From Escherichia phage Mangalyan, in sequence record OR449013: a DNA stretch of 64,000 nucleotides; one strand, given 5' to 3'. A program made the position numbers and the translations under genes. Below the pieces are notes generated by a model. The model did not search any database. It was not told the DNA's origin and was given only the letters and a program-made list of their open reading frames with translations. Of this stretch, positions 1 to 64,000 are shown piece after piece. Positions within the stretch are counted from its first letter, which is position 1, and the number at the start of each line of letters is the position of its first letter.

Positions 1-841
1 CAACCAGCAAACCATACTTACCAGCTACATAGCTGAGATCTGCGCCACAAGCTTTCAGCATTTCTGCCATAATGCTTGCCGGAGCCTCGTCCATGTCAAA
101 CTCGCCATTAATGGTGTATCGGCGCTCACTGGTTCCGTCTGCGTTTTTTACCGCCTCGTCGCATATGTTAGCAGCCTCCTTGAAGGACTCCCAGTTGATG
201 GTTTCGTCAGGACATTTAAGGTACGTTCTTAAATAGTCTAGAATCACCAAGGCCGCGTTATTGGTATACACCTCTTTACTGATGCGAGGATCATAGCATT
301 TTTTACCAACCTTAACGAGTGTAACGTTTGGCAACCCAAAAGGAAACTTGTTAGGGTCAAACCTGAAGCTGGCACGTAGCCAACTGATCCCTCTACCTAT
401 CATGTCGGGTGACCATGATGGGCAGTGTGTACCCATGAAAGGATCAGATGTTTTTCTGTCGTTATGTAGCTCCCACGATACCAGATCTCCATACGAGGAA
501 ATAGGATTACCGTCGATAAGTATATCTTCTATACCTTCCAGAGGGTGATTGGCAAGAACAATAGCACAATGGAGGGTTCTGTCGCTATCCTGCTCCAAAA
601 ACGCAAGCAATCCGGATGTGCGTGTCTTCCCATACACTACAGAGCAGGGTGCAGCAGAAGATCTGAGAAGCTTTTGTCTATCTTGCTGACTTCTGTAAGA
701 TTTGTTGCCCTCAAAAATCTTATCCAGAGTTCTGGTGGTAACAGTGTTCAGGCTGTCAGCCAGAGCTGCCTTGGATGCGTTCCAGTCATAACTTGAAGAT
801 CTTGCAGAAGCAACGATGTTATCAATCATTGCAATTGGCAT
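1..841 (-). CDS. tail tip/hub protein, lambda gpJ-like central domain (5' part only; gene runs off the window start)
   Basis: Minus-strand frame open from ATG at 841-839 to position 1; start overlaps stop of upstream gene (TAATG). Translation carries NNAALVILDYL / WESFKEAANICDE / ERRYTINGEF, recalled as the gpJ-type host-specificity pattern. Plus-strand ORFs 348-1008 are shadows. Confidence 0.5.
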   Translation of the reverse strand, partial: MPIAMIDNIVASARSSSYDWNASKAALADSLNTVTTRTLDKIFEGNKSYRSQQDRQKLLRSSAAPCSVVYGKTRTSGLLAFLEQDSDRTLHCAIVLANHPLEGIEDILIDGNPISSYGDLVSWELHNDRKTSDPFMGTHCPSWSPDMIGRGISWLRASFRFDPNKFPFGLPNVTLVKVGKKCYDPRISKEVYTNNAALVILDYLRTYLKCPDETINWESFKEAANICDEAVKNADGTSERRYTINGEFDMDEAPASIMAEMLKACGADLSYVAGKYGLLV

Positions 842-1278
842 TAATACCTCCAGACATCAACAACTATAGAATCTTTCATGTCGAACATAAAGACCCCTTT
901 ATCACCTTTCGCCCAAATCTGGTTGTTCCAGAACACACCAGCGGTGAGCCCGTTCAGACCTTCGAAGATAACAATATCGCCACGCTGAACCTGTTTAGGA
1001 GTATCTAGTCGAGTCATAAAGAGATCAAAAATAGTAGGCAGGTGTGTGGTTTTGAAACGGAGCATGCACCATCTTTTGCTTTCCAACTCTGTTTTATATG
1101 TTCCTTCGAAGTTAGAAAGAAAATCTGTTCCGTATTGGGCATCAACACACTTAGCTGCAAAGGTGCAGCAATCGTGGAATCCCCATTCAAAAGGTATGGT
1201 GGCCTCTTCGTCAAACACTTTCCACAATCTTTCTTGCCAATCCACTAAACGAGGGTGTGTGCTCATTAAACCTCCCAA
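841..1278 (-). CDS. putative tail-associated NlpC/P60-like peptidase
   Basis: 145-aa ORF with HDCCTF Cys motif and later GDIVIF; lies between distal tail genes. Confidence 0.35.
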   Translation of the reverse strand: MGGLMSTHPRLVDWQERLWKVFDEEATIPFEWGFHDCCTFAAKCVDAQYGTDFLSNFEGTYKTELESKRWCMLRFKTTHLPTIFDLFMTRLDTPKQVQRGDIVIFEGLNGLTAGVFWNNQIWAKGDKGVFMFDMKDSIVVDVWRY

Positions 1279-1832
1279 ATGATCGGGCGGCTCGCCACCT
1301 GATCCACATATTTAAAAAATCTGTCATTATCGTTTCTTGAGCTGTGGCTTTCGTCCGTGTACCGATAAGGAAAACCTCTTAACCAACTGTTAAAGATGGA
1401 AGAGATGGATATGGACAAAGCGCTATTCTCACCTGTCTGAATAGCCATATCTGTTATAAGGCCGTCAAACAAGCCATTAGTTGTAACAGGCAGACCATTC
1501 TCCATAGCGGTAATGTACAACGTGGCACGACAACCAGAATACTCAGTCTTTAGCAGATCACCCACATACTTAGGATCAAACCCGTTCAATGTCGCTACCA
1601 CAGATCCGAAGTTGGTGGCATCTTTCTCAGACACAGCAGTTAACGTTGCTGATCCACCTATCCCTATAAAATGTTGCCCCTCAATTACTACAACACCAGT
1701 GCCTGAGCACACCCTGACAGTTCCTGTCGGTAGCTCCAGCTTTGCAGCAATTAAGATCTCAACACCATCAAGCTCCAGCTTTTCAAGAAATAAATTATCT
1801 AATGGCGCTCTGATCATCTTAGAAATCCTCAA
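1266..1832 (-). CDS. hypothetical distal tail/baseplate protein
   Basis: 188-aa ORF overlapping neighbours by a few nt in the late operon; no firm motif. Confidence 0.4.
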   Translation of the reverse strand: MRISKMIRAPLDNLFLEKLELDGVEILIAAKLELPTGTVRVCSGTGVVVIEGQHFIGIGGSATLTAVSEKDATNFGSVVATLNGFDPKYVGDLLKTEYSGCRATLYITAMENGLPVTTNGLFDGLITDMAIQTGENSALSISISSIFNSWLRGFPYRYTDESHSSRNDNDRFFKYVDQVASRPIIWEV

Positions 1833-2409
1833 AGAAGTTGATAACTATATTATCACCTTTTTGCATAGCATCGACTTTTTGCTTAATTTTATAAATATCT
1901 CTGATATGAAACCTACCCTTCGGGGATTGAGTTATTATCTTCATAGTGTCCCCTGCGGCAATAGGTTTTCTAAGTCTTGGAGATATGCTTATAACAGCAG
2001 ACCCAACACCATCGCTACGCACTGGAGCTGTTACCACTTTCAATTCATCATTGACAGATATTTTATCCCCAGCTCTAGCTATGTCTCTGTTTGGCTCCCA
2101 CCCAACCGTCTTCAAAAAATCGTCGTTACCAGTAGGCCCAAGGGCGATTGGCTCATTAGCTGTAACTGAGTGACCGTAAGTTTTAATAAGAAAGATGTTT
2201 CCATCTCTATACACCTGATCAACAAAGCTCTTAAGCTCCAGCAACTGTGACTCGCTGATATTGGAAACTGTCAAAGTGCCTTTCCAATTAGGTGTGGCAT
2301 AGGTTACTTTTTGCGTTTTACCTGTAAACGGACTTTTAAACGTAACAATATCTGCCAGCAGCTCCAATCTAATATCCGGAAGGTATCTAGGCCTTTCCCA
2401 TAAAAACAT
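1819..2409 (-). CDS. hypothetical distal tail/baseplate protein
   Basis: 196-aa ORF, translationally coupled to downstream gene. Confidence 0.4.
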   Translation of the reverse strand: MFLWERPRYLPDIRLELLADIVTFKSPFTGKTQKVTYATPNWKGTLTVSNISESQLLELKSFVDQVYRDGNIFLIKTYGHSVTANEPIALGPTGNDDFLKTVGWEPNRDIARAGDKISVNDELKVVTAPVRSDGVGSAVISISPRLRKPIAAGDTMKIITQSPKGRFHIRDIYKIKQKVDAMQKGDNIVINFFEDF

Positions 2410-2471
2410 TGTGCCTCCAGGTTAAACAATCATGATAGTTATTTTACCAGATTTTAAGTTAATACGCAATA

Positions 2472-2501
2472 CAAACAAAAAGCCCCCGCCGAAGCGAGGG
2501 C
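2472..2501 (-). terminator. rho-independent terminator
   Basis: Minus-strand GCCCTCGC-TTCG-GCGGGGGC hairpin followed by a T-run, just 3' of the 2508-2840 gene. Confidence 0.6.
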
Positions 2502-2507
2502 AATACT

Positions 2508-2840
2508 TTAAAGTGCTTCCAAGGTGGATACTGATGGGTCGAACATGTTCAACCTTATCGGATCTACAACTTTTCCGCTTTTAGAGACGATGTTTTCTGC
2601 ATCCTCGTCCAGAGCCAGAACGTTAACATAAAACAATTCACTTTTCTCGCAAACCGGGTAGACAACCATGTTGCCAAATTCATCTTCGGCCTCATAAGTG
2701 TCTCCAGTCTCTGTGTAAATGAACCCGACAACCTCTACAAGAAGGGTGTTTTGCAACACCTCATTCTCGTAAAAGCCGATTTCGTCCATGAAACCGTTAA
2801 AATCCTCCCTGTCAGTAAACCCAAGGGTAAAAGTATTCAT
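2508..2840 (-). CDS. hypothetical acidic protein (possible fibre assembly factor)
   Basis: 110-aa acidic ORF immediately 3' of the 1479-aa fibre gene. Confidence 0.4.
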   Translation of the reverse strand: MNTFTLGFTDREDFNGFMDEIGFYENEVLQNTLLVEVVGFIYTETGDTYEAEDEFGNMVVYPVCEKSELFYVNVLALDEDAENIVSKSGKVVDPIRLNMFDPSVSTLEAL

Positions 2841-5800
2841 TATTCAACACTCTCCATCATAAGCTGGGTGTCTGTCAGTGCAGAGTTCCAAACTCTTATG
2901 TCCTTAATATGACCAAATAAGTGTCTTTCACCTGTCGCCGTTTGACCACCAATGCGGATGAAAGCGCCTCCTGCTAGGAATTCCCAAGAAGACTGCGTTT
3001 CCGTGCTCACCAGTCCGTTAGCAAAAGAGCAGGTTTTACCGTCATCTTTTATCCTGAACCCAATTTTCAATTTACGGGCTTTAGCCATCTCGTAAACACG
3101 TCTGTTTGACCCTCCAATATCACAGTATGGATAACCGTCCTTCGCAATATTTGTTGCAGAGCCAAACCCCATGATAAATGCAGCACCGGATTGATGACCC
3201 TCTGTATCAATAACCCTAGGGGCTGCGTTAGGAGCTTTGCCCCAGCCTCTCCAGTTGGCATCAACCGTAGCGGCGATAGTGAATGGTCTGGGCGCTAGGT
3301 TATCCGTCATTGGGAATTTACAAAGATCTGCCGCCCTGGTTACAGGTGAAGACCCTGTAGGGATAAACGAGGACTCACAAGATCCCAACTCAAACTGAGG
3401 TATTGCAACGTCAACCCAATCCCCTACGGCATGTTGAGAACTCTCCGGCGGGGCAATCTGGAACTGGCAACCGATATTCCTGTCAGAGGACACTGCCTCA
3501 AACGTAGCAACAACCCTTATCCAAGCAGGTCCGGCTGTTTGCCATCTCTCAGCTTTTACTTTAATTCTCCCCGCTGCAACACCTGTTGTTTTAACTTCAA
3601 GTGTTGACAGGTTAACATAAGCATCACCTTGAAATGTTGTGGTGGATCCGTCGTACATGTCGAATCTTATACGTAATCTCCGGTTCGCTTTACCTCCCCT
3701 TGCAATAATAGACCCAGTACAGAATTTCTCAGCACCTGTTACATCGGCACCTCTGGTGGCTGGAACTGTAGCAAGGTTTAACGCTGTTGTTTCCACACCG
3801 GATGCAGTGTTTACTGTAAATCTTGCACCTTTTGTGCCGTTGGTGTTTGTCACAGTACCACCAACAGTAATCTGTTGACTGGCTCCCCATTTACTAGGGT
3901 CTTCACTGTTAAGCATTAGGTTTGTCCTTTGCCCTTCAATAAGCAGACCATCTCTTTCAAAACGTGGTTGGTTTGCTTGTGCAACAGCCATAACACCACG
4001 CTTAGTGAAATAGGTTGCTGTAGAAGGTCTGGAGAAGACCATCTCACCTTCACCCAGTGCAGGTTTTAGGTTAGAGGTTAAAGGCAACCACAAGTCAGGC
4101 ATAACTGGAGCGGTGGTGTTTTCTGGGAAGCTTGTTCTCTTCCAAGGGCTCCAAGCCATTCCGCTGCCAAGGTTATTGTAATACCTTTCCCATGTTCCAC
4201 CAAGATACATTTTATATATCTGGATACAACCTGTTCCTTCGTTAGCGGAGTTTCTAAGAACGATCAGCGTACCAGCCATCTGCTGCCCTGGTGGGTAATT
4301 TCTTTCCGCTGTGGCGTTGGCATTTGCCTCTTGATGGTAAATCCCTTCACGATCTGCCTTGTAGTCGTTAAGGTCATTAGTTCCCAACCCTTGACCACGG
4401 TGCTGAATAACTTTGTTCCACGCTCTGTGGTTTCCCTGCTCTATGGAACGAGTGTACAGCTGATCTAAACGACCTGCCATCTGGAAAGCGTAGTTTCCAG
4501 AAAATGCCACAGACAACCCACCAACAACCATCGATCCTTCAGGTCCGTTGACATTGCCTGCCATTATTTTAGAAGGGTTGTTATTCCCGAACTGGTTGTT
4601 CCAGTCTGCACCTGTGTGGCATACAAAACCACCTGGTGCTGAGAAAGTACCATCCTTGTTGAAGTTGTAGAATCTATGAGCTGTGCCTACAACATCGCGA
4701 ACAATAACTTGACCCGCTTCCGGAGTAGATCTGAACTCTGCCTGACCTTTGAGACCAGCACCATTACCGCATTTAGAGGTAAACGTACCGTTAGTCAGAT
4801 CCTCTGTCCCATCGGATGCACACTGGAATCCTGCATTAGAGAATAACGCCTTTCTAGGACTGCCGTAGCACAAATAGTCAAGACCGTCTGCCCATAGCTC
4901 GACTTTTGGCATATTCATTTTGCTCATCACAGCATAGCGTTCAGCAGAACCTATATAGTGCCACTGTGTGCCGCCACCAGTGTAGAATCCTGAAGTACCT
5001 TTGAAGTCAACAATAGGTCTGGTATTGGTGTTGTTATCTCCAAGAATAGCAAGATTCAAATCTGCTGATTGAAGAGGTGCAACGAACTTAACCCCATCCT
5101 GATTGTTTGTTACAGAGCCGACTTGATAATCTTGCTCTCTGGTAAACACTTCGACAACATTTCTACTTGCGTATATGCTGACAGGGAAAGCACGAGCCTC
5201 TGCATAGAAAGCAACATACTCTTGTTTACCCCTTGTTGGAGCAACCATCCCAAGAAGTGCTTTTTCATTCTGGTAGAAATTTACTACCCCGTAGAAAGAG
5301 TCTCCCCTGTCCGTCCAGCCGCCAGTTCTATAGTGACACTGCAGGGTGGCACAGTTCATAGGGTCATTTCCAGATGAAGACCTGGTGACTATAGTAATAT
5401 CTGTACCTGTCGAATGGGCGTAATACGGATCTGTTCTAACGATGATTGGGTAGTATTTCCCATCTTCCATTCCTGCAGTTCTTGGCAGTGTTAAGAAGTC
5501 TTTTACACCTGCTGCTATAGGAACTTTGAACAGATTCTGAGCATCTGCTAAAGTTGTAGCCCCGGTGCCACCTGCGGCTTGAGGTAGAGGTTCCCACTTG
5601 GCCTTCCGGTTGTTATAAACACCCCATTCCAGAGTGCCGTTACCGGATTCGTCCATCTCACCATCCCAGATAACCATCTTGGCGGCTTTCTTGGACCCCC
5701 AGAAGCCTCTTTCTGCTCCTGAACTACGAATCCACTCTCCAAGTCCCCAGTTTGTCAGCTGACCAGTAAGATCCCCAACCTGCATGTATTTAGGACAGTC

Positions 5801-7279
5801 TAACACGCCGTCTTCGCGGAAACCTAAATATCTATGGGTTTCAGATCCTTTTGCACCTTTGTGCAGGTGGATTGTCAACCAAGCCTTATTGTCGTTTCTT
5901 ACCTCAGAGTAGATCCTATATCCATGCTCAAGGACACCGTCAGCGCTGTATTTGTCCCCGTTAACAATACCTGATGCTGACTTAACATCAGCAGAACTTT
6001 GAGACAGGTAAAGGTGCCCGAAGGTAGGGGAGTTTCTAGACCCGAGACCGATGTGCGATCTAAAGGTATCATCGTTACGAGGTCTGACCATTGGCTGCCA
6101 TGCAGTCCACTGGTTTGTGTTGGCCTGATAGGTTCTCAAATACCAAACATCCACGTTAGAGAATGGATAGTATTCCTGACGACAACCTGTACCGCCGTTA
6201 GCATTGTTCTGCCAAACAATCAAGTGACCAGCACCAGAACCTGCAGGGTAACCATTTGCCTCAGTTGCATAAGCAGTCATCGGCTGGTAGTATACACCAT
6301 CCTGATTACCAGTCAAGTTATTGATATTGAAATTTGACTCAAGAGCTGCACGTTGCTTATAGAAAGCCCCTAAGTTAATGCGTGCACCTGCGGCATCTCT
6401 GGCCCCCGTACCGCCTTGCTCTATAGCAAGAGGCTGCCACGAGGCTGTTTGTTGGTTCCACATGCCCCAACGGCCTGTTGCGTCAAGCTGCAAGTACCCT
6501 GCCGTGTTTAAATCATCTCCAGCACGGATAACTGTTCTTGTTGGGTTGTTTGCCTCCAGGCGTTTAAATTCATCACGAAGTGCTATTCTTTTTGTTGTTG
6601 CTACACCGTTGGTTACTGCGATGGTATACATGGCTCCGGATGTAGCGCCACGGAAAATACCATCAACAGTTGTAGTATCACGACGAGATACCACACCGTT
6701 CAGAAATTTTTCACCAGCTGCTACAGAAGGGTAGTTGGTGGTTCTTCCCTCTTCAATAACTGCAGGACCCACAAAGTTATCAAGGTGAATAACATCACCT
6801 ACAGTGTGCACCGTACCAAAATCTACACGCTGTGCAAGTGCTTTAGCATCGTTAGCTGTCTGAACAGTAACATCCATTACATCCTGGACAGACTGCCCTT
6901 CGGCTGTCATGATCATAGATGCGCCAATGGTAGATTCCAGCTCCTCCCTTAGGGACGGGTCAGTATATACCATCCATGCAGCGTCAGTAATCCCACCATC
7001 GGAGTACGGTGAAGATAGTGCAGGAACAGTGTGTGGAAATTCGCCTTTCCAACGCAGGTAGAGATCTTCCTCTTCGAAATAGGCAAAATCCATTGGGCCG
7101 TTTAACTTACCACCTTCCTTAAAGGAGATTACATGAGAAACAGTCCCATCCACATGGACAACATCGCCAATTTTTACACGACGGGTCAGGTCTGGTTGTT
7201 GAACAACCAGGTAATCATCCTCTGTCACTGCGGTAGTGGCAGGAAGAGATTCAATTCTGACAACTTTAATATCAGCCAT
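2840..7279 (-). CDS. tail fibre / tailspike protein (1479 aa)
   Basis: Very long ORF with AGGAGAAA SD; N-terminal ~100 aa shares a domain with the 222-aa protein at 9914-10582 (DDYLVVQQPDLTRRVKIGDVV vs DDFLVVNQTDGTRKAKIDDVV); Gly/Thr/Asn-rich body typical of fibres. Confidence 0.65.
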   Translation of the reverse strand: MADIKVVRIESLPATTAVTEDDYLVVQQPDLTRRVKIGDVVHVDGTVSHVISFKEGGKLNGPMDFAYFEEEDLYLRWKGEFPHTVPALSSPYSDGGITDAAWMVYTDPSLREELESTIGASMIMTAEGQSVQDVMDVTVQTANDAKALAQRVDFGTVHTVGDVIHLDNFVGPAVIEEGRTTNYPSVAAGEKFLNGVVSRRDTTTVDGIFRGATSGAMYTIAVTNGVATTKRIALRDEFKRLEANNPTRTVIRAGDDLNTAGYLQLDATGRWGMWNQQTASWQPLAIEQGGTGARDAAGARINLGAFYKQRAALESNFNINNLTGNQDGVYYQPMTAYATEANGYPAGSGAGHLIVWQNNANGGTGCRQEYYPFSNVDVWYLRTYQANTNQWTAWQPMVRPRNDDTFRSHIGLGSRNSPTFGHLYLSQSSADVKSASGIVNGDKYSADGVLEHGYRIYSEVRNDNKAWLTIHLHKGAKGSETHRYLGFREDGVLDCPKYMQVGDLTGQLTNWGLGEWIRSSGAERGFWGSKKAAKMVIWDGEMDESGNGTLEWGVYNNRKAKWEPLPQAAGGTGATTLADAQNLFKVPIAAGVKDFLTLPRTAGMEDGKYYPIIVRTDPYYAHSTGTDITIVTRSSSGNDPMNCATLQCHYRTGGWTDRGDSFYGVVNFYQNEKALLGMVAPTRGKQEYVAFYAEARAFPVSIYASRNVVEVFTREQDYQVGSVTNNQDGVKFVAPLQSADLNLAILGDNNTNTRPIVDFKGTSGFYTGGGTQWHYIGSAERYAVMSKMNMPKVELWADGLDYLCYGSPRKALFSNAGFQCASDGTEDLTNGTFTSKCGNGAGLKGQAEFRSTPEAGQVIVRDVVGTAHRFYNFNKDGTFSAPGGFVCHTGADWNNQFGNNNPSKIMAGNVNGPEGSMVVGGLSVAFSGNYAFQMAGRLDQLYTRSIEQGNHRAWNKVIQHRGQGLGTNDLNDYKADREGIYHQEANANATAERNYPPGQQMAGTLIVLRNSANEGTGCIQIYKMYLGGTWERYYNNLGSGMAWSPWKRTSFPENTTAPVMPDLWLPLTSNLKPALGEGEMVFSRPSTATYFTKRGVMAVAQANQPRFERDGLLIEGQRTNLMLNSEDPSKWGASQQITVGGTVTNTNGTKGARFTVNTASGVETTALNLATVPATRGADVTGAEKFCTGSIIARGGKANRRLRIRFDMYDGSTTTFQGDAYVNLSTLEVKTTGVAAGRIKVKAERWQTAGPAWIRVVATFEAVSSDRNIGCQFQIAPPESSQHAVGDWVDVAIPQFELGSCESSFIPTGSSPVTRAADLCKFPMTDNLAPRPFTIAATVDANWRGWGKAPNAAPRVIDTEGHQSGAAFIMGFGSATNIAKDGYPYCDIGGSNRRVYEMAKARKLKIGFRIKDDGKTCSFANGLVSTETQSSWEFLAGGAFIRIGGQTATGERHLFGHIKDIRVWNSALTDTQLMMESVE

Positions 7280-7314
7280 TCTTTCTCCTGAAAGGGGGCA
7301 AACAGCCCCCTATG

Positions 7315-9912
7315 TTAAAGGTACAATCCACGGTATTGAGCATAAAGGCCCAGACCGCGAAGGATTTCGCCAGAGTGATAGCCCACCGGATCAGAAACTG
7401 CCCAGCAGCCGTTTAAAACATTATCCCCATTGATGAAGTGGTGCTTTTGCAGTAGCTTCATACAGGCTTCTACAACAATGTCTATTTGAGGTATTGTCTC
7501 TGAATACCCGCACAGACCTAGCCAGCAGCAACCTGCAAGCCATTCACCTACCACCCACATCCTGTCCCCTCTGTCTTGATAAGAATATCCCCCAGAGGTG
7601 TTAAAGTCTGTAGGCAGATTTCCTGAATGAGATGACTGGAATCTGTTGAGGAACCATGCCCATTTCTGGCAGAACAGGAACAGTCTTTCATCAACAGGTT
7701 CTTTATGTTTCTTGAGCTCATATATTGTGCGGCACGCAGCAACAAAAGATCTTGACTGGAGCTTAGAGTTATCTACCATCTCCCACCAACCAGTCAACCC
7801 TTCATTACCTCTCTGCCATACATAACGCGAGGCAACTGGACCCTCTGTCTTAAATGTATTATTATACCAGACTTGAGCGTCATACAGAAATCCTATTGTA
7901 TTTGACAATCTATGGCGATCTATGTTTTCTGCACCCATGCAGTATACTGCTGGGTATTGCATGCCAGGGTATGGCCAATTTGGCTTTTCCTCTAAGAGAT
8001 AGTTTTCCTTATCTATCACCTTTCCGGCAGGGAACACACCTGGTGTGTGCCTGTATGCACCTTGCTTGTAGTTTCTGACATAGCAATCACCAACCTTAGC
8101 GGTTGATTCTGTCTTGCTTGCCATCCATACGCTAAACCATATTAGATAAGCATCCCTATCTGCAATATAGAACTGCGGCAGCGTGTTTACGCAGTACAGA
8201 TCAAACAAGCCATTACCTATCTGCCTGTCGCTTAGGCTGAAATCTACAGAGGTGAGCCCCTTAGGATTAGCAAAGAAAGGTTTAATCTCTTCTTCGGTGT
8301 GATGAGGTTGTGTCGGATCTAGTTTGAAATCTCCTAGAGTAAGAGTTTCTGTTATCCATTGTCCATTAGTGGCATATAGATCAGCATACCATAACCACCT
8401 GTCTTTGTCAAGAAATTTGACCCTTACCATCTCATCATCTGATCGATAAGTTACTGAGTTTAAAGAAATCTCTCTTCCAAAATTGAAAGTTACTTTGCCT
8501 CTTGCTATATTACAACGGGTGAAGTTGTCAGAGTGGTTGTAAATGTCAGTAGCGTACTGCATACTAACACTGGCACCACCGCTCACGGCAATGTTTTCCT
8601 CTTTAGGTAAAAGGTACGGATTACCGTCTTTACCAACTACCTCTACGAAATCAGTAACCTTGGCAACTATTTCTGTTACCTCTGCCCCTCCAAAAGGAAC
8701 CCCTATCCTGTACTGTTTTTTGTTATTGTTGCCATCATTAAGGATGAAATGTGGCTGGAACAGAACCCCTTCTCCTCCGAAATTCATAACAATTTCAGCA
8801 TCTCTGCCTATTTTGTATGTAGTCCCTTTTTGAATTATTTCGCAAGGCTGGCGTGCGTTCATTCTAAAGTTGATATACCCGTCACTGTCTCTGCTCATGA
8901 CAGGAACTGTTCCTGCAACAAGACAAGTACCGTCTGTAAACGGTGCCTTAATCAACGTGGTCTTTCTAAACAGCTTGTCGTAGGCGTTTATATCACTGAA
9001 ATTAAGCAACTTGTTGTAAGACTGTTTAAATGCGGTGTAATACTTTTCCTCACCTGTCAGGGTGTAGAGTTGATAACAAGCGTCACACCACATTTCTTCC
9101 CCGTCCAACTCTGGGGCCTGATTATCTGCAACCACGTTTATAGGATTTACAATTACAGGGGATCCAGCAGGTATCACCGATCCGCCCTGCTCTTGAGGTA
9201 ATCTTACACAATAGGTCACCTTGTGACTGCCTGTAACACCCTTATCTTGTAATTGGATTGTGCCGAACTCTACAGACGTATGACCACTGTCGGCTATGCT
9301 ACCGTTAGCCCAATAGCGGTTACCATCCCATGCTATGTACCACTCAACCCACCAACTTAATCCGGATGTTGTCCAATCTGGGTTAGCATCTGTGCCACCG
9401 TAAACATCAGAGTCTACAGTGTTTCTTCCTAACACACCGTTATACGCTTGGAATGCCTTGTCCAGGTATTCCCCCCATGTCGGAGATCCAGCTGGGATTT
9501 TTCCTCTACCGTTGGTAAAAGACACCACCACATCTTTAAACCCACCGTGTGATGGAACCCCATCTGTGGATAGAGGGTAGTGGGACAATCTTTGCATTTT
9601 ACTTTCTACGGCATATGCACCCAGAAGATGACTATTGTAAGCTTCCCAAGCATCTTTTGCCCTATCCAGATAGAAATCGCTTTTCGATGCCCTATATGCT
9701 TCAATGTATCCCAGAATCAACACAGCTTGGGACTCATGCATTGCCCAATCATTATTTATCTTATTACCTGCCCACCCTGCAGCTATAAGACCATCAGGGT
9801 TTACTAGCTTATTTTGTGTAGGGGTGTTGGTAATACCTGTGTTGTTATCGAGGCACTTCCTGTGCCCCTCAATCATCTGAAATACGTTATCAATGTTGTG
9901 TTGAATACGCAT
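7315..9912 (-). CDS. tail fibre / tailspike protein (865 aa), possible glycan-degrading domain
   Basis: Long ORF starting 1 nt after the stop of the 222-aa anchor-domain protein; Trp/Tyr-rich composition typical of carbohydrate-active spikes. Enzymatic activity is inference. Confidence 0.5.
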   Translation of the reverse strand: MRIQHNIDNVFQMIEGHRKCLDNNTGITNTPTQNKLVNPDGLIAAGWAGNKINNDWAMHESQAVLILGYIEAYRASKSDFYLDRAKDAWEAYNSHLLGAYAVESKMQRLSHYPLSTDGVPSHGGFKDVVVSFTNGRGKIPAGSPTWGEYLDKAFQAYNGVLGRNTVDSDVYGGTDANPDWTTSGLSWWVEWYIAWDGNRYWANGSIADSGHTSVEFGTIQLQDKGVTGSHKVTYCVRLPQEQGGSVIPAGSPVIVNPINVVADNQAPELDGEEMWCDACYQLYTLTGEEKYYTAFKQSYNKLLNFSDINAYDKLFRKTTLIKAPFTDGTCLVAGTVPVMSRDSDGYINFRMNARQPCEIIQKGTTYKIGRDAEIVMNFGGEGVLFQPHFILNDGNNNKKQYRIGVPFGGAEVTEIVAKVTDFVEVVGKDGNPYLLPKEENIAVSGGASVSMQYATDIYNHSDNFTRCNIARGKVTFNFGREISLNSVTYRSDDEMVRVKFLDKDRWLWYADLYATNGQWITETLTLGDFKLDPTQPHHTEEEIKPFFANPKGLTSVDFSLSDRQIGNGLFDLYCVNTLPQFYIADRDAYLIWFSVWMASKTESTAKVGDCYVRNYKQGAYRHTPGVFPAGKVIDKENYLLEEKPNWPYPGMQYPAVYCMGAENIDRHRLSNTIGFLYDAQVWYNNTFKTEGPVASRYVWQRGNEGLTGWWEMVDNSKLQSRSFVAACRTIYELKKHKEPVDERLFLFCQKWAWFLNRFQSSHSGNLPTDFNTSGGYSYQDRGDRMWVVGEWLAGCCWLGLCGYSETIPQIDIVVEACMKLLQKHHFINGDNVLNGCWAVSDPVGYHSGEILRGLGLYAQYRGLYL

Positions 9913-9913
9913 C

Positions 9914-10582
9914 TTAGATAGCTCCTGCGATAATCAGTGCCCCGTACCAAGTTAACCCGTTGTCGTAGGTTTCCAACTTGAAAATGTCTGTTGCACCAGC
10001 TGTAAATGTTAGGATAGGATCTCTTCCGTAGGACCATTTAACATTACCAGGCCAATAGACTTTGTTGCCGCCAGAGGTCTGAGTAATGCATACGGTTATA
10101 GTTCTCGCCACCCCTTCAAGACCTTCTGTTTGATTTTCAAAAGAGATTGTGGTATTTGAAGTTAGTCGAACCTTAAAGGTATCCGCAACTTCAAGATCCA
10201 TATCAAGCTTACCACCGATAGATCCGTAATCAACTATTCTGCCAGAAGAAGTTGCAGCAAGCTCACCAAAAACAGACCAGGCATTTGCAGACACACCCCC
10301 AGCACCCTCTACAGTGGAGTCTGGGAGGATTATTTTAGGATAATCCCCGTTCCACGTGTAGTAGCGCTTAGTTTCTGGATCATAAGCAAAGTCCTTCTTG
10401 CTCTTAAGATAACCACCCTCTGTGAAATAGACTATTTTAGTAATGCTGAGATCGTTGACAACATCATCAATCTTAGCCTTTCTTGTCCCATCAGTCTGGT
10501 TGACAACCAAGAAGTCATCACTCAGGACTGTTTCTGCATCTTCAAGATCTGGAATTGGTATTGTAGGATAAGCTACAGCCAT
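9914..10582 (-). CDS. tail fibre protein with shared N-terminal anchor domain
   Basis: 222-aa ORF; N-terminus is homologous to the N-terminus of the 1479-aa fibre (DFAY, AWSVF/AWMVY blocks). Confidence 0.5.
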   Translation of the reverse strand: MAVAYPTIPIPDLEDAETVLSDDFLVVNQTDGTRKAKIDDVVNDLSITKIVYFTEGGYLKSKKDFAYDPETKRYYTWNGDYPKIILPDSTVEGAGGVSANAWSVFGELAATSSGRIVDYGSIGGKLDMDLEVADTFKVRLTSNTTISFENQTEGLEGVARTITVCITQTSGGNKVYWPGNVKWSYGRDPILTFTAGATDIFKLETYDNGLTWYGALIIAGAI

Positions 10583-10591
10583 GATTTCTCC

Positions 10592-11308
10592 TTAGTTAAC
10601 ATCGATAGCACGACCAGACTGGTTGGCAATAGCCTCATCATTGGAGGTAGCAATAACACCAGAGTATTCGCGCTCATCTGGAGCAAGAGTCCAGGTATTG
10701 CGGTTAATGGTTTGTTCTGCCTCAGTCATCAGCAGATCTTTATCCTGAGTCAACAGAGAGCCTACAGGGATCGGGTTTTCCATCTCAGGACCAGCATACT
10801 GGTTCCACCATGTGGCATCTCCGGTTCTAGGCAATCTGAAGTTGATCAGGTAGTACAGTTTATTAGCCCACTTAATCCAACCTTCATCATCACAGAGAGA
10901 GGTTGTCCCAGAATCAGGCTGTGGGTAGGTAAACTGATCAAGACCTACAAAAGCCAGCCTTACAATCTCGTTCTCTTTGGTAACAACCTCAAAGAACGCT
11001 TGGTATGTTCTCGATCTTCGATCCATGGTAGACTGGAAGTTTACGATGTTTAGCACATCCGGCTCTTGTCTTGCCACTTCCATAATCTTGTTATCAAGAA
11101 CAGTCTTCATGACCTTCTTACTGAGAAAGTCCATATAAGGGAAGCCAAACAACTCGTCAAAGTACCAGCTCCCCTTCCACGTATTAAACCTCATCCACAA
11201 GCGCTGGCGTAGACTTACCTGGTTTGAATCTATCAACTCAAGACCTTTGTCTATCGCCAAATCGCCTGTCTGTGGGTCCATCAATATATCACTATAAAGC
11301 GTAGCCAT
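10592..11308 (-). CDS. hypothetical baseplate protein
   Basis: 238-aa ORF in baseplate region. Confidence 0.4.
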   Translation of the reverse strand: MATLYSDILMDPQTGDLAIDKGLELIDSNQVSLRQRLWMRFNTWKGSWYFDELFGFPYMDFLSKKVMKTVLDNKIMEVARQEPDVLNIVNFQSTMDRRSRTYQAFFEVVTKENEIVRLAFVGLDQFTYPQPDSGTTSLCDDEGWIKWANKLYYLINFRLPRTGDATWWNQYAGPEMENPIPVGSLLTQDKDLLMTEAEQTINRNTWTLAPDEREYSGVIATSNDEAIANQSGRAIDVN

Positions 11309-11320
11309 GAAAGCCCTCTA

Positions 11321-11998
11321 TTAGTGCGGTCCACTTGTCTCGCCATCAGGGCAAGAGTGGGTATGACCTTTATATTCTGCATAGAATGAATCCAAATCCA
11401 CGCCAGCAGCAGTTATAATTCTACCAGATGGGTCTATTGTAGCACCATTCATTCTGATATTCCCATCCACAGCAGCTCGCAAATTGGCAGCCCCGTTAGT
11501 GAAAGAAAACTCCCCGCTGCTGTCGCACCGTAATGTCCCACCAGGTGTTTGAAGCTCAAAATCGCCAGAAGGTGTCAGTTTAAAATAAACCCTATCATTC
11601 CATAACTCTACGTTATCAGGATCGATCTGTAAGGCGTTTGAGTCTGAATGAACAGAGGTGATTGCCCACCCTGGAAACAGGCCGTGAGTTTGTTGATCGT
11701 CGTTATTGTTTTCATTTCTCTCTGAAAACTGCAATCCTACAACATCTCCAGCCTTAATAGGGAGTGTTAACCTTGCCTTTCCGCTGTTTGCAGACATCAC
11801 CTGAATTGGAACGTCATAGATAAGAGGGTATCTCTCCACATCTCCGTCATCAAACGTAGTTTCAGCTATTGGCTGCACGGCTGCAGAAGGTATACTGTAG
11901 TCTACACTGACAACTCTGGCCCTGATACTGGTGTGGTAGTCCCTCATTATTTTTTCTATAAAAGATCTTACAGCAGCATCTTTCCTATTTATTGCCAT
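11321..11998 (-). CDS. putative baseplate central spike (gpV/gp5-like)
   Basis: 225-aa ORF ending in GHTHSCPDGETSGPH, a C-terminal HxH apex motif as in spike proteins. Confidence 0.4.
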   Translation of the reverse strand: MAINRKDAAVRSFIEKIMRDYHTSIRARVVSVDYSIPSAAVQPIAETTFDDGDVERYPLIYDVPIQVMSANSGKARLTLPIKAGDVVGLQFSERNENNNDDQQTHGLFPGWAITSVHSDSNALQIDPDNVELWNDRVYFKLTPSGDFELQTPGGTLRCDSSGEFSFTNGAANLRAAVDGNIRMNGATIDPSGRIITAAGVDLDSFYAEYKGHTHSCPDGETSGPH

Positions 11999-13002
11999 TA
12001 TACCTCCTCAGTTTTGTCAACAACTCCACCCACTGTTTCCCCAAGGCCAAGCTCTGTAGTGTAATCACCACCTTCTATGGTGCCCTTATGATGCACCGTG
12101 ATCACCTTATAGAAGCCTGTATATTGCTTGCTTTTAAGATAAATAGTGGACTCTGGGAGGATAGCTCCGTTAAGGCATGTGGTTACAGTAAGGCCAACAT
12201 CCTCTCTCGGGTTTTTCTTTTTCTTTTTAGATGTCGAACCACCTTTGGCAGCAGCTTTAGCTTTTCGTTTTTTAGCAGGTTCTGGGTTTTTAGGGGTAGG
12301 AGATCCGTGCATCCCAGACTCTGCACTTATTTCAAACACAGAGTCCTTGAACCTTTTTCCAACCTTGGTCCAATACAAAGCCCCATCCTGAACGCTAAAT
12401 GTTGAGTTGGTCAGCCTTGCAAACCTGCGGAGGTTCTCTGCAGTGTTTCCAGAGAAAGCCATAGAGTATTGCAAAGTCTGGTTTCCAAAACCAACAACCC
12501 TACCTTTTGGCAAGTTCATATCCTTCAGTAAGTCATTAAGCACAGAGTTCAGAGGTGTGCCTTTCTGATAAGATCTTGTGCTTTGGCACTTAATGATGTT
12601 CTCAGTACCATCCCCAAAGATGAACTTAGTTTTTCTGGTCGGACCTTCCCATCTGTCTTCAACAAACTCCACAGTTCCGGAGAATATCAACTGGTTCTCA
12701 TTATCATAGCCAGCTTCAAACATAACTGCAAGGGCATCAGCCTGATGCATATCCAAATAGTTAACTGTATCGTCAGACAGGTTGTAAACTGTCACATAAC
12801 CTTTGTTTGGCTCTTTGGTATTGTCCTTTTGTATGTCAAACTCTATATTGGCAGCACCAGTGTCTGAGCTAACTTCATAAACTCCGGAATCACTCTCCCC
12901 TTTCTTTTCAACAGATTTTGGGATATTGGTTTTTGATTTACCGCCATGTTCTACAGGACGACCAAACAATAATCGCCATGTTCTACGTCTGTACTCTGCC
13001 AT
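11998..13002 (-). CDS. hypothetical baseplate/tail protein with Lys-rich segment
   Basis: 334-aa ORF with internal KKRKAKAAAKGGSTSKKKKK tract. Confidence 0.4.
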   Translation of the reverse strand: MAEYRRRTWRLLFGRPVEHGGKSKTNIPKSVEKKGESDSGVYEVSSDTGAANIEFDIQKDNTKEPNKGYVTVYNLSDDTVNYLDMHQADALAVMFEAGYDNENQLIFSGTVEFVEDRWEGPTRKTKFIFGDGTENIIKCQSTRSYQKGTPLNSVLNDLLKDMNLPKGRVVGFGNQTLQYSMAFSGNTAENLRRFARLTNSTFSVQDGALYWTKVGKRFKDSVFEISAESGMHGSPTPKNPEPAKKRKAKAAAKGGSTSKKKKKNPREDVGLTVTTCLNGAILPESTIYLKSKQYTGFYKVITVHHKGTIEGGDYTTELGLGETVGGVVDKTEEV

Positions 13003-13382
13003 TATTCTAACCCTTGCTGTTCCTTGTAAAGATCAACCGGGGTGCCGTATACAAGTTGTAGCTCAGATCTCGCCCCAAGGTTATATCTTCCAACCCTACC
13101 CCAATATTGATCGTCTTTAAACGACAGCGCCATCAGTCTACCTTTCGGTAAATCATCTCTGTAATGCAGTCCGTCTAAAATATCTTGACAAGCTGTTACT
13201 TTTCTGGTTACTAAAGGGCTGTCACCTACTGGACCAAGAGATAACCACCAGGACTCATCCCTCTCATTCCATTGCATACGCATTTCATACGTTTCATTGT
13301 CTAAAACAACACGCATGGTTTGATCAGGAAAGCCGTCAATGTCCCACACAAAGGTGATTATGCACCAATCTTTAAGCTCCAT
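13002..13382 (-). CDS. hypothetical tail protein
   Basis: 126-aa ORF translationally coupled to neighbours. Confidence 0.4.
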   Translation of the reverse strand: MELKDWCIITFVWDIDGFPDQTMRVVLDNETYEMRMQWNERDESWWLSLGPVGDSPLVTRKVTACQDILDGLHYRDDLPKGRLMALSFKDDQYWGRVGRYNLGARSELQLVYGTPVDLYKEQQGLE

Positions 13383-13393
13383 TATACTCTCCC

Positions 13394-14278
13394 TTATTTC
13401 CCGTTAACTTTGTCGTAGTTTCCCTGCTCAGATGGGACTATGGTAGAAGGTCTTCCATATTCCTGATAATACCAATCCGCAGCCGATTGGGTAACACCGT
13501 TTTCATCTGTCCACATCATGGATTTGTATGGCTGCCACTCTTCTGCAGCATTTGTGGATGCAGTGTCTGCGAATGCTCCTGTGTCCCTCTTGTTACCTAC
13601 GTTACTACCATTCTTACAGTCGTTGACAGCACCTTTTTGTTGGGTCTTGCCTACTTTCTTAGGATTGCTGTATACAGTTGCATTAACAACCTTATTCAAG
13701 TAGAATGTGCGGAACTCTGTAAGTTCTACATCAAACACCATTGCAGCGCCTTCACCAACAGACTTGCTGGCAGAAAGACTGGTTATGATGTAGTTCTCAA
13801 GAAGTTTCTCCTCGGTAACCAAAGAAACCAACTGTCGCTTATTGATAATCTCAGTCAAAGCCTCCAATGCAGCGCCTGGTCGCATAGATGCTGCAGGGTT
13901 TTTAGAGTCAGTATTCCTATCAATGTAGTTTTGCTCATAAATTATATGTGGGGATGTATTTACCCTACCAGTAAAAGAAAATACACCATCTTTAATTACA
14001 GCGTGGTCTGACAGGGTAGATTTATCTTCCACCGCAAAATCAGTCTTATCAACAGAATGTTTGAAAGAGTAGTTCTCAATCTGATCGAAGATGATGGCAA
14101 GATCGTTGGTAAAGTTTTTACCCTTCATCTCCGTATTGCGACCACCATAGTTAAGACCGCTGACAAACATAGTGTACTTTACATCGCTTTCAGTTTGCTG
14201 CTCTGCCTTTTCAGCCTTTGGAGATTTAACCTCTTGAGGCTTGTACAGGTCTTTTTCATCAACTATATTGCTTGGCAT
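13394..14278 (-). CDS. hypothetical tail protein
   Basis: Track ORF 13394-14305; internal ATG at 14278 preferred because it follows a GGAGAGG SD. Confidence 0.4.
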   Translation of the reverse strand: MPSNIVDEKDLYKPQEVKSPKAEKAEQQTESDVKYTMFVSGLNYGGRNTEMKGKNFTNDLAIIFDQIENYSFKHSVDKTDFAVEDKSTLSDHAVIKDGVFSFTGRVNTSPHIIYEQNYIDRNTDSKNPAASMRPGAALEALTEIINKRQLVSLVTEEKLLENYIITSLSASKSVGEGAAMVFDVELTEFRTFYLNKVVNATVYSNPKKVGKTQQKGAVNDCKNGSNVGNKRDTGAFADTASTNAAEEWQPYKSMMWTDENGVTQSAADWYYQEYGRPSTIVPSEQGNYDKVNGK

Positions 14279-14346
14279 AACCTCTCCAGGACACTCCGAT
14301 ACCATCTAGATATTGTATCATAAAATAGCCGTTTTTACAACACCGA

Positions 14347-14371
14347 TAAAATAAAGGGGGCCGGAGCCCCC
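14347..14371 (-). terminator. rho-independent terminator
   Basis: GGGGGCTCCGGCCCCC hairpin then T-run on minus strand, 3' of the tape measure gene. Confidence 0.6.
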
Positions 14372-14382
14372 TGCACAGTTTA

Positions 14383-16719
14383 TTACCAAAGGTCGGTAGA
14401 CATGAAGTTGATATCTTTATTGTTCTCCCACTCAAGTTTTGCATCAAATATTTTGTTAAACTCACCCTCATCTATTGAAATCGTGATTTTCCCATCACTG
14501 ATCTCTAAAGGTAGCATTTCCATAGTCCTTAATTGAGAAGCAAAACCAGGGCCACCTGGCAACGGAAGAGTCCCTCCCGGTAAGGTGTCCAAAGGATTAA
14601 CAAATCCGTTACCTCCCGATATGATATCTTTGCGAATCATATCGCTGATAGTATCCAGCTGCTGATTTCTTTCACTTAGGGGGTTGTAACGGTCATTAAA
14701 TAATTCCCCGGCGCTTAGTATTGTACCGATAATGCCCAGCTTACCGAGCAGACCAACTTTGCCACCAGGTGTCTTGAGGCCACCTCCACCTTTTCCTGCC
14801 GGAGCTCCACCACCAGACCCTTCTGTAGTAGCGGCACCCGCTGCTCCAGCTGCACCCCTTAGAGAGTTAAGGAATTTAAAGGTTTTTACAAGCATGGATG
14901 CCATGACAAAACCTTTTGTTAGGGCGTTGACTACCAGCATGATGGCAGCAGCAAACCCTGCCCATTTAGCATAACTAAAGGTGTCATGAAGCTCTTCAGA
15001 ATATTCCTTCGTCTTAGCTGTTATGAATCCCCATTTAATCCCCCATTCAAGGAAAAACATGCGGATCTTGACTATAGTGTTGTTTAGTTCACCAACTACC
15101 CAGTTAAGACCTCTCACAAACCCGCTAACAAAATCACCAGAGGCATCCCACACAAATTGCAAAGTCTCACCTGTGCGGATCAGTGTATAATAGAACTCTG
15201 TTAGTTCGTCAGACCAACGGGTGAACAGTTTCTGACGAGTCAGTTCGATAAAGGTTTTCAGTCTGTTTTCTGCCAGCACGTTAGACTTCTGCATTCTTTC
15301 ATAACCAGCTGCAGATGCCTCGTTCATGTACTTAGCCACATACTTCATGATCTTGGCTGTTTTAACCTCACCTTTCTTCATCATGTCCATGAACTGATCC
15401 ATGGAGAGTTCAGAAAGACCAAAAGCCTCTTTGGTGGCCTTGATAAAAGGTTCGTATGCACCAGGCAATGCTTCAGCAAGTTGTTGCTTCAGTTCTTCGG
15501 ACATTACTTGCCCTTTACCGAGCATTTGCTGGATTGCCATAATACCGCGCTGGTATTTTACCTCATCGGCACCATAAGCAGCAGCATACTGGGAGTATGC
15601 AGAAAACAGCTCATGCACTTCCTGATTTGTCATCTGGTTTTTGGCGTTTACCGACATCTGGGCGTAACCTTGAAGACCAGATTTGAGATCAAAACCAAGA
15701 CGCATAGCCTCTTGCTGGACAAACGCAACCTCACTGTTGGCTTTGTTTGGATCTCCAGTAACAGCAGTAAGAGCAGCACTTGCCCCCTCCATCATGTGAC
15801 CGGATCTGTTAACCGCAGCAAATCCAGAAAAAGCTGTATACGCAGCTGTTGCATTAATAACAGATCTACGTAAGTCTCTCATGGCATCGCCTAGTGTAAG
15901 CGTTTGGCTGGTGGCGCTTTTAAACCCAGACTGCAGCGCTGACAGGTGGGCGTTAAAGGTTGACTTTTTCATCTCCCCGCGAGCAAACCTAGACTCTAAC
16001 TCTGAGTATCCTGGCAAGCTTCTACGGAATCCGGCCCCATACTTGGCAGAAAGTCTTATCGCGGAGTTGTAGAGGTGGGTTCTTCTTGCCTCACGATCCG
16101 ACATAAGCCTATTATCCATACCAGCTTTACTGTCTCTTCTTAGCTGTCTATGATAACGATTCATAGCGGCTGTCTGAGCTTTCACAAGGTTAGGGTCGGA
16201 AGCCACACCACCCATATTAGGGTTACCGGGAATATATTTGAAAGCTTTGGCATTAGCCAAAACTCTTGCCTTAGGTGCCTTATAACCGCCGTAAGATACT
16301 GGTGCAGATTTGGCAGCCTTTTTGGCCTCTTTAGCTTGCTGCTGGTAGAACTTACGCATCCTAGCCATTTCTGGATTTTTAGCGGTAAGATTACCTACAG
16401 CTTGTTTACGTCTCGCATTCTCCCTACGTTCTATTGCAGCCCTTACTGCAGCCTCTTTCTTGGCCTGTGCTACGCTCTCCCTGTGCAGCTTGGCATTTGC
16501 CTGAGATTGCTGTCTGGCAACCCGCTGCATTGTCTGCTGGGTTTTAACAGCTACCGCCTGCCATCTGCTCATGGGGTTGGCTGAGTTAAAATCTTCGCCC
16601 AGTTTCCTGAACTCCCTCCCAATACTGCGAATTTTCTCTACAGCTTTTTTGTAGGAGGAGTTCTCTATCTCAAAGCCAATCTTGTTGACTGTTGTGGCAA
16701 CTATTTTGTTTGTAGCCAT
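14383..16719 (-). CDS. tail tape measure protein (778 aa)
   Basis: Long ORF directly 3' of the chaperone pair; Ala/Gln/Lys-rich N-terminal helical region and Gly-rich segment; GAGGAA SD. Confidence 0.7.
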   Translation of the reverse strand: MATNKIVATTVNKIGFEIENSSYKKAVEKIRSIGREFRKLGEDFNSANPMSRWQAVAVKTQQTMQRVARQQSQANAKLHRESVAQAKKEAAVRAAIERRENARRKQAVGNLTAKNPEMARMRKFYQQQAKEAKKAAKSAPVSYGGYKAPKARVLANAKAFKYIPGNPNMGGVASDPNLVKAQTAAMNRYHRQLRRDSKAGMDNRLMSDREARRTHLYNSAIRLSAKYGAGFRRSLPGYSELESRFARGEMKKSTFNAHLSALQSGFKSATSQTLTLGDAMRDLRRSVINATAAYTAFSGFAAVNRSGHMMEGASAALTAVTGDPNKANSEVAFVQQEAMRLGFDLKSGLQGYAQMSVNAKNQMTNQEVHELFSAYSQYAAAYGADEVKYQRGIMAIQQMLGKGQVMSEELKQQLAEALPGAYEPFIKATKEAFGLSELSMDQFMDMMKKGEVKTAKIMKYVAKYMNEASAAGYERMQKSNVLAENRLKTFIELTRQKLFTRWSDELTEFYYTLIRTGETLQFVWDASGDFVSGFVRGLNWVVGELNNTIVKIRMFFLEWGIKWGFITAKTKEYSEELHDTFSYAKWAGFAAAIMLVVNALTKGFVMASMLVKTFKFLNSLRGAAGAAGAATTEGSGGGAPAGKGGGGLKTPGGKVGLLGKLGIIGTILSAGELFNDRYNPLSERNQQLDTISDMIRKDIISGGNGFVNPLDTLPGGTLPLPGGPGFASQLRTMEMLPLEISDGKITISIDEGEFNKIFDAKLEWENNKDINFMSTDLW

Positions 16720-16737
16720 GGTTTCCTCATAATAAAA

Positions 16738-16769
16738 AGGGCCAGATCCCAGAAAAGGAATCCGGCCCT
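16738..16769 (-). terminator. terminator-like hairpin between chaperone and tape measure genes
   Basis: Imperfect 12-bp stem (AGGGCCGGATTCC / GGATCTGGCCCT) followed by TTTTTATTATG on minus strand, immediately 5' of the tape measure SD. Confidence 0.4.
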
Positions 16770-16773
16770 TAGA

Positions 16774-17022
16774 TTATCCTCTCCTGCGCTTAGCTTTCGC
16801 AGCAGCTGCGGCAGCCTTCTGCTCCCGCTCCATTTCCCTGTTTTGGACGGTATCTAGGAATTCTTCGATATCAAGATACTCACAGAGCTTCAGGAAATAC
16901 GCCATATCTGCAAGATTTAGCGATTCAAAATTTTCCCCTTTGAAATTCTTGAGCACCCTGCACCAAAGAAAGTCGAACCAGTTGAGTGAACTGTTCTTGG
17001 CTGCCCACTCACTGGCCCTCAC
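16774..17022 (-). CDS. tail assembly chaperone, putative frameshift-extension ORF
   Basis: 82-aa ORF in the -1 frame relative to 17034-17507; that frame is open across the upstream stop. Slippery site not identified. Confidence 0.4.
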   Translation of the reverse strand: MRASEWAAKNSSLNWFDFLWCRVLKNFKGENFESLNLADMAYFLKLCEYLDIEEFLDTVQNREMEREQKAAAAAAKAKRRRG

Positions 17023-17033
17023 AACAACCTTGC

Positions 17034-17507
17034 TTATTCCTGCTCTTCCGGAGTCTGATCCAGGTTGTTCACCTGCTGAATCATACCCATCTGCTGTAAC
17101 ATCTCCAGAAGGCTTCCTAAACCGTCTTGTGTGAAAAAACAGCCGTAGTTAACCTCCAGAACCTTACCTGCCAGCTTAATCATCTCCAGCAGATGCCCTG
17201 CAAACACAACATCCGGGTTAAGCTTATCCACACCATCTACGGTAATATCTTCGAACAAGATTTTAAATAGCTCTTCAATAGAGGTATCATCAAGTTCTTG
17301 GAACAGGTAAGCCAGAGCTGTAGGAAGGACCTCTGCCATATTCTGACCACCAGAGATAATAGATCCACCGATAGCACCTAGCGGGACAGCCACAATCTTA
17401 CCGATTTTAGGCATGTTTTTCATTGCTTTCATCGGTCCCCAGTGGGTGATCACAAAGTTGTGCCCTGCTAAATCAATCTCTGTTGTAGGTCTAAAGTTTA
17501 TAGCCAT
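17034..17507 (-). CDS. tail assembly chaperone
   Basis: 157-aa acidic ORF between tube-like gene and tape measure gene. Confidence 0.5.
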   Translation of the reverse strand: MAINFRPTTEIDLAGHNFVITHWGPMKAMKNMPKIGKIVAVPLGAIGGSIISGGQNMAEVLPTALAYLFQELDDTSIEELFKILFEDITVDGVDKLNPDVVFAGHLLEMIKLAGKVLEVNYGCFFTQDGLGSLLEMLQQMGMIQQVNNLDQTPEEQE

Positions 17508-17550
17508 TTTATAGCATCCTTATTAGTCATGTTGTGCACCATATTTGTGT

Positions 17551-17579
17551 ATTTTACCATGATTATGGTGCATTGTCAA
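17551..17579 (-). promoter_or_regulatory. sigma70-like promoter (TTGACA-17-TAAAAT)
   Basis: Minus-strand TTGACA at 17579-17574 and TAAAAT at 17556-17551, upstream of the chaperone gene. Confidence 0.5.
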
Positions 17580-17620
17580 TTTAACCTTTCAAGCAATTCA
17601 AGAACGTGTGTCAAAACCAT

Positions 17621-17652
17621 AAAAGCAAAAAGCCCCACCCGAAGGTGAGGCT
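17621..17652 (-). terminator. rho-independent terminator
   Basis: AGCCTCACC-TTCG-GGTGGGGCT hairpin plus T-run on minus strand, 3' of the tube-like gene. Confidence 0.6.
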
Positions 17653-17669
17653 TATGCTAAAGTGTGCCC

Positions 17670-18143
17670 TTAGATAATACCTGCAAGACCTGCTAGGCCA
17701 GTAAGAGCACCAGTGATGTTATCACGGTTGAGCCATGCATCCAGAATACCGATATCCCAGTCCAGTTGACCTACTTCGGTTCCGTAAGTCAGGTCAGGCT
17801 GTTTCTGGATCCAACCGATTGTGGAAATACCAGGACCCTGGCTACCTTCCAGCAGAACCGGGAAGAATACCAGACCAGTAATCGATGCCTGTTTCTGCCA
17901 GTCAGAAAGGTAAGCGTTCCATACAGAAGTGTTCTGCAAAGATACAGTCATAACACCAGATTGGTTACGAGACAGGGCCGCAGACATTTCGCCATCCACA
18001 CCAACGTGAGGGTAGATGTTGTCTTCGTTTCTTGAAACAACGATCTTGGTGTCAGCAGCGAAGCCAGTGACACGCTGCTGCATCAGGTACAGTTTGACCT
18101 TTTTAGGATCATAAGCATAAGGAGTTAAAATTTGAGTTTCCAT
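17670..18143 (-). CDS. putative tail tube protein
   Basis: 157-aa ORF directly 3' of the sheath-like gene. Confidence 0.45.
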   Translation of the reverse strand: METQILTPYAYDPKKVKLYLMQQRVTGFAADTKIVVSRNEDNIYPHVGVDGEMSAALSRNQSGVMTVSLQNTSVWNAYLSDWQKQASITGLVFFPVLLEGSQGPGISTIGWIQKQPDLTYGTEVGQLDWDIGILDAWLNRDNITGALTGLAGLAGII

Positions 18144-18153
18144 CTAGTCTTCC

Positions 18154-19530
18154 TTATTCAGTCATTGCAACAGCATTGGTGGATTTAGAACCAACTTTGT
18201 CCAGAAGGACGTTGATCCGGATACGAACGAAGTGCAGGGCGTTGTTATACACCAGTTCTACTTTCACACCTTCCAGAACACGAGCAGCCAACTGATTGGT
18301 TGGAATCTCTGCACGTTTAGGAACTGTGATGATCGGGTCGTAGAACACATTGTTGTCTTCGTCAAAACCTGTCAGGATCGCACCATTCTTAATGCCAGTG
18401 TTGATTGGGTTGTTCATCAGGACAGACTTGATAACCGGAAGATCATCATCAGACATCTTCATGCTTAAACCCATGTTGGAGCGACGATGCATGTACCCAA
18501 ACATAGATTCTTCAGATCTGAACTTGATCCAGTGTGCAAAACGAATAGCGTCTGCATACTGACCTGAAGCACACTTACCTTCCCAGAAAGCACCAACACC
18601 GTTAATCATTCTGTAGAAGTTAACGTGGTTTTCCCAAATAGCCATACGCTGAGTTAAAGTCAGAGACGGTGCAATCACACCTGGCATCTGTTTTAAGTGC
18701 AAGCTGTCGCCGTAAGACGGATCGTTGGATGCCATAGCACCTATGATACCACCCTCCGGGAAGTCCTTATCTGCACGAGGATCGTACATGCCGACACTGT
18801 CATATTGTGCAGCTTTCAGTTTGGTGGCGATGTTATTATCTTTACCCGTCACATCTTCTGCAGTAGAGTAGACATGCAGCTTGTAGTTAGCCTGAGCCCA
18901 CTTAGCACATGCTTCAATGTCGGTGTGGTCTTCATGGCACAGGAAGTACCAATTGTCACGCTCAGCATTGATCTTATCAACTACTGTAGAAGGTTTTTCA
19001 GCATTGGCGATATTTTTGATTGTATAGTTACCAGTATGGTAACCAACAGTACAGTCACCAGTGATGGTGAGAACACCTTCAGAAGCCTCTACAGTGATAT
19101 CGTCCAAGTTATCATCTGCTTCGATTTTAGTCTTCATTGACTCTGCAATCTGAGTTGCAGCTGTTCCACCAGAGATAGGGACTATCAAAGAGGTATTGTA
19201 GCTACCTTTTGCAATAGTCATTACGACATCGGTATCAGCTGCGGCAGCAATACCTTTAAAATCTACAGTGGTCTTTTCTTTGGCCTGTCTGCCGATCATA
19301 ACGTATTGTGGAGGGAATACACCACCAAAAGCTTTTGCTGCAAACTCATACGCTGCAGAGCCTTGTGCGAAACCATCTTCCACCATCTGATCCAGCTCTG
19401 CATATACGCGAGCTCGCTCAGTAAAGTTGTTGTGGATAGCGATGAACAGGGGAGTTTCGAAACCTACAGTGTCAATAGGCTGGGTTCCGAGGTTAACTGT
19501 AACATCTACCACTTTATCTAAATATGGCAT
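18154..19530 (-). CDS. tail sheath-like protein (458 aa)
   Basis: ATG with AGAGGAAA SD; size and C-terminal G-x-G...W-x-G pattern resemble contractile sheath proteins. Could instead be a large tube protein. Confidence 0.45.
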   Translation of the reverse strand: MPYLDKVVDVTVNLGTQPIDTVGFETPLFIAIHNNFTERARVYAELDQMVEDGFAQGSAAYEFAAKAFGGVFPPQYVMIGRQAKEKTTVDFKGIAAAADTDVVMTIAKGSYNTSLIVPISGGTAATQIAESMKTKIEADDNLDDITVEASEGVLTITGDCTVGYHTGNYTIKNIANAEKPSTVVDKINAERDNWYFLCHEDHTDIEACAKWAQANYKLHVYSTAEDVTGKDNNIATKLKAAQYDSVGMYDPRADKDFPEGGIIGAMASNDPSYGDSLHLKQMPGVIAPSLTLTQRMAIWENHVNFYRMINGVGAFWEGKCASGQYADAIRFAHWIKFRSEESMFGYMHRRSNMGLSMKMSDDDLPVIKSVLMNNPINTGIKNGAILTGFDEDNNVFYDPIITVPKRAEIPTNQLAARVLEGVKVELVYNNALHFVRIRINVLLDKVGSKSTNAVAMTE

Positions 19531-19602
19531 TTGTTTCCTCTTAATATCTGTGCACGGATATCAAACACGCAGTGTAATCATTACACTACACAATTATAAC
19601 GA

Positions 19603-20154
19603 TTACTGACCACTGTCTGTAACCGCTTTACCAGAATTGGGTGAAGGGAAGTGTGTGGTTATTTCAGCCTTAATTCCCTGAAGATCCTCAAAAGCCCCAA
19701 TGTCTGTTTCAACAAACCTTACGTTAAATGTCAGCATCACAGTGGCTCTATTTTCATACGTCTGCTTATTCAACGGCACTCTTTGAGGTGAGATTGTTGA
19801 ATTGTTAGAGTAGGCAAAGCACGATCCCAGAGGGAAATACTTGTCATAAAACATTGGAAGGTTTATTGCTTGCAATACTCTGCTAAGTGCAGCATATGCC
19901 CTGCCACGATAAGCTGTTAACAGATAAGTAACAGTGTAGCTGTGGGTGACGTAAGCATTACCCTCCGCATCTTGAAACTCATTATCTTCCCAAGTGGTGG
20001 GATTGATCGCCAAGGTTTGTAAAAGCACAAACTCACCTTCCGGCTTCGGTATGGTAGAGCTTTCTGCCAGAACTACAGTTCTTCCTGTGGCAACCTTGAC
20101 AAGCTTAGCAATGGTTGTTTCAAGATCAGAAAAAACTTTTTCGAAAGCTTCCAT
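19603..20154 (-). CDS. hypothetical head-tail joining/tail completion protein
   Basis: 183-aa ORF between head and tail modules. Confidence 0.4.
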   Translation of the reverse strand: MEAFEKVFSDLETTIAKLVKVATGRTVVLAESSTIPKPEGEFVLLQTLAINPTTWEDNEFQDAEGNAYVTHSYTVTYLLTAYRGRAYAALSRVLQAINLPMFYDKYFPLGSCFAYSNNSTISPQRVPLNKQTYENRATVMLTFNVRFVETDIGAFEDLQGIKAEITTHFPSPNSGKAVTDSGQ

Positions 20155-20579
20155 CAGTCTTCTCCTTCAGGCTCTTCTACCACAAAAAATCTATATCTCC
20201 CACCACCAGAGGTAACATATGCATCGCATTTTAAAACGGTAAACCATTTCAAGTCACCACGGATGTCAGGCAGCTGAATTTGGTCAGCCATTGCATATGT
20301 TCCTTCGTCCGGACTATACAACTTGGTTGAGGAGTACACTGTAAAAGCCTCGTACTGTCTGTCACCTTCTGGATTTATTTGAGAGGAGTAATCTTTAGCT
20401 GCCCTTCCTGTCAACGGCTGCACAACACACTCTAAGACATCAAACTCTTCATACTCGAGCTCTAACCCCTCGTTGACAAAAGGACCACCAACTGTTTTGT
20501 TATACACTCTGTGGCGACCTTTGAATGTTTTACGAGGTATTAGTCTGTTCTTTCCTATCAGCTTATAACCTGCTGCCAC
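20154..20579 (-). CDS. hypothetical head-tail protein
   Basis: 141-aa ORF, start overlaps upstream stop. Confidence 0.4.
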   Translation of the reverse strand: MAAGYKLIGKNRLIPRKTFKGRHRVYNKTVGGPFVNEGLELEYEEFDVLECVVQPLTGRAAKDYSSQINPEGDRQYEAFTVYSSTKLYSPDEGTYAMADQIQLPDIRGDLKWFTVLKCDAYVTSGGGRYRFFVVEEPEGED

Positions 20580-20594
20580 TCAACCCCCTTATTT

Positions 20595-21065
20595 TTACTG
20601 TCCGATTTTAAAGGTTGCAGATTCAAGCAGCACATCGTAATGCCGCATAGCCTCGTTGAAGCCCTTTTCTTGTGCCCACTGCTCACTAACAGTAGGATTA
20701 CTAAACTGACCAGCCTCAATAACAAACTGGATAGCTTTGGCCCCTGTGTCCCCCATCTGCTTAAGAATAGCCTCTGCACTTGATCCTCTAGCCATAGCTC
20801 TCAACAATTTTTCTGTCAAGGTCTGTAGTTGAGTGCTGTGAAATGCAAAGGCTGTCTCCATGAAATTGCGAACAGGCAGCCCGTTCCAACCGAAGTTGTG
20901 AATGGCTGCCAATGTTGCCATATTTAAGCCTGACGGGTGAGGTTCGTCATAAAAGCCGTAGGTTATTGTTTTACTTTCAAGTCTCACAAGTTCTTTGTAG
21001 AAGCTATCTAAACGCTTTAGGTTGAACCTTGTTTGACATTTAACCTTTAGCATTATATCCCTCAC
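20595..21065 (-). CDS. hypothetical head-tail protein
   Basis: 156-aa ORF. Confidence 0.4.
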   Translation of the reverse strand: MRDIMLKVKCQTRFNLKRLDSFYKELVRLESKTITYGFYDEPHPSGLNMATLAAIHNFGWNGLPVRNFMETAFAFHSTQLQTLTEKLLRAMARGSSAEAILKQMGDTGAKAIQFVIEAGQFSNPTVSEQWAQEKGFNEAMRHYDVLLESATFKIGQ

Positions 21066-21106
21066 TAATGTATTTTACCACAAAGATACATCAAAAGCAA
21101 CAATTT

Positions 21107-21727
21107 TTAAAAACTGCGTTTGCGTCTTGGGTGGCGAGGAGGTTGGTTATTTAGACCACTGATAGGTGTAATACCCTGGACATCGAACGGCCCGTTGCTG
21201 TTTTCATTAAATTTAACCCGAATTCCTTCATCTACACGAACACCACCAATGATAATCATTCTGCTGTAAGCATCTAGCTCAGAATCTACATAGTCAGGGT
21301 GTGCCAGCAGCCAATCAAGGAAATCTTTCCATTGGGCGTAGGAAGATCCACCACGAATCTCTATGGTCTCATCACCTATTTTTTCCAGACGGGAAGTTAT
21401 ACTTGCATTACCGCTGGAAACTTCCTGCATCATCAGCCATCGCACAAGCTGCACAAGCACATTGTACTTAAGCAGTGGTAGCTTATCAGGGTCTGCCGGA
21501 TAATTTAGTTTCAGCTTCTCCATATCAAGGAATGTTTTAATTACCTCATCAGGGAGTGTTTCCTCATCAACATTGCCAAGCAATAACCTCATAATATCAA
21601 TAAGAGGTTGGTCTGGATCAGGTTCCGGAGGTACAGGATCTTCTTTTGGTGGCTCTTCTGGGGTATCGACTACACCATCATGGTTAGGCGGGGACGGGAT
21701 AATATCTTCATCTTCATACCATGCCAT
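21107..21727 (-). CDS. hypothetical virion protein
   Basis: Track ORF 21107-21784; ATG at 21727 preferred (GAGGT SD). Confidence 0.4.
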   Translation of the reverse strand: MAWYEDEDIIPSPPNHDGVVDTPEEPPKEDPVPPEPDPDQPLIDIMRLLLGNVDEETLPDEVIKTFLDMEKLKLNYPADPDKLPLLKYNVLVQLVRWLMMQEVSSGNASITSRLEKIGDETIEIRGGSSYAQWKDFLDWLLAHPDYVDSELDAYSRMIIIGGVRVDEGIRVKFNENSNGPFDVQGITPISGLNNQPPRHPRRKRSF

Positions 21728-21751
21728 TTGAAAATACCTCGTAAAAATAAA

Positions 21752-21776
21752 GCCCCATTCCTGATTTGGAAGGGGC
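21752..21776 (-). terminator. terminator-like hairpin
   Basis: GGCCCCTTCC / GGAATGGGGCT hairpin followed by a T-rich run on minus strand, just 5' of the SD of the 21727 gene. Confidence 0.4.
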
Positions 21777-21786
21777 CTTAACAAAA

Positions 21787-22605
21787 TTATGCCAGTGCAG
21801 CCTCAAAATCTTTCATCATATTTTGGAAAGTTTTTGCCTTACTTAAGGTAACACCGTGCTCTTTAGCGAAGGTTTGGAGTGCATCTTTTGAACCACTTTT
21901 GTCATCTTCGTTGTTAAGAGCTGCGGCCTGTTTAAGGATTTCATCCTTATTCTCAACAGCTGCAGATGCGAAAGAGGCTACAGCCACATCTTGTGGATCT
22001 GCTACAGGACCTTCACCGTCACCCTCTCCAGGCGGCTCAGGCTCTGGTTCAGGCTCAGGTTCAGGTGCTACTGTAGAAGTCAAACCCAGATTTATAACCT
22101 GAGAACGTTTCTTAGGCCACTCAATGGTGAAAGTTTGGGTATCTTCTTCATAAACAATGTTGCATTGCTCATCGTTTATGGTCACTTTTTTAGGCATTCC
22201 TGCAGGGTCCCATAGATGGCCCTCTGCCACGGAAACCTTGAAAGCAGCATCTACCTCTTTAAACACTGAAGGGGTAAGTGTAATGTTGACATCACCACTT
22301 TGAAGTGTTAAAGTGCTTTCATCAAGGTTCTCTGTGAAGAACAGAAGAATAACACCCATACGGATAGTTGAGATACCAGTATCAATTGGCAGGCCTGTGT
22401 GTTTTGCAATCTTCTCGAAGAAGTCTACAATCGTTCTGCATGGATAGTGAACACTTCCAATAACGAACTCTGTTGGTGGCAGCAGGGCTGATAAACCAAC
22501 ATTGATTTCTGGATTGTATTGTGCTAAAAATTGATAAAAACTTAACTGATTGTTGAAAACTCTTAATAGAGGATCATACTCGACTGGATATACAACTCTA
22601 TTCAC
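21787..22605 (-). CDS. hypothetical virion protein with PEPEPEPEPEP linker
   Basis: 272-aa ORF; internal (PE)n linker. Confidence 0.4.
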   Translation of the reverse strand: MNRVVYPVEYDPLLRVFNNQLSFYQFLAQYNPEINVGLSALLPPTEFVIGSVHYPCRTIVDFFEKIAKHTGLPIDTGISTIRMGVILLFFTENLDESTLTLQSGDVNITLTPSVFKEVDAAFKVSVAEGHLWDPAGMPKKVTINDEQCNIVYEEDTQTFTIEWPKKRSQVINLGLTSTVAPEPEPEPEPEPPGEGDGEGPVADPQDVAVASFASAAVENKDEILKQAAALNNEDDKSGSKDALQTFAKEHGVTLSKAKTFQNMMKDFEAALA

Positions 22606-22638
22606 GGGACACTCCTGTTAAACCCTAATAAATAAAAA

Positions 22639-22662
22639 GGGGAGGGGGAGAACCCCCTCCCC
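22639..22662 (-). terminator. rho-independent terminator
   Basis: GGGGAGGGGG-TTCT-CCCCCTCCCC hairpin then TTTTTATTTATT on minus strand, 3' of the capsid gene. Confidence 0.65.
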
Positions 22663-22686
22663 ATATGGGATGAATCACCTTAGTGA

Positions 22687-23691
22687 TTAGTCACCACCTT
22701 TCAGAGTTGCTTTAACAACCAGCTCTGGACGGGTGTTAACTGCCAGCATAGAGGTTTCAGATTCGATTTTCTGTTCTCTCAGGTAGGCAGAGTGTTTATA
22801 CCACATATACAGCTCTTGAGCTGGGGTATTTGCATCTTCCACAGTGTCAGCCGGGGCAAAGTGCAGCTGGAACATCTGATCGATACCCATAGGCATCAGG
22901 CGAGCCTCACCGTCCGGAATGTTGCCAGAAATATCTTCGATAAAGGTCATACCCTTGTGTTCAAACACACGGTAAATGCTTTGTTCGCCACCTGCACCCA
23001 GACGACGACGCAGCGGTTCCTGAGAAGAGCTGTAGTAGGTGTAGGCCAGCTCTACCAGTGGGTGATGAACCAGTGCAGAGAAGAATTTCGGAGAGCACAG
23101 CGCGATGATGTTATAAGCACCAGCGTTGTCACCAGCCTGCAGAGCAATGTGCAGACGTGCATCTTCGATTACTTCCATCGGGTCCTGTGCTGCATTTTTA
23201 GGATCGATTTCGATAGATTTCTGAGAAACGCCCCACAGCGTGTAATAGTCATACTGGCAAGTTTTGTCACCAGGTGCATAGGATTTACCCAGAATTGCAG
23301 AAAAAAGAGCTTTTTCACGCAGGGTTTCGTGGCTCAGACGAATACGACGAACTACACGAGTAACCACGTCTTGCACAGTTTTCGGTGCATCTGGGGTGAA
23401 GTAGCGACGAAAGTTCTGAACGTCCGCAGCAGTAATGCCCTTATCCAGCGGGAAGAACGGGATGTTCAGGTTTTTGATCTGTGCACGTTCGCTATCGACG
23501 TAGTTACGTTCACCACCACGACGGCGAGCGGCGATATCACCAACCACTTCATCAACACGTTCGATCTGTGCGATTGTTGAGGTGCCGAGATGGGTTTCAA
23601 ACAGATCCATACCAGTGATCAGGCGATATTGGCGCGGAACCAGTTCAAGAGTAGCACCTAAATCAACAATACCAAAATCATCTTTACGCAT
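22687..23691 (-). CDS. major capsid protein (lambda gpE-like)
   Basis: ATG at 23691 with GGAGAA SD (track starts at an upstream TTG, 23703); sequence style matches E-type capsid proteins; flanked by decoration and scaffold genes. Confidence 0.75.
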   Translation of the reverse strand: MRKDDFGIVDLGATLELVPRQYRLITGMDLFETHLGTSTIAQIERVDEVVGDIAARRRGGERNYVDSERAQIKNLNIPFFPLDKGITAADVQNFRRYFTPDAPKTVQDVVTRVVRRIRLSHETLREKALFSAILGKSYAPGDKTCQYDYYTLWGVSQKSIEIDPKNAAQDPMEVIEDARLHIALQAGDNAGAYNIIALCSPKFFSALVHHPLVELAYTYYSSSQEPLRRRLGAGGEQSIYRVFEHKGMTFIEDISGNIPDGEARLMPMGIDQMFQLHFAPADTVEDANTPAQELYMWYKHSAYLREQKIESETSMLAVNTRPELVVKATLKGGD

Positions 23692-23737
23692 TATTTTCTC
23701 CAAATAACTTTAAAATTTGTTTCCCAAAGATCTAGGA

Positions 23738-24112
23738 TTATTCCTGAACTTTGTTGCCTTTGGCTTCGAGAGCTTCCAGAACTGCAGCAGGTGCAGCTTC
23801 GCCGCTGGCTACTTTCAGGTGTTTTTTAGCGAAAGTAACGCCACGAACAGCAACGACTAATTTGTATTTCTGACCCACAGTCAGAGGCTCTGCCAGATTA
23901 ACTTTGCCAGCAGAGTCCGGCAGAAGTGCACGGTCAACCAGAACACCAAATGTGTCTGTGCCATCTTTGTTAGCCAGAGTGCCAGTTTTGGTAACTACTG
24001 CGCCAGCAACGTGATCAGCAGTAAGGGTAATTTCAATCTCTTTAAAGTTGAAACCTGCATCGCTTGCATCTACTTTGCCGAGCACGATATCAGAATATTG
24101 AGTGGTGATCAT
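23738..24112 (-). CDS. head decoration protein (gpD-like)
   Basis: 124-aa Ala/Gly/Val-rich ORF immediately upstream of the capsid gene. Confidence 0.55.
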   Translation of the reverse strand: MITTQYSDIVLGKVDASDAGFNFKEIEITLTADHVAGAVVTKTGTLANKDGTDTFGVLVDRALLPDSAGKVNLAEPLTVGQKYKLVVAVRGVTFAKKHLKVASGEAAPAAVLEALEAKGNKVQE

Positions 24113-24133
24113 TATTTTCCCCTATTAAGCAGA

Positions 24134-25114
24134 TTATTTATTAGATTCTTTACGTGCACGAGCCAGAGCTTTAGCGACGTTTTCAGCAATAATATCTTCA
24201 GCAGATTTAGCAATGTCATCTACTACGACATCACCATCTTTGCCTTGCTCGGTGGTTGCGAACTCTTCTTTAGCTTTTTCAACTTTAGCTTCCAGTTCAG
24301 CAATACGAGCTTGAGCTTTTTCCAGCAATTCAACAACAGGAGCGTTAGCTTTATCCAGCATGAATTCGACCAGAGATGCGTGGTCTTCTTCAGTGGTGAA
24401 GCTTAACGCCTGAGCTTTTTCCAGCATTTTAGCTTTTTCAACTTCTACCTGAGCCTTGATGATTTCTTCAGCTTTTTCATTGGTAGCTTTCAGTTCTTCG
24501 AACTGTTTCAGCAGGTCCAGGTACTCTTGAGACTTGGTTACGTCTTCCACCGGATTCTCCTCGGTATTTGCGGATTTATCAACATTGTCCACAGCGTCTG
24601 TAACAACTTCTTCTGTGGTTTCCTGCGCCGCTTTAATAAGTTTCCCTTCTTCATCGAAGAGATCAGCGGTCATCTGCTCAAAAACTTGTTGGGTTTTCAA
24701 CAGAGTGTATTGGTCAACAATACTTAAATCTTTACCTTCTTTAGCAGCTTTGTGAATGGTTACGTTATCACAACGTTCTTCTAACCACTGCACACAAGCC
24801 TCTGCATCAGCCTGTGCCCACTCCCAATCTGGGTGTTCTTTTGCCCAAGCTTCTTCCTCAATCTCGAACCCAAGCAGGTGAGCCAGTGCCTTAGCATCGT
24901 CATACCACATATCGAAAAAACGACGCAGGTATTCTTCAAAACTGAGCTCCACAGTAACTTGGCGAAGTGCCTTAACAATATCGTCTGTTAACTGCTCAGG
25001 CTTAAGATCGCTCTTCATTAAAAGAGATACAGGCCGATTGTTAGCGCTATAGCCTTGCGCCTTATGGCACAGGGCAATACCCTTCTCTTTAATAGTGATT
25101 GTTTTTTCAGACAT
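24134..25114 (-). CDS. putative scaffolding protein
   Basis: 326-aa Glu/Lys/Ala-rich helical ORF between portal and capsid genes. Confidence 0.5.
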   Translation of the reverse strand: MSEKTITIKEKGIALCHKAQGYSANNRPVSLLMKSDLKPEQLTDDIVKALRQVTVELSFEEYLRRFFDMWYDDAKALAHLLGFEIEEEAWAKEHPDWEWAQADAEACVQWLEERCDNVTIHKAAKEGKDLSIVDQYTLLKTQQVFEQMTADLFDEEGKLIKAAQETTEEVVTDAVDNVDKSANTEENPVEDVTKSQEYLDLLKQFEELKATNEKAEEIIKAQVEVEKAKMLEKAQALSFTTEEDHASLVEFMLDKANAPVVELLEKAQARIAELEAKVEKAKEEFATTEQGKDGDVVVDDIAKSAEDIIAENVAKALARARKESNK

Positions 25115-25545
25115 TATTCATTGCCCTCTTCTACAACACTGATCCCGAAATTTACATTGGTAATTTCGCCCGTCTCTTCATCAACATTACCTGTTGCCTG
25201 AATGCTTAGGCCACCAACAATGCCAGCCTTCTTAGCTTCCCATAATTCAGGATTATTGTATTTAACTTTAGCAACCCAAGAGCCAGCCTTGATGACCTGC
25301 TCAGTACCAATTACTACAACATCAAACTCTTCTTGAATCCACGTCTTTTCAATAGTGAAAGCATCTGTAGAGGTCAAGTGGAAAAGGTTTTCAGAAACTA
25401 GGCCTGCGGCGTATGCTGCGTCCCAATTATCTTTAGCCTTTTTGATGGTGTCTTTACTCATCCACTCACCGTGAGCGTCTTTAGTGTCCGGTTCGTAGAT
25501 GATTTCGTAGGAAATCATTTCTTCCTGTGGCATCTTATTCCCCAT
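25114..25545 (-). CDS. hypothetical head morphogenesis protein (possible small prohead protease)
   Basis: Track ORF 25114-25689 overlaps the portal 3' end; internal ATG 25545/25533 preferred. Confidence 0.3.
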   Translation of the reverse strand: MGNKMPQEEMISYEIIYEPDTKDAHGEWMSKDTIKKAKDNWDAAYAAGLVSENLFHLTSTDAFTIEKTWIQEEFDVVVIGTEQVIKAGSWVAKVKYNNPELWEAKKAGIVGGLSIQATGNVDEETGEITNVNFGISVVEEGNE

Positions 25546-25600
25546 GTGGATTATTTTATCACGCCAAAGGAGGTTTTGCAACCCCCTGTGTTGATAATTT

Positions 25601-27157
25601 TTAATTTTCCATGTTGGATATGGAATTATCTCTGGTTGATGACATCTTAGAAGTGCCGTTGCCAGTGGATCCTGCAGCCATTCCATCACCAGCCCTGCTG
25701 ATATCCTGGCCCAAGAGCTTCATCAGCTCTTCTTGATCCATGTCCTCGTCAAATCTTTCATCAAACCCACCTACTTCAAGAATCTTATTAATTACTGCAG
25801 GAGTTTTTGGCAAGTAACCTACAGCACCGATCCTCTGGACAAACTTGGAGAAGCTCTCCATGTCCACCTCTTCAATCAGGCCAGGTTTCAGTTTAGGCAT
25901 ATCATCATCTTCAAGGATGATACCATTCAATGCCAGAAGCTGTGGAATAAGATCTTTATTGAAGGCCTCAGTGATAATATCTATATCACGCTGAACAAAA
26001 TGACCATGGATAGACTGTTTTGACTCAGACAGAGAGAAGGATCCGACGTTATCGTTACCGAGGTTAATAAAGCCAGCACCGAAACGGTCAAGAATCGCCT
26101 TCTTACGGGCATCAATCAAATCTTTAGTGGAATACTGCTTGCCCATACCGTCAACCCCCTTCAGGGTCATGGAGTAAAGCTCTTTACCAGACTTATCTCT
26201 ATCAGACGGAAGTATAAAGAAACTTTGCTCCCCACTATGGGCGTTTGCTGCGTCAAGCATAAGATCTGCAACCATTCTCCCTTCCATTGAATTCGGGTCA
26301 ATACTGGCCTTGTTCAAAATATTGGAAGGAATTTTCAGCTCAAGCACACCACCAAGGTCTTTGGAACAGCCAACAACCTCAAGGTTTTCAATCAAAACTT
26401 TCTCACGGAAAGATCTGTAGCAACCTATCATCGGTGACACACCTGCAGGGTTAGATTCTGTTCCTGACAGAGTCATGAGCATAAGCTTTTTAGCAGGGAT
26501 GAAAATTTCAGGCTCATTAAAGCCTTTTGAAGGCATTGCAGCGAGAGGACCAGCCCAGCGTGCATTCTGCGTGTTTAGAAATGCATTAGGTGATTGATAA
26601 ATACCTGTCAGTGTTCTACTATTCTTGTCAAAGACAAACGGCTCTGATCTGGACAAACTGGCCTGTGGTCGGAACGCAATCTTATCAATAAGAAGCATCC
26701 CGGCGTATTTACCTTCTTTCTCTCTGCGGTATACTTTCTCAAACAGTGAAAAACCATACTCGTTAAAGGTAGCTGCGCTTCTTGCAATATCTCGAAGAGT
26801 TTGTTGGTTTGCCAAATTACGCAAAGAATACTCTATAAGCTCGGCAGCTTTCTTAGAGTCTTCACTTTTAACATTATAAAGGATCTTAAAATCATTAAAT
26901 GCTTTCGTGATGAAAACATATTTTGTATCTAAGGCAGTAGCAACTGTGGAATCACATTTCATAGTCTCCACTGTGGCAATCAGTTGAGGCCAACGCAATT
27001 CCTCAACCATCATAGATTGTGATTCTGCCATAATTTGGGAAAGTGCGCCAGAACCGATCTCACTCATACGAACATTATGAGTTGGTGCGCCTGCGTTCCC
27101 AGATTTATTCACAGTTTTGGCTGTGGCGTTGTGTTTCCTGCGGTTCTTTTTGGACAC
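25601..27157 (-). CDS. portal protein
   Basis: 518-aa ORF directly 3' of the terminase; start appears to be GTG. Confidence 0.7.
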   Translation of the reverse strand: MSKKNRRKHNATAKTVNKSGNAGAPTHNVRMSEIGSGALSQIMAESQSMMVEELRWPQLIATVETMKCDSTVATALDTKYVFITKAFNDFKILYNVKSEDSKKAAELIEYSLRNLANQQTLRDIARSAATFNEYGFSLFEKVYRREKEGKYAGMLLIDKIAFRPQASLSRSEPFVFDKNSRTLTGIYQSPNAFLNTQNARWAGPLAAMPSKGFNEPEIFIPAKKLMLMTLSGTESNPAGVSPMIGCYRSFREKVLIENLEVVGCSKDLGGVLELKIPSNILNKASIDPNSMEGRMVADLMLDAANAHSGEQSFFILPSDRDKSGKELYSMTLKGVDGMGKQYSTKDLIDARKKAILDRFGAGFINLGNDNVGSFSLSESKQSIHGHFVQRDIDIITEAFNKDLIPQLLALNGIILEDDDMPKLKPGLIEEVDMESFSKFVQRIGAVGYLPKTPAVINKILEVGGFDERFDEDMDQEELMKLLGQDISRAGDGMAAGSTGNGTSKMSSTRDNSISNMEN

Positions 27158-27180
27158 AAGCTTTACCCCTCAAAACAGTA

Positions 27181-27207
27181 TAACAAAATAGCCCTCGTCA
27201 GAGGGCT
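27181..27207 (-). terminator. terminator-like hairpin
   Basis: AGCCCTC-TGAC-GAGGGCT hairpin plus U-rich tail between terminase and portal genes. Confidence 0.35.
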
Positions 27208-27257
27208 AGTATCTCCAATTACTTTATTGTACCACATCTAATTAAGATTGGCAACAC

Positions 27258-28379
27258 TTAGATAAAACGCTTAAACATAGAAGGTGATGAGATTGATGGA
27301 ATCACACAAGGAAGTGCTACCTCCTCTTTCTCCAGGAAATTAATCGCAGAAGCTACACAGTCGGCCCAGTCGTCTTTTCTGTTAAATGTTGATCTTTCCC
27401 CGTTGAATTTTTCAAGTTCAGTCAGAAATGCTTCCAAAGTATCAGGATGGAAACTGGATTTTACAATCCTCACCATTCCTTGTTGGGCAAGATTGGCAAA
27501 AGGTGAGAACCTTGTCAGTTTAGATTTGTTGGAAGGCATTGGGTCTTCTTCAACCCTAAACCCTTCGGCGAGCAAGGATCTGGAGGAGGTTAAGAACTCA
27601 CTCTTACCTGCCTGACCGGGGTCCACAGAGAATACGATTATACAATCATCACCATCAAACTGCGCCTGTTTCCTGATGATCACATCTCGTTCACCAGCCT
27701 TTTTACAAAACTTACCTTCCAGACCTGTGGAATACCTCCCGTCATCCACGTTCTCAGGACAATAATCACCGGACAGGTAATAAAAGCCGTCACTATCTTT
27801 ACTTACCTTAACACTGGCGGTAAAGTCAGGAAATTTATTACCGGAAGTTCTCTCGGTTCCTGCCTTATCCCATGCTCTGCAAGATACTGATCCAAGGGGT
27901 ACTCTATCGGCATCACGAAGGAAAGATCTTTGAAAATAGTTTGCACCCTCAGGCTTTGCAAACCAGTTACCATGGAGAAGCTGAGCTTTTTCCAGCTCTG
28001 GTAGACCTTCGAGGAAAGCAAGGTATTCTGGGTTGTCTCTCAAACAGACAGGATTATCGAATATTGTTGCGCCTATGAACGAGAATGACAACGGTCTTGG
28101 CTTGATCTCTACACCCAGTCCGTTAACCGTGGTGTATTTCTCTATCAACTCTTCCTTAGAGTCTCCCCAAATAAATTCACCGTCGCGTCGGATAAAATAT
28201 CTTTTCTTACCGCATTTCTCAGGATCTGGATACCCTTCATCGTCCAACCACCATCTAACCAGTTTGGCAAGCATGTGTTCTGAATCGGGGTTACAGCTGA
28301 TAACCATTCTTGATGGATACTTTGACTGAGATCGCAGACGAGACATCAGATAGTCTATCTGCTCCCATTCGAATTGTGT
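27258..28379 (-). CDS. terminase large subunit, exon 2 (nuclease domain)
   Basis: Frame continues terminase reading after the predicted intron; Asp-rich nuclease-domain motifs. Exon 5' boundary (28379) is predicted, not proven. Confidence 0.75.
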   Translation of the reverse strand, partial: TQFEWEQIDYLMSRLRSQSKYPSRMVISCNPDSEHMLAKLVRWWLDDEGYPDPEKCGKKRYFIRRDGEFIWGDSKEELIEKYTTVNGLGVEIKPRPLSFSFIGATIFDNPVCLRDNPEYLAFLEGLPELEKAQLLHGNWFAKPEGANYFQRSFLRDADRVPLGSVSCRAWDKAGTERTSGNKFPDFTASVKVSKDSDGFYYLSGDYCPENVDDGRYSTGLEGKFCKKAGERDVIIRKQAQFDGDDCIIVFSVDPGQAGKSEFLTSSRSLLAEGFRVEEDPMPSNKSKLTRFSPFANLAQQGMVRIVKSSFHPDTLEAFLTELEKFNGERSTFNRKDDWADCVASAINFLEKEEVALPCVIPSISSPSMFKRFI

Positions 28380-28698
28380 CGTTTATGTTCGGGCAAGGTC
28401 GCTAGTCTTGCCCCGCCATTTTCAGGCAGCTGCATGTCTCCATGCAGACCAGACTATATCTTATAAGCGACAAAAACCGCTTACCCTCCCGTTTCGAATC
28501 GCTTGATTCTACGTCTCTCGACTAGTCGTTGAACGTTCATCCTCTCGGATGCTTCGCTGCGGATTATCTAAATTAACACACTGTTACCATACCTTCGATC
28601 TCTCTTCGAAGCCTCTATAATGTTACCATGACAGGTTGGTGGTGTCAATAATAAAGATTTCCCCGCAATTAGGGAGGTTTTACGAGAGCTACAAATTA
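28380..28698 (-). ncRNA. group I intron (ORF-less) in terminase large subunit gene
   Basis: Minus-strand P (AATTGCGGGGAAA, 28656-28671), Q (AATCCGCAGC, 28551-28565), R (GTTCAACGACTAGTC, 28520-28534), S (AAGATATAGTCTGG, 28449-28462); P1 pairing exon GAGGGU with intron GCUCUC; in-frame TAA right after exon 1. Confidence 0.8.
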
Positions 28699-29124
28699 AC
28701 CCTCATCGAAGCAAACCATGGTGTACTCAAGCCCTTGGTGGTTAAGCTTATCTTGTACATACTCCATGTGGCAGTATTTTACAACAGCCCCCTTTTTGCT
28801 TCTATCCCACTTGCCAGTGTTCGGATCAAACCGTGGAAAAATGAACTTATGATCCTTCTCTCTGAACTTTGGCTTAATGTTTTCAGGCAGATCACTATAA
28901 ATAGCTACTGCTTTAGGCCATAGTCCACCCTCACCTTCCAACTGTGGGGTTGTTCTTCGGAACATAACCACAGAGCTGTGGGGGTCATCAATAATTTTAA
29001 GCGGCATCAACTGCAAGAGGAACGACTTGCCAGACCCAGCTGCACCGCCGATTACCAAAATATCTGCATCGTTTTCGAGGATCATCTTCTGCTTTTCAGA
29101 ACACGGTCCGTAAATCTTAGACAT
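28699..29124 (-). CDS. terminase large subunit, exon 1 (ATPase domain)
   Basis: Walker A GGAAGSGKS and Walker B VCFDEG; ORF terminates in intron. Confidence 0.8.
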
Positions 29125-29411
29125 TAACCTCTCTCCTTTGGAAAAAGTGTTCTAATATAGTCTTGCAAAATGATCAATTTAGCTCTATCATTGCTACAAG
29201 ACAGATTATTGTCCCTCATAATGCCAGAGTTCACCGCATCTGGCGCACCTTTCTTCAAAGGCATAGCTTTAGCAGGTGGTTTCATGGCACCTTCTGGTGG
29301 TTTAACAATCAACCTTCCTACATCCGGAGGGTCAATCTTGTATTCTCTCTCAACGCTGGTTGCACACCCACATAATAACAAGCACGCAATAAACAGTGTA
29401 GCAACTCTCAT
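29124..29411 (-). CDS. putative o-spanin (outer-membrane lipoprotein)
   Basis: 95-aa ORF with signal peptide and Cys-rich lipobox-like LLLCGC; overlaps neighbours (ATGA). Confidence 0.5.
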   Translation of the reverse strand: MRVATLFIACLLLCGCATSVEREYKIDPPDVGRLIVKPPEGAMKPPAKAMPLKKGAPDAVNSGIMRDNNLSCSNDRAKLIILQDYIRTLFPKERG

Positions 29412-29806
29412 CGATCCTCCTGATTGATACTCTCATTATAAATATCTATAAGCTGATCAGGGAGTGTTGACTTATTACCTTCAGGTGATTGGAGGTAGAT
29501 AATCTGCTTTTCTCTACCTTCCCTCTCAGCTATATTTAATTTATCCTGCAGATCAGAAAGAGATTTTTCAAGGTTTTTAACCTCCTCTGCGTGGCCCATT
29601 TTAATTTTGTCTGCCTGCTTTTGTTGCTGATCAAGGATCCGTTCCCACTTTAACTCTGTTGCTGACACACCCTCTTGGTAGGCATCATTAAGCTTAGAGT
29701 TAAACCAATACACGGCCCCAAGATAAGCTGTACCTATAGCCGCTGCAAAAACTAAACCTTTTATGATCCCTCTATACCTACTCAGCCATGTTAAACCTGA
29801 AATCAT
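29408..29806 (-). CDS. putative i-spanin
   Basis: 132-aa ORF with N-terminal transmembrane segment then charged coiled-coil region; coupled to the lipoprotein gene. Confidence 0.5.
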   Translation of the reverse strand: MISGLTWLSRYRGIIKGLVFAAAIGTAYLGAVYWFNSKLNDAYQEGVSATELKWERILDQQQKQADKIKMGHAEEVKNLEKSLSDLQDKLNIAEREGREKQIIYLQSPEGNKSTLPDQLIDIYNESINQEDR

Positions 29807-29823
29807 TTTAAGGCTCCAGAAAC

Positions 29824-29858
29824 GAAAAAACCCCGCAGCTATACAGCTAACGGGGCGG
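29824..29858 (-). terminator. rho-independent terminator
   Basis: CCCCG...CGGGG hairpin with palindromic loop followed by TTTTTTCGTTT on minus strand. Confidence 0.55.
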
Positions 29859-29911
29859 GTTAAAATTGAGTAACCTAAATAGATCGAAACTAACTAAAAG
29901 GAGACTAATAC

Positions 29912-30181
29912 TTATCGAGGCACTCGGTGGATGATTCTAACAGTAACTGCATTTTCATTCATCAAGTATGCATCTACATCTCTGTAAATATAAAACTTCT
30001 GCTCACTATCAACAACACAAGCTACCGCCCCTTCAGAGTTGTCTTCAAAAAAGACCACCACTGCATCGCAGCTGAGTTCATGATATGACTCTCGAAGATT
30101 TACAGCCAGAGGATTGAAATCGTCACGAAAATCTACGGTATGGGTTGGATTTACACGCTCTACAATTTTAAGTGTATACAT
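29912..30181 (-). CDS. hypothetical protein
   Basis: 89-aa ORF. Confidence 0.4.
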   Translation of the reverse strand: MYTLKIVERVNPTHTVDFRDDFNPLAVNLRESYHELSCDAVVVFFEDNSEGAVACVVDSEQKFYIYRDVDAYLMNENAVTVRIIHRVPR

Positions 30182-30227
30182 TTTAAAGGTTCCTTTTGTT
30201 TATATATGTTTAAAGTATAACTGAAAG

Positions 30228-30304
30228 TGGTCTCCACGGAGTGATTCGAACACTCGACCTCCTGATCCCAAATCAGGCGCTCTACCAAGCTGAGCTACGC
30301 GGAG
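30228..30304 (-). tRNA. tRNA-Pro (anticodon TGG)
   Basis: Cloverleaf folded by hand on minus strand: acceptor CTCCGCG/CGTGGAG, anticodon loop TTTGGGA, T-loop GTTCGAATC, encoded CCA. Confidence 0.8.
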
Positions 30305-30315
30305 TATTTACTATT

Positions 30316-30390
30316 TGGTGGCCCTGGGTGGAATTGAACCACCGTCTGGCGATTATGAGTCGCTTGCTTGAACCTTCCAGCTACAGGGCC
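30316..30390 (-). tRNA. tRNA-Met/fMet/Ile2 (anticodon CAT)
   Basis: Acceptor GGCCCTG/CAGGGCC, anticodon loop CTCATAA, T-loop TTCAATT, CCA encoded. Confidence 0.8.
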
Positions 30391-30391
30391 T

Positions 30392-30467
30392 TGGTGCTAA
30401 TGGCAGGACTTGAACCTGCAACCTATTGATTACAAATCAATTGCACTACCAATTGTGCTACATCAGC
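30392..30467 (-). tRNA. tRNA-Thr (anticodon TGT)
   Basis: Acceptor GCTGATG/CATTAGC, anticodon stem ATTGA/TCAAT with loop TTTGTAA, T-loop TTCAAGT, CCA encoded. Confidence 0.8.
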
Positions 30468-30472
30468 AAAAA

Positions 30473-30571
30473 GGTGCTAGGTGATGGAATCGAACCATCT
30501 ATGTATTCAACGACTACCTCGTCTATTTTCAGGATTAAAAATCCTCGCCCTTGCCAAAGGGCTTACCTAGC
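30473..30571 (-). ncRNA. atypical 99-nt tRNA-like gene (Lys-type UUU anticodon loop, ~30-nt variable region)
   Basis: Acceptor GCTAGGT/ACCTAGC, D-arm GCCC-TTTGGCAA-GGGC, anticodon loop TTTTTAA, canonical T-arm GATGG-TTCGATT-CCATC, but ~30 nt lie between anticodon stem and T-stem. Confidence 0.45.
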
Positions 30572-30669
30572 TCAGTATGTTGACCATGTTGCTAGTCGGC
30601 GATGACGACTGTAACATTTGATAATCCGGTTCTGCTTCCGGCTTTCGCTTAATTACAAGGTCAACAATG

Positions 30670-30760
30670 TGGCGGAGAGTAATGGAATCGAACCATCATC
30701 GAGTCATCCTCAATGGGACGGTTTTCAAGACCGCTTGAGCACCATTGCTCCCTACTCTCC
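30670..30760 (-). tRNA. tRNA-Ser (anticodon TGA), class II
   Basis: Acceptor GGAGAGT/ACTCTCC, anticodon loop CTTGAAA, long variable arm, T-loop GGTTCGATTCC, CCA encoded. Confidence 0.8.
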
Positions 30761-30874
30761 TTTATAAATTATACTGATAATGACACTGATTTTCGAGCAG
30801 TTAGTGACTAGTATAAACGACGATAAATATCAATGCCATTATCTGTATTATTTATGCATCTAAAAATATAAATT

Positions 30875-30961
30875 TGGTGGGGAGTGGTGGAGTCGAACCA
30901 CCCGAGTCGCAATGACAATAGATTTACAGTCTACACCGCTACCTCTACGGGATAACTCCCC
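30875..30961 (-). tRNA. tRNA-Tyr (anticodon GTA), class II
   Basis: Acceptor GGGGAGT/ACTCCCC, anticodon stem GTAGA/TCTAT with loop CTGTAAA, long variable arm, T-loop GGTTCGACTCC. Confidence 0.8.
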
Positions 30962-30965
30962 AATT

Positions 30966-31040
30966 TGGCACCCCGTACTGGACTCGAACCAGTGTCAACG
31001 GCTTAGAAGGCCGCTGCTTTATCCACTAAGCTAACAGGGC
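30966..31040 (-). tRNA. tRNA-Arg (anticodon TCT)
   Basis: Acceptor GCCCTGT/ACGGGGT, anticodon stem GCGGC/GCCGT with loop CTTCTAA, T-loop GGTTCGAGTCC. Confidence 0.8.
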
Positions 31041-31098
31041 ACTGGGTGGCTTTCTTTTACACCTTAGCCGCCAGAAAAGGTGGGAGACCATGTTTACA

Positions 31099-31127
31099 AT
31101 ATTACACTGTTAAGCAAAGTTTGTCAA
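31099..31127 (-). promoter_or_regulatory. sigma70-like promoter upstream of tRNA cluster (TTGACA-17-TAATAT)
   Basis: Minus-strand TTGACA (31127-31122) and TAATAT (31104-31099), ~55 nt upstream of tRNA-Arg. Confidence 0.5.
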
Positions 31128-31136
31128 GAAAATATT

Positions 31137-31475
31137 TTAGCTATTGCTAACAGGCTGTATTTCTGTAGTAAATGGCATAAAAGGTGCTGGTTTTTCAGCC
31201 TCTTCTACTACCACCTCTTCCTCTTCACCAAACATCTCATCATATTCTTCCTGCATTCGGTCTGCCTTATCAAGAACATACTCTGCAATGCTTTGACGAA
31301 TATTTTGTTTGGTTTTCGGGTCCAACATCAGCTCTCTTAAAACTTTGTGAGCTTCTGGAACCATCGCTATAAAAGATTCCTTCATATCAAGGATGTTCTT
31401 CTCTAGCTGAATGGCGTTGGACTCCTCTTTCAGAGGTCTGCCTCTACGGCGACGCTTTTTAGTTGTATCCGCCAT
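31137..31475 (-). CDS. hypothetical basic DNA-binding protein (possible small terminase subunit or regulator)
   Basis: ATG at 31475 with GGAGGAAA SD (track ORF extends spuriously to 31595); N-terminal KKRRRRGRP basic tract, acidic C-terminus. Confidence 0.4.
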   Translation of the reverse strand: MADTTKKRRRRGRPLKEESNAIQLEKNILDMKESFIAMVPEAHKVLRELMLDPKTKQNIRQSIAEYVLDKADRMQEEYDEMFGEEEEVVVEEAEKPAPFMPFTTEIQPVSNS

Positions 31476-31486
31476 GTTTCCTCCAT

Positions 31487-31498
31487 TATCACGTGATA
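31487..31498. promoter_or_regulatory. perfect 12-bp palindrome TATCACGTGATA between promoter -10 and SD (candidate operator)
   Basis: Palindrome sits between the -10 element and the SD of the 31475 gene. Confidence 0.4.
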
Positions 31499-31503
31499 GG
31501 TGG

Positions 31504-31532
31504 ATTTTATCATAGCAAATACTGATTGTCAA
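31504..31532 (-). promoter_or_regulatory. sigma70-like promoter (TTGACA-17-TAAAAT)
   Basis: Minus-strand TTGACA (31532-31527) and TAAAAT (31509-31504) upstream of the 31475 gene. Confidence 0.5.
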
Positions 31533-31534
31533 GT

Positions 31535-31760
31535 TCGCCGCAGGGTGGTATTCCCTGCGACTTGTCCAGCGTCCTGGACCAGCAAGACCAAACAAGTGGG
31601 TTACCAGAGGCCTATTACCCGCGCTTCGGCTCGACCTTGTTACAGGTTGGCTGGGGTCACATCGTCATGTGCTGGCTGCCCCTACCATTTTAAGTGTGGT
31701 GCACTATCAAGCCCTCTAAGGGGAACTCAGCCTTCTCCGAACCCTGTTTCAAAGCATCCG
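31535..31760. other. GC-rich ORF-free island A (candidate structured RNA or regulatory element)
   Basis: Visibly GC-rich versus flanks; hairpins such as GCAGGG-TGGTATT-CCCTGC; only shadow ORFs. Confidence 0.3.
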
Positions 31761-31821
31761 GAGATAAAGCCATCAAATTCATCTTTAAATTGGATATTCA
31801 TCATGATACACGAAAACAACC

Positions 31822-32064
31822 TCATTGTAAAGCACAAATAAATAAAACATACTTAATTTGTTTGTTATCAGGCTCAGGGTAGAAGTAGAAGATCTTGCTA
31901 TCACCGATCTGAACACCACCATCCCAACAGCATAGCCCATAACCTGTATTCATACAAGCTAAGTCGTTGGCAAAATCTATTGCATCATCCAGTGCACGAA
32001 ATTCACCTTCATCTTCTAAATAATCCTCATTCATGGAACGAAAAACGAGCTTAACCTTAAACAT
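31822..32064 (-). CDS. hypothetical protein
   Basis: 80-aa ORF. Confidence 0.35.
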   Translation of the reverse strand: MFKVKLVFRSMNEDYLEDEGEFRALDDAIDFANDLACMNTGYGLCCWDGGVQIGDSKIFYFYPEPDNKQIKYVLFICALQ

Positions 32065-32140
32065 AGCATTACCTGTAGACCTCGTAAGTTAAAATTGCAT
32101 CACATCATATTGCAGATCTTATCAGGTAACACTATTTTTG

Positions 32141-32329
32141 TCAACAGATTCCGGCCTTATCCTTCCTGTCTGCGTATTCTTTAATCGCAACCTCATCTGC
32201 ATTAGTGACCAGGTCTTCAAAGTAACTCTCAAGCTCCTCGTCAATGTCAGGAGACCAGCTCTTTTTCCTGTCAGTGTGAATTGCAGACTTGTTGAACTTA
32301 TTACAGTTCTTTGCTACCGGGTTGTTCAT
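32141..32329 (-). CDS. hypothetical protein
   Basis: 62-aa ORF, coupled to upstream gene. Confidence 0.3.
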   Translation of the reverse strand: MNNPVAKNCNKFNKSAIHTDRKKSWSPDIDEELESYFEDLVTNADEVAIKEYADRKDKAGIC

Positions 32330-32339
32330 TAAGCGCTCC

Positions 32340-32918
32340 TCAGCGTTCGTAGTAGATTTTATTTAACATTACCTCATCTTTTGCAGAAAGAATACCGAGA
32401 TATGCATCACCGAATCTACCTGCAACAACCTCTGCATGATACATCACTTCGTTAATATCGTCAAGAGTGATAACTGGATGACCGTATCTCTCTGAGTATT
32501 GTCTCAGAGTGCGATGTAGAGAGTCATCATCATAGGCAGACTTTTTAATATCACAAACACGACGAATAGCCTTGATGTCGAAAAACCCTGTACGATACCA
32601 ACCAAGAAAAAGGTTTCGTGCAGTGTCAACATCCACATCAATACCATCAAGAACCTTATCTACAAGATAGCTGTCATCCTTTGGACCTGCTTCCTTAGTG
32701 CGAATGTAGTTGCCATCTTTTCCAGGTGACAGCTCCTTCTCATCACCAACCTGCATGCCATCATTTGGCGGTGTTAACCACTTATCCGGATGCTTACGAT
32801 CACGAGCGTTAGAATGATTACGCTGGAAACCGGGCTTCCACTTGAAAGTTTTCTCCATCTGTTCTTCATTCTGATAACGTTTTGCAATCTTTTCACGGTC
32901 ATCTTTGCGTGAACCCAT
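32340..32918 (-). CDS. hypothetical protein
   Basis: 192-aa ORF with GAGGAGG SD. Confidence 0.45.
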   Translation of the reverse strand: MGSRKDDREKIAKRYQNEEQMEKTFKWKPGFQRNHSNARDRKHPDKWLTPPNDGMQVGDEKELSPGKDGNYIRTKEAGPKDDSYLVDKVLDGIDVDVDTARNLFLGWYRTGFFDIKAIRRVCDIKKSAYDDDSLHRTLRQYSERYGHPVITLDDINEVMYHAEVVAGRFGDAYLGILSAKDEVMLNKIYYER

Positions 32919-33039
32919 AGCTGCCTCCTCTTCAAGTTATAGAAAAACTCACTGTATCGCTTTGTAACGAGCTTTTCTATCAAACTGGTGCGATTGCATT
33001 ACCTGGTATAGTTTATATAGCTGTGGAGCGATTTAGGGG

Positions 33040-33290
33040 CCTTCTTGTCAGTTTCCACACATAAACTTCATCCAAGCTCGCGCGGGAGACTCTCAACCGA
33101 CTCCTTACGGCGCTGGCAAGCTTTCGTCGGTGGTCCACATCAGTGCTCGGCCTTTGGCCTGCGCTATAGCTTCGCTCCCACACATGTTAACAGACCTGCA
33201 TGTGTGCACTTCTGTTATTGTGTGCACCAAGGAGGCCCGGCATCTCGCCCCTCGTAGGCGAGTGCCAATGAAGGGCCGACACTGCCCATA
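33040..33290. other. GC-rich ORF-free island B (candidate structured RNA or regulatory element)
   Basis: Visibly GC-rich versus the adjacent AT-rich segment; several hairpins (e.g. CTCGCC-CCTCGTA-GGCGAG at ~33244-33262); only a low-complexity shadow ORF. Confidence 0.3.
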
Positions 33291-33300
33291 GTAAGTAATA

Positions 33301-33420
33301 AATTTAAAACATGGTACTTAGGATCTAGTATATTCTACATAAGTTAAGTATATGTACTTAGTACCATAAGTACTAGATCTTTTATTTTTTTATTATTTAG
33401 TTATTTTAGTTATATTCTTT
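33301..33420. promoter_or_regulatory. AT-rich segment with inverted repeats (candidate DNA unwinding element or promoter region)
   Basis: Inverted repeat GATCTAGTA (33322-33330) / TACTAGATC (33371-33379), repeated GTACTTAG motifs, poly-T/A tracts. Confidence 0.4.
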
Positions 33421-33423
33421 ATG

Positions 33424-33505
33424 TGTCCGTATCACGGACAGTTAGTGTCCGTATTACGGGCAGATGTGTCCGCGTGACGGACAGTAGTGTCCGTATCACG
33501 GACAG
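33424..33505. repeat. four tandem 17-bp palindromes (TGTCCGT-N3-ACGGACA) at 21-22-bp spacing
   Basis: Copies at 33424-33440, 33446-33462, 33467-33483, 33489-33505 (first and fourth identical); a degenerate fifth follows. Confidence 0.75.
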
Positions 33506-33579
33506 TTAATAGTATCCGTTCCATGGCGAACATAAAACATACGAATCCTTATAGTATAGATATTTAAGTTTTTACTGGT

Positions 33580-33930
33580 CTAACCAGTTGTTGACATCCG
33601 AATAACTTCTTCTGGTGGCAAAACTTTGGAAAATGTGCATCTTTTACCTCTCCCTTGTGTGGATGTTTCAACCACTCCTGCACATTCTAAAGTTTTAACG
33701 CACGCTGCTGCTTTTGTTTTCTTTATCCCAACATCTGCTGCAATTTTCCTTGTGCTTGGTGTGAAGCGTGAATTTCCTCCAAGCTTATACCAGTTGTGCA
33801 GGTAGCAGTATACGATCTTGTCATACAAGTCAAGAACAACAACCTCCCCAGTTGTGTCATTCAAAACTTTTGACATAGATAGTATTTCAAGGGGGACTTT
33901 AAGATATAGCAGCTTATCCCCATCTTTCAT
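33580..33930 (-). CDS. hypothetical DNA-binding protein (candidate binder of the adjacent palindromic repeats)
   Basis: 116-aa ORF with AGGAG SD; helix-turn-helix-like segment TPSTRKIAADVGIKKTKAAACVKTLECAGVV; repeats lie ~75 bp 3' of its stop. Binding is inference. Confidence 0.4.
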   Translation of the reverse strand: MKDGDKLLYLKVPLEILSMSKVLNDTTGEVVVLDLYDKIVYCYLHNWYKLGGNSRFTPSTRKIAADVGIKKTKAAACVKTLECAGVVETSTQGRGKRCTFSKVLPPEEVIRMSTTG

Positions 33931-33977
33931 ATCTCCTGATTCTCCTTGTGTGGCAATTTTCTTTAAAATAGCAGGGA

Positions 33978-34532
33978 TTACTCCCTACTGTCAATATCAA
34001 AACTCATTGCAATACGGTATGCCTCCTCTAATGGTAAGAGTCTCCCCCACACATCCCAACCGACATCAAGCTGCCTGCCAAACAACTGTTGTGTGGTTCC
34101 GTGAGCATGACCGAACAGTTGGACTGATCCGTGAGGCTTTCTGTTCCACTTTGCAAACTGGTAATGGCTCATACAGATCAAATTCTTGTTGTGGCGAAGC
34201 TCGTAATAATCTACAACCTCATGACCGAACTCTTTCATAATTCTGACAGTCGTCCTTGTGTCATGGTTGCCACGAACAAGAATAATATGTCCGTTCAACA
34301 TATTTAGAATATCTGGAAGTAAGTTGTTGATATTCTTATCATTAGTGCACGCAATATCTCCCAAGTGGAACACAGTGTCTGCAGGTGACACAACAGAGTT
34401 CCACTTGGCGATGATTCCCGCATTCATACTGTCAAGATTGTGATCATACTGAGATCTGTGTTTTTGACATGAATCAAACTCCATGACCCGCTGATGGAGA
34501 AAGTGTGTGTCGCTTGTTACAAAGTATTTCAT
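33978..34532 (-). CDS. calcineurin-like metallophosphoesterase (putative polynucleotide 3'-phosphatase)
   Basis: ATG at 34532 with GAGGA SD (track ORF starts upstream); motifs SDTHF, GDI, GNHD; starts 7 nt after the kinase stop. Confidence 0.6.
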   Translation of the reverse strand: MKYFVTSDTHFLHQRVMEFDSCQKHRSQYDHNLDSMNAGIIAKWNSVVSPADTVFHLGDIACTNDKNINNLLPDILNMLNGHIILVRGNHDTRTTVRIMKEFGHEVVDYYELRHNKNLICMSHYQFAKWNRKPHGSVQLFGHAHGTTQQLFGRQLDVGWDVWGRLLPLEEAYRIAMSFDIDSRE

Positions 34533-34539
34533 ACATTCC

Positions 34540-34950
34540 TCATTTAAGTTTAATGCAGTTTTTAAGCTGGCGTTCCATACGATCCACAACCTTGTCTGGA
34601 ACATCATGAATGCTTTTATTACCGTGGCGGTTTTCAACCACGATCACGGTATAACTATACCCATGACTGATTGCCATGTCAACATATTCCTGCACATGTT
34701 TTTCTTTTGTAAACGTATTACTTACCACGATACGGTCGTATCCCATACGCATCATATCTTCTACGTTATCTTTGCACCATTTTGCTGCGAGTGTTACTTT
34801 ACTTGCATCCCAGTTGTAATTGCCGTCATCGTCATACCAGAACATGTCGTTCTCAAAATGTGGATACAGACCCTCTAAAGATAGCGCATTTGCCAGTGTT
34901 GATTTGCCAGACCCTGGTAGACCACGCACGATATATAGCATTTTAGACAT
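34540..34950 (-). CDS. polynucleotide 5'-kinase-like P-loop protein
   Basis: ATG at 34950 with GGAGGG SD; P-loop GLPGSGKST resembles the T4 Pnk kinase domain. Confidence 0.6.
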   Translation of the reverse strand: MSKMLYIVRGLPGSGKSTLANALSLEGLYPHFENDMFWYDDDGNYNWDASKVTLAAKWCKDNVEDMMRMGYDRIVVSNTFTKEKHVQEYVDMAISHGYSYTVIVVENRHGNKSIHDVPDKVVDRMERQLKNCIKLK

Positions 34951-34978
34951 AGTGACCCTCCGTTTTAATTTCAACGGT

Positions 34979-35007
34979 AGTATACCTGACTGTTTTGTTA
35001 ATTTCAA
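34979..35007 (-). promoter_or_regulatory. sigma70-like promoter (TTGAAA-17-TATACT) for kinase/phosphatase operon
   Basis: Minus-strand elements in the divergent intergenic region. Confidence 0.45.
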
Positions 35008-35071
35008 GTGTTGACACTAGGTTATTTGTGTGGCAGGATAGACTGACAAAATGACAAATGAGGAACGTATA

Positions 35072-35986
35072 ATGAAGTATTTTAATGCAGACGACCTAGT
35101 TGACAAAGGTCTTGTAACCAGTAGGTATTACCCAGATCTCGGGCTAAAGATCTATAAATATGCCAGAAAAGTATTCTACAACAATCTGTGGCATTTGTCT
35201 CCGCGTTTACTGGAGTGCCGAGGTATTGTTGTTGGCAATGAGGGGAATGTTGTGGCATGGCCTTTCACAAAAGTATTCAACTTAGGAGAAAACTCCACCA
35301 ACCTACCGGACAGTAAACTTGTTACTGCGGTAGAGAAAAAGAACGGATTCCTCGGTGTGGTATCATCTCATAAAGGTGACCTATTGTTCTCAACAACCGG
35401 GTCTCTTGATTCTCCATATTGTAACCTTGCAAAGGAAACCATCCAAGAGCAATGTGGTAATTTAGATCTTATCAAGAAGGTTATGGGCAATGAAAACATG
35501 ACATTCATGTTTGAAATTTGTCACCCTTCAGATCCGCATATTGTTCAAGAAGACCATGGCGCATATTTGATAGGTTGCAGATATAATGATTCTGGAATAA
35601 TGCTACCAGAAGCAGCTTTAGATGGGATTGCCAAATACCTTGGTGCAAAACGTCCTCACACTGTGCGTGAAATTCCGTTCAGCTATGCAAAAGAGTTAGC
35701 TGCAGAAACAAGAGGTGAAGGATATATGATTCGTAAGCCTTACTACCCTTATGATCTGCAGTTGAAGATCAAGTCTCCATACTATCTGGCACGAAAGGCC
35801 GTAATGAGGGGTAAAGCTTGGAAGATTTGGGATGATGATATCTTTAAACGTGTTGACGAAGAGTTTTACGGCATGGTAAACTTCATTCGTAACAACTACA
35901 CAGAGGATGTATGGAACTGCCTCCTGGAGCAGGAACGCCGTGAGATACTTGACTGCTATTTCCACAACGAGGACTATATGCAATGA
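35072..35986 (+). CDS. putative RNA ligase (nucleotidyltransferase)
   Basis: Motif I EKKNGF (K-x-N-G), motif IV EGYMIR, motif V LKIKSP; second ATG 35072 preferred (GAGG SD) over track start 35051. Confidence 0.55.
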   Translation: MKYFNADDLVDKGLVTSRYYPDLGLKIYKYARKVFYNNLWHLSPRLLECRGIVVGNEGNVVAWPFTKVFNLGENSTNLPDSKLVTAVEKKNGFLGVVSSHKGDLLFSTTGSLDSPYCNLAKETIQEQCGNLDLIKKVMGNENMTFMFEICHPSDPHIVQEDHGAYLIGCRYNDSGIMLPEAALDGIAKYLGAKRPHTVREIPFSYAKELAAETRGEGYMIRKPYYPYDLQLKIKSPYYLARKAVMRGKAWKIWDDDIFKRVDEEFYGMVNFIRNNYTEDVWNCLLEQERREILDCYFHNEDYMQ

Positions 35987-36333
35987 AGAAGTTGATTGTG
36001 TGGCTGGATGACTTGAGAGATCCGTCAAATTACGGGCTCCAAGACGCTGTTTGGCTAAAGAATTCCTCCGAGTTTATAGATTTTATTAACGATAATAGAA
36101 AGCTCTACAGACGCGTTTCTGAGTGGCACATGGACAACGACCTTGGAGAGTTGTTCGAAGGGTACGATTGCCTATCTATGTTGGAGGAAAAATTTGTATT
36201 TGGTAAGCCCCCTGTAGTTGACAACGTGAAGATTTTCGTGCATACTTCTAACCCATCAGCGGCTCGTAAATTCATGCTTGCAGCTGACTCGTTTAAAAAG
36301 TTTGGAATAGAGATTAAACAAAACATCTACTGA
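35983..36333 (+). CDS. hypothetical protein coupled to RNA ligase and Sir2-like genes
   Basis: 116-aa ORF whose ATG overlaps the ligase stop. Confidence 0.45.
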   Translation: MKKLIVWLDDLRDPSNYGLQDAVWLKNSSEFIDFINDNRKLYRRVSEWHMDNDLGELFEGYDCLSMLEEKFVFGKPPVVDNVKIFVHTSNPSAARKFMLAADSFKKFGIEIKQNIY

Positions 36334-36341
36334 GGACACTT

Positions 36342-37103
36342 ATGCGACGACTGATTATTATCTCCGGTGCTGGTTTGAGCGCTGAATCTGGTATTCCCAC
36401 TTTCCGATCTGGTAGCACTGCAATGTGGGAGAATTTCAGCATCGATGAGGTGTGCAACATCCACACCTTTGCCAAGAACTACTACAAGGTGCATGACTTT
36501 TACAATGCACGTCGTGTAGCTCTAGGCGGTGTTGAGCCTAACCTTGCACATCTTCGGATCGCTGAGTGGTATTCCCGCTGGTCTGGTCGTGTGATCAACC
36601 TTACCACCAATGTAGATGATTTGCTGGAGCGTGCTGGTGTAAAACATGAAGATATTTTACATGTTCACGGGTATTTGCCAGAAATAGTCTATGAGGACGA
36701 TGAAGGAAGTGACGTCATTAAGGACATTGGATACTCTGAGGTAGATGCAGGAAAGTATACCTGGGTTAAACCTAATGTGGTGTTCTTCGGAGAAGTAGCT
36801 CCGAAGTATACAGACATGTATGACCTGTTGACTTCTCTTACAAGCAATGATATGGTTATCCTTGTAGGGTGTTCCAACACAGTTATCAATTTTAACTGGG
36901 AGCTATTCCCTGCCTGCAATAAGGGCACCAAACTGCTGATCGTTAACAAATACGACTCACAGCATCTAGAGGAGAATGGCATTTCACGTAGTGATATTTA
37001 CCAGTACGAGGATCGCGGCATCCCGGTTTGGTTTAACGGGGCGGTTGACGCTTTCTCTGATAAAACATTCATTGAGACCGTAGAAAACTTTATGGAACTT
37101 TAA
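36342..37103 (+). CDS. Sir2-family NAD-dependent protein (sirtuin-like, lacks Zn-ribbon cysteines)
   Basis: Rossmann motif ISGAGLSAESGIPTFR, TTNVDDL, catalytic HVHG, VVFFGE; no CxxC...CxxC zinc module. Confidence 0.7.
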   Translation: MRRLIIISGAGLSAESGIPTFRSGSTAMWENFSIDEVCNIHTFAKNYYKVHDFYNARRVALGGVEPNLAHLRIAEWYSRWSGRVINLTTNVDDLLERAGVKHEDILHVHGYLPEIVYEDDEGSDVIKDIGYSEVDAGKYTWVKPNVVFFGEVAPKYTDMYDLLTSLTSNDMVILVGCSNTVINFNWELFPACNKGTKLLIVNKYDSQHLEENGISRSDIYQYEDRGIPVWFNGAVDAFSDKTFIETVENFMEL

Positions 37104-37116
37104 AAGGAGACCTTTA

Positions 37117-37830
37117 ATGCTGAATACTAAACTGATCGACAACCTGGAAAAACTGTCTCAGCCTGAAAACTACCTTTGGTCTGCCAACTGGGTGGAAAAC
37201 TGGAACCGTGTGGCAGCTAAAGTGAAAAAATCATACACACCATTCGAATTACAGCTTAGCTTCATTGAGGAAGAGTTCAATGAGGTTTTGGAAGAGCTGG
37301 AGAAAGGTGATGGTGGAGATCACCTGCTAAAAGAGGCCTGCGATCTTCACGTTGTCACAAGTTATGCCGCTTATCTTGTTAATGATAATCACGAAAAGTG
37401 GTCAAACCTGTTTGATAATCCACGAGGTCTTAAGTTCAAGATCGGTGAGTTCTATGATACACTGATCGCTGCGAAAAACACATCCAAGCAAAGAGCGTCA
37501 GCTTACCGCTTAGCGGAGTTGTCAACAGCTTTGCTGTTCCAGCTTCGCGGCGATGTGTGTGGGATGATGCGGAAGGTTCTCAAATCTAATGACAGCAAGT
37601 TTGCACGGATCAACCATCTACGATATTCTCACGGTGCCAGTGCAGATATGTCTACTGAATTGCTCATAGAGTTAGAGATTGAAGATCTTGAGCGTCGTTT
37701 TGGTGGTCGCTACGAAGGTTTCGTTGCTAAAGAGGAGTTCTACAACGGTAATAAAGTTATTATATTCCTTGACAGTAAAGGTAAGATTATGAAGCCTTCG
37801 AGCTTCAAGGATGTAACAGAGTATATTTAA
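37117..37830 (+). CDS. MazG-like nucleoside triphosphate pyrophosphohydrolase domain protein
   Basis: EEEFNEVLEELEKGDGGDHLLKEACDL acidic metal-binding helix pair; extra C-terminal domain of unknown function. Confidence 0.45.
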   Translation: MLNTKLIDNLEKLSQPENYLWSANWVENWNRVAAKVKKSYTPFELQLSFIEEEFNEVLEELEKGDGGDHLLKEACDLHVVTSYAAYLVNDNHEKWSNLFDNPRGLKFKIGEFYDTLIAAKNTSKQRASAYRLAELSTALLFQLRGDVCGMMRKVLKSNDSKFARINHLRYSHGASADMSTELLIELEIEDLERRFGGRYEGFVAKEEFYNGNKVIIFLDSKGKIMKPSSFKDVTEYI

Positions 37831-37836
37831 CAACAT

Positions 37837-37862
37837 AGCCGGGATTACCCGGCTTTACTTAT
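37837..37862 (+). terminator. terminator-like hairpin
   Basis: AGCCGGG-ATTA-CCCGGCT followed by TTTACTTATT. Confidence 0.35.
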
Positions 37863-37892
37863 TATGGAAAGTATGCAGTGAGGTAGTTAGTT

Positions 37893-38201
37893 ATGTACAA
37901 GCATTCCAGAGATCTTGAAAAAGATGCTGTGTTTGGCGACCAGATGAAGGAGCTGATCAAACTTATAGGTAGAATGGAAGATAAGTTTGACACTAAAATC
38001 TACATCGATAGCAAGATCTTCAACCACAAAATATGGACAAATGTGTGTGTTGGGCTACATGGTGATAAAGATATTGTAAATTTGGTTGTAATAAAGTTCA
38101 TAGTGTGGCAGAATAGGACTATACGTTATTCCGATCCACACTTACTTGTTTATCCTATAAAAGACCTACTACAGAAGGAGGACTGCAATGCCGTTATTTA
38201 A
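37893..38201 (+). CDS. hypothetical protein
   Basis: 102-aa ORF. Confidence 0.4.
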   Translation: MYKHSRDLEKDAVFGDQMKELIKLIGRMEDKFDTKIYIDSKIFNHKIWTNVCVGLHGDKDIVNLVVIKFIVWQNRTIRYSDPHLLVYPIKDLLQKEDCNAVI

Positions 38202-38457
38202 TCTTGCTAAACCTGTAGAAGCACACCAGTTTGATGGAAGCTCTTCATCAGTATCTGATCTGCAACGGTGGATTGATACAGGTGTGTTTACATCGTCACC
38301 TGTTCGGACCAGAGATATTCGTCGCATGTGTGAGCTTGTTGAGCCGTTTGGTAACCTTGTCCTGTACCAGGGAGATTGGCTAGTTGACTTTATGGGAGAC
38401 TGGTTGGTAATGAGTAAAGAAGAGATGTTTAAAATTTTTAAGGAAGAGGCCGAGTAA
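38188..38457 (+). CDS. hypothetical protein
   Basis: 89-aa ORF with AGGAGG SD. Confidence 0.4.
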   Translation: MPLFNLAKPVEAHQFDGSSSSVSDLQRWIDTGVFTSSPVRTRDIRRMCELVEPFGNLVLYQGDWLVDFMGDWLVMSKEEMFKIFKEEAE

Positions 38458-39740
38458 TGCATCAAATCAAAACAACACTGTACGCACTGAACAAAGATGG
38501 CAGCTACCAACAGTGGAAAGTATTCACTGATGGCGAAAAGGTTATCGTAGAGTTTGGCAAGCTTGACGGTAAATTGCAGTACAAAGAGACGGTATGCACA
38601 CCTAAGAACGTAGGTCGTGCCAATGAGACTACAGCTGAGCAACAGGCCGAGCTTGAGGCTATCAGCAAGTGGGAAAAACAAGTCCGTCTGGGGTATGTTG
38701 AAAACATGGAAGATTGCGAGCAGGGTGTTGATCTTTTACCCATGCTGGTGCATGACTACCTGAAGCGTGGCAAGGCACTTAAACTACCTTGCTGGATCTT
38801 GCGTAAGTTAGATGGCCTTCGTCTGCTTGTTGTTTTCCAAAATGGTGAGCCTAAATTTATTTCCCGTGGTAATAAGTCCTACCCTATTCAAGGAAAGCTT
38901 TTAGAGCAACTTCGTTCTTTCCATTCTACCACTGGGATTAAACAACTTGATGGGGAACTATACATTCATGGTCTTCCTTTGCAGAAAATAGTGTCTCTTG
39001 CTAAACGGTGGCGCACACAGGAAGAGATTCAGGCCGAGATCGATAAAGACTATGAGGCAGATAAAAAACGCCGTCATGCCGCAATTAAGTCCGGCTTATC
39101 AACATACAAAAACTTCAACAAGGTAGATATTCCTGTCGATGTTGAGCCTGTTCGTGATGATTTGCGTTACGGTGGGTACTGTAGCTACGATCTGGAGTAT
39201 CACATTTTTGATATTCCTAGCGACAAGGTGTGGTGGGATCCCGAAACAGAGTCTGGACGCTGCAAGGATCTTATGGATGCAGAGGATACCGTTACCACTC
39301 TGATGCTTGACCATATCAAGGTTGTTGACGCAGAGCTTGCGTACACAGTTGATCATTGCGAAGAATCTGTTGGTATATTCATGTCCGAAGGATATGAAGG
39401 TACCATTATGCGTAACTTCTGTGGTAAATATGAGTACGGTCAGAGAACATCTGAAGCATTGAAATGGAAAAAGTTCAACGACGCAGAGGTGAAAGTTATT
39501 GACGTTGAGAAAGATAAGAATGATGAAGGTGTTCTTATCTGTGTTGACAAGGAAGGTATTGTTGTTAAAATGAAGATGAAAGGTACGCACGAGGAGCGTA
39601 GCTATGACAGAATGCAGGAAATGATCGGCAAGTTTGTCACCTTCAAATATCAAGCAAGGACAGAAGACAACAACTACCAATTCCCTGTCGGTATCTGCGT
39701 CCGAAATGTTAACCCAGACACTTGGGAGGTGCTGGAATAA
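38457..39740 (+). CDS. ATP-dependent DNA ligase
   Basis: Motif I LRKLDGLR (KxDG), motif IV EGTIMR, motif V LKWKKF; 427 aa. Confidence 0.7.
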   Translation: MHQIKTTLYALNKDGSYQQWKVFTDGEKVIVEFGKLDGKLQYKETVCTPKNVGRANETTAEQQAELEAISKWEKQVRLGYVENMEDCEQGVDLLPMLVHDYLKRGKALKLPCWILRKLDGLRLLVVFQNGEPKFISRGNKSYPIQGKLLEQLRSFHSTTGIKQLDGELYIHGLPLQKIVSLAKRWRTQEEIQAEIDKDYEADKKRRHAAIKSGLSTYKNFNKVDIPVDVEPVRDDLRYGGYCSYDLEYHIFDIPSDKVWWDPETESGRCKDLMDAEDTVTTLMLDHIKVVDAELAYTVDHCEESVGIFMSEGYEGTIMRNFCGKYEYGQRTSEALKWKKFNDAEVKVIDVEKDKNDEGVLICVDKEGIVVKMKMKGTHEERSYDRMQEMIGKFVTFKYQARTEDNNYQFPVGICVRNVNPDTWEVLE

Positions 39741-39882
39741 TTTAGGTATGTTTAGTAGCCAATTGAATAAGTGTTTTCAATTTGCACCTACATATGCCCT
39801 GATGTATGAACTGTGCAACCTAGCCACACCACACAGTGGTGCTGATCGGGGCTCGTTATGAGTGAACTGGAGAGTATGAAAA

Positions 39883-40353
39883 ATGAAACTTGATAAAAAT
39901 GTTCAACGAAAGGCTTTCTTGGATATGATCGCATATTCGGAAGGCACAGATAATGGTAGACAACCTACCAAGGATCGGGGATACGATGTCATAGTCGGAG
40001 GCAAGCTGTTCAGCGATTACAGCAAGCATCCCGGTGTTTACGTTAAGCTAAATGCTAAACTTACCTCCTCCGCTGCTGGGCGTTACCAGGTTTTGGAGAA
40101 GTTTGCTAAACACTACATGGAACAGTTAGGATTGCCAGATTTTGGCCCTGCCAGTCAGGACAAGATTGCGTTGCAACTGATCCGTGAGTGCAAGGCTCTC
40201 GCCGACATTGACGAAGGGCGTATCCACGAGGCTATCCATAAATGCCGTTCCCGCTGGGCTTCGTTGCCTGGTGCTGGATATGGTCAGCATGAACAGAAGA
40301 TTGAGAAGTTGATCGAGGTGTTTAAAAAGGCAGGCGGTGTTGTCCTTGATTGA
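39883..40353 (+). CDS. endolysin, lambda R-like lytic transglycosylase
   Basis: Near-collinear similarity recalled to lambda R (KAFLDMIAYSEGTDNGRQ..., GYDVIVGG, SAAGRYQ, WASLPGAGYGQHE). Confidence 0.8.
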   Translation: MKLDKNVQRKAFLDMIAYSEGTDNGRQPTKDRGYDVIVGGKLFSDYSKHPGVYVKLNAKLTSSAAGRYQVLEKFAKHYMEQLGLPDFGPASQDKIALQLIRECKALADIDEGRIHEAIHKCRSRWASLPGAGYGQHEQKIEKLIEVFKKAGGVVLD

Positions 40354-40356
40354 TCA

Positions 40357-40385
40357 TTGACATAACCACACGGACGTGGTATTGT
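40357..40385 (+). promoter_or_regulatory. sigma70-like promoter (TTGACA-17-TATTGT)
   Basis: Upstream of the 40417 gene. Confidence 0.5.
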
Positions 40386-40416
40386 TACCTCATAAAATGT
40401 TTAGGAGGGTTTAACC

Positions 40417-40623
40417 ATGAAAGACTTTCTGTTGGCAATTTTGTTCATGGCAGCATGTCTGGCCTGTGGTGTCGTGTTTGCAGGTGAAACAGCGTATCTT
40501 GTCGATGTATATCGGGACAATGGTAAACGTATTTGCCTTTATGAGACAAGTCAAGGTGAGCTCTACGAGCTTGTGAAACAAGGCGAGGCTGGATCTTGTC
40601 CTCGCACCCATTTCTTTGAGTGA
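40417..40623 (+). CDS. small secreted/membrane protein next to endolysin (possible lysis accessory)
   Basis: 68-aa ORF with hydrophobic N-terminus FLLAILFMAACLACGVVFAG; AGGAGGG SD. Confidence 0.4.
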   Translation: MKDFLLAILFMAACLACGVVFAGETAYLVDVYRDNGKRICLYETSQGELYELVKQGEAGSCPRTHFFE

Positions 40624-40632
40624 GGAGAATAC

Positions 40633-41097
40633 GTGGAAGACGGACGTTTAATGAAGTCTGAACGCAGGCTTATTGTGCAACTGATCCCAGAAACAGCTTG
40701 GTATAATAACCTCCGAAACGCTGTGAAGAAGAGTGAGTGGGATAAGATCCGCAAGAAGTGCTATAGAGAAGCCAACTACACCTGTGAGGTGTGCGGCGGT
40801 AAAGGCAGCAAACACCCAGTGGAGTGTCATGAACTTTACACTTTCGAAGAGGGAGTGATCCGGCTTGTCGGACTGATAGCGTTGTGCCCAGATTGTCACA
40901 CATCGGTGCATCCTGGGTTAGCAAATATCCGTGGAAAGTATGCTCAGGCAGTTAGTCAGTTAGCTAAGGTGAATAAGATCACCAAGGGTATGGCAGAGGC
41001 CTATTACCGAGACTGCTTTGCAGAGTGGCGTGAGCTTAGTAAAGTTCCAGAATGGAAGACTGACTTTTCGTGGATAGAGGGTTACCTTGATGGCTAA
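40633..41097 (+). CDS. HNH-family nuclease-like protein
   Basis: CEVCGG...ECHE...CPDCH...H zinc/HNH-like arrangement. Confidence 0.4.
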   Translation: MEDGRLMKSERRLIVQLIPETAWYNNLRNAVKKSEWDKIRKKCYREANYTCEVCGGKGSKHPVECHELYTFEEGVIRLVGLIALCPDCHTSVHPGLANIRGKYAQAVSQLAKVNKITKGMAEAYYRDCFAEWRELSKVPEWKTDFSWIEGYLDG

Positions 41098-41380
41098 GAA
41101 ACCTGTAAAAGAGAAATTCGATAAGACAGCTTTTGTATTCGATACACCTCTGGACGATATCATCAGAGGTATGCAAGCCTTGTATCGGAAGGCTGAATCT
41201 GAGCAGTTGTCTGAATCAGAACTTTACTGGCTTGGTTGGTGGGAGTTAAACCTGCCTAAAGCTGAAAGTTCTTGTCTGAGAACTGTTAAAACGTGCGCCC
41301 AAGAAAACGCTGCACTTGGAATCTACCACAAAAGGAAAAGATCAACAAAAAGCTCTCCAAGAAAGACTAAAAAGTCTTGA
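41087..41380 (+). CDS. hypothetical protein
   Basis: 97-aa ORF with basic C-terminus. Confidence 0.35.
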   Translation: MMAKKPVKEKFDKTAFVFDTPLDDIIRGMQALYRKAESEQLSESELYWLGWWELNLPKAESSCLRTVKTCAQENAALGIYHKRKRSTKSSPRKTKKS

Positions 41381-41406
41381 CAAAAGTGTTATTAATCTGA
41401 TATTAT
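41377..41406 (+). promoter_or_regulatory. sigma70-like promoter (TTGACAAA-N-TATTATCGG family)
   Basis: TTGACA 41377-41382, TATTAT 41401-41406, upstream of the 41440 gene. Confidence 0.55.
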
Positions 41407-41439
41407 CGGTCAGATATCTATAAACTAGGAGAACTAGAT

Positions 41440-41748
41440 ATGCTTAAAATTTTTATTATTGAAGATAAAGATATTGTCCAGTTGTATGCAAACGAGAATC
41501 ATAAAGGTATGATTCTGAAGAAGGCAAGCAACCTTCATGAAAACACAATTCAACCTGGCGATGTAATTAAGATCTGTGGTTATATGATACCAGACTCCTT
41601 GATGAAAATAACCCACCACTGGGGGTCTAATCCGTTCCTTTTTGAAAAGTATTGGGATGTTGAGTCACTTATTGCAGAGAGTGATGATGCATTCCATTAC
41701 AGCATCCAACCATCTTGCAGAATAACTAACAGGAGGGTCTTTGAGTAG
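41440..41748 (+). CDS. hypothetical protein
   Basis: 102-aa ORF with AGGAG SD. Confidence 0.4.
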   Translation: MLKIFIIEDKDIVQLYANENHKGMILKKASNLHENTIQPGDVIKICGYMIPDSLMKITHHWGSNPFLFEKYWDVESLIAESDDAFHYSIQPSCRITNRRVFE

Positions 41749-42880
41749 AGAATATCCACTTATTGAGTCCATAGATTGTCTGGCTGATCTTCTTGAACCT
41801 GACGCTATAGTTTATTATGACTTCGATCAGGTTGCATATCAAGCTGCAGCAAGTTGTGAAAAAAGGACAATTGAGGTAACACACAAAGCCTCCGGACGTA
41901 AGAAGATGTTTAAAACACGAACAGAGTTCTGGGGGCGGCAGAAGAACACCGTTGGTGGTTGGTTAAAAGCTGAGAATACCAACCGTGAAGCTGCATGTAA
42001 AAAGGCTGGCAAGGAGTTTATTCCGTGGACACGAGAAGATTTCGATGTCTTGGATATCCAAACCCCAGATCCTGTAGAGAACTGCTTGCACACAATTAAG
42101 TGTAAAGCTAATGCAGTCCTTAATTATCTCGGTATTCCGGAAGATCGGTGCGTTGGGGTGCTGGGAGGCACAGGTAACTTCAGACTAGATCTCCCAATGC
42201 CGGAAAGATATAAAGCCAACCGTAACAATACTCTTCGACCACTGCTGCTTGGAGATGCAAGGCAGTATCTCCAAAAGCAGTATAATGCTCAAGTGATCAA
42301 CGGTATCGAGGCTGACGACTGGTTAGCTATCCAGCAATTTGAAGGTTGGAACCACTACCAAAAAACAGGTAAGTTCAACAAGTTTATTATCTCTATTGAT
42401 AAGGACCAAAGAACACTACCGGGGCTTGTGTTCGATCCCATGCGAAATGATAAGGGAGATTTTGTAAGGGAAACCCCTATGCTGATCGATAACGGTATGG
42501 GTAACATCTTCATGAAGCCTAATGGAGAGGTTGGTGGTTACGGAATGCTGTTCTTCGGATACCAAATGCTGTGTGGTGACTCTGCTGACAACATCAAGCC
42601 GTATCAAGGACTTATCGGTAAGGGTAAGTTCGGGGATGCCTCAGCATTCTACCTACTGTCTCAGTGCAGCACTCCAAAGGAGATGTGGGCGGCTATTATT
42701 GATCAGTACAAGAAGTGGTTCCCGAAAGGTGTTGTTAAGTATACTGACTTCAATGGTATTGATCGTAGAATTTCCGTAGGTCAGTGGATGAGTATAATTT
42801 TTGACTGTTTGTATATGAAGCGAACATTCAATGATCGAACAAAACTTGTTAACGTTCTTAGAAATGTTGGAGCAATTTGA
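41741..42880 (+). CDS. 5'-3' exonuclease / flap endonuclease-like protein
   Basis: GIEADDWLA matches the G-x-EADD motif of FEN/Pol I 5'-nucleases. Confidence 0.55.
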   Translation: MSREYPLIESIDCLADLLEPDAIVYYDFDQVAYQAAASCEKRTIEVTHKASGRKKMFKTRTEFWGRQKNTVGGWLKAENTNREAACKKAGKEFIPWTREDFDVLDIQTPDPVENCLHTIKCKANAVLNYLGIPEDRCVGVLGGTGNFRLDLPMPERYKANRNNTLRPLLLGDARQYLQKQYNAQVINGIEADDWLAIQQFEGWNHYQKTGKFNKFIISIDKDQRTLPGLVFDPMRNDKGDFVRETPMLIDNGMGNIFMKPNGEVGGYGMLFFGYQMLCGDSADNIKPYQGLIGKGKFGDASAFYLLSQCSTPKEMWAAIIDQYKKWFPKGVVKYTDFNGIDRRISVGQWMSIIFDCLYMKRTFNDRTKLVNVLRNVGAI

Positions 42881-43212
42881 TGACTAAAAATTCTGTAGAT
42901 AATGCAATTATGGAAGCTGTTTTTGAGGATGATCATACAACAGGGACCATTAAAACAAAAAATACATTTATTGTTGCCACAGGTATGTGGCGGTTGTATG
43001 AAGATGACACTATTTCATACATCCTGTACACAGATGATTACGCAGATGACCGTGTATGGTCTGCTGTTTTAAAAGAGGATTGTGAGTTGATTGAGGGCGA
43101 GCGGTTATGCATGTTCACCAGTGTGGAAACAGATGTTAAGCTTTGCTCTCTCGTCTTGTTCAAAGATAAGGCTTATGCTCCTGATGAAGGAGAGGAGGAT
43201 GAGGAAGCATGA
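42877..43212 (+). CDS. hypothetical acidic protein
   Basis: 111-aa ORF. Confidence 0.4.
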   Translation: MMTKNSVDNAIMEAVFEDDHTTGTIKTKNTFIVATGMWRLYEDDTISYILYTDDYADDRVWSAVLKEDCELIEGERLCMFTSVETDVKLCSLVLFKDKAYAPDEGEEDEEA

Positions 43213-43838
43213 GAGAGCGTCTATTATCCATAGACCAGTCGTTGACACACACAGCTTGCGTTGTATGGGACGATGGAAAGCCTGTTCATAAGGTTGTGTT
43301 ACGAACTCAAAGCTCATCTGCAAAAGAGAAGAAACCAGGGACGGTTTCTTTTGCAACAGCTGCTGAGCGTATTGACTGGATCTGCAAACAGGTCAGATAT
43401 TATATCCACACGCATCACGTTGACACCGTGGTTATGGAAGGGCTTTCCTTTGGATCACGCGGGGATGCCACACGTGAACTGGCTGGGTTGTTTTACGGTC
43501 TTGAAATTATGCTTTGGGATGCCTTAGCTGATTGTGAAAATGACGGCCTGTTTAAGGTCCACACAGTGACACCAACAACTGCCAAAAAGTTTGCTCGTAG
43601 TCATCTTCCTGAAGAACTTGCTTTTGAGGAGAAGAAAAAGCTTGACAAAAAGACAGGTAAAGAGCATACTGTGAAGAAACCTGTTACAATGGATAAAAAG
43701 TTGATGGTTAAGGCCTGCGAAGTATCTGAACCTGGGTTCCTAGACGGGATCAATTTGGTACAAGGTAAGGCCGATCTCGCAGATGCTTATTGGATAGGCA
43801 GGGCTCATCTGGAGGGATTATCGCAAAGCGTAAAATAA
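43209..43838 (+). CDS. RuvC-like Holliday junction resolvase
   Basis: N-terminal LSIDQSL...CVVWDDG and C-terminal ADLADAYWIG resemble RuvC-fold catalytic motifs. Confidence 0.55.
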   Translation: MRERLLSIDQSLTHTACVVWDDGKPVHKVVLRTQSSSAKEKKPGTVSFATAAERIDWICKQVRYYIHTHHVDTVVMEGLSFGSRGDATRELAGLFYGLEIMLWDALADCENDGLFKVHTVTPTTAKKFARSHLPEELAFEEKKKLDKKTGKEHTVKKPVTMDKKLMVKACEVSEPGFLDGINLVQGKADLADAYWIGRAHLEGLSQSVK

Positions 43839-44395
43839 GAAAGAAAGCTGTCAAAGCCCCAGTTCATAACGGGTGGTTAAAAGATTCTAAGGACATAGCC
43901 AACTTTCGAAAAGAATTGTCAGAGGAGCAGGATGGTCTTGATCCGATCTTGTGCGAGCCACTTCGTAAGCCTTGTTTAGATCATGATCATCTGACTGGTC
44001 GTTGCAGGGGTGTTTTGTCTCAATGCACTAATACCTTTGAGGGGTATGTGCTTAAATACTGGATGAAATACTGTAACGAGTATACAGATTGCAGTTTATC
44101 AGAGGCGTTGCGCCGGATGGCTGACTATTTGGAGAAAGACTACAGCGACTTCCCGCTCCACAAAAACTACAGAGATGATATGACAAAGTTCTTGAGGAGA
44201 TGCTCTAAAGCTACGATTATTGCACGAGCAGAATCAGATCTCAATCTTGTCATTAATCCAGAGTGCACCAAGCATGAGGCTATTGAGCTCTACATGCAGG
44301 AGTTTATAAAGAAAACTGAGGAGAGAGATTTCTATGGGGATGAAAAAGGTATTCAATCCTTGCGACTCAGTCCTGATCAGGATGAAATACCGTAA
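43790..44395 (+). CDS. endonuclease VII-like (HNH) protein
   Basis: CLDHDHLTGRCRGVLSQCTN matches the Endonuclease_7 zinc/HNH signature; start uncertain (overlaps upstream gene). Confidence 0.55.
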   Translation: MDRQGSSGGIIAKRKIRKKAVKAPVHNGWLKDSKDIANFRKELSEEQDGLDPILCEPLRKPCLDHDHLTGRCRGVLSQCTNTFEGYVLKYWMKYCNEYTDCSLSEALRRMADYLEKDYSDFPLHKNYRDDMTKFLRRCSKATIIARAESDLNLVINPECTKHEAIELYMQEFIKKTEERDFYGDEKGIQSLRLSPDQDEIP

Positions 44396-44555
44396 CTGGA
44401 AAGGTGTTGTTGCAGATCGCTGCGTTACTGAGCCTAATTTATGGTTTGGCTCTACAGAGTATCATAAAGAAGAGCAGTGGTTGATGCGTGCCTTCGATGT
44501 AGACAAGGGCGAATATCGTGACTTCGCTTTAAAAGACATTCTTCAGTTTTACTAA
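44334..44555 (+). CDS. hypothetical protein
   Basis: 73-aa ORF with GAGGAGAG SD. Confidence 0.35.
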   Translation: MGMKKVFNPCDSVLIRMKYRNWKGVVADRCVTEPNLWFGSTEYHKEEQWLMRAFDVDKGEYRDFALKDILQFY

Positions 44556-44567
44556 GGAATCTTAACG

Positions 44568-45551
44568 ATGATGACAAAGTTAACTCTTGAGCAAATTTTA
44601 ACACTAAAGCAACAAGGATACACTAATAGACAAATTGCTCGTGAATTTTTAGGCCGTGAGTCACGTGAGAGCTGGATCCGACTACAGCTTAAACGTGCAC
44701 AAGAGAATATGTCAGAGATTGTAGGAGAAGCAACGGAGCGCTTCCTTGAAGAGCACAAAGGTGCTAAAGTTTGGGTGTATGATACAGAGACATCCCCAAC
44801 AAACGGCTGGTTCTTTGGGCACTATAAGACCAACATTCAAACCTGTGGTATTGAAGTTATGCCCTATATGCTAACTTTCGCAGGTAAGTGGTTAGACAGC
44901 TCTAGTGTGGTTGACTGCGCTCTTCCAGATTACAAAATGTGGGATGAGGATATTCACAATGATCTCGAATTGATTCAGGATTTGTGGTATTATCTGGATA
45001 AATGCGATGTCGCAGTAGCCCACAATTCAGGTTTTGACTGCGGGTGGGCCAACCAACGATTTGCATTTCACGGGTTGCCTCCAACAAGCCCCTACAAAGA
45101 GGTTGACACCCTTAAAATGATCAAGAAGGCATTCCGTTTGAATGCAAACACTTTAGAGTATGCATGCAAATACTTCCAACTGGCCCGACAGAAACTGATT
45201 GACCACACATTTGAAATGTGGATCAAGTGTGTCCATGGCGATCTTGAGGCATTTAAACAGATGCGGGAGTATAATGTTGGTGATATCCTGTCTCTGGAAG
45301 GCTTGTATTTGCTGGCTCGCCCGTTTGCTAAGCAGCACCCAAACATGTCATTGTACTACCAGGACGAGGAGCCAAAGGTTCGTTGCCCACGCTGTGGTGG
45401 AGAACACCTTCACGAGGAAGAAGCTTTGGCGTATACTCAGCTGAGTGCATTTAAAACATACCGCTGCGAAGGTTGTGGATCTGTTGTTCGTGATCGTAAC
45501 AACATCCGTACCAGAGAAGAGATGAAAAACACCCTGATTCAGATAATCTAA
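44568..45551 (+). CDS. DnaQ-like 3'-5' exonuclease with N-terminal HTH and C-terminal zinc ribbon
   Basis: Exo motifs VYDTETS, HNSGFD, YNVGD; HTH-like TNRQIAREF; CPRCGG...CEGCG. Confidence 0.5.
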   Translation: MMTKLTLEQILTLKQQGYTNRQIAREFLGRESRESWIRLQLKRAQENMSEIVGEATERFLEEHKGAKVWVYDTETSPTNGWFFGHYKTNIQTCGIEVMPYMLTFAGKWLDSSSVVDCALPDYKMWDEDIHNDLELIQDLWYYLDKCDVAVAHNSGFDCGWANQRFAFHGLPPTSPYKEVDTLKMIKKAFRLNANTLEYACKYFQLARQKLIDHTFEMWIKCVHGDLEAFKQMREYNVGDILSLEGLYLLARPFAKQHPNMSLYYQDEEPKVRCPRCGGEHLHEEEALAYTQLSAFKTYRCEGCGSVVRDRNNIRTREEMKNTLIQII

Positions 45552-45558
45552 CAAGTAG

Positions 45559-45587
45559 AGGGAGGCTTGCGCCTCCCTTTTCCTTTT
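45559..45587 (+). terminator. rho-independent terminator
   Basis: AGGGAGGC-TTGC-GCCTCCCT hairpin followed by TTTTCCTTTT. Confidence 0.6.
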
Positions 45588-45596
45588 GGAGGCACT

Positions 45597-46415
45597 TTGA
45601 GCAAGAAAGAGTCTAACGACAAGTATTACACAAACCCAGGGTATGCAGAATATCTTGTTGGTAAAGTAAAAGATAAGTATGGGAATTGTGCATACGTTGA
45701 GCCTTCTGCTGGAAGAGGTTCTTTTTCAAAACTATTTTCAGAGATACTGTCGTACGATTTAGTACCAGATCCTGAATTTGAAGGACCAACACCGTGCATT
45801 CAGGCAAACTTCTTGGAGATGCACCCCAAGGCAGATGTCTTCATAGGTAACCCACCATTTGGCAAGAATTCATCTTTAGCTTGCAAATTCTTTAACCATT
45901 GTGCATCATTGCTAGAGCTTGGCGGGGCTATAGCCTTCATCTTGCCACGGACATTTGAAAAAATATTTTTTTCAAACAAACTGGACATGTCTATGCACCT
46001 TGTCTACAGCGAAAGGTGCCCTAAGAACTCGTTTTTACTTAATGGCAAACCTTATGACGTGCCATGTGTTTTCCAAATTTGGGAGAAAAAGGCGTGCAAT
46101 AGGGATCCTGTAGAGATTGGAGAGAATAAGTTATTTTCTTTTAGCACACCGGATGACTACGACTTCTGTGTAAGACGTGTTGGGTATAACGCTGGAAAAG
46201 TATTGGGTGATGATGATCCAAAATCTGAAGAATCTACATATTTCATAAAATCTTTAGTTGACGGTGTTGACAGAGTGTTTGCTGAATGCTATTCTTCTTT
46301 TCAAGAAGAAGCAGGTAAGACTGCTGGAATGAAGAGTATAGGCAAGAAAGAACTACAATACATTTTGGAGACCCGGTATGATCAAAAGCATAGACTTGAC
46401 CAAAGAACTTGCTGA
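45597..46415 (+). CDS. N6-adenine DNA methyltransferase
   Basis: Motif I EPSAGRGSF and motif IV NPPF; TTG start at 45597 after GGAGG preferred over track start inside the terminator hairpin. Confidence 0.6.
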   Translation: MSKKESNDKYYTNPGYAEYLVGKVKDKYGNCAYVEPSAGRGSFSKLFSEILSYDLVPDPEFEGPTPCIQANFLEMHPKADVFIGNPPFGKNSSLACKFFNHCASLLELGGAIAFILPRTFEKIFFSNKLDMSMHLVYSERCPKNSFLLNGKPYDVPCVFQIWEKKACNRDPVEIGENKLFSFSTPDDYDFCVRRVGYNAGKVLGDDDPKSEESTYFIKSLVDGVDRVFAECYSSFQEEAGKTAGMKSIGKKELQYILETRYDQKHRLDQRTC

Positions 46416-46836
46416 TGCAAAAGCTTTTGGTGAGACAGCGGTACAAAGAGGCCAGGCTATGGGACTGGCACTACCTTTCGTCTTAAAAGAGCACTTTACA
46501 GATTTTCAACTTATCAAGGGTGATAAGGGAATTCTTATCCTGGAGCATAAGTTGAGTAAGAAACGCTATAAAGTTGTTTTTAATTCTAAAGCTCCAACAA
46601 AACTGGGATTCAGAACTTACAATCTTAACCCATCCTACACTAAGGGTGTAGGAAGAGTAGAACAACAGCATTTCAGTGCTAGAGCTTCTTTAGCCCCCTT
46701 GATGCTAAATTTTTCAGGGGTGGCTTTAGGATACCTTGACAAGAAAAGAGTTCTTCATGTCCGTTTCACAGACTTTGTAACGCTTTTAGCTAACAATGAG
46801 GTAGATGAAAAGGGACGTGTAAAAACAAACTTCTAA
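46378..46836 (+). CDS. hypothetical protein
   Basis: 152-aa ORF. Confidence 0.4.
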   Translation: MIKSIDLTKELADAKAFGETAVQRGQAMGLALPFVLKEHFTDFQLIKGDKGILILEHKLSKKRYKVVFNSKAPTKLGFRTYNLNPSYTKGVGRVEQQHFSARASLAPLMLNFSGVALGYLDKKRVLHVRFTDFVTLLANNEVDEKGRVKTNF

Positions 46837-46851
46837 TAACGCATAGTATGA

Positions 46852-47055
46852 TTGGAGACCGCAATGACACTAAAGTTAACAGTTCCAGACAGCTTTTCAG
46901 AAAACTTTATCCCAGAAATGATGGATAAGATGCGATCATTGCTTGATCAGATTGAAGAGGCTGTTTGGGAAGACGATGCTGTAGTGGCTAACGAGCTGGT
47001 AGATAAGTGTAAAAGTATTATTGATGCAGTTGAAGAATACCACGGAGGTTTTTGA
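46852..47055 (+). CDS. hypothetical acidic protein
   Basis: 67-aa ORF. Confidence 0.35.
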   Translation: METAMTLKLTVPDSFSENFIPEMMDKMRSLLDQIEEAVWEDDAVVANELVDKCKSIIDAVEEYHGGF

Positions 47056-47669
47056 TGGATATTATTGTTCTTAACGCCCCACCTAGTAGTGGTAAGGATC
47101 ACATTGCAGATCTCTTGTTGGAAGCTATTCCTAACTCACACCATCGTGAGGTTAAGGAGATGCTCTTCAGCGTGGCAATTAAGGCAGCTGGTGTAACTCC
47201 TCAACTCTGGAATGCACTTTATGACCGCCACTACAAAGAAGAGCCTTGCCCTTTCTTAATGATAGACGGTAAGCATGTTTCTCCGCGAGAGTGGATGATC
47301 CATTGTAGTGAAAATCTGATTAAACCTATCTTTGGTGAAGATGCTTTCGGTAAGGCCGCAGTCACATCCTTGAAGAAAGATTTCCCTAAAGGTAAAGGGG
47401 TTGTTGTTTACTCCGATGGTGGATTCAAAGAGGAGCTGGCATGCCTTAGTGAGTACGCATACAGCACAGGTGGAGATCTGTTGTTGTTCCGTATTCACCG
47501 TGTCGGATATGACTGGGGAAATGATTCCAGAACCTATCTAAGTCTGGAAAAGAACGGAATAAAAGGGATTGAGTTCGATGTTGTAAACCCTGAAGGTGCA
47601 CCTTGGGAGTGTGCATCGGAGATTGTGTGCAAGTATATTGATGCTAAAGAGGCCCAAGAAGAATGTTAA
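47052..47669 (+). CDS. P-loop nucleotide kinase (dNMP kinase-like)
   Basis: N-terminal P-loop NAPPSSGKDHIA resembling phage deoxynucleotide monophosphate kinases. Confidence 0.5.
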   Translation: MMDIIVLNAPPSSGKDHIADLLLEAIPNSHHREVKEMLFSVAIKAAGVTPQLWNALYDRHYKEEPCPFLMIDGKHVSPREWMIHCSENLIKPIFGEDAFGKAAVTSLKKDFPKGKGVVVYSDGGFKEELACLSEYAYSTGGDLLLFRIHRVGYDWGNDSRTYLSLEKNGIKGIEFDVVNPEGAPWECASEIVCKYIDAKEAQEEC

Positions 47670-48256
47670 TCGGAATTGATGTAGATTTGACACTGGTAGA
47701 TTCAGGAACAGCATGGTGGGAGTGGTTGGAGCGTTTGTATGGTCCAGCCAGTAAGACAGTCGCTAAACCTTCTAATGGACTGATGTATTACGATCTGTCA
47801 AAGTATTGGCCTGATCGCCCCAAAGAAAACATCATAGGGCCTTTTGATTTCTGGAGTGACCCATTCCTCTACGACTTTCTTAAGCCTGAAGAGGGGGCTA
47901 TTGAGGTTATGAAAGATTTGGTGGCTCGTGGTCACAAGCTTGCATTTATCTCGGTATGCAAGAAAGGTCACCTTGCATCTAAATCAAGGTTCTTAAAGCG
48001 TTGGACCAGTGATTTTATGGATCTGGACGATCACACCCAGGGTCACGGCTTCTACGCCACACATTTCAAAGGAAATGTGGCTGTAGATGTTATAATTGAC
48101 GACAGGCATGAATACCTTAACCAATTCGCTTCACGACCTGAAGTTATTAAAATCCTAAAAGATACGCCTTATGAGCAATTCGAGGAGTTAAAGGTCAGTG
48201 TTGACTATACCGCCAATAGCTGGTATAAAATAGGAAAGTTTTTAGAAGGTATTTGA
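47663..48256 (+). CDS. HAD-superfamily phosphatase (putative nucleotidase)
   Basis: Motif I IGIDVDLTLVD (DxDxT). Confidence 0.45.
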   Translation: MLIGIDVDLTLVDSGTAWWEWLERLYGPASKTVAKPSNGLMYYDLSKYWPDRPKENIIGPFDFWSDPFLYDFLKPEEGAIEVMKDLVARGHKLAFISVCKKGHLASKSRFLKRWTSDFMDLDDHTQGHGFYATHFKGNVAVDVIIDDRHEYLNQFASRPEVIKILKDTPYEQFEELKVSVDYTANSWYKIGKFLEGI

Positions 48257-48257
48257 A

Positions 48258-48458
48258 ATGGGCAGATGTTCTAAAGGTGGCGATCCTGTAGTCAGATACG
48301 GTGACTGGCTGGAGGTATATGATCTGGGAGGTAAGCTAGTGTATGCCTCCAGGATCACCCAAGACATGTGCTCTGATATGTTTAACAGATACCTTGCATT
48401 TAAGGCCAACATAAACCCAGACGAAATTTCCAAAATTAAAACAAGGAGAGCTAAATAA
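48258..48458 (+). CDS. hypothetical protein
   Basis: 66-aa ORF. Confidence 0.35.
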   Translation: MGRCSKGGDPVVRYGDWLEVYDLGGKLVYASRITQDMCSDMFNRYLAFKANINPDEISKIKTRRAK

Positions 48459-49441
48459 TGCTAAAACTGTGCACTGCAAAGATCATTGCTGACAGCATTT
48501 CCGAGAAAGGTAAGCGTATCACCACTTTTGAGCTAGAGTATCCTCGAATTATTCACTCAGAGCTTATGACGCACCGAGTGTTCAGCCGAAACGCCATGTC
48601 TTCCCGTGCAGTTCCTGTCGGCAAGATGCTGCAGCAGATTGTGGAGAATCCGGCAATGCCAGTTCGCTTCGGTGTAAATAAGCGAGGTATGGAAGATGGT
48701 GGAGAACACGATCAAAAGATCCGTGTAGAGTACACTGACATGGAGCTAACCCCTGAAGAGTTTTGGAAAGAAGCTGCAAAAAACGCCGCTTGGCATGCAG
48801 AGAAGTTCGCCCTTGCTGGTTACCATAAACAAGTATGTAACCGCTTAGTGGAGCCGTTTCAGCGCATGAAAACAGTTGTAACAAGCACAGAGTGGAATAA
48901 TTTTTTCCATCTCCGTTGCTGGCACGATGCGGATCCTACGATTCAGATGTTGGCTAATTGTATGTGGGAAGCTCTTGTGAATAGCACTCCTGAAATCCTT
49001 AAACCATGGCAATGGCACACTCCATATGTAGAGCACGTTTATTTGGACGGAGAGTTTAACTACGCTGTACGTGACACAGAAGGAAAGCTCTGCATTCTCG
49101 ATACTAAAGAAGCTCTGTCTATCAGTGCTAGTTGCTGTGCACAAGTATCTTATCGAAATATTGACAGCACGTTTGAAAAGGCAGACAGTGTGGCTAAAAA
49201 ATTGATTGGTGGGGATCGTATCCATGCAAGCCCTTACGAGCACCAGGCAACACCTATGGATCACGATAACGCAATGGAACGTTTAAACTACTACCTGTCT
49301 TCATGTGAAATCACACAAGACAGCTGTGTTTGGCAGGAAGGTGTAACCCATCAAGACCGTGATGGTAAATTCTGGTCTGCCAACTTTTGTGGGTGGGTTC
49401 AGCACAGACAACTGCTTAATAACCACTTCGTGAAAGGTTAA
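48458..49441 (+). CDS. thyX: flavin-dependent thymidylate synthase ThyX-like
   Basis: HRVFSRNAMSSR matches the ThyX RHR...S...S-R signature region. Confidence 0.65.
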   Translation: MLKLCTAKIIADSISEKGKRITTFELEYPRIIHSELMTHRVFSRNAMSSRAVPVGKMLQQIVENPAMPVRFGVNKRGMEDGGEHDQKIRVEYTDMELTPEEFWKEAAKNAAWHAEKFALAGYHKQVCNRLVEPFQRMKTVVTSTEWNNFFHLRCWHDADPTIQMLANCMWEALVNSTPEILKPWQWHTPYVEHVYLDGEFNYAVRDTEGKLCILDTKEALSISASCCAQVSYRNIDSTFEKADSVAKKLIGGDRIHASPYEHQATPMDHDNAMERLNYYLSSCEITQDSCVWQEGVTHQDRDGKFWSANFCGWVQHRQLLNNHFVKG

Positions 49442-49470
49442 TCCTATCACAGCGATAGGTAACTTTTGTG

Positions 49471-49499
49471 TTGACTAATAGTATCAGATAATCTATAAT
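49471..49499 (+). promoter_or_regulatory. sigma70-like promoter (TTGACT-17-TATAAT)
   Basis: Consensus-like elements upstream of the 49528 gene. Confidence 0.55.
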
Positions 49500-49527
49500 A
49501 ATGGCTCACTTTGTTGGTGAGCCAGAA

Positions 49528-50001
49528 ATGGAGACAGATATGAGTAATGTTATGATTCCTAAAAAGACATTTATTTCAGTTACTTTAGATTTCCTAGCTA
49601 CCGTCCCTGGGTTTAACGTTCGCACACGAAACGGTCTCCGAGCTGCACTCTTTGCCGTAGGGTTTGATTTAAAAAGTATTGATGTTCTTCGTGGAAAAAA
49701 CGTTCGATGCAAAAATAAGCCAACACATTATCGAAAGGCAGATGTATTTGCTGGTGTTATGCGTGCAGACTTTAGATACCCGCAAATGTATAACGGTGTA
49801 GATATTTTAGATGTGGATAAAGCACCTGGTGAGGCAATGCTTGTTCAAGATCTCCCGTATGATATCCCAGTAGAGGATCGTGTTAATGTAAGAAAGTATA
49901 CAAAACAATCTGAAAAGGCTGAAGATATTCATATTGTTGATGAACCTTTCAATTTTGAAGATCTGCATCGCCTGGAAAAATTATTCGGTATTGAAAGCTA
50001 A
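49528..50001 (+). CDS. hypothetical protein
   Basis: Track ORF 49501-50001 starts 2 nt after the -10 element, so the internal ATG 49528 is preferred. Confidence 0.35.
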   Translation: METDMSNVMIPKKTFISVTLDFLATVPGFNVRTRNGLRAALFAVGFDLKSIDVLRGKNVRCKNKPTHYRKADVFAGVMRADFRYPQMYNGVDILDVDKAPGEAMLVQDLPYDIPVEDRVNVRKYTKQSEKAEDIHIVDEPFNFEDLHRLEKLFGIES

Positions 50002-50011
50002 GGTGGTGAAG

Positions 50012-50242
50012 ATGAGCCATAACTCCAAGTGGAAGGATCTTGGTTTTGCAAGTCGGGCAGAGTATGTTGGTTGGCTTTGGTTCAACGGCCTGACAAACGA
50101 TATTAAAATGTATGATGATGTTTATTATGACGAGTATACAGGTAAAATTATAAATATCTCTGTAGAAGAGGATACCTTTATCCAGCAAGATACTGATACC
50201 TGCCTTGATAAATACGTTAATGAAGTGGAGGAAGCAAATTGA
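50012..50242 (+). CDS. hypothetical protein
   Basis: ATG 50012 with AAGGTGG SD (track ORF starts upstream at 49934). Confidence 0.35.
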   Translation: MSHNSKWKDLGFASRAEYVGWLWFNGLTNDIKMYDDVYYDEYTGKIINISVEEDTFIQQDTDTCLDKYVNEVEEAN

Positions 50243-52554
50243 TCACCAAGGTAATTAAAAGCAACGGATGTGAGGTAGCATTCGATCCAGAACGTTTAAA
50301 TAAGGCAGCTATTTTCGGTGACGACGGTAACGGCAATTGGTCACATATTGCACTGGATGCATACAAACGACTGTATGATGGATGTACAACCAAAGAAGTT
50401 AACCAAGCTATCATAGACTCCTGTGTTAGCCGTAAAGACGAAGCACATTCCCGTATGGCTGGTCGTGTTCTTATTGGTCAGATTTATAAAGAGGCTTTTG
50501 GAGGGTTTACAAAGATCCCTTCCTTACCATCATTTTACAATACCATGGTTGAGAAAGGGTATTGGGAGGATATGGGCTATAGCTTTACCGAGCTAAACAC
50601 TTTAGACGCTGTTATTGACCACAGTAAAGATCTCGGTTATGGCTATGCAGTCCTTAAACAGTTTCGCGACAAATACGGGATCAAGGATACTCTTAAAGAC
50701 ACCTTGTTTGAATCTCCCCAGATGATGTTTATGGGGATAGCAATGGCTGTCATGAAGAATATGCCGAAAGAACGTCGTATCAACGATGTTGTAAAATTAT
50801 ACACTTATCTGTCCGACTTAAAGATCAATGCCCCGACACCGTACTTAAACGGGCTGCGCACAGGTAAGACAGGGTATGCATCTTGTTGTGTAATAAAAGC
50901 TGACGATACAGCAAAATCTATTGGTGTGGCACGTGAAGTTGCGTACACAATGACGGTTAACCAAGCAGGTATCGGCTACTATTTATCATCAAGATCTGCA
51001 GGCGATGGTGTTCGTGGTAACACTATTAAACACATGGGTAAGATTCCATATTATCGAGGTATTGATGCTGGGGTTAAGGAGAACAGACAACAATCACGTG
51101 GCGGTTCTGCAACAGTATCATTTCTTGCACTAGACCCGCAGATTGATGAGCTAATCCGTTTGAGAAACCCTATGACTGTTGCTTCAAAAAGAATCAACAC
51201 CATGGACTACTCCATCGGTATTAATAGGTCGTTTATCAACCGTGTGGCTAAGAATTTGGATTGGATGCTTGTTTCTTATAAGCACGCGCCTCAACTGCAT
51301 GAGGGTATCTTCACCATGTCTATGGAGGAGTTTGATGCAGAGGTTGATCGTATTGCTAAAGATGACAGTATTCCTAAAACATGGATCCGGGCCAGAGATC
51401 TTGCTGTTGAACTGATCACGCAGCGTACTGAGGTGGGAAGGCTGTATGTATACTGGACAGATGAGATGAATAGACATACACCTTTTAAAGATGTGATCTA
51501 TTCAAGTAACCTGTGTGCAGAAATAGCCCTCCCGACAAAAGGCTATTCAGATATGCGTAATATCTTCAAGTACGATGCTGATGATGGAGAGGTTGCATTG
51601 TGCTTCCTGTCATCTCTTGTAGCTGGGAGGGTTACTCCAGAGGAGTATGAGGATGTTGCATACTATACGGTGCTTATGATTGACAATGTTATGGAAATCA
51701 TGACATATCCGTATGAAAATATGGAAAGCACAGTTAAAAAACGCAGATCCATCGGGGTTGGCCTTACCAATGTTGCACATTTTATTGCCAGCCACAAGGT
51801 TACTTACGGATCTCCTGAAAGTAAACAGCTCGTTCACGATCTTGCAGAACTTCACAGCTACAGCTTGCATAAGGCAAGTTTACGGTTGGCAAAAGAGCGT
51901 GGTGTCTGCGAGTGGATGCATAAAACAAAATATCCAGAAGGTTGGTTACCAATCGACACCTATAACAAAGAGGTCGATAGCGTGGTGAAAGATCCTTCTC
52001 TTAAACAGGATTGGGAAGGGTTACGTAAAGAAATCATTGAAAATGGTGGGCTACGTAATAGCGTTCTTGAAGCATATATGCCTAATGAAAGCTCTTCGCT
52101 GGCAACAAACACCACTAACGGGGTCTATCCTGTCCGTGAGCACATTATCTTTAAAAAGTCGCCACAAGGGCAGGTGCTGTTTATCGTTCCTGACTATGAT
52201 GAGTTGAAAGAGTATTACACTTCGGCTTGGGACGTTGATACTAACGACATGATCGATATGTATGCTGTGATTCAAAAATTCACAGGTCAGGCAATCAGCG
52301 CGGATTTGTACATAGACTACACCAAGTTGAAAGATGGTAAAATTTCAATGAAGGAGCAGCTAGGGTACCTTATCCGTGCCACTAAATTCGGAATGAAGAC
52401 ATGGTATTATTTAAACTCTAGGGTTGGTGCTGGCGACTCCTTGGCAGAGGAACTTCATGCCAAGAAACAGGCTGAAGATGAAACCAGAAAGAACTATCCT
52501 TTGAATGCAGATAGTTCAGTTGAAGATCAGTATTGCGAAAGTTGTGCACTATAA
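50239..52554 (+). CDS. nrdA: ribonucleotide reductase class Ia large subunit
   Basis: ATP-cone VIKSNGCEVAFDPERL at N-terminus, 771 aa, followed by nrdB; TTG start. Confidence 0.85.
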   Translation: MITKVIKSNGCEVAFDPERLNKAAIFGDDGNGNWSHIALDAYKRLYDGCTTKEVNQAIIDSCVSRKDEAHSRMAGRVLIGQIYKEAFGGFTKIPSLPSFYNTMVEKGYWEDMGYSFTELNTLDAVIDHSKDLGYGYAVLKQFRDKYGIKDTLKDTLFESPQMMFMGIAMAVMKNMPKERRINDVVKLYTYLSDLKINAPTPYLNGLRTGKTGYASCCVIKADDTAKSIGVAREVAYTMTVNQAGIGYYLSSRSAGDGVRGNTIKHMGKIPYYRGIDAGVKENRQQSRGGSATVSFLALDPQIDELIRLRNPMTVASKRINTMDYSIGINRSFINRVAKNLDWMLVSYKHAPQLHEGIFTMSMEEFDAEVDRIAKDDSIPKTWIRARDLAVELITQRTEVGRLYVYWTDEMNRHTPFKDVIYSSNLCAEIALPTKGYSDMRNIFKYDADDGEVALCFLSSLVAGRVTPEEYEDVAYYTVLMIDNVMEIMTYPYENMESTVKKRRSIGVGLTNVAHFIASHKVTYGSPESKQLVHDLAELHSYSLHKASLRLAKERGVCEWMHKTKYPEGWLPIDTYNKEVDSVVKDPSLKQDWEGLRKEIIENGGLRNSVLEAYMPNESSSLATNTTNGVYPVREHIIFKKSPQGQVLFIVPDYDELKEYYTSAWDVDTNDMIDMYAVIQKFTGQAISADLYIDYTKLKDGKISMKEQLGYLIRATKFGMKTWYYLNSRVGAGDSLAEELHAKKQAEDETRKNYPLNADSSVEDQYCESCAL

Positions 52555-52561
52555 TTTTAAA

Positions 52562-52580
52562 GGGGCTTCGGCCCCATTTT
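52562..52580 (+). terminator. intergenic hairpin (attenuator-like) between nrdA and nrdB
   Basis: GGGGC-TTCG-GCCCC followed by ATTTTA. Confidence 0.45.
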
Positions 52581-52593
52581 AGAGGTTAGAATA

Positions 52594-53682
52594 ATGGCTG
52601 TATTTAATGCTGAGAACACCGCTCATAAAACTGGTGACTATCCGCTGTTTCTAGGACAGCAAATGGGTATGTACGACTCTATCAACAAAAAATATCCACA
52701 ACTGTTTGAACTATACAAAAAACAAAAAGAACAAGACTGGGCAGAGGATGAAGTGGATTTGTCGCAATCTATTTCAGATTTTGTAACATGCTCAAAGTCA
52801 ACTTATGACGTGATGGTGCAGACCTTGATGTGGCAATGGGAGGCTGATAGCGTTGCGGCAAGATCTATCATTTGTCTGTTTTCACCATTTATCACCAATA
52901 GTGAGCTTTTCACTCTATTGATGAAACAGTCAGAGATTGAAGTTCTTCACGCACTAACTTACTCAGAGATTGTTAGACAATGCCTCCCCAATGCCCGTGA
53001 GATTATAGAAGAGATTCAGGAAAACCAAAACGTTCTGAGCAGATCCGGCGTTATTGTCAAATACATGCAAGAGCTTGAGGTTATTGGTGCAAAATACCGA
53101 CTGGATCCTTCTAGTGTTGAAGAAGATGTTGTGCGGAAATGCATTCTTAGAGCGCTTTTTGCACTTTTAGCTCTGGAAAGTATTGAGTTTATTGCAAGTT
53201 TTGCATGCACTTTCGCAGTAGCTGAGCAGGGTATCTTTGTTCAGGTGGCGCAGCTTGTTCAAAAAATCATGCTTGACGAAATGCTACATTCGAAAGGTGA
53301 TTTTGCCATCATTGATATCCTGCTTAATGATCCCGCATGGGAGAAAAGCTTCCTTGAGATAAAAGGGGAGTTAAAAGAGATTCTTGATGAAGTACGAACC
53401 AAAGAGTACGGTTGGAGTGACTATATTTTCAGCGAAGGAAGAGCGATTATAGGTCTTAACTCACCGTTGCTTAAAGAATGGGTTGACTATAACTGCTCAC
53501 CGATTTATGATTACTACGACATCGACAAAGACTTTGTGCCGCCAACAAAGGACCCTCTACCGTTTATGCAGGTGTGGATGAAACCTTCATTGCAACAGAC
53601 GGCGAACCAAGAAATGTCGAACACTGACTACCGCGTCAACACAACTGTTAACGACGCTGAAGAAGAAATTTGGGAGTTTTAA
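52594..53682 (+). CDS. nrdB: ribonucleotide reductase small subunit
   Basis: 362 aa, di-iron R2-type pattern (EIEVLHALTYSEIV), directly after nrdA. Confidence 0.8.
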   Translation: MAVFNAENTAHKTGDYPLFLGQQMGMYDSINKKYPQLFELYKKQKEQDWAEDEVDLSQSISDFVTCSKSTYDVMVQTLMWQWEADSVAARSIICLFSPFITNSELFTLLMKQSEIEVLHALTYSEIVRQCLPNAREIIEEIQENQNVLSRSGVIVKYMQELEVIGAKYRLDPSSVEEDVVRKCILRALFALLALESIEFIASFACTFAVAEQGIFVQVAQLVQKIMLDEMLHSKGDFAIIDILLNDPAWEKSFLEIKGELKEILDEVRTKEYGWSDYIFSEGRAIIGLNSPLLKEWVDYNCSPIYDYYDIDKDFVPPTKDPLPFMQVWMKPSLQQTANQEMSNTDYRVNTTVNDAEEEIWEF

Positions 53683-53685
53683 TAC

Positions 53686-53964
53686 ATGAGCTGTGAAAAA
53701 TCTTTTTTCTTTATTATTTACGGTAAAGATAACTGCCCACATTGTGTAAGAGCAAAAGAATTTGCAGTCAGTAAGGGTCTGCCTTTTGTATATAAGACAC
53801 TTGGCGAGGGTTACACAAAAGAAGAGCTTATTGAGAAGTGCAGTCCAATCGTACCCAGAACGTTGCCGCAGATCTTCTTAGAAAGTAATCTTGAAAGTGT
53901 CCATATAGGCGGTGCCGACGATTTCATCTCTTTTGTTAAGAATGGTTTTGGAGAGAAAAAGTGA
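53686..53964 (+). CDS. glutaredoxin (NrdH/Grx-like)
   Basis: CPHC redox motif near N-terminus; 92 aa; between nrdB and nrdD. Confidence 0.7.
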   Translation: MSCEKSFFFIIYGKDNCPHCVRAKEFAVSKGLPFVYKTLGEGYTKEELIEKCSPIVPRTLPQIFLESNLESVHIGGADDFISFVKNGFGEKK

Positions 53965-54821
53965 AAGTTGTAAAACGGGACGGTAGAGAAGAGGTCTATA
54001 ACGGAATTAAGGTGATCAAGGCGGCAGAGTCCGCCTTACTTGAGTCTGGACATACTGAAGAAGAAGCTTACCGGATCGCCTGCGCGGTTAATGAAGTTGT
54101 TGCTAACACTCTACCAACCGACCAGTGCACGATCTCTGTAAAAAATATCCATATCCTTGTTGAAGACGCTCTTATGGATATGGGTTTAAAATGTGCAGCC
54201 AGAGAATACATCCAGTATAGGCAGACAAGAGATAATAATAGAGAGGCAGGTGGAAAACTGCTTGCAGATATTAGTGGCTTCTTGGATCGCACTTGTGATG
54301 AATTTACAAAAGAAAACGCAAATAAGCCTACCAATCATGTACACACTCATCGTGACCTGCTTGCAGGCATCCTTAGCAAACACCTTGCATCAACACAGAT
54401 CCTGCCAGACCGTGTCTCAGAAGAGCACAATAGAGGCTTCATCCATGTGCATGATCTTGACTACTTGATCAGTCCGTTAACAAACTGTTGTTTGGTAAAT
54501 TATCCAGATATGTTGGAAAACGGATTCAACATTGGTAACGCCCATGTCAGTAAGCCGAAGTCAATAGGGGTTGCAACAACAATCCTTAGCCAAATCTCTA
54601 GTGCAGTAGCTAGTGCTCAATATGGTGGTCAGACTATGAGCCATATTGATCATTATCTGGCACAGTATGCTGAAGCGACCTATGAGAAGAACCTTAAATT
54701 TTGCCAGGAACATTGGTTGCCAGATGCTGAGACTGTTGCAATGCAAATGACAGATAAAGACGTATTTGACAGCATGCAGACTTTGCTCTATCAAATCAAT
54801 ACGTTAACTTCTGTCAACGGT
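53961..54821 (+). CDS. nrdD: anaerobic ribonucleoside-triphosphate reductase, exon 1
   Basis: ATP-cone VVKRDGREEVYNGIKV; ORF ends with TAA at the first intron codon. Confidence 0.8.
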
Positions 54822-54975
54822 TAACAAACTGGCCGTTGTAAAACTCTCCTAACCTCATAAGAGGGGTCGGTAAATCCGGCTAACGGGGAACGCTAAGGCG
54901 AAAGCTATGCCAATCCCGTGACTAGTTCTTACAGGAGTTGGAACGGTTGTAACGACTAACGAAAGGCAGAGATGC

Positions 54976-55004
54976 TTGACAAACATTTCTGAACCAAGTA
55001 GTGT
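54976..55004 (+). promoter_or_regulatory. promoter-like element inside intron upstream of homing endonuclease ORF (TTGACA-17-TAGTGT)
   Basis: TTGACAAA motif as in other phage promoters here; weak -10. Confidence 0.35.
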
Positions 55005-55045
55005 AGGGGTTAGTTGAAATACTAACTTCGAAATGGAGAGGCTCT

Positions 55046-55579
55046 ATGAAAAAGATCATTCTTAATGGTGAAGAATCAAACTATGTGATTGATGAGGTTG
55101 GAAACGTATACGGAAAACGTGGAATGCTACACCCAATATTGTGGGGAGGTTATGGAAAAGGTAAAAAGCATGTTAAACGCCGTTATATGTACTCTTTCAA
55201 CCACAAAGGTAAAAAGATTCGAATCCAAACCTCAAGGATTGTTGCCTTGTATTGTTTGCCGGATGTCCCAGAAGACCCTGAAAACTGGGAAGTGAATCAT
55301 AAAGATGGCAATACATTGAATGATCATCCGTCTAACCTAGAGTGGGTTTTGCCGGAAGATAATAAGAGACATGCTTTCCGAACAGGACTTTGTCCAGGTA
55401 AGTGCTATAGGAAAGTGCAGGCATACAAAGGGAAAACCTTGGTGGGTGAATATCCTTCACTCTATGCCTGTGCAAAAGCCTTAAATTTGAACGTAGGTAA
55501 CGTTCATAGGGCTATCGAAGGAAATGCCGAAGGTAAGCATCTCACAATAAAGGGTTATTATCTTATTGAAGTAGAGTAA
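55046..55579 (+). CDS. HNH homing endonuclease (intron-encoded)
   Basis: VNHKDGNTLNDHPSNLEWV...EDNKRH HNH motif; GGAGAGG SD; stop abuts the intron S element. Confidence 0.7.
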   Translation: MKKIILNGEESNYVIDEVGNVYGKRGMLHPILWGGYGKGKKHVKRRYMYSFNHKGKKIRIQTSRIVALYCLPDVPEDPENWEVNHKDGNTLNDHPSNLEWVLPEDNKRHAFRTGLCPGKCYRKVQAYKGKTLVGEYPSLYACAKALNLNVGNVHRAIEGNAEGKHLTIKGYYLIEVE

Positions 55580-55639
55580 GAGATAGTCTGGCCCTGTGGA
55601 AACACAGGGAGGAGACAGCAGACTCCATTCATCACATTG

Positions 55640-56881
55640 AGTTTAGGACTGGATACCTCGGTCTTTGGTAGAATGATTACCAAAAACTACTTGAAAGTCC
55701 ACAAAATGGGTCTTGGTGAAGAACGTATTACACCTGTATTCCCTAAAGTGCTGTTCTTCCTGGAAGAGGGTGTTAACATGAACCCTGGGGATCCTAACTA
55801 TGATTTGAAACGATTAGCTCTGGAATGCTGTGCAGAACGTATCTACCCTGACTTCGTATCTGTACCACTAAATAGAAAAGTGACAGGCTCGACAGATGGC
55901 AAAGTAACGAGCATGGGTTGCCGGAGTTTTCTTAGCAAATATAATGACTTGGAAACAGGTGAGGAAAAATACCTTGGCAGATTCAACTTGGGTGTTGTTA
56001 GCCTTAACCTGCCAATGATTGCGGCAAAAGCTAAGACGGAAGGTGTTGATTTCTTTGCAGTTCTTGACGAATACTTGGATCTTGCATACGAGGCTCACCT
56101 TGTAAGGGTTAACCGTCTAAAAGGAACAAAGGCAGGGCAGAACCCCATCATGTGGTGTGAAGGCGCTCTTGCTCGCCTGGATCCTGAAGAAAGTATTGAT
56201 AAACTCTTCTATGACGGGTACGCTTCCATCAGCATTGGGTATATTGGTGTGTATGAAACCTGTCAGATTTTGGGCAGAGAGGGTGACAAGGCTTTAGCTC
56301 TTGGAATCCTTCAGCACATGAGAGATGCTTGTGAGCGATACAAGAAGGAAAGTAGACTAGCGTTTAGCTTGTACGGCACCCCTTCTGAGAGTCTATGCTA
56401 TAAAGCTGCAACCTGTCTGGATCGTGAATATCCTGAAGTGTTGAAGCACGAGCATGAATATCTCACCAACAGTTTCCATCAGCCAGTATGGATCAATAGC
56501 TCTCCTTTTGATAAGTGGGCGTATGAGGAAGGTTTTGCTATGATCTCCTCTGGTGGCAACATCGGATATGTAGAGACACCGAATCTGAAAAACAACTTAG
56601 ATGCTTTAGAGGCTCTTGTTGACTTCGGGTATAAACACATTATGTATTTTGGTATTAACCAACCTGTGGATAAATGTCTCAAGTGTGGTTTCTCTGGGGA
56701 GTTCAGTGCAACAGCTAAAGGCTTTGTATGCCCAGAGTGTGGAAACCATGAAGAGGGAACGATCAGTGTGATCAGACGTGTGTCTGGATACCTTTCCAGT
56801 CCTAACTCCCGTCCTTATAATAAAGGTAAGCAAGCGGAAGTTATCGAGCGAGTTAAGCACTATGGAAGTTGTAGTTGCTGA
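55640..56881 (+). CDS. nrdD: anaerobic ribonucleoside-triphosphate reductase, exon 2
   Basis: Glycyl-radical motif RVSGYL and zinc ribbon CLKCGF...CPECG; predicted 3' splice site after G at 55639 (P10 AGUUU / AAACU). Confidence 0.8.
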   Translation, partial: SLGLDTSVFGRMITKNYLKVHKMGLGEERITPVFPKVLFFLEEGVNMNPGDPNYDLKRLALECCAERIYPDFVSVPLNRKVTGSTDGKVTSMGCRSFLSKYNDLETGEEKYLGRFNLGVVSLNLPMIAAKAKTEGVDFFAVLDEYLDLAYEAHLVRVNRLKGTKAGQNPIMWCEGALARLDPEESIDKLFYDGYASISIGYIGVYETCQILGREGDKALALGILQHMRDACERYKKESRLAFSLYGTPSESLCYKAATCLDREYPEVLKHEHEYLTNSFHQPVWINSSPFDKWAYEEGFAMISSGGNIGYVETPNLKNNLDALEALVDFGYKHIMYFGINQPVDKCLKCGFSGEFSATAKGFVCPECGNHEEGTISVIRRVSGYLSSPNSRPYNKGKQAEVIERVKHYGSCSC

Positions 56882-56945
56882 TACTTGACAAAAGCCACAA
56901 GGATGTGGCACCATACAGATGTTTAGGGAAGTTAGGAAACAAGAG

Positions 56946-58079
56946 ATGGCTAAATTATCGACAGAAGAGTTTATAGAGAAGGCGAAAATCATTCACGGTT
57001 ATAAATACAATTACAAGAAAACAGTGTACGTGGATTGCTATGCGAAGGTTTGCATTACCTGTCAAATCCATGGAGATTTTATGCAAGCACCTTGTCAACA
57101 CTTGCAAGGTCGTGGTTGTCCTTTTTGTGCAAAACTTTCTCGTGCTACAAAGTGTAATAAAGGTCTTAAATTTGTAGAAAGAGCCAAAGAAATCCATGGA
57201 GATAACTATGACTACTCTCTCGTATACTACAAGACTTGCAAAGATAAAGTAGAAATAATCTGCAATACTTGTGGAAATCACTTTACACAGACACCTGACA
57301 ATCATATAAATTTGAAAAGAGGTTGTCCAGTTTGCAAGGGGTCAAGAATCTCACAAAGCAAAACCAAACCTCATGAAAAGTGGGTTGAGGACATAGAGAA
57401 GAAAAATACTTATATTGAAATATTAGAAGAGATCACCACTGGGTGGAATAAAGTATTATGTCGTTGCAAAGTTTGCAACCACGAATGGTCAGCTACGCCT
57501 GTTATCCTTAAGCGTGGTCACGGCTGCCCCGGATGTGGCGGATCTATGAAAAAGACCACTGAAGAGTTTATCCAGGACGCTGTGGCTATCCACGGGAACA
57601 AGTATGATTACTCTAAAGTGAGGTATGTGAATTCACACATCAAGGTTACAATTGTTTGCACAGATCATGGAGATTTCTGTCAATCCCCTACCCAGCATTT
57701 AGGAGGGGGAGGGTGTCCTAAATGCACCAAAAGAGGATTTTTATCCCACGATTGTGGTAAACTTTACATTATGGTTGATGATCCGGAAGTGCCTACATTT
57801 ATGAAAATAGGTGTCAGTCATAATGAAAGTAAGCGAAGAGACCAGATACTTAAAAGTGCACAAAGATCTGGAGCTGGTATCTGCGATCTGTACATAGTGA
57901 AAACGTTGGAAGGATCAACTGAAAACATGCTGGCTGTAGAAAAATCTATGCACAAAGCCTTCAGTAAATATAAAATAAACTTCCCTGTAAAATTTGATGG
58001 TAGCACCGAATTCTTCTACTACAGGCCTGAGGTGTTCAGCACAGTGGAAGCAGCGTACAAAGAGATCTGCGGTAAATGA
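56946..58079 (+). CDS. zinc-ribbon repeat protein with C-terminal T5orf172/GIY-YIG-like domain (putative freestanding homing endonuclease)
   Basis: Three repeats of HG-x-Y-x-Y...C-x-HG-F...GCP-x-C and C-terminal KLYIMVDDP...MKIGVS; located between nrdD and nrdG. Confidence 0.4.
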   Translation: MAKLSTEEFIEKAKIIHGYKYNYKKTVYVDCYAKVCITCQIHGDFMQAPCQHLQGRGCPFCAKLSRATKCNKGLKFVERAKEIHGDNYDYSLVYYKTCKDKVEIICNTCGNHFTQTPDNHINLKRGCPVCKGSRISQSKTKPHEKWVEDIEKKNTYIEILEEITTGWNKVLCRCKVCNHEWSATPVILKRGHGCPGCGGSMKKTTEEFIQDAVAIHGNKYDYSKVRYVNSHIKVTIVCTDHGDFCQSPTQHLGGGGCPKCTKRGFLSHDCGKLYIMVDDPEVPTFMKIGVSHNESKRRDQILKSAQRSGAGICDLYIVKTLEGSTENMLAVEKSMHKAFSKYKINFPVKFDGSTEFFYYRPEVFSTVEAAYKEICGK

Positions 58080-58131
58080 TCGTAGAAAGATACACATATC
58101 TTAAACATGCTATAAACTAAGGAGGTACAGT

Positions 58132-58248
58132 ATGTCTACAGGCATTTATAAAATTTGCAAGTGTGGTTGTCGTTGCAATCTTCGTTGGTGCAAGGCACTG
58201 GACGATTTTATTTGGCATTGTCCTGAATGCGATGCAGAGTACTTATAA
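58132..58248 (+). CDS. 38-aa cysteine-rich micro-protein (MSTGIYKICKCGCRCNLRWCKALDDFIWHCPECDAEYL)
   Basis: ATG preceded by AAGGAGG; 8 Cys in 38 aa; below track size cutoff. Confidence 0.4.
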   Translation: MSTGIYKICKCGCRCNLRWCKALDDFIWHCPECDAEYL

Positions 58249-58263
58249 GCATAAGGGGTCGAA

Positions 58264-58368
58264 ATGCGGAAATCTATCAAGAAAATCAAGATAAAATTGT
58301 TAGCACTGAAGCGTAAGTATAAAAAGTTATACGGCTTCATCAAATGGACTTTTATAAGTTTATCTTGA
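58264..58368 (+). CDS. 34-aa basic micro-ORF (MRKSIKKIKIKLLALKRKYKKLYGFIKWTFISLS)
   Basis: ATG with AAGGGG SD; may be non-coding. Confidence 0.25.
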   Translation: MRKSIKKIKIKLLALKRKYKKLYGFIKWTFISLS

Positions 58369-58399
58369 ATAGAAGCACACCACAGAAGAGAGGTTCCTT

Positions 58400-58636
58400 A
58401 TGGTAGGTGTCTGTGTAAAAGCTAACAGATGGTTTACATTCGGCAAGGATTACGAAATTATCTTTCATTCGGACAGAGCCACAACAGTAGAAAGCGATGA
58501 TGGGTGCTACTGGTTCGTTAGTTACCAGGGTGATGGGTATTATAGATCTACTGATTCCAGAGGGGAAGAAGCTGTTTTCTTAGATAGAGCTTATTGTGGG
58601 CCTGAATATCCCTACCTCAAAGAGGGTAAGGAATGA
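58400..58636 (+). CDS. hypothetical protein
   Basis: 78-aa ORF; stop overlaps nrdG start. Confidence 0.4.
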   Translation: MVGVCVKANRWFTFGKDYEIIFHSDRATTVESDDGCYWFVSYQGDGYYRSTDSRGEEAVFLDRAYCGPEYPYLKEGKE

Positions 58637-59106
58637 ATGTTGTTAATATTATAGAGTGTAGCATGGTTGACGGCCCAGGCATTAGGACAACGGTGTTCTG
58701 TTCTGGTTGTCCACATCACTGCGTTGGTTGCCAAAACAAAAGTGTTTGGTCACCCGCTAAAGGGGAACCGTTAACAAATGACACAATTGAGAGTATACTT
58801 CACTCTATAGAGCCGAAACATATTACTGGCGTTACATTATGCGGTGGCGAACCTTTAGCGCCTTACAATATCGATGGTATGTACTCGATCATTCTCGCTA
58901 TCCGTGAACGCTTCGGCAACACAAAAACTATCTGGGTGTACACAGGGTATTTGTTTGAAGAAGTCCCAGGTTATATTAAAGATAGTGTCGATTACATTAT
59001 GGATGGTAAGTACGAAAAAGATAACCCCACCAAAAAACCATTCAGAGGTAGTGATAACCAAAGAATGTTTAAAAAAGTATCAGGCGGTTGGGTTCAGGTA
59101 GACTAG
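58633..59106 (+). CDS. nrdG: anaerobic ribonucleotide reductase activating protein (radical SAM)
   Basis: CSGCPHHCVGC cluster motif; 157 aa. Confidence 0.8.
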   Translation: MNVVNIIECSMVDGPGIRTTVFCSGCPHHCVGCQNKSVWSPAKGEPLTNDTIESILHSIEPKHITGVTLCGGEPLAPYNIDGMYSIILAIRERFGNTKTIWVYTGYLFEEVPGYIKDSVDYIMDGKYEKDNPTKKPFRGSDNQRMFKKVSGGWVQVD

Positions 59107-59109
59107 CTG

Positions 59110-59139
59110 TTGACAAAGCTTTGTTTAGATAGGTATAAT
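59110..59139 (+). promoter_or_regulatory. strong sigma70-like promoter (TTGACA-18-TATAAT)
   Basis: TTGACAAAGC...TATAATTATCG, immediately upstream of the 59171 micro-ORF. Confidence 0.6.
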
Positions 59140-59170
59140 TATCGTAAAATGAAAGCAGAGGAGGTGCCAA

Positions 59171-59284
59171 ATGGCTAAAAAAGCCTTGAAGAAGGCGTAC
59201 AAAAAAGAAATTGCGCTTGAGCTCAAGAAAAAACACAAGCGTGAAAAGAAACATCATGAGGATGAAGAGGAGCTGCAACAGTGA
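59171..59284 (+). CDS. 37-aa highly basic micro-protein (MAKKALKKAYKKEIALELKKKHKREKKHHEDEEELQQ)
   Basis: ATG with AGAGGAGG SD directly downstream of the strongest promoter; stop overlaps next gene GTG start. Confidence 0.35.
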   Translation: MAKKALKKAYKKEIALELKKKHKREKKHHEDEEELQQ

Positions 59285-59631
59285 CACAAGAACGTATCGA
59301 TTTGGCTAATAAGTTTGTAGATCTCATTTTGCCACGGTTAGTTACTCAACATGCAGACGCTATTTCTACTAATCTTGATGGCTTACGCCTAATGCTGAAT
59401 CGCACAGATGACCCTCGCATTCGGGCTGATTTAGAAGCCTCTGCCAACAAACTGGAAAAGTTCTTGCAAGTAGATACGCAAGAAGCCTTACACAAGATTA
59501 TGGTGGAAGGTTTCTCTAAAGAATTTACCATTAAAGAGCTTAAGGAGCTGATCCACCAAGAAGAGATGAATATCCGAGTTCAGGCTGTTGCAAGCAGCAT
59601 GGAAGCGGCTATTGAAAAACTGTTGCAGTAA
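59281..59631 (+). CDS. hypothetical protein
   Basis: 116-aa ORF, GTG start. Confidence 0.4.
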   Translation: MTQERIDLANKFVDLILPRLVTQHADAISTNLDGLRLMLNRTDDPRIRADLEASANKLEKFLQVDTQEALHKIMVEGFSKEFTIKELKELIHQEEMNIRVQAVASSMEAAIEKLLQ

Positions 59632-59669
59632 AAGTACTTGGCACATCTCAATCTGAAAGGAGTCCCAAC

Positions 59670-60458
59670 ATGGGTCGAGCTAAAGAAACAAAACGCATGC
59701 GTGATGAAGCTAGAGAGGCTCGCAAATCTGATCGCCTGCGCAAGGCTGCTGAGAAATTTGCTGACGAAAGAGAGCACACCGCTCCAGCTCTCCGACCAAT
59801 GAATAAGAAGCAGCAAAAGTATCTTGATTATCTAGGGTCACGTAAGATTATCATTGTAAACGGTGTGTTTGGATCCGGTAAGACATTCATGGCATCTGCA
59901 TATGCAGGTGATCTTCTGCGTAAGAACGAGATTGATAAGATCATTGTTGCACGTCCTTACGTTCAGACAGGAAAGACTTCAGGATTTAAACCTGGAAATG
60001 CAATGCAGAAACTGTGGCCCTATCTTCGAAGCATGATGGACACGATTTGTCGTCGTGTTGGCAAAGGTGCTTTTGCCGCAATGCTGGGAGACGGTCAGAA
60101 CAGTCGTATCGAGATTTGTGAAGTTGAAAGCATTCGTGGTCGTAGTTTCGATGAGCGATGCTTTGTCCTGATTGACGAGGCACAGCAAACTAACCCTGAA
60201 GAAATGTTGTCAATTATCACAAGGATCTCTGATCAGGCCACCCTTGTAATCATGGGCGATAATAGCCAACGTGACATCCCTGGTAAATCTGGACTTGCAT
60301 GGGTGACGGATTTCTTTACTCGTCATCCAGATCCTGAGGTTGGAATGATCAGCTTTGATAGTCCAGACGATGTCGTTCGTTCCGGATTGGGTCGTCAGAT
60401 TGCACTCAATCTTATTGAGGATCGTGCAAATCATATTTGGACCCCTGTTTCCGAGTAA
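59670..60458 (+). CDS. phoH: PhoH-like ATPase
   Basis: Walker A GVFGSGKT, Walker B LIDEAQ; 262 aa. Confidence 0.8.
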   Translation: MGRAKETKRMRDEAREARKSDRLRKAAEKFADEREHTAPALRPMNKKQQKYLDYLGSRKIIIVNGVFGSGKTFMASAYAGDLLRKNEIDKIIVARPYVQTGKTSGFKPGNAMQKLWPYLRSMMDTICRRVGKGAFAAMLGDGQNSRIEICEVESIRGRSFDERCFVLIDEAQQTNPEEMLSIITRISDQATLVIMGDNSQRDIPGKSGLAWVTDFFTRHPDPEVGMISFDSPDDVVRSGLGRQIALNLIEDRANHIWTPVSE

Positions 60459-60502
60459 CACAGAAGGGTGGTTATTCCACCCTTAGATATCTAAAACAGT
60501 TG

Positions 60503-60531
60503 TTGACAAACAGGTAAGCTTTAGATATTAT
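60503..60531 (+). promoter_or_regulatory. sigma70-like promoter (TTGACA-17-TATTAT)
   Basis: TTGACAAAC...TATTATTATCGG upstream of the 60557 gene. Confidence 0.6.
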
Positions 60532-60556
60532 TATCGGACAAGGAGAAGGAGATAGT

Positions 60557-60868
60557 ATGGCTACAGTACAAGAGAAACTGAATAAAATATACTGCCTGTT
60601 TGTCTATAACGGCGAGACAATTCTGGCATATAAAGGATCCAAGAATGTATGGATCAAGGACAGTGGTGGTAATATAATCAACTTAGCGTTGCTACGTGAG
60701 CGCCGACACAGATTCTTTATCGAGTCTCGGATTATTGAAAGCAGCACCTGCTACAGAACAGGCGATAAAGTAATTGTTGACAATGATACGTGGTATGTGG
60801 TAGACTGGCAATCACTGAGCTGTGATGCTTCTGACAATCGTAAGTACTCTATAGTGATTGCTAAATAA
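60557..60868 (+). CDS. hypothetical protein
   Basis: 103-aa ORF with AAGGAGAAGGAG SD. Confidence 0.4.
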   Translation: MATVQEKLNKIYCLFVYNGETILAYKGSKNVWIKDSGGNIINLALLRERRHRFFIESRIIESSTCYRTGDKVIVDNDTWYVVDWQSLSCDASDNRKYSIVIAK

Positions 60869-60928
60869 AGGTAAATGTGAATCAGGTTTAAATAAATAGC
60901 TTTCAACTTCCAATATTAAGGATCTCTC

Positions 60929-61978
60929 ATGAATTTAACACCTCGCAGCACCATGGTACACGGCATGAAAGAAAAACAGAACGGTTTCGAACCTATGAGT
61001 AATAAAATGTTTGGTATGCCGGGGGGTATTATGGAAACATATAGCTACCCAACACCTGTTGTTGACCACGTTCTTTATATCGACGATTTGGAAGACTTAC
61101 AAGATCATATGTCTCGTCTGCAGACGATCCGTATGGCTCAGCCGGAAGAAAGCATTCGGGTGATCATCAATAGCCCAGGGGGCTGCGTGCACATTGCAAT
61201 GGCTTATTTGCAGGCATTCCGCGAGTCTCAGGCAAGCGTTGTTGCACACGCTGAAGGGATGTGCTGCTCGGCAGGAACAATCTTATGGCTGGGCTGCAAA
61301 GAACGAACTGTGGCTCCGGACACAGAATTTATGTTCCACTACTATCAAGGTGGCACCTATGGTAACGGTGTGAACATGAATACCCAGATCAACTACTGGA
61401 AGAAACGTTTTGAACGCCTGATCGAAAAATACTACGGTGGGGTGTTAACAGAAGATGAGATCGCATCCATCACAGCTGGCGGTGAAGTGTGGTTAGATGG
61501 AGAAGAACTGGCATCTAGAACTGGTGCTATCATTCTGGACGATGAAAACATTCAGCGCATTCAGAATGGACAGAAACCGAAAAAGCTTTTGGCAAAAAGT
61601 GATGAAGAAGGTGTGCTAGGCGAAGCAGGCCTGCCAGAGATTCACCAATGCACATCTCTGGACGAGCTGGTTCATGCTGTTGAGTCTGCAAAAGCAAATG
61701 GTATGAAAGATGATGTTCACACTGTGTTCCTGAATCTGCAGATGGAAAGTGGCGAGACCGTCCGGATCGCCCTGGGTGAAATTACTTCAGAAGATCTGCA
61801 GCGATTCTCTGTCGTCGAACTTCAGGATATTCTGTCTCAATTGAAGACTACTCTGAACGGCGGTGAAGAGGTTAAGGTGAAAGACAAGACCCGCAAGCGT
61901 CTGATGGACAATATCATTAAAACAGCAAAAGAGCTCAATGAAAAAATCCTGGGTGCAGGAATTGTCGAAGAAGCTTAA
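60929..61978 (+). CDS. ClpP-like serine protease (S14 family) with C-terminal extension
   Basis: INSPGGCV, catalytic-Ser context MCCSAGT and His context MFHYY match the ClpP family; ~130-aa helical C-terminal extension. Confidence 0.6.
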   Translation: MNLTPRSTMVHGMKEKQNGFEPMSNKMFGMPGGIMETYSYPTPVVDHVLYIDDLEDLQDHMSRLQTIRMAQPEESIRVIINSPGGCVHIAMAYLQAFRESQASVVAHAEGMCCSAGTILWLGCKERTVAPDTEFMFHYYQGGTYGNGVNMNTQINYWKKRFERLIEKYYGGVLTEDEIASITAGGEVWLDGEELASRTGAIILDDENIQRIQNGQKPKKLLAKSDEEGVLGEAGLPEIHQCTSLDELVHAVESAKANGMKDDVHTVFLNLQMESGETVRIALGEITSEDLQRFSVVELQDILSQLKTTLNGGEEVKVKDKTRKRLMDNIIKTAKELNEKILGAGIVEEA

Positions 61979-61991
61979 ACATTAATTCTAA

Positions 61992-62013
61992 AGCCCTCTT
62001 CGGAGGGCTTTTA
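61992..62013 (+). terminator. rho-independent terminator
   Basis: AGCCCTC-TTCG-GAGGGCT followed by TTTTAT. Confidence 0.6.
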
Positions 62014-62029
62014 TGATCTGGAGATTTGC

Positions 62030-62563
62030 ATGACTTGTGCTAGAAAACCTGATGAACAACGTAACGCCTACGATGAGTATGTGACACCGGAGTGGTGTGC
62101 AGAAGGGCTGTATGACCTTATTCCGTTCCCAGAAGACTGGACCTACTTAGAGCCTTGCAGGAATAGTGCCTCAGGTGTGTTCTACTCCCGTATGCCGTTA
62201 GGATCTGCATGGGGAGAAATACAAGAAGGTGTTGACTATCTGAATACAGAATACAACCATGTTGACTGTATTATCACCAACCCACCATACAGCCTGGCTC
62301 GTGAGTTTGTAGACAAGGCGTTGAAAGATGCTGACGTAGTTATTATGCTTTTGCGTCTTAATTTTCTGGAAAGCAAAGCCAGATTTGAATGGTGGCTTGA
62401 TAATGCACCTACTACTGTGATCACAATATCTAAGCGTCCATCATTTCAATCAAACGGCAGAACTGACGGGCAAGCATATGCATATTTTGTGTGGGATAAG
62501 AAAAACCGTTTAGACTTGCCGCCGTTTATGTGGTTGGCACCCCCAGAGGTAGACCTGAAATGA
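62030..62563 (+). CDS. small N6-adenine DNA methyltransferase (phage Dam-like)
   Basis: Catalytic motif IITNPPYS; N-terminal YDEYVTPEW; 177 aa. Confidence 0.6.
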   Translation: MTCARKPDEQRNAYDEYVTPEWCAEGLYDLIPFPEDWTYLEPCRNSASGVFYSRMPLGSAWGEIQEGVDYLNTEYNHVDCIITNPPYSLAREFVDKALKDADVVIMLLRLNFLESKARFEWWLDNAPTTVITISKRPSFQSNGRTDGQAYAYFVWDKKNRLDLPPFMWLAPPEVDLK

Positions 62564-62844
62564 AAATGAGTGCTAAGGACAAATTACACCAGCTAGCGCT
62601 AAAACGCCCTGTAACGCTCCCTGACGAGCTTAACTCCATTTATGATGCGATTGTAGGGGAGATACAAAATAAAGCGTTAGCAGGCTTTCTGGGGTGCGGA
62701 TTTTCGATAAATCTACCCTCGCATCTCTCAGATTACTTCCCGCACATTGTTGGAGATTTAAGGGCAGGAGGTCTGCAGGTAGATGTTGTTGGCATCTCCC
62801 CAGAGAAAAATAATACGGTTGCCTACTTGACAGTAACCTGGTAG
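62560..62844 (+). CDS. hypothetical protein
   Basis: ATG 62560 overlapping the methyltransferase stop (ATGA) with GAGGT SD. Confidence 0.35.
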   Translation: MKMSAKDKLHQLALKRPVTLPDELNSIYDAIVGEIQNKALAGFLGCGFSINLPSHLSDYFPHIVGDLRAGGLQVDVVGISPEKNNTVAYLTVTW

Positions 62845-62880
62845 TTGTGTATTGTTGTTTTCAACAAGAGGGGGTCATTT

Positions 62881-63120
62881 ATGTACAAGTCATTTTCAAT
62901 CTACTCAAGACAGGCGAAACACTACACAGAGATCCTGATCACTCAGAAAAAATCTGTGGAAGGTGAGTGGGAATATCACCATAAAATGTTGCGTCCAGAC
63001 TGGGTTTTTGATAGACTTATTGCTATGATCCCTCTCGGAGAAGTATACCCTCTGACAGCCCATCGCGATGCTTGGGATTTAATTGATTACATAGATTCAT
63101 TTAAGGAGCCTAGATTATGA
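62881..63120 (+). CDS. hypothetical protein
   Basis: ATG 62881 with AGAGGGGG SD. Confidence 0.35.
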   Translation: MYKSFSIYSRQAKHYTEILITQKKSVEGEWEYHHKMLRPDWVFDRLIAMIPLGEVYPLTAHRDAWDLIDYIDSFKEPRL

Positions 63121-63515
63121 AGATTGAGATTACTAAAGAAGGTAAGAAAGTGTCCGGCAACTATGCAACAGTAATTCGGGATTTAATGTTTGAAGCCACC
63201 AAGATCGGTACATCTAAAGTTGGTCAAACTGTTAGTGTGAAAAGTAATATCTCCACAGGAGAGAAGGTATTCATTGTGGTCAAAGGGCAGGATCCCGTGG
63301 AAGGAACAGTGGGCCGAGGTGGCTACCTGTGCATTTCTGAAGAGCCGCGTATGTTAGTGGCTGACGCTACTATGGGTGGGAAACGTGTGTGCGAGGCGGA
63401 TGAGGTAATGATTATCCAACCTGTTGATCCAGATGACCCAGCAACTTGGGTGGTAGGAAATGAAATCTTCTCTTTAGAAGAGTTATCCTTCCCAGCACCG
63501 CGCTCTGTTCAGTAA
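63117..63515 (+). CDS. hypothetical protein
   Basis: 132-aa ORF coupled to upstream gene. Confidence 0.4.
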   Translation: MKIEITKEGKKVSGNYATVIRDLMFEATKIGTSKVGQTVSVKSNISTGEKVFIVVKGQDPVEGTVGRGGYLCISEEPRMLVADATMGGKRVCEADEVMIIQPVDPDDPATWVVGNEIFSLEELSFPAPRSVQ

Positions 63516-63554
63516 TAATTTATCTTACCAGGGACGGTAGAAGCAGGAGGTAGC

Positions 63555-63788
63555 ATGAAAGTTAAATTTCTTACAGATTTAGGGTACCCTTCCTTGGTTG
63601 ACTGCGTTGGTAAAATTGTGGAAGCAAAACGGCTATCTGCAAACGAGAATGTTGTCCTGGTTAAGGGAAAGGATTTACTAGCTGCAGGTGCAGAGTCTGG
63701 CAGGATCTCTCCTGACTATACATATTACCTATCTTTAAGTAATCTGCCAGAACGAGGCGGCAAAGGCCTTGAAGTTGTGGAGGAGTGA
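63555..63788 (+). CDS. hypothetical protein
   Basis: 77-aa ORF with AGGAGG SD. Confidence 0.4.
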   Translation: MKVKFLTDLGYPSLVDCVGKIVEAKRLSANENVVLVKGKDLLAAGAESGRISPDYTYYLSLSNLPERGGKGLEVVEE

Positions 63789-63794
63789 CAGGTA

Positions 63795-64000
63795 TGCTTC
63801 TTATTAACTGGGAAGACCTCTATGGGGACAAAGACCCTGTTGCGTTTGTTGATCGTAGATGGAGATATACTGAAGAACAACTGGCTGCAAAAAATTTAAC
63901 TGCGAAACGCAGAAAGATTATCCAGTGCAAGTACAAATACGCACAGTTTGCTGCAAAAGTGTCTCCACAAATCGAGAGCTTTGTACTTAAATTGTATGAC
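63795..64000 (+). CDS. hypothetical protein (5' part; runs off window end)
   Basis: ATG at 63795 after GGAGGAG; frame open to the window end. Confidence 0.35.

What the first reader, a model, noticed from the sequence alone, without database searches (positions are those of the whole stretch)
33301..33420. AT-rich palindromic segment next to the repeat array
About 120 bp of very AT-rich DNA with an inverted repeat GATCTAGTA...TACTAGATC and repeated GTACTTAG motifs, immediately beside the palindromic array and a GC-rich island. The juxtaposition of an easily melted tract with ordered protein-binding sites is the classic layout of a replication origin; a packaging signal or strong divergent promoter are alternatives.
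Basis: inference. Interest (0 to 1): 0.45.

Follow-up and report, generated by a model that had tools for sequence, protein, structure and literature searches.

The report
Likely replication origin of rV5-like phage
The AT-rich stretch is probably the easily melted part of a replication origin in an rV5-like E. coli phage, next to four binding-site repeats and the gene for a small initiator-like DNA-binding protein; no origin is described for this phage group in the papers I could search.

Summary
The window is a Vequintavirus (rV5-like E. coli myophage). Positions 33301-33420 are 80% A+T, the most AT-rich 120 bp of the window and of the whole rV5 genome. The inverted repeat and GTACTTAG repeats are present, but their palindromy is no better than chance.

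The segment abuts four 17-bp palindromes (TGTCCGTATCACGGACA, spacing 22/21/21 bp) that occur nowhere else in rV5. It lies about 160 bp from gp79, a 116-aa winged-helix protein whose closest relatives by sequence and predicted fold are N-terminal domains of RepA_N-type initiators (Vibrio PLE RepA, PDB 4RO3; staphylococcal RepA).

The segment and repeats are 9-17 times more conserved than neutral sites. In a divergent relative, gp79, the repeats and the AT tract are replaced together by a non-homologous cassette of the same design. Two distant phages show the same layout.

No promoter of the phage's usual type and no DnaA box is present.

Best reading: an iteron-type origin whose unwinding element is 33376-33420 (confidence about 0.6). 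Origin activity is inferred, not shown. A single-site operator/promoter region is the main rival. It is a new member of a known kind.

The parts
33281..33967 (.). Exchangeable cassette holding gp79, a spacer, the repeat array and the whole AT-rich segment.
   Evidence: blastn of the divergent rV5-like contig L140 against the window. Homology runs 35536-34540 and 34542-33968, is absent for 33967-33281, and resumes at 33280-30965. In L140 this interval holds a 28%-identical protein, a different palindrome array and other AT-rich tracts.
33580..33930 (-). gp79 (rV5 ORF 79), 116 aa. A winged-helix protein of the DUF6945/HTH_36 type that resembles the RepA_N N-terminal domain. Proposed binder of the repeats and origin initiator. 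It has no C-terminal domain.
   Evidence: phmmer against PDB: best hit 4RO3, the N-terminal domain of PLE RepA, E = 3e-6. AlphaFold model pLDDT 79. Foldseek top hits 4RO3 (TM 0.65), then 4PQL, 5KBJ, 4PT7 and 4PTA. PHROG 12838 'replication initiation protein', plus weaker hits to three other initiator PHROGs. Pfam DUF6945 27.4 bits against a cut-off of 28, HTH_36 24.5 against 25. Homologues score above the DUF6945 cut-off.
33424..33504 (.). Four iteron-like 17-bp palindromes: 33424-33440 and 33488-33504 TGTCCGTATCACGGACA, 33446-33462 TGTCCGTATTACGGGCA, 33467-33483 TGTCCGCGTGACGGACA. Start-to-start spacing is 22, 21 and 21 bp.
   Evidence: No other copy with one mismatch or fewer in the window or in the whole rV5 genome. 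Three or four copies among genus members, differing by exactly one 21-bp unit. Nucleotide diversity 0.013.
33376..33420 (.). T-rich tract proposed as the DNA-unwinding element. It starts 3 bp from the first palindrome. It contains GATCTTTTATTTT (33376-33388) and a tandem 9-mer TTTAGTTAT repeated twice (33396-33404, 33405-33413).
   Evidence: 33380-33419 is 92.5% A+T, unique in the window and in rV5. One variable column in 41, diversity 0.004. The only exact match in 64 kb to GATCTnTTnTTTT, with 0.10 expected. The T-run length varies from 6 to 8 between phages.
33301..33379 (.). Conserved AT-rich sub-element with four GTAC, two GATC, interleaved inverted repeats and GTACTTAG twice. Its role is unknown; an auxiliary protein site or a weak promoter are possible.
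   Evidence: The GTAC cluster is unique in the window. Diversity 0.0145 over 33311-33379. Its 9-11-mers do not recur elsewhere in rV5. No ORF of 20 aa or more. Folding is no better than shuffles.
33030..33290 (.). Neighbouring GC-rich island, about 58% G+C. It is not part of the cassette. It is non-coding, conserved and predicted to be structured. Function is open.
   Evidence: Retained in L140 although the cassette is swapped. The rV5 'ORF 78' frame shows 3 synonymous against 17 non-synonymous differences. Fold z = -3 on both strands. Only one compensatory pair per alignment. No Rfam family match of any weight (none at gathering score).

Best explanation
The segment is the AT-rich half of an iteron-type replication origin of a Vequintavirus (rV5-like phage).

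Proposed mechanism; every step below is inferred unless marked otherwise:
1. Dimers of gp79, a small winged-helix protein related to RepA_N N-terminal domains, bind the four 17-bp palindromes at 33424-33504. That the palindromes lie 21-22 bp apart, two helical turns and so on one face of the helix, is read directly from the sequence.
2. The resulting protein-DNA complex stresses the adjoining 45-bp tract at 33376-33420 (92% A+T), which melts.
3. The phage's T7-gp4-like helicase-primase, encoded outside the window, loads on the opened strands and bidirectional replication begins.
4. Read-through transcription from the early promoters upstream of gp79 may help opening, as it does in lambda.
5. 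The left half (33301-33379), with its GTAC/GATC cluster, is conserved base by base. It probably binds a further factor or holds a weak promoter.

Shown by computation: the anatomy, its uniqueness, its conservation, the cassette exchange and the protein homology.
Inferred: gp79 binding, melting, helicase loading and origin firing.
For: - AT content: the most AT-rich 120 bp, and the only 40-mer at 90% A+T or more, in both the window and the whole rV5 genome.
- Repeats: four palindromic direct repeats at 22/21/21-bp spacing abut the tract and occur nowhere else in the genome.
- Protein: gp79's best PDB match by sequence is 4RO3 (E = 3e-6), the N-terminal domain of PLE RepA. PLE RepA is a proven initiator that binds semi-palindromic iterons at the PLE origin (PMC7145576). 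The predicted fold matches 4RO3 best, then four staphylococcal RepA initiator structures, ahead of generic regulators. PHROG names the family 'replication initiation protein'.
- Conservation: diversity is 0.0097 in the segment and 0.013 in the repeats. It is 0.044-0.118 in flanking non-coding DNA and 0.086-0.163 at four-fold degenerate sites of gp79 and gp77.
- Cassette exchange: L140 keeps the flanking genes at 88-94% identity but replaces 33281-33967 with a 28%-identical homologue, a different palindrome array and new AT tracts.
- Independent recurrences: Erwinia phage pEp_SNUABM_01 has an AT tract containing GATCTTTTTTGTTTT, then two TGCTCAATTTGAGCA-type repeats 23 bp apart, then the homologous gene. 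Pseudomonas phage phiPMW has three GATGGTGGACAAAATGTCCTA repeats beside its homologue. Both sit next to RNA ligase and kinase/phosphoesterase genes (tRNA genes also in phiPMW), as here.
- Gene orientation relative to the AT-tract-plus-repeat unit differs between rV5 and the Erwinia phage. This argues against a purely promoter-linked operator.
- Copy number varies between 3 and 4 by whole units, as iterons do. Lambda and Stx phages have 4 and 6 (PMC7466680).
- The global minimum of cumulative GC skew in rV5 is at about 67 kb, 1.7 kb away.
- There is an exact match to GATCTnTTnTTTT, which I recall as the E. coli oriC 13-mer consensus (the consensus is from memory).
Against: - No experiment shows initiation here. 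The rV5 paper could not define an origin, and every skew change it found coincides with a switch in transcription direction (PMC3606486).
- gp79 is an N-terminal domain only, with no recruitment domain. How a replisome would be brought in is unexplained.
- The same DNA-binding domain also serves a nuclease, ICP1 Odn: my family HMM hits ICP1 gp88 at E = 2e-13 (PMC8263062). The fold alone therefore does not prove initiator function.
- gp79 scores just below the Pfam cut-offs.
- In the Erwinia and Pseudomonas phages the repeats lie just upstream of the gene, where autoregulatory operators would also sit.
- An unwinding element needs only its composition, yet the whole 120 bp is conserved base by base. 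Something more specific is encoded.
- rV5 has a second candidate cis region outside the window: a 2.6-kb ORF-free, repeat-dense stretch at 104.0-106.6 kb.
- No DnaA box is present, so the site does not fit the plasmid-type origin.
Confidence: 0.6

Rival explanations
1. It is a transcription-control region. gp79 would be a repressor or activator that binds four tandem operators and controls a promoter inside the AT-rich segment. That promoter would drive the leftward transcript carrying the GC-island RNA or leader, gp77 and the tRNA genes. It could also act as a roadblock to read-through.
For: - gp79 is a winged-helix protein that most GenBank records call 'putative transcriptional regulator'.
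- In the Erwinia and Pseudomonas homologues the repeats sit just upstream of the gene, in a divergent promoter region.
- Base-by-base conservation of the AT segment suggests specific signals.
- There is a decent -10-like hexamer, TAGAAT, on the minus strand at 33337-33332.
- An AT-rich tract also precedes the conserved GC island in L140.
Against: - No match in the segment exceeds 9/12 to the sigma-70 consensus, and none has the perfect TTGACA found in all 25 annotated rV5 promoters.
- The one promoter-like hit of the simple scan (33582-33553) loses its essential -11 A in most relatives.
- The operator-like motif occurs at a single place in 138 kb, unlike most phage regulators.
- In rV5 the array lies downstream of gp79, so it cannot autoregulate at gp79's promoter.
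- gp79's closest relatives by sequence and fold are initiators, not regulators.
- Motifs from the segment do not recur elsewhere in the genome.
Confidence: 0.2
2. It is a packaging recognition (pac) site. gp79 would act like a small-terminase DNA-recognition subunit that binds repeated sites beside bendable AT-rich DNA.
For: - No small terminase is annotated in these phages; the two genes directly upstream of the large terminase are spanins.
- From memory: some small terminases use winged-helix domains on repeated sites, for example lambda gpNu1 at cosB, and the P1 pac site uses GATC-containing repeats.
Against: - The site is 4.2 kb from the start of the terminase gene, with tRNA genes and early-type genes between.
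- Fold hits are RepA_N initiators; no terminase appears among the top 50 matches.
- The genomes are reported as circularly permuted, with no defined end here (PMC3606486, PMC8407724).
- The homologues in Erwinia phage pEp_SNUABM_01 and phiPMW also sit among nucleotide-metabolism and tRNA genes.
Confidence: 0.06
3. It is a cis site for another DNA transaction: partition or centromere-like pairing, a recombination hotspot, or a decoy or target in conflicts with satellites.
For: - The same DNA-binding domain is used by ICP1 Odn to attack a satellite's origin (PMC8263062).
- The cassette is swapped between close relatives, as expected under conflict.
Against: - gp79 has no nuclease or ATPase domain.
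- The phage is lytic, and none of the searches run here turned up a plasmid state or a ParA/ParB-type gene near the site.
- No copy of the repeats or AT tract exists in 5,426 complete E. coli genomes, so no satellite with matching sites was found.
Confidence: 0.05
4. It is a chance AT-rich spacer with no function of its own.
For: The inverted repeat and its folding are within chance expectation.
Against: - It is the compositional extreme of the genome.
- It is 9-17 times more conserved than neutral sites.
- It co-inherits with gp79 and the repeats as one cassette.
Confidence: 0.02

Closest known systems
Bacteriophage lambda ori with O protein (and Stx-phage origins)
   Same: Lambda has four iterons, each an imperfect 19-bp inverted repeat, directly flanked by an AT-rich tract that is unwound. 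The initiator is encoded at the same locus. Iteron number varies between relatives, 4 against 6 (PMC7466680). Here there are four 17-bp palindromes at a 21-22-bp period, a 45-bp tract of 92% A+T 3 bp away, and 3 or 4 copies among relatives.
   Different: The lambda origin lies inside the O gene; here it is about 75 bp downstream of the gene. O has a C-terminal domain that recruits P-DnaB; gp79 has none. gp79 shows no relation to O and instead resembles RepA_N. This phage encodes its own helicase-primase (PMC3606486).
Vibrio cholerae PLE RepA and the PLE origin
   Same: This is gp79's closest protein relative by sequence (E = 3e-6, 28% identity) and by predicted fold (TM 0.65). PLE RepA binds semi-palindromic iterons in a non-coding origin and depends on the replisome of ICP1, a phage that shares polymerase and structural genes with rV5 (PMC7145576, PMC3606486). 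Replication modules are exchanged among PLEs (PMC8263062), as the cassette is here.
   Different: PLE RepA has a C-terminal domain. Its iterons are about 30 bp, three in number, and remote from repA. PLE is a satellite, not the phage itself. Origin function is proven for PLE and only inferred here.
RepA_N plasmid initiators of Firmicutes (pSK41, pTZ2162; PDB 4PQL, 5KBJ, 4PT7, 4PTA)
   Same: The N-terminal winged-helix fold is shared: Foldseek E = 8e-4 to 2e-2, ranked just after 4RO3. These proteins bind semi-palindromic direct repeats as dimers (PMC7145576).
   Different: The RepA_N proteins have a host-specific C-terminal domain (PMC7145576); from memory, their origin lies inside repA. gp79 has only 19-20% identity and does not reach any Pfam RepA_N hit. 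The central spacer of the rV5 palindromes is ATC/ATT/GTG rather than a poly-A tract; phiPMW's repeats do have AAAA.
Iteron plasmid origins of Gram-negative bacteria (RK2 oriV, P1 oriR, pSC101, R6K)
   Same: From memory: 17-22-bp iterons at a period of about 22 bp, an adjacent AT-rich unwinding element with 13-mers resembling GATCTnTTnTTTT, GATC sites, and in RK2 a GC-rich stretch beside the AT-rich region. Here there is one exact 13-mer match, two GATC, and a GC-rich island next door.
   Different: Those initiators belong to the Rep_3/WH1-WH2 family and the origins carry DnaA boxes. No DnaA box lies between 32664 and 33914, and gp79 is a different, single-domain protein.
ICP1 Odn (gp88), the origin-directed nuclease
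   Same: It shares the DNA-binding domain family: my gp79-family HMM hits ICP1 gp88 at E = 2e-13. Odn recognises iterons (PMC8263062).
   Different: Odn carries a nuclease domain and attacks a foreign origin. gp79 has no second domain, and its candidate sites lie in its own genome beside its own gene.

Membership tests
Iteron-type replication origin (lambda ori / iteron replicons) | Several direct repeats of about 17-22 bp, phased with the helix | tested here: met
   Four 17-bp palindromes with start-to-start spacing of 22, 21 and 21 bp. They are unique in the 138-kb rV5 genome.
Iteron-type replication origin (lambda ori / iteron replicons) | AT-rich unwinding element directly beside the repeats | tested here: met
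   33380-33419 is 92.5% A+T and lies 3 bp from repeat 1. It is the compositional extreme of the window and of the genome. Actual melting was not tested.
Iteron-type replication origin (lambda ori / iteron replicons) | A cognate initiator encoded nearby that binds the repeats | tested here: inconclusive
   gp79 lies about 75 bp away and is homologous to an iteron-binding initiator domain. Protein and repeats change together in L140, the Erwinia phage and phiPMW. Binding itself cannot be tested with these tools.
Iteron-type replication origin (lambda ori / iteron replicons) | Replication starts at the site, or the site supports replication of a linked DNA | not testable with these tools
   This needs marker-frequency sequencing, 2D gels or origin cloning. 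The cumulative GC-skew minimum lies 1.7 kb away but is confounded by transcription direction (PMC3606486).
Iteron-type replication origin (lambda ori / iteron replicons) | DnaA boxes (plasmid subtype only) | tested here: not met
   No TTATNCACA match with one mismatch or fewer between 32664 and 33914. Lambda-type origins do not require them.
RepA_N / DUF6945 initiator proteins (for gp79) | N-terminal winged-helix DNA-binding fold of the family | tested here: met
   phmmer against 4RO3, E = 3e-6. Foldseek: 4RO3 TM 0.65, then 4PQL, 5KBJ, 4PT7 and 4PTA. Model pLDDT 79.
RepA_N / DUF6945 initiator proteins (for gp79) | Score above the curated Pfam threshold for DUF6945 | tested here: inconclusive
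   gp79 scores 27.4 bits against a cut-off of 28. Homologues pass: phiPMW 42.6, Erwinia 32.2, P0011 31.9.
RepA_N / DUF6945 initiator proteins (for gp79) | C-terminal domain that recruits host or phage replication proteins | tested here: not met
   gp79 is 116 aa. The model is a single winged-helix domain followed by one short helix. Relatives P0009 and P0011 have longer acidic tails ending in APF.
RepA_N / DUF6945 initiator proteins (for gp79) | Binding sites are semi-palindromic direct repeats | tested here: met
   The form is TGTCCGT-NNN-ACGGACA. The family property is described in PMC7145576. The poly-A centre typical of the family is absent here but present in phiPMW.
Sigma-70 promoter / divergent promoter region | -35 and -10 hexamers with 16-18-bp spacing, comparable to the phage's other promoters | tested here: not met
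   The best matches in 33250-33600 are 8-9 of 12, and none contains TTGACA. All 25 annotated rV5 promoters start with TTGACA. The scan found 1 site against 1.7 expected. Phage-specific middle or late promoters cannot be excluded.
Packaging (pac/cos) site | Adjacent to terminase genes and coinciding with virion DNA ends | tested here: not met
   The site is 4.2 kb from the start of the large-terminase gene. Genomes are reported as circularly permuted with no fixed ends (PMC3606486, PMC8407724). Read pile-ups could not be examined.
Structured RNA family (Rfam) | Match to a curated covariance model | tested here: not met
   There is no gathering-level hit in 32900-33600. Only chance-level hits appear at E of 10 or less.

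The most novel reading that the evidence does not exclude
gp79 would be a minimal initiator: the RepA_N-type N-terminal domain alone, opening a sequence-specific unwinding element without any recruitment domain. The interval 33281-33967 would be an origin-specificity cassette that Vequintaviruses exchange. That exchange could be driven by conflict with origin-targeting nucleases or origin-mimicking satellites, as seen for ICP1, PLE and Odn. The neighbouring conserved GC-rich structured island would be a priming or loading element shared by different cassettes.
Probability: 0.2. Interest if true: 0.65.

Novelty: new member of a known kind. Interest (0 to 1): 0.42.

Why it matters
rV5-like phages are among the most commonly isolated E. 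coli phages and are used in biocontrol and therapy work. Their origin of replication has not been defined: the rV5 genome paper tried and could not (PMC3606486).

A concrete candidate of about 690 bp, with a named binding protein, makes the question directly testable. It would help in building reporter or engineered phages and in reading coverage profiles.

It would also extend the RepA_N/DUF6945 initiator family from satellites and Gram-positive plasmids to lytic phages of enterobacteria. The cassette swap gives a natural experiment on initiator-origin specificity.

Tried and rejected
- Metagenome scan with the degenerate pattern GTGTCCGNNNNNACGGACAG. The pattern was too loose.
- IMG/VR scans with gp79 peptides and with the exact palindrome. 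The only hit was an unrelated coding-sequence match, L007.
- Word-indexed and exhaustive protein searches with gp79. They gave few relatives. P0009 and P0011 lie on contigs too short to show context.
- Rfam at gathering and at permissive thresholds: nothing credible.
- Hairpin or cruciform in the AT segment. Rejected: folding is no better than shuffles, and the arms are interleaved.
- rV5 'ORF 78' in the GC island as a real gene. Rejected: 3 synonymous against 17 non-synonymous differences.
- gp77 as a split-off C-terminal half of a RepA_N protein, with the origin in the middle. Not supported: gp77 has no Pfam or PDB match, and its 50%-identical homologue P0018 sits in a different context with no such module.
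- DnaA boxes: none. An IHF core (WATCAA) was looked for by eye and not seen.
- GATC enrichment. Not meaningful: GATC is over-represented genome-wide, 351 observed against 242 expected.
- Satellites or prophages carrying the same repeats in 5,426 complete E. coli genomes: none.
- A gp79-like gene beside ICP1's mapped theta origin. Only gp88/Odn scored well; ORF112 gave a weak E = 1e-3 hit.
- Similarity between the rV5 and Erwinia AT tracts. Suggestive (both contain AGATCTTTT) but not separable from low complexity.

Full report
**Identity of the window.** The 2.4 kb around the finding matches 119 GenBank phage records at 90-99% identity. All are rV5-like E. coli myophages of the genus Vequintavirus. 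Window 33301-33420 corresponds to about 65,030-65,150 of phage rV5 (DQ832317). All genes left of about 35,000 are on the minus strand and all genes to the right are on the plus strand. The finding lies in a 661-bp gene-free gap between two minus-strand genes. These are gp77 (32340-32918, unknown function) and gp79 (33580-33930), which records annotate as 'putative transcriptional regulator' or 'replication initiation protein'.

**Checking the observation.**
- The segment is 80% A+T, about 5 sd above the window mean.
- It is the most AT-rich 120 bp of the window and of the whole 137,947-bp rV5 genome.
- 33380-33419 is 92.5% A+T, the only 40-mer at 90% or more in either.
- The exact 9-bp inverted repeat, a second 11-bp repeat with one mismatch, and the two GTACTTAG copies are real.

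The palindromy is not special. A 9-bp inverted repeat appears in 12% of shuffles. The two repeat pairs are interleaved (A B ... A' B') and cannot form one hairpin. Single-strand folding is no better than shuffles, z = -0.5 to -1.1.

Other features do stand out.
- Four GTAC fall within 60 bp. This is the only such cluster in 64 kb, in a genome that avoids GTAC.
- A tandem 9-mer, TTTAGTTAT twice, lies at 33396-33413.
- GATCTTTTATTTT (33376-33388) is the only exact match in the window to GATCTnTTnTTTT, with 0.10 expected. I recall that pattern as the E. coli oriC 13-mer consensus.
- No ORF of 20 aa or more lies in 33296-33418.

**The neighbours.** Three bases to the right begin four 17-bp palindromes, TGTCCGT-NNN-ACGGACA, with starts 22, 21 and 21 bp apart. 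With one mismatch or fewer they occur nowhere else in the window or in the rV5 genome.

About 75 bp further on is the 3' end of gp79. Evidence on gp79:
- Pfam places it just under the cut-offs of DUF6945 and HTH_36.
- PHROGs puts it in family 12838, 'replication initiation protein', with weaker hits to three other initiator families.
- Its best match among all PDB sequences is 4RO3 (E = 3e-6). Barth et al. identify 4RO3 as the N-terminal DNA-binding domain of RepA of the Vibrio cholerae satellite PLE. RepA is a RepA_N-family initiator shown to bind semi-palindromic iterons at the PLE origin (PMC7145576).
- An AlphaFold model (pLDDT 79) matches 4RO3 best (TM 0.65). Next come four staphylococcal RepA initiator structures, all ahead of generic MarR/CodY-type regulators.
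- gp79 is only 116 aa. It is the DNA-binding domain alone.
- The same domain family also occurs in ICP1 Odn, a nuclease aimed at PLE iterons. My family HMM hits ICP1 gp88 at E = 2e-13 (PMC8263062). The fold therefore shows iteron-type DNA recognition, not initiation as such.

**Conservation.** I aligned 13 genus members spanning 90-99% identity.

| Region | Nucleotide diversity |
|---|---|
| AT segment (33301-33420) | 0.0097 |
| T-rich tract (33380-33420) | 0.004 |
| Repeats (33421-33508) | 0.013 |
| gp77 leader | 0.044 |
| GC island | 0.053 |
| Spacer after the array | 0.118 |
| Four-fold degenerate sites, gp79 | 0.086 |
| Four-fold degenerate sites, gp77 | 0.163 |

The segment is thus 9-17 times more constrained than neutral sites. 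It is also more conserved than the flanking genes overall. The changes that do occur are telling: T-run length varies from 6 to 8, and whole 21-bp units are lost, giving three repeats instead of four in A135, BP9 and nomo.

**Cassette exchange.** A Logan contig (L140) from a divergent rV5-like phage keeps RNA ligase, kinase, phosphoesterase, the GC island and gp77 at 84-94% identity. It has no nucleotide homology to window 33281-33967. In that interval it carries:
- a 143-aa protein only 28% identical to gp79 (E = 7e-7);
- directly after it, about six different palindromes of the form TCTGATACATATTTGCATCAGAT;
- further AT-rich tracts, 75% A+T over 60 bp.

So gp79, the repeats and the entire AT-rich segment form one replaceable unit. 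The GC island lies outside it.

**Distant recurrences.**
- Erwinia phage pEp_SNUABM_01 (Henunavirus, a sister genus) has an AT-rich tract containing GATCTTTTTTGTTTT. Two TGCTCAATTTGAGCA-type repeats 23 bp apart follow, and then a 107-aa homologue.
- Pseudomonas phage phiPMW has three GATGGTGGACAAAATGTCCTA repeats, whose palindromic core GGACA-AAA-TGTCC has the A-rich centre typical of RepA_N sites. A purine-rich, moderately AT-rich stretch and a 136-aa homologue follow.
- Both homologues pass the DUF6945 threshold.
- Both modules sit beside RNA ligase and kinase/phosphoesterase genes (tRNA genes also in phiPMW), as in rV5.
- The order of AT tract then repeats is kept, while the gene is flipped relative to rV5.

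**Interpretation.** This anatomy is that of an iteron-type origin. Lambda's origin likewise has four imperfect 19-bp inverted repeats flanked by the AT-rich tract that is unwound, and iteron number differs among relatives (PMC7466680).

I propose the following, all of it inferred:
1. gp79 dimers bind the phased palindromes.
2. The complex opens 33376-33420.
3. The phage's T7-gp4-like helicase-primase (PMC3606486) loads there.
4. Read-through transcription from the upstream early promoters may assist. No terminator is predicted between them and the site.

The site lies 1.7 kb from the global minimum of cumulative GC skew. That minimum coincides with the divergence of transcription, as the rV5 authors noted for all their skew changes, so it carries little independent weight.

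**Rivals.**
- *Promoter/operator region.* This is the main rival. The repeats lie upstream of the gene in the two distant phages, and base-by-base conservation of the AT segment implies more than easy melting. Against it: all 25 annotated rV5 promoters begin with a perfect TTGACA, and nothing in the gap does. The best matches are 8-9 of 12, and the one scan hit is not conserved. The site is single in the genome, and in rV5 it lies downstream of gp79. The origin and promoter roles could also coexist.
- *Pac site.* Unlikely. The site is 4.2 kb from the start of the terminase gene, the genomes are circularly permuted (PMC3606486, PMC8407724), and no terminase appears among the fold hits. The small terminase of this group is, however, unidentified.
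- *Chance.* Excluded by the conservation.

**Open points.**
- gp79 has no recruitment domain.
- The role of the GTAC/GATC half (33301-33379) is unknown.
- The GC island is non-coding ('ORF 78' shows 3 synonymous against 17 non-synonymous differences). It is predicted to fold well on both strands (z = -3). It has only one compensatory pair per alignment.
- rV5 also has a 2.6-kb ORF-free, repeat-dense region at 104-106.6 kb, outside the window. It could be a second origin or a pac region. ICP1 has both an early theta origin and a late origin beside pac in an ORF-less gap (PMC7145576).

**Novelty and verdict.** I found no description of a Vequintavirus origin. Some records already label gp79 'replication initiation protein' through PHROGs. 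The kind of element is classical, so this is a new member of a known kind. It has two unusual traits: an initiator made of the N-terminal domain only, and exchange of the origin as a cassette. Confidence that it is an origin is about 0.6. Confidence that the AT segment works together with gp79 and the repeats, whatever the function, is about 0.85. Interest is moderate.

Noticed in passing
window 33030-33290: A GC-rich island (about 58% G+C) lies between the AT segment and gp77. rV5's annotated 'ORF 78' inside it shows no coding constraint (3 synonymous against 17 non-synonymous differences). The island folds with z = -3 on both strands. It is conserved even in L140, where the adjacent cassette is replaced. 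Only one compensatory pair appears per alignment and there is no Rfam hit. It may be a structured leader or non-coding RNA, or a single-strand priming signal.
   Followed up: partly
L006 4013-6618 (rV5 104013-106618; outside the window): This is the 2.6-kb ORF-free 'non-coding' box of the rV5 paper, at a convergent transcription junction. It is packed with dispersed repeats: an AGTTTAC-containing family, an exact 20-mer repeated twice, and a perfect 18-bp inverted repeat 149 bp apart. There is no Rfam hit. It is a candidate second cis-acting region, either pac or a late origin.
   Followed up: partly
L140 2271-3134 (Logan ERR9710502 contig): A divergent rV5-like phage carries a different cassette at the gp79 position: a 143-aa protein 28% identical to gp79, followed by about six TCTGATACATATTTGCATCAGAT palindromes. 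It also has an extra KilA-N/ANT gene inserted between the kinase and phosphoesterase genes.
   Followed up: yes
window 30473-30571 (minus strand): ARAGORN calls a 99-nt tRNA-like gene with a four-base anticodon (atcc). Rfam's tRNA model scores it 37.5 bits. The rV5 record annotates nothing in the corresponding gap of the tRNA cluster. It may be an intron-containing or unusual tRNA, or a pseudogene.
   Followed up: no
window 28430-28708 (minus strand): A group I intron (Rfam, 83.8 bits) interrupts the large-terminase gene. The rV5 record shows the gene joined from three pieces, with an HNH homing endonuclease inside. This is already known for rV5.
   Followed up: no
window 29124-29806 (minus strand): The two genes just upstream of the terminase large subunit look like spanins: a lipoprotein signal in one and a transmembrane segment plus coiled coil in the other. 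Neither looks like a small terminase. No small terminase is annotated in this phage group.
   Followed up: partly
PLSDB record CP057073.1 (137,565 bp): An rV5-like phage genome, with gp79 97% identical, is filed as a non-mobilisable E. coli 'plasmid' from pooled cattle faeces. It is probably a phage co-assembled with its host or a carrier state.
   Followed up: no
proteins P0009 and P0011 (metagenomic gp79 relatives): These longer relatives (194 and 217 aa) end in acidic tails, ...DCDEAPF and ...DEDPDAPF. From memory, these resemble the C-terminal protein-interaction tip of bacterial SSB. This hints that family members contact replication proteins through the tail that gp79 lacks.
   Followed up: no

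What the first reader, a model, noticed from the sequence alone, without database searches (positions are those of the whole stretch)
33424..33505. Array of four tandem palindromic 21-22-bp repeats
Four copies of TGTCCGT-N3-ACGGACA (first and fourth identical, second and third with 1-2 changes) are spaced 21-22 bp apart, about two helical turns, with a degenerate fifth copy. This is not explained by any ORF and has the geometry of a cooperative dimer-binding array: operator, iteron-type origin or centromere-like site. It lies ~75 bp downstream of a 116-aa putative helix-turn-helix protein and next to an AT-rich palindromic segment, which would suit a replication origin or a regulatory switch.
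Basis: seen in the sequence. Interest (0 to 1): 0.7.

Follow-up and report, generated by a model that had tools for sequence, protein, structure and literature searches.

The report
Candidate replication origin of rV5-like phages
The four palindromic repeats are real and occur once in the genome of an rV5-like E. coli phage, beside its most AT-rich stretch and a small gene resembling a known origin-binding protein, so they most likely mark the phage's still-undefined replication origin.

Summary
Four 17-bp palindromes (TGTCCGT-N3-ACGGACA) sit 22, 21 and 21 bp apart at 33424-33504. The window is a Vequintavirus (rV5-like E. coli myovirus). The palindrome occurs nowhere else in the window or in the complete 138-kb rV5 genome.

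Across 21 genus members the half-sites are about nine times less variable than synonymous codon positions. Copy number changes only by whole units (4, 3 or 2). The "fifth copy" is the most variable stretch of the region and is a relic.

The array abuts the most AT-rich 130 bp of the genome. That block holds the genome's only exact match to the E. coli oriC unwinding 13-mer, GATCTnTTnTTTT.

The adjacent 116-aa winged-helix protein is a homologue of the N-terminal domain of Vibrio PLE RepA (PDB 4RO3), an initiator shown experimentally to bind iterons. Three sister genera carry a diverged homologue with different palindromic sites and the same 13-mer, T-rich tract, sites layout.

Best reading (about 0.55): an iteron-plus-unwinding-element origin with a minimal initiator that has only the DNA-binding domain. 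Main rival: an operator or roadblock array. No paper found in the searched library assigns it a function, and nothing here is experimentally tested.

The parts
33424..33440 (.). Palindrome 1 (TGTCCGTATCACGGACA), perfect; the copy next to the AT-rich block
   Evidence: the junction with the AT block (TTCTTTAT|GTGTCCG) is kept in all 21 relatives, including copy-number variants
33446..33462 (.). Palindrome 2 (TGTCCGTATTACGGGCA), one half-site mismatch
   Evidence: the mismatch is reverted to a perfect palindrome in JEP1 and bov11CS3
33467..33483 (.). Palindrome 3 (TGTCCGCGTGACGGACA), one half-site mismatch
   Evidence: in the 89%-identity lineage it reads TGTCCGC-GTG-GCGGACA, which is again a perfect palindrome
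33488..33504 (.). Palindrome 4 (TGTCCGTATCACGGACA), perfect
33513..33529 (.). Degenerate 'fifth copy': an unconstrained relic, not a conserved site
   Evidence: 4 mismatches; pi 0.27 over 33509-33535, about twice the synonymous level
33293..33422 (.). AT-rich block, candidate DNA-unwinding element; nearly invariant in the genus
   Evidence: 21% GC; lowest-GC 130-bp window of the whole rV5 genome (19.2% against 25.4% for the next); pi 0.027 against 0.12-0.14 at third codon positions
33376..33388 (+). GATCTTTTATTTT: exact match to the E. coli oriC 13-mer consensus GATCTnTTnTTTT, with its T-rich strand running toward the array
   Evidence: Only exact match on either strand of the 64-kb window and of the 138-kb rV5 genome; found in 0.065% of shuffles of the AT block; consensus taken from PMC4451416
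33322..33334 (+). Second 13-mer-like element GATCTAGTATATT (2 mismatches). It is part of the motif GATCTAGTATATTCTAC, a near-identical form of which (GATCTATATATTCTAC) occurs in Seunavirus 4MG
   Evidence: unique in the rV5 genome
33311..33379 (.). Interleaved inverted repeats inside the AT block (ATGGTACTTAG/CTTAGTACCAT and GATCTAGTA/TACTAGATC), with two GATC sites
   Evidence: (I8)
33580..33930 (-). Gene for the 116-aa winged-helix protein (rV5 ORF79). It is a homologue of the PLE RepA N-terminal iteron-binding domain and the presumed cognate binder of the array
33965..33994 (-). Sigma-70-type early promoter (rV5 P76) that drives the winged-helix gene. Its transcripts would run on through the array and the AT block
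   Evidence: TTGACA-18-TATTTT with an upstream TG; annotated as P76 in rV5; no terminator-like site in 32800-34100
32996..33292 (.). Conserved GC-rich non-coding block (56-58% GC) on the far side of the AT block. Its role is unknown: possibly a structured RNA or leader, possibly part of the origin region
   Evidence: pi 0.071; no Rfam family; covariation inconclusive

Best explanation
The array is the iteron set of a phage replication origin.

Proposed mechanism:
1. The 116-aa winged-helix protein encoded just upstream is made early from a sigma-70 promoter. This step is read from the sequence.
2. The protein binds as a dimer to each 17-bp palindrome. This step is inferred.
3. The sites repeat every 21-22 bp, so two to four dimers would sit on one face of the helix. 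This follows from the geometry. They could then form a wrapped nucleoprotein complex, which is inferred by analogy with the lambda O-some.
4. The complex would destabilise the directly adjacent 130-bp AT-rich block. That block is the least stable duplex of the genome and carries an oriC-type 13-mer. The destabilisation is inferred.
5. The phage's own replisome would then load on the opened DNA: a T7-like primase-helicase, an SF1B helicase and a T7-like polymerase. This step is inferred.
6. Early transcription reading through the element from the upstream promoter may assist opening. This step is speculative.

The same binding may also throttle read-through transcription. The two roles are not exclusive.
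For: (1) Geometry. Four palindromes have 7-bp arms whose centres are 10 bp apart, and they are spaced 22, 21 and 21 bp.

(2) Uniqueness. With at most 1 mismatch the palindrome occurs only here in the window and only at 65152-65232 in the complete rV5 genome. It has no match in 5,426 complete E. coli genomes.

(3) Selection. Among 21 genus members pi is 0.0155 in the half-sites, 0.054 in the central N3 and 0.027 in the AT block. It is 0.12-0.14 at third codon positions of the flanking genes. Copy number changes only by whole units: 4 copies in 16 genomes, 3 in 4 and 2 in 1. Both junctions are preserved in every case.

(4) Unwinding element. The adjacent block is the lowest-GC 130-bp window of the genome (19.2% against 25.4% for the next). 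It holds the only exact genome-wide match to the oriC 13-mer GATCTnTTnTTTT.

(6) Comparative evidence. Seunavirus, Mydovirus and Henunavirus carry a diverged homologue (35% identity over 48 aligned residues). Next to it are different palindromic sites, TGCTCAA-N-TTGAGCA twice at 23-bp spacing. The order and polarity are the same as here: GATCT 13-mer-like elements, then a T-rich tract, then the sites. DNA-binding domain and origin also covary among PLEs (PMC8263062).

(7) Position. The array lies 1.5 kb from the major divergent strand switch, which is also the global minimum of cumulative GC skew in rV5 (66,689).

(8) Precedent. Lambda ori has four dyad-symmetric iterons next to an AT-rich region, two iterons suffice for function, and Stx phages have six (PMC7466680).
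Against: - No experiment shows binding or origin activity.
- The protein is only the DNA-binding domain. It lacks the C-terminal domain that RepA_N-type initiators are thought to use for replisome recruitment.
- The PHROG label 'replication initiation protein' is itself computational.
- In the sister genera the sites lie between an early promoter and the gene, which equally suits plain autoregulation. There the gene also heads a PRPP-synthetase/NAMPT operon.
- GC skew in phages follows transcription direction, as the rV5 authors noted.
- T7-like replisomes can start from promoters without an initiator protein, and large lytic phages often rely on several origins or on recombination.
- No DnaA box or IHF site is present.
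Confidence: 0.55

Rival explanations
1. Operator or roadblock array. The winged-helix protein is a transcription regulator. By occupying the four palindromes just downstream of its own gene it blocks or tunes read-through from the early promoter into the downstream genes (ORF77-74 and the tRNA cluster). Alternatively it controls an unrecognised promoter in the AT-rich block. Replication is not involved.
For: - Palindromic sites for a dimeric winged-helix protein are typical of repressors.
- The array lies inside a co-directional transcription unit with no terminator between the gene and the array.
- In the sister genera the homologous sites sit between a sigma-70 promoter and the gene's ribosome-binding site, the classic autoregulatory position.
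- Many GenBank records call the protein a putative transcriptional regulator.
Against: - No sigma-70-like promoter lies in or next to the array.
- The site is unique in 138 kb, so there is no regulon.
- The near-invariance of the adjacent 130-bp AT block, and its unique oriC-type 13-mer, are left unexplained.
- The most specific relative of the protein is an iteron-binding initiator, not a regulator.
- Iteron-binding Rep proteins commonly also autoregulate, so evidence for regulation does not exclude an origin.
Confidence: 0.25
2. RNA-level element. Transcribed as the 3' untranslated region of the winged-helix mRNA, the palindromes fold into stable hairpins. These would protect the message, act as a processing site (for example for RNase III), or attenuate read-through.
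For: The gene-sense RNA of 33415-33515 folds at -43.1 kcal/mol, z = -7.3. The array is transcribed in the sense direction from the upstream promoter, with no intervening terminator.
Against: - The strong fold is an automatic consequence of the palindromes.
- There is no T-run, and no terminator-like site was found.
- All four copies keep the same half-site sequence, while the loop (N3) and the spacers diverge. This is true both between copies and between phages. Selection therefore acts on sequence identity, as for protein recognition, and not merely on pairing.
- The mismatches in copies 2 and 3 give C-A oppositions in one or other strand.
- The 21-22-bp helical phasing has no meaning for RNA.
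Confidence: 0.07
3. Packaging recognition site (pac). The array is where a small terminase or accessory DNA-binding protein starts headful packaging.
For: - A Vequintavirus is reported to package by a headful (pac) mechanism with partial permutation (PMC13211470).
- Repeated binding sites for a winged-helix terminase subunit are known from lambda cosB (recalled knowledge).
- Three Logan contigs end inside or at the edge of the array, and one GenBank record starts at 33508.
Against: - The array is about 4.3 kb from the large terminase gene, separated from it by a tRNA cluster and several early genes.
- The protein resembles a replication initiator domain, not a terminase subunit.
- Contig breaks at a copy-number-polymorphic repeat are expected from assembly alone.
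- The adjacent unwinding-type AT block is not a feature of pac sites.
Confidence: 0.05
4. Neutral tandem duplication with no function.
For: Copy number varies between isolates. Several annotators marked it only as a repeat_region found by Tandem Repeats Finder.
Against: Half-site diversity is about nine times lower than synonymous diversity. The neighbouring relic copy shows what unconstrained sequence looks like here (pi 0.27). The array is retained in all 21 genomes examined.
Confidence: 0.03

Closest known systems
Vibrio cholerae PLE satellite replicon: RepA (RepA_N-type initiator, NTD structure 4RO3) plus its iteron origin
   Same: The 116-aa protein is a sequence and fold homologue of the PLE RepA N-terminal DNA-binding domain. 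PLE RepA binds semi-palindromic direct repeats in a non-coding origin region next to its gene. Among relatives, DNA-binding domain and origin covary, as seen here between Vequintavirus and its sister genera.
   Different: PLE RepA has a C-terminal domain thought to recruit the replisome. The phage protein stops after the DNA-binding domain. PLE has three iterons of about 30 bp, and characterised RepA_N iterons converge on a poly-A tract. Here there are four 17-bp palindromes with a 3-bp centre and no A-tract. PLE is a satellite that borrows ICP1 functions. This is a 138-kb virulent phage with its own replisome.
Bacteriophage lambda ori (four iterons plus AT-rich region, O protein)
   Same: Both have four tandem dyad-symmetric initiator sites directly flanked by an AT-rich unwinding region. 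In lambda, dimers bind each site, two sites next to the AT region are enough, and relatives differ in iteron number. That parallels the natural 2-, 3- and 4-copy variants here.
   Different: Lambda ori lies inside the O gene. Here the array is in an intergenic region downstream of the gene. The protein shows no Phage_rep_O domain and has no counterpart of the O C-terminal domain that binds the helicase loader P. No P-like loader gene is annotated in rV5.
E. coli oriC DNA-unwinding element (13-mers L, M, R)
   Same: There is one exact 13-mer and one with two mismatches against GATCTnTTnTTTT. Both start with a GATC Dam site, and the T-rich strand runs toward the initiator sites. The polarity of oriC is recalled from the known sequence.
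   Different: No DnaA box, even relaxed, and no IHF site is present in the intergenic region. The initiator sites belong to a phage winged-helix protein, not to DnaA.
Staphylococcal multiresistance plasmid RepA (RepA_N family; 4PQL, 4PT7, 5KBJ, 4PTA)
   Same: The N-terminal domains are winged-helix dimers that bind iterons. After 4RO3 they are the next best Foldseek matches (E 6e-4 to 4e-2, TM 0.50-0.55).
Repressor operator arrays such as lambda OR/OL
   Same: Several 17-bp dyad-symmetric sites lie side by side for a small dimeric HTH protein encoded next door.
   Different: No promoter overlaps the sites. The sites lie at the 3' end of the gene rather than at its promoter. There is one locus only in the genome.

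Membership tests
Iteron-type replication origin (initiator-binding repeats plus unwinding element) | Several tandem copies of an initiator-binding repeat in helical phase | tested here: met
   Four units at 22, 21 and 21 bp; 2-4 units in relatives
Iteron-type replication origin (initiator-binding repeats plus unwinding element) | Directly adjacent AT-rich, easily melted region | tested here: met
   The 130-bp block next to palindrome 1 is the lowest-GC window of the genome and carries an oriC-type 13-mer
Iteron-type replication origin (initiator-binding repeats plus unwinding element) | Cognate initiator gene encoded at or beside the origin | tested here: met
   Met by homology only: the adjacent gene encodes a homologue of the PLE RepA DNA-binding domain
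Iteron-type replication origin (initiator-binding repeats plus unwinding element) | The initiator binds the repeats | not testable with these tools
   Needs EMSA or footprinting. Indirect support comes from the protein and sites changing together between genera
Iteron-type replication origin (initiator-binding repeats plus unwinding element) | Replication starts here (marker-frequency peak, bubble arcs, or autonomous or phage-dependent replication of the cloned element) | not testable with these tools
   No replication data are available. The rV5 paper did not find the origin
RepA_N-type initiators (Pfam PF06970; PLE RepA by structure) | N-terminal winged-helix DNA-binding domain of the RepA_N/DnaD-NTD fold | tested here: met
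RepA_N-type initiators (Pfam PF06970; PLE RepA by structure) | Match to the family's sequence model | tested here: not met
   RepA_N is not among the Pfam hits at E<=1. DUF6945 scores 27.4 bits against a cut-off of 28, and HTH_36 24.5 against 25. Orthologues in three other phage genera (Mydovirus, Henunavirus, Plateaulakevirus) pass the DUF6945 cut-off
RepA_N-type initiators (Pfam PF06970; PLE RepA by structure) | C-terminal, host-specific domain for replisome recruitment | tested here: not met
   The protein is 116 aa and ends just after the wing. Some 128-217-aa relatives carry an acidic ...(I/A)PF tail instead
RepA_N-type initiators (Pfam PF06970; PLE RepA by structure) | [quoted passage not shown] | tested here: inconclusive
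   Semi-palindromic direct repeats: yes. Central poly-A tract: no, the centre is ATC, ATT or GTG. Feature as described in PMC7145576
Lambdoid origin (ori-lambda with O protein) | Iterons and AT-rich region located inside the initiator gene | tested here: not met
   The array lies 75 bp beyond the stop codon, in a 660-bp intergenic region
Lambdoid origin (ori-lambda with O protein) | Initiator with a Phage_rep_O N-terminal domain and a P-binding C-terminal domain | tested here: not met
   No Phage_rep_O hit. The protein has a single domain
DnaA-dependent origin (oriC type) | Cluster of DnaA boxes | tested here: not met
   No TTATCCACA with at most 1 mismatch and no TTWTNCACA in 32919-33579
Repressor operator array | Sites overlap or flank a promoter they control | tested here: inconclusive
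   No sigma-70-type promoter in or beside the array, and all annotated rV5 early promoters carry TTGACA. Phage-specific middle or late promoters are unknown and could not be scanned
Intrinsic transcription terminator | GC-rich hairpin followed by a T-run | tested here: not met
   0 terminator-like sites in 32800-34100. The palindromes are followed by GTTA, GATG or GTAG
Partition centromere (parS type) | Adjacent ParA/ParB-type partition genes | tested here: not met
   None in the neighbourhood or anywhere in the rV5 annotation
Terminase recognition site (pac or cosB type) | Lies in or beside the terminase genes and coincides with packaging ends | tested here: not met
   It is about 4.3 kb from the large terminase gene. 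Positions of the ends are not available

The most novel reading that the evidence does not exclude
A winged-helix protein consisting of the DNA-binding domain alone is the complete initiator of a 138-kb virulent phage. It has no helicase-loader or recruitment domain. Two to four dimers phased on one face of the helix would be enough to open an oriC-type 13-mer element. A self-loading T7-type primase-helicase, perhaps helped by the phage SF1B helicase as in PLE replication, would then enter without a dedicated loader. This would be the most stripped-down initiator and origin pair described for a large lytic phage. It would also show the RepA_N/PLE-RepA lineage at work in virulent enterobacterial phages across a whole subfamily.
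Probability: 0.3. Interest if true: 0.6.

Novelty: new member of a known kind. Interest (0 to 1): 0.45.

Why it matters
rV5-like phages (Vequintavirinae) are among the commonest broad-host-range coliphages isolated for therapy and biocontrol. Their replication origin has never been defined: the original genome paper looked for it with skew analysis and found only transcription switches.

A precise candidate of about 220 bp, together with its binding protein, makes the question directly testable by marker-frequency sequencing, EMSA and phage-dependent plasmid amplification. It would also give phage engineers a defined cis element.

The finding extends the PLE-RepA/RepA_N type of iteron-binding domain from satellites and Gram-positive plasmids to virulent enterobacterial phages. 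It raises the question of how an initiator without a recruitment domain can work.

Tried and rejected
- **Rfam.** Gathering-threshold scan of the window and E-value scan of 31000-34000. Nothing credible over the array, the AT block or the GC-rich block. The rli43 hit (21 bits against a gathering score of 100) is chance.
- **IMG/VR scan for relatives of the protein.** No confirmed locus.
- **Word-indexed and exhaustive protein searches with the single sequence.** Only relatives of at least 87% identity, plus a handful of weak HTH_36 proteins. The family became visible only after adding the sister-genus homologues.
- **First AF2 model from 5 near-identical sequences.** Unusable, pLDDT 45. A 23-sequence alignment gave pLDDT 78.6.
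- **The motif GATCTAGTATATTCTAC as a phage late promoter.** Rejected, because it is unique in the rV5 genome.
- **Host DnaA and IHF involvement.** No sites found.
- **Host transcription-factor sites (CRP, LexA, TyrR spacing).** Considered from memory. The half-site spacing does not fit. Not pursued.
- **Plasmid and E. coli genome searches for similar iterons.** The only hit is a whole Vequintavirus genome deposited as a 'plasmid'.
- **RNA structure in the GC-rich block.** RNAalifold on both strands gave only 1-2 compensatory pairs among 18 sequences. Inconclusive.
- **Cumulative GC skew.** The minimum at rV5 66,689 lies 1.5 kb from the array. It coincides with the strand switch, so it cannot separate replication from transcription.
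- **The Schumacher 2014 RepA structure paper.** Could not be retrieved.

Full report
**1. What is in the sequence.**
The region 33423-33508 holds four in-register 21-22-nt units, with start-to-start spacing of 22, 21 and 21. Tandem Repeats Finder reports period 21 x 4.0. Each unit contains a 17-bp palindrome, TGTCCGT-N3-ACGGACA. Copies 1 and 4 are perfect. Copies 2 and 3 each have one half-site mismatch. With at most one mismatch these four are the only matches in the 64-kb window. With up to three mismatches there are 7 matches against 1.6 expected, and no shuffle reached 7. The half-site centres are 10 bp apart, which fits a dimer reading two successive major grooves. The palindromes repeat every two helical turns, so all bound dimers would face the same side of the DNA. 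The exception is the 'fifth copy', discussed in section 3.

**2. Where we are.**
The window is a Vequintavirus, an rV5-like E. coli myovirus. It is 99.8% identical over 1.8 kb to record MG065635 and 98-99% identical to many named coliphages.

All genes around the array are on the minus strand. In order they are:
- an AAA kinase and a metallophosphoesterase;
- the 116-aa ORF (33580-33930; rV5 ORF79);
- a 660-bp intergenic region;
- ORF77 and several small ORFs;
- a cluster of seven tRNA genes.

In plus-strand coordinates the intergenic region consists of:
- a GC-rich block, 32996-33292, at 56-58% GC;
- a very AT-rich block, 33293-33422, at 21% GC;
- the four palindromes;
- a short variable stretch;
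- the stop codon of the ORF.

A sigma-70-type promoter (TTGACA-18-TATTTT, rV5 P76) precedes the ORF. No terminator-like site lies anywhere in 32800-34100. Some GenBank records mark the array as a bare 'repeat_region' from Tandem Repeats Finder. I found no record or paper that gives it a function. The rV5 genome paper searched for the origin by skew analysis and found only transcription switches.

**3. Uniqueness and selection.**
In the complete rV5 genome (137,947 bp, loci L024-L026) the palindrome with at most one mismatch occurs only at 65152-65232. It is not a dispersed repeat, and it is not the operator of a regulon. The array plus the AT block has no match in 5,426 complete E. coli genomes.

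I aligned the region from 21 genus members, including a lineage whose protein is only 87-91% identical. Nucleotide diversity was as follows:

| Segment | pi |
|---|---|
| Half-sites | 0.0155 |
| Inter-palindrome spacers | 0.024 |
| Central N3 | 0.054 |
| AT block | 0.027 |
| GC-rich block | 0.071 |
| Third codon positions of the two flanking genes | 0.12-0.14 |
| Supposed fifth copy (33509-33535) | 0.27 |

The palindromes and the AT block are as constrained as second codon positions. The fifth copy is a decaying relic.

Copy number differs between isolates only by whole units: four copies in 16 genomes, three in 4 (A135, JES2013, bov11CS3, nomo) and two in 1 (navn). The junctions to both flanks are unchanged in every case.

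**4. The neighbouring protein.**
- Pfam places it just under the cut-offs of DUF6945 (27.4 against 28 bits) and HTH_36 (24.5 against 25).
- PHROGs gives family 12838, labelled 'replication initiation protein', at 5e-80. It also gives weaker matches to the N-terminal roughly 100 residues of longer initiator families 8102, 428 and 270.
- By sequence it is nearly an orphan. Only the 118 Vequintavirus records have it in the phage collection. Only relatives of at least 87% identity appear among 5.8 billion proteins. An exhaustive HMMER pass over 1.8 billion representatives adds a few weak HTH_36 proteins.
- A model built from a 23-sequence alignment that includes sister-genus homologues is confident (pLDDT 78.6, pTM 0.76). 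It shows a winged helix preceded by a beta-hairpin.

4RO3 is the N-terminal domain of RepA of the Vibrio cholerae satellite PLE. PLE RepA is a RepA_N-type initiator. [quoted passage not shown]

The phage protein has only this domain. The C-terminal domain that RepA_N proteins are thought to use for replisome recruitment is absent.

**5. The AT-rich block.**
It is the lowest-GC 130-bp window of the entire rV5 genome, at 19.2% against 25.4% for the next. It contains GATCTTTTATTTT at 33376-33388. This is the only exact match on either strand of the window or of the rV5 genome to the E. coli oriC unwinding-element consensus GATCTnTTnTTTT (consensus from PMC4451416). The match arose in 0.065% of shuffles of the block. 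A second element with two mismatches lies at 33322-33334. The T-rich strand of both runs toward the palindromes. From memory of the oriC sequence, that is the same polarity as the oriC 13-mers have relative to the DnaA boxes. There are no DnaA boxes or IHF sites, so a host-DnaA origin is not indicated.

**6. Comparative evidence beyond the genus.**
In Seunavirus 4MG, Mydovirus KpS8 and Henunavirus pEp_SNUABM_01 a 105-107-aa homologue sits exactly at the divergent strand switch. It shares 35% identity with the window protein over 48 aligned residues (E 5e-6). It is a DUF6945 protein and matches the N-terminal third of the 337-position PHROG 8102.

Upstream of that gene, in all three genera, the order is:
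1. an early sigma-70 promoter;
2. one or two GATCT-initiated 13-mer-like elements;
3. a T-rich tract of about 60 nt;
4. two sites built on the palindrome TGCTCAA-N-TTGAGCA, spaced 23 bp;
5. the ribosome-binding site.

The cis layout and its polarity (13-mer, then T-rich tract, then dyad sites) are the same as in the window. The site sequence differs together with the protein. The same modular covariation of DNA-binding domain and origin is documented among PLEs (PMC8263062).

More distant 182-217-aa relatives in metagenomic phage contigs again lie at a divergent switch. One of them lies 1.4 kb from a family-A DNA polymerase gene, next to a T-rich block followed by two repeats spaced 22 bp.

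In rV5 the array is 1.5 kb from the major divergent switch. That switch is also the global minimum of cumulative GC skew (66,689). This is consistent with an origin but not independent evidence, because skew follows transcription in these phages.

**7. Most likely mechanism.**
The early-expressed winged-helix protein binds as dimers to the palindromes. This is inferred from homology, geometry and covariation. The phased array forms a compact complex on one face of the helix, by analogy with the lambda O-some. That complex promotes melting of the adjoining AT block at or near the 13-mer. The phage's own T7-like primase-helicase (ORF230), SF1B helicase (ORF237) and T7-like polymerase (ORF228) then take over (gene identities). 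Read-through transcription from the upstream promoter may help opening. The same occupancy may limit read-through into the downstream genes.

Lambda gives the closest architectural precedent. It has four 19-bp imperfect inverted-repeat iterons bound by O dimers next to an AT-rich region. Two iterons suffice for function, and Stx phages carry six (PMC7466680). That matches the viable 2-, 3- and 4-copy natural variants here. I put this reading at about 0.55. Binding of the array by the adjacent protein, taken alone, is more likely than that.

**8. Rivals.**
- *Pure operator or roadblock role (0.25).* This fits a dimeric winged-helix protein, the position of the sites in the sister genera (between promoter and gene) and the absence of a terminator. 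It leaves unexplained the invariant, uniquely AT-rich, 13-mer-bearing neighbour, the single occurrence in the genome and the initiator homology. It is also compatible with an origin, since Rep proteins often autoregulate.
- *RNA hairpin role in the 3' UTR (0.07).* The fold energy (-43 kcal/mol, z -7.3) follows trivially from the palindromes. Selection acts on the shared half-site sequence rather than on pairing alone.
- *Packaging site (0.05).* It is 4.3 kb from the terminase gene, and the protein is not terminase-like.
- *Neutral repeat (0.03).* Contradicted by the conservation data.
- *Centromere.* No partition genes are annotated in rV5.

**9. Comparison with known systems and novelty.**
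It works like an iteron-plus-unwinding-element origin. It is not a lambdoid origin: it lies outside the gene and the protein has no Phage_rep_O domain. It is not a DnaA origin, because there are no DnaA boxes. The protein fails the Pfam RepA_N sequence model and lacks the C-terminal domain. I therefore file it as a relative of the PLE RepA N-terminal domain (DUF6945) rather than as a RepA_N family member.

The kind of system is well known. This instance is new in three respects: it is a candidate origin for a whole phage subfamily in which none has been defined, its initiator has only the DNA-binding domain, and it carries an oriC-type 13-mer. I rate it a new member of a known kind, with interest 0.45.

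**10. Limits.**
Everything about binding, unwinding and initiation is inference. The PHROG label is computational. Diversity within the genus is low, so the conservation statistics rest on 21 related genomes. The sister-genus sites were identified by eye and by the repeat finder, not by experiment.

Noticed in passing
window 32996-33292: Conserved GC-rich non-coding block (56-58% GC against 43.6% for the genome) between the AT block and ORF77. It includes a long imperfect hairpin (GGCCCGGCATCTCGCC...GGCGAGTGCC...GGGCC). rV5 and A135 carry an 18-nt deletion in it. rV5 annotates a doubtful 56-aa ORF78 here. No Rfam match. RNAalifold gives only 1-2 compensatory pairs, so a structured RNA is neither shown nor excluded.
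   Followed up: partly
window 31480-31800: A second GC-rich stretch (54-56% GC) without a credible ORF, upstream of the 113-aa gene next to the tRNA cluster. It could be another structured RNA or leader.
   Followed up: no
window 30473-30571 (minus strand): A 99-nt tRNA-like gene for which ARAGORN reports a four-base anticodon (atcc). Rfam tRNA scores 37.5 bits. It is annotated 'tRNA-OTHER' in phage magaca and is not annotated in rV5. It could be an intron-containing or otherwise unusual tRNA.
   Followed up: no
window 28430-28708 (minus strand): Group I intron (Rfam 83.8 bits) in the large terminase region. In rV5 the terminase CDS is annotated as a three-piece join with an HNH homing endonuclease inside.
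   Followed up: partly
This could mean relaxed constraint plus repeat-associated slippage or recombination.
   Followed up: partly
L008, L014, L015 (contig ends); GenBank MG065672 start, corresponding to window 33508: Three of nine Logan contigs carrying the gene end inside or at the edge of the array, and one GenBank record starts exactly at its edge. Copy-number heterogeneity within samples probably breaks the assemblies. A physical end was not excluded.
   Followed up: partly
L036 (CP057073.1, pRHB39-C03_2): A 137,565-bp circular 'plasmid' of a cattle E. coli isolate is a complete Vequintavirus genome, 98% identical over the array and AT block. This is either phage carried in the culture (carrier state) or contamination co-assembled with the host.
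   Followed up: partly
search hits for window 32900-34700: Eighteen records named 'Campylobacter phage' (at least one flagged UNVERIFIED, host C. jejuni) match the rV5-like E. coli phage sequence, those listed at 91-99.8% identity. The host assignment looks doubtful.
   Followed up: no
L032 1396-1782 (Aeromonas phage 4L372D gp060); proteins P0009, P0011: Longer relatives of the winged-helix protein (128-217 aa) end in an acidic tail ...D-E-x-(I/A)-P-F, which resembles the C-terminal tip of bacterial SSB. This hints at recruitment of SSB-binding replication proteins. The rV5-type protein lacks the tail.
   Followed up: no
L027 1-1986, L030 1201-2715, L031 1201-2703: In Seunavirus, Mydovirus and Henunavirus the homologous winged-helix gene is the first gene of a unit that continues with ribose-phosphate pyrophosphokinase and nicotinamide phosphoribosyltransferase (NAD salvage). 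A weak Pfam hit to 'wHTH-PRTase associated' was seen.
   Followed up: no
L026 4014-6617 (rV5 104,014-106,617): A 2.6-kb stretch with no annotated gene at the convergent strand switch of rV5. It contains two of the ten most AT-rich windows of the genome. It lies outside the window given.
   Followed up: no
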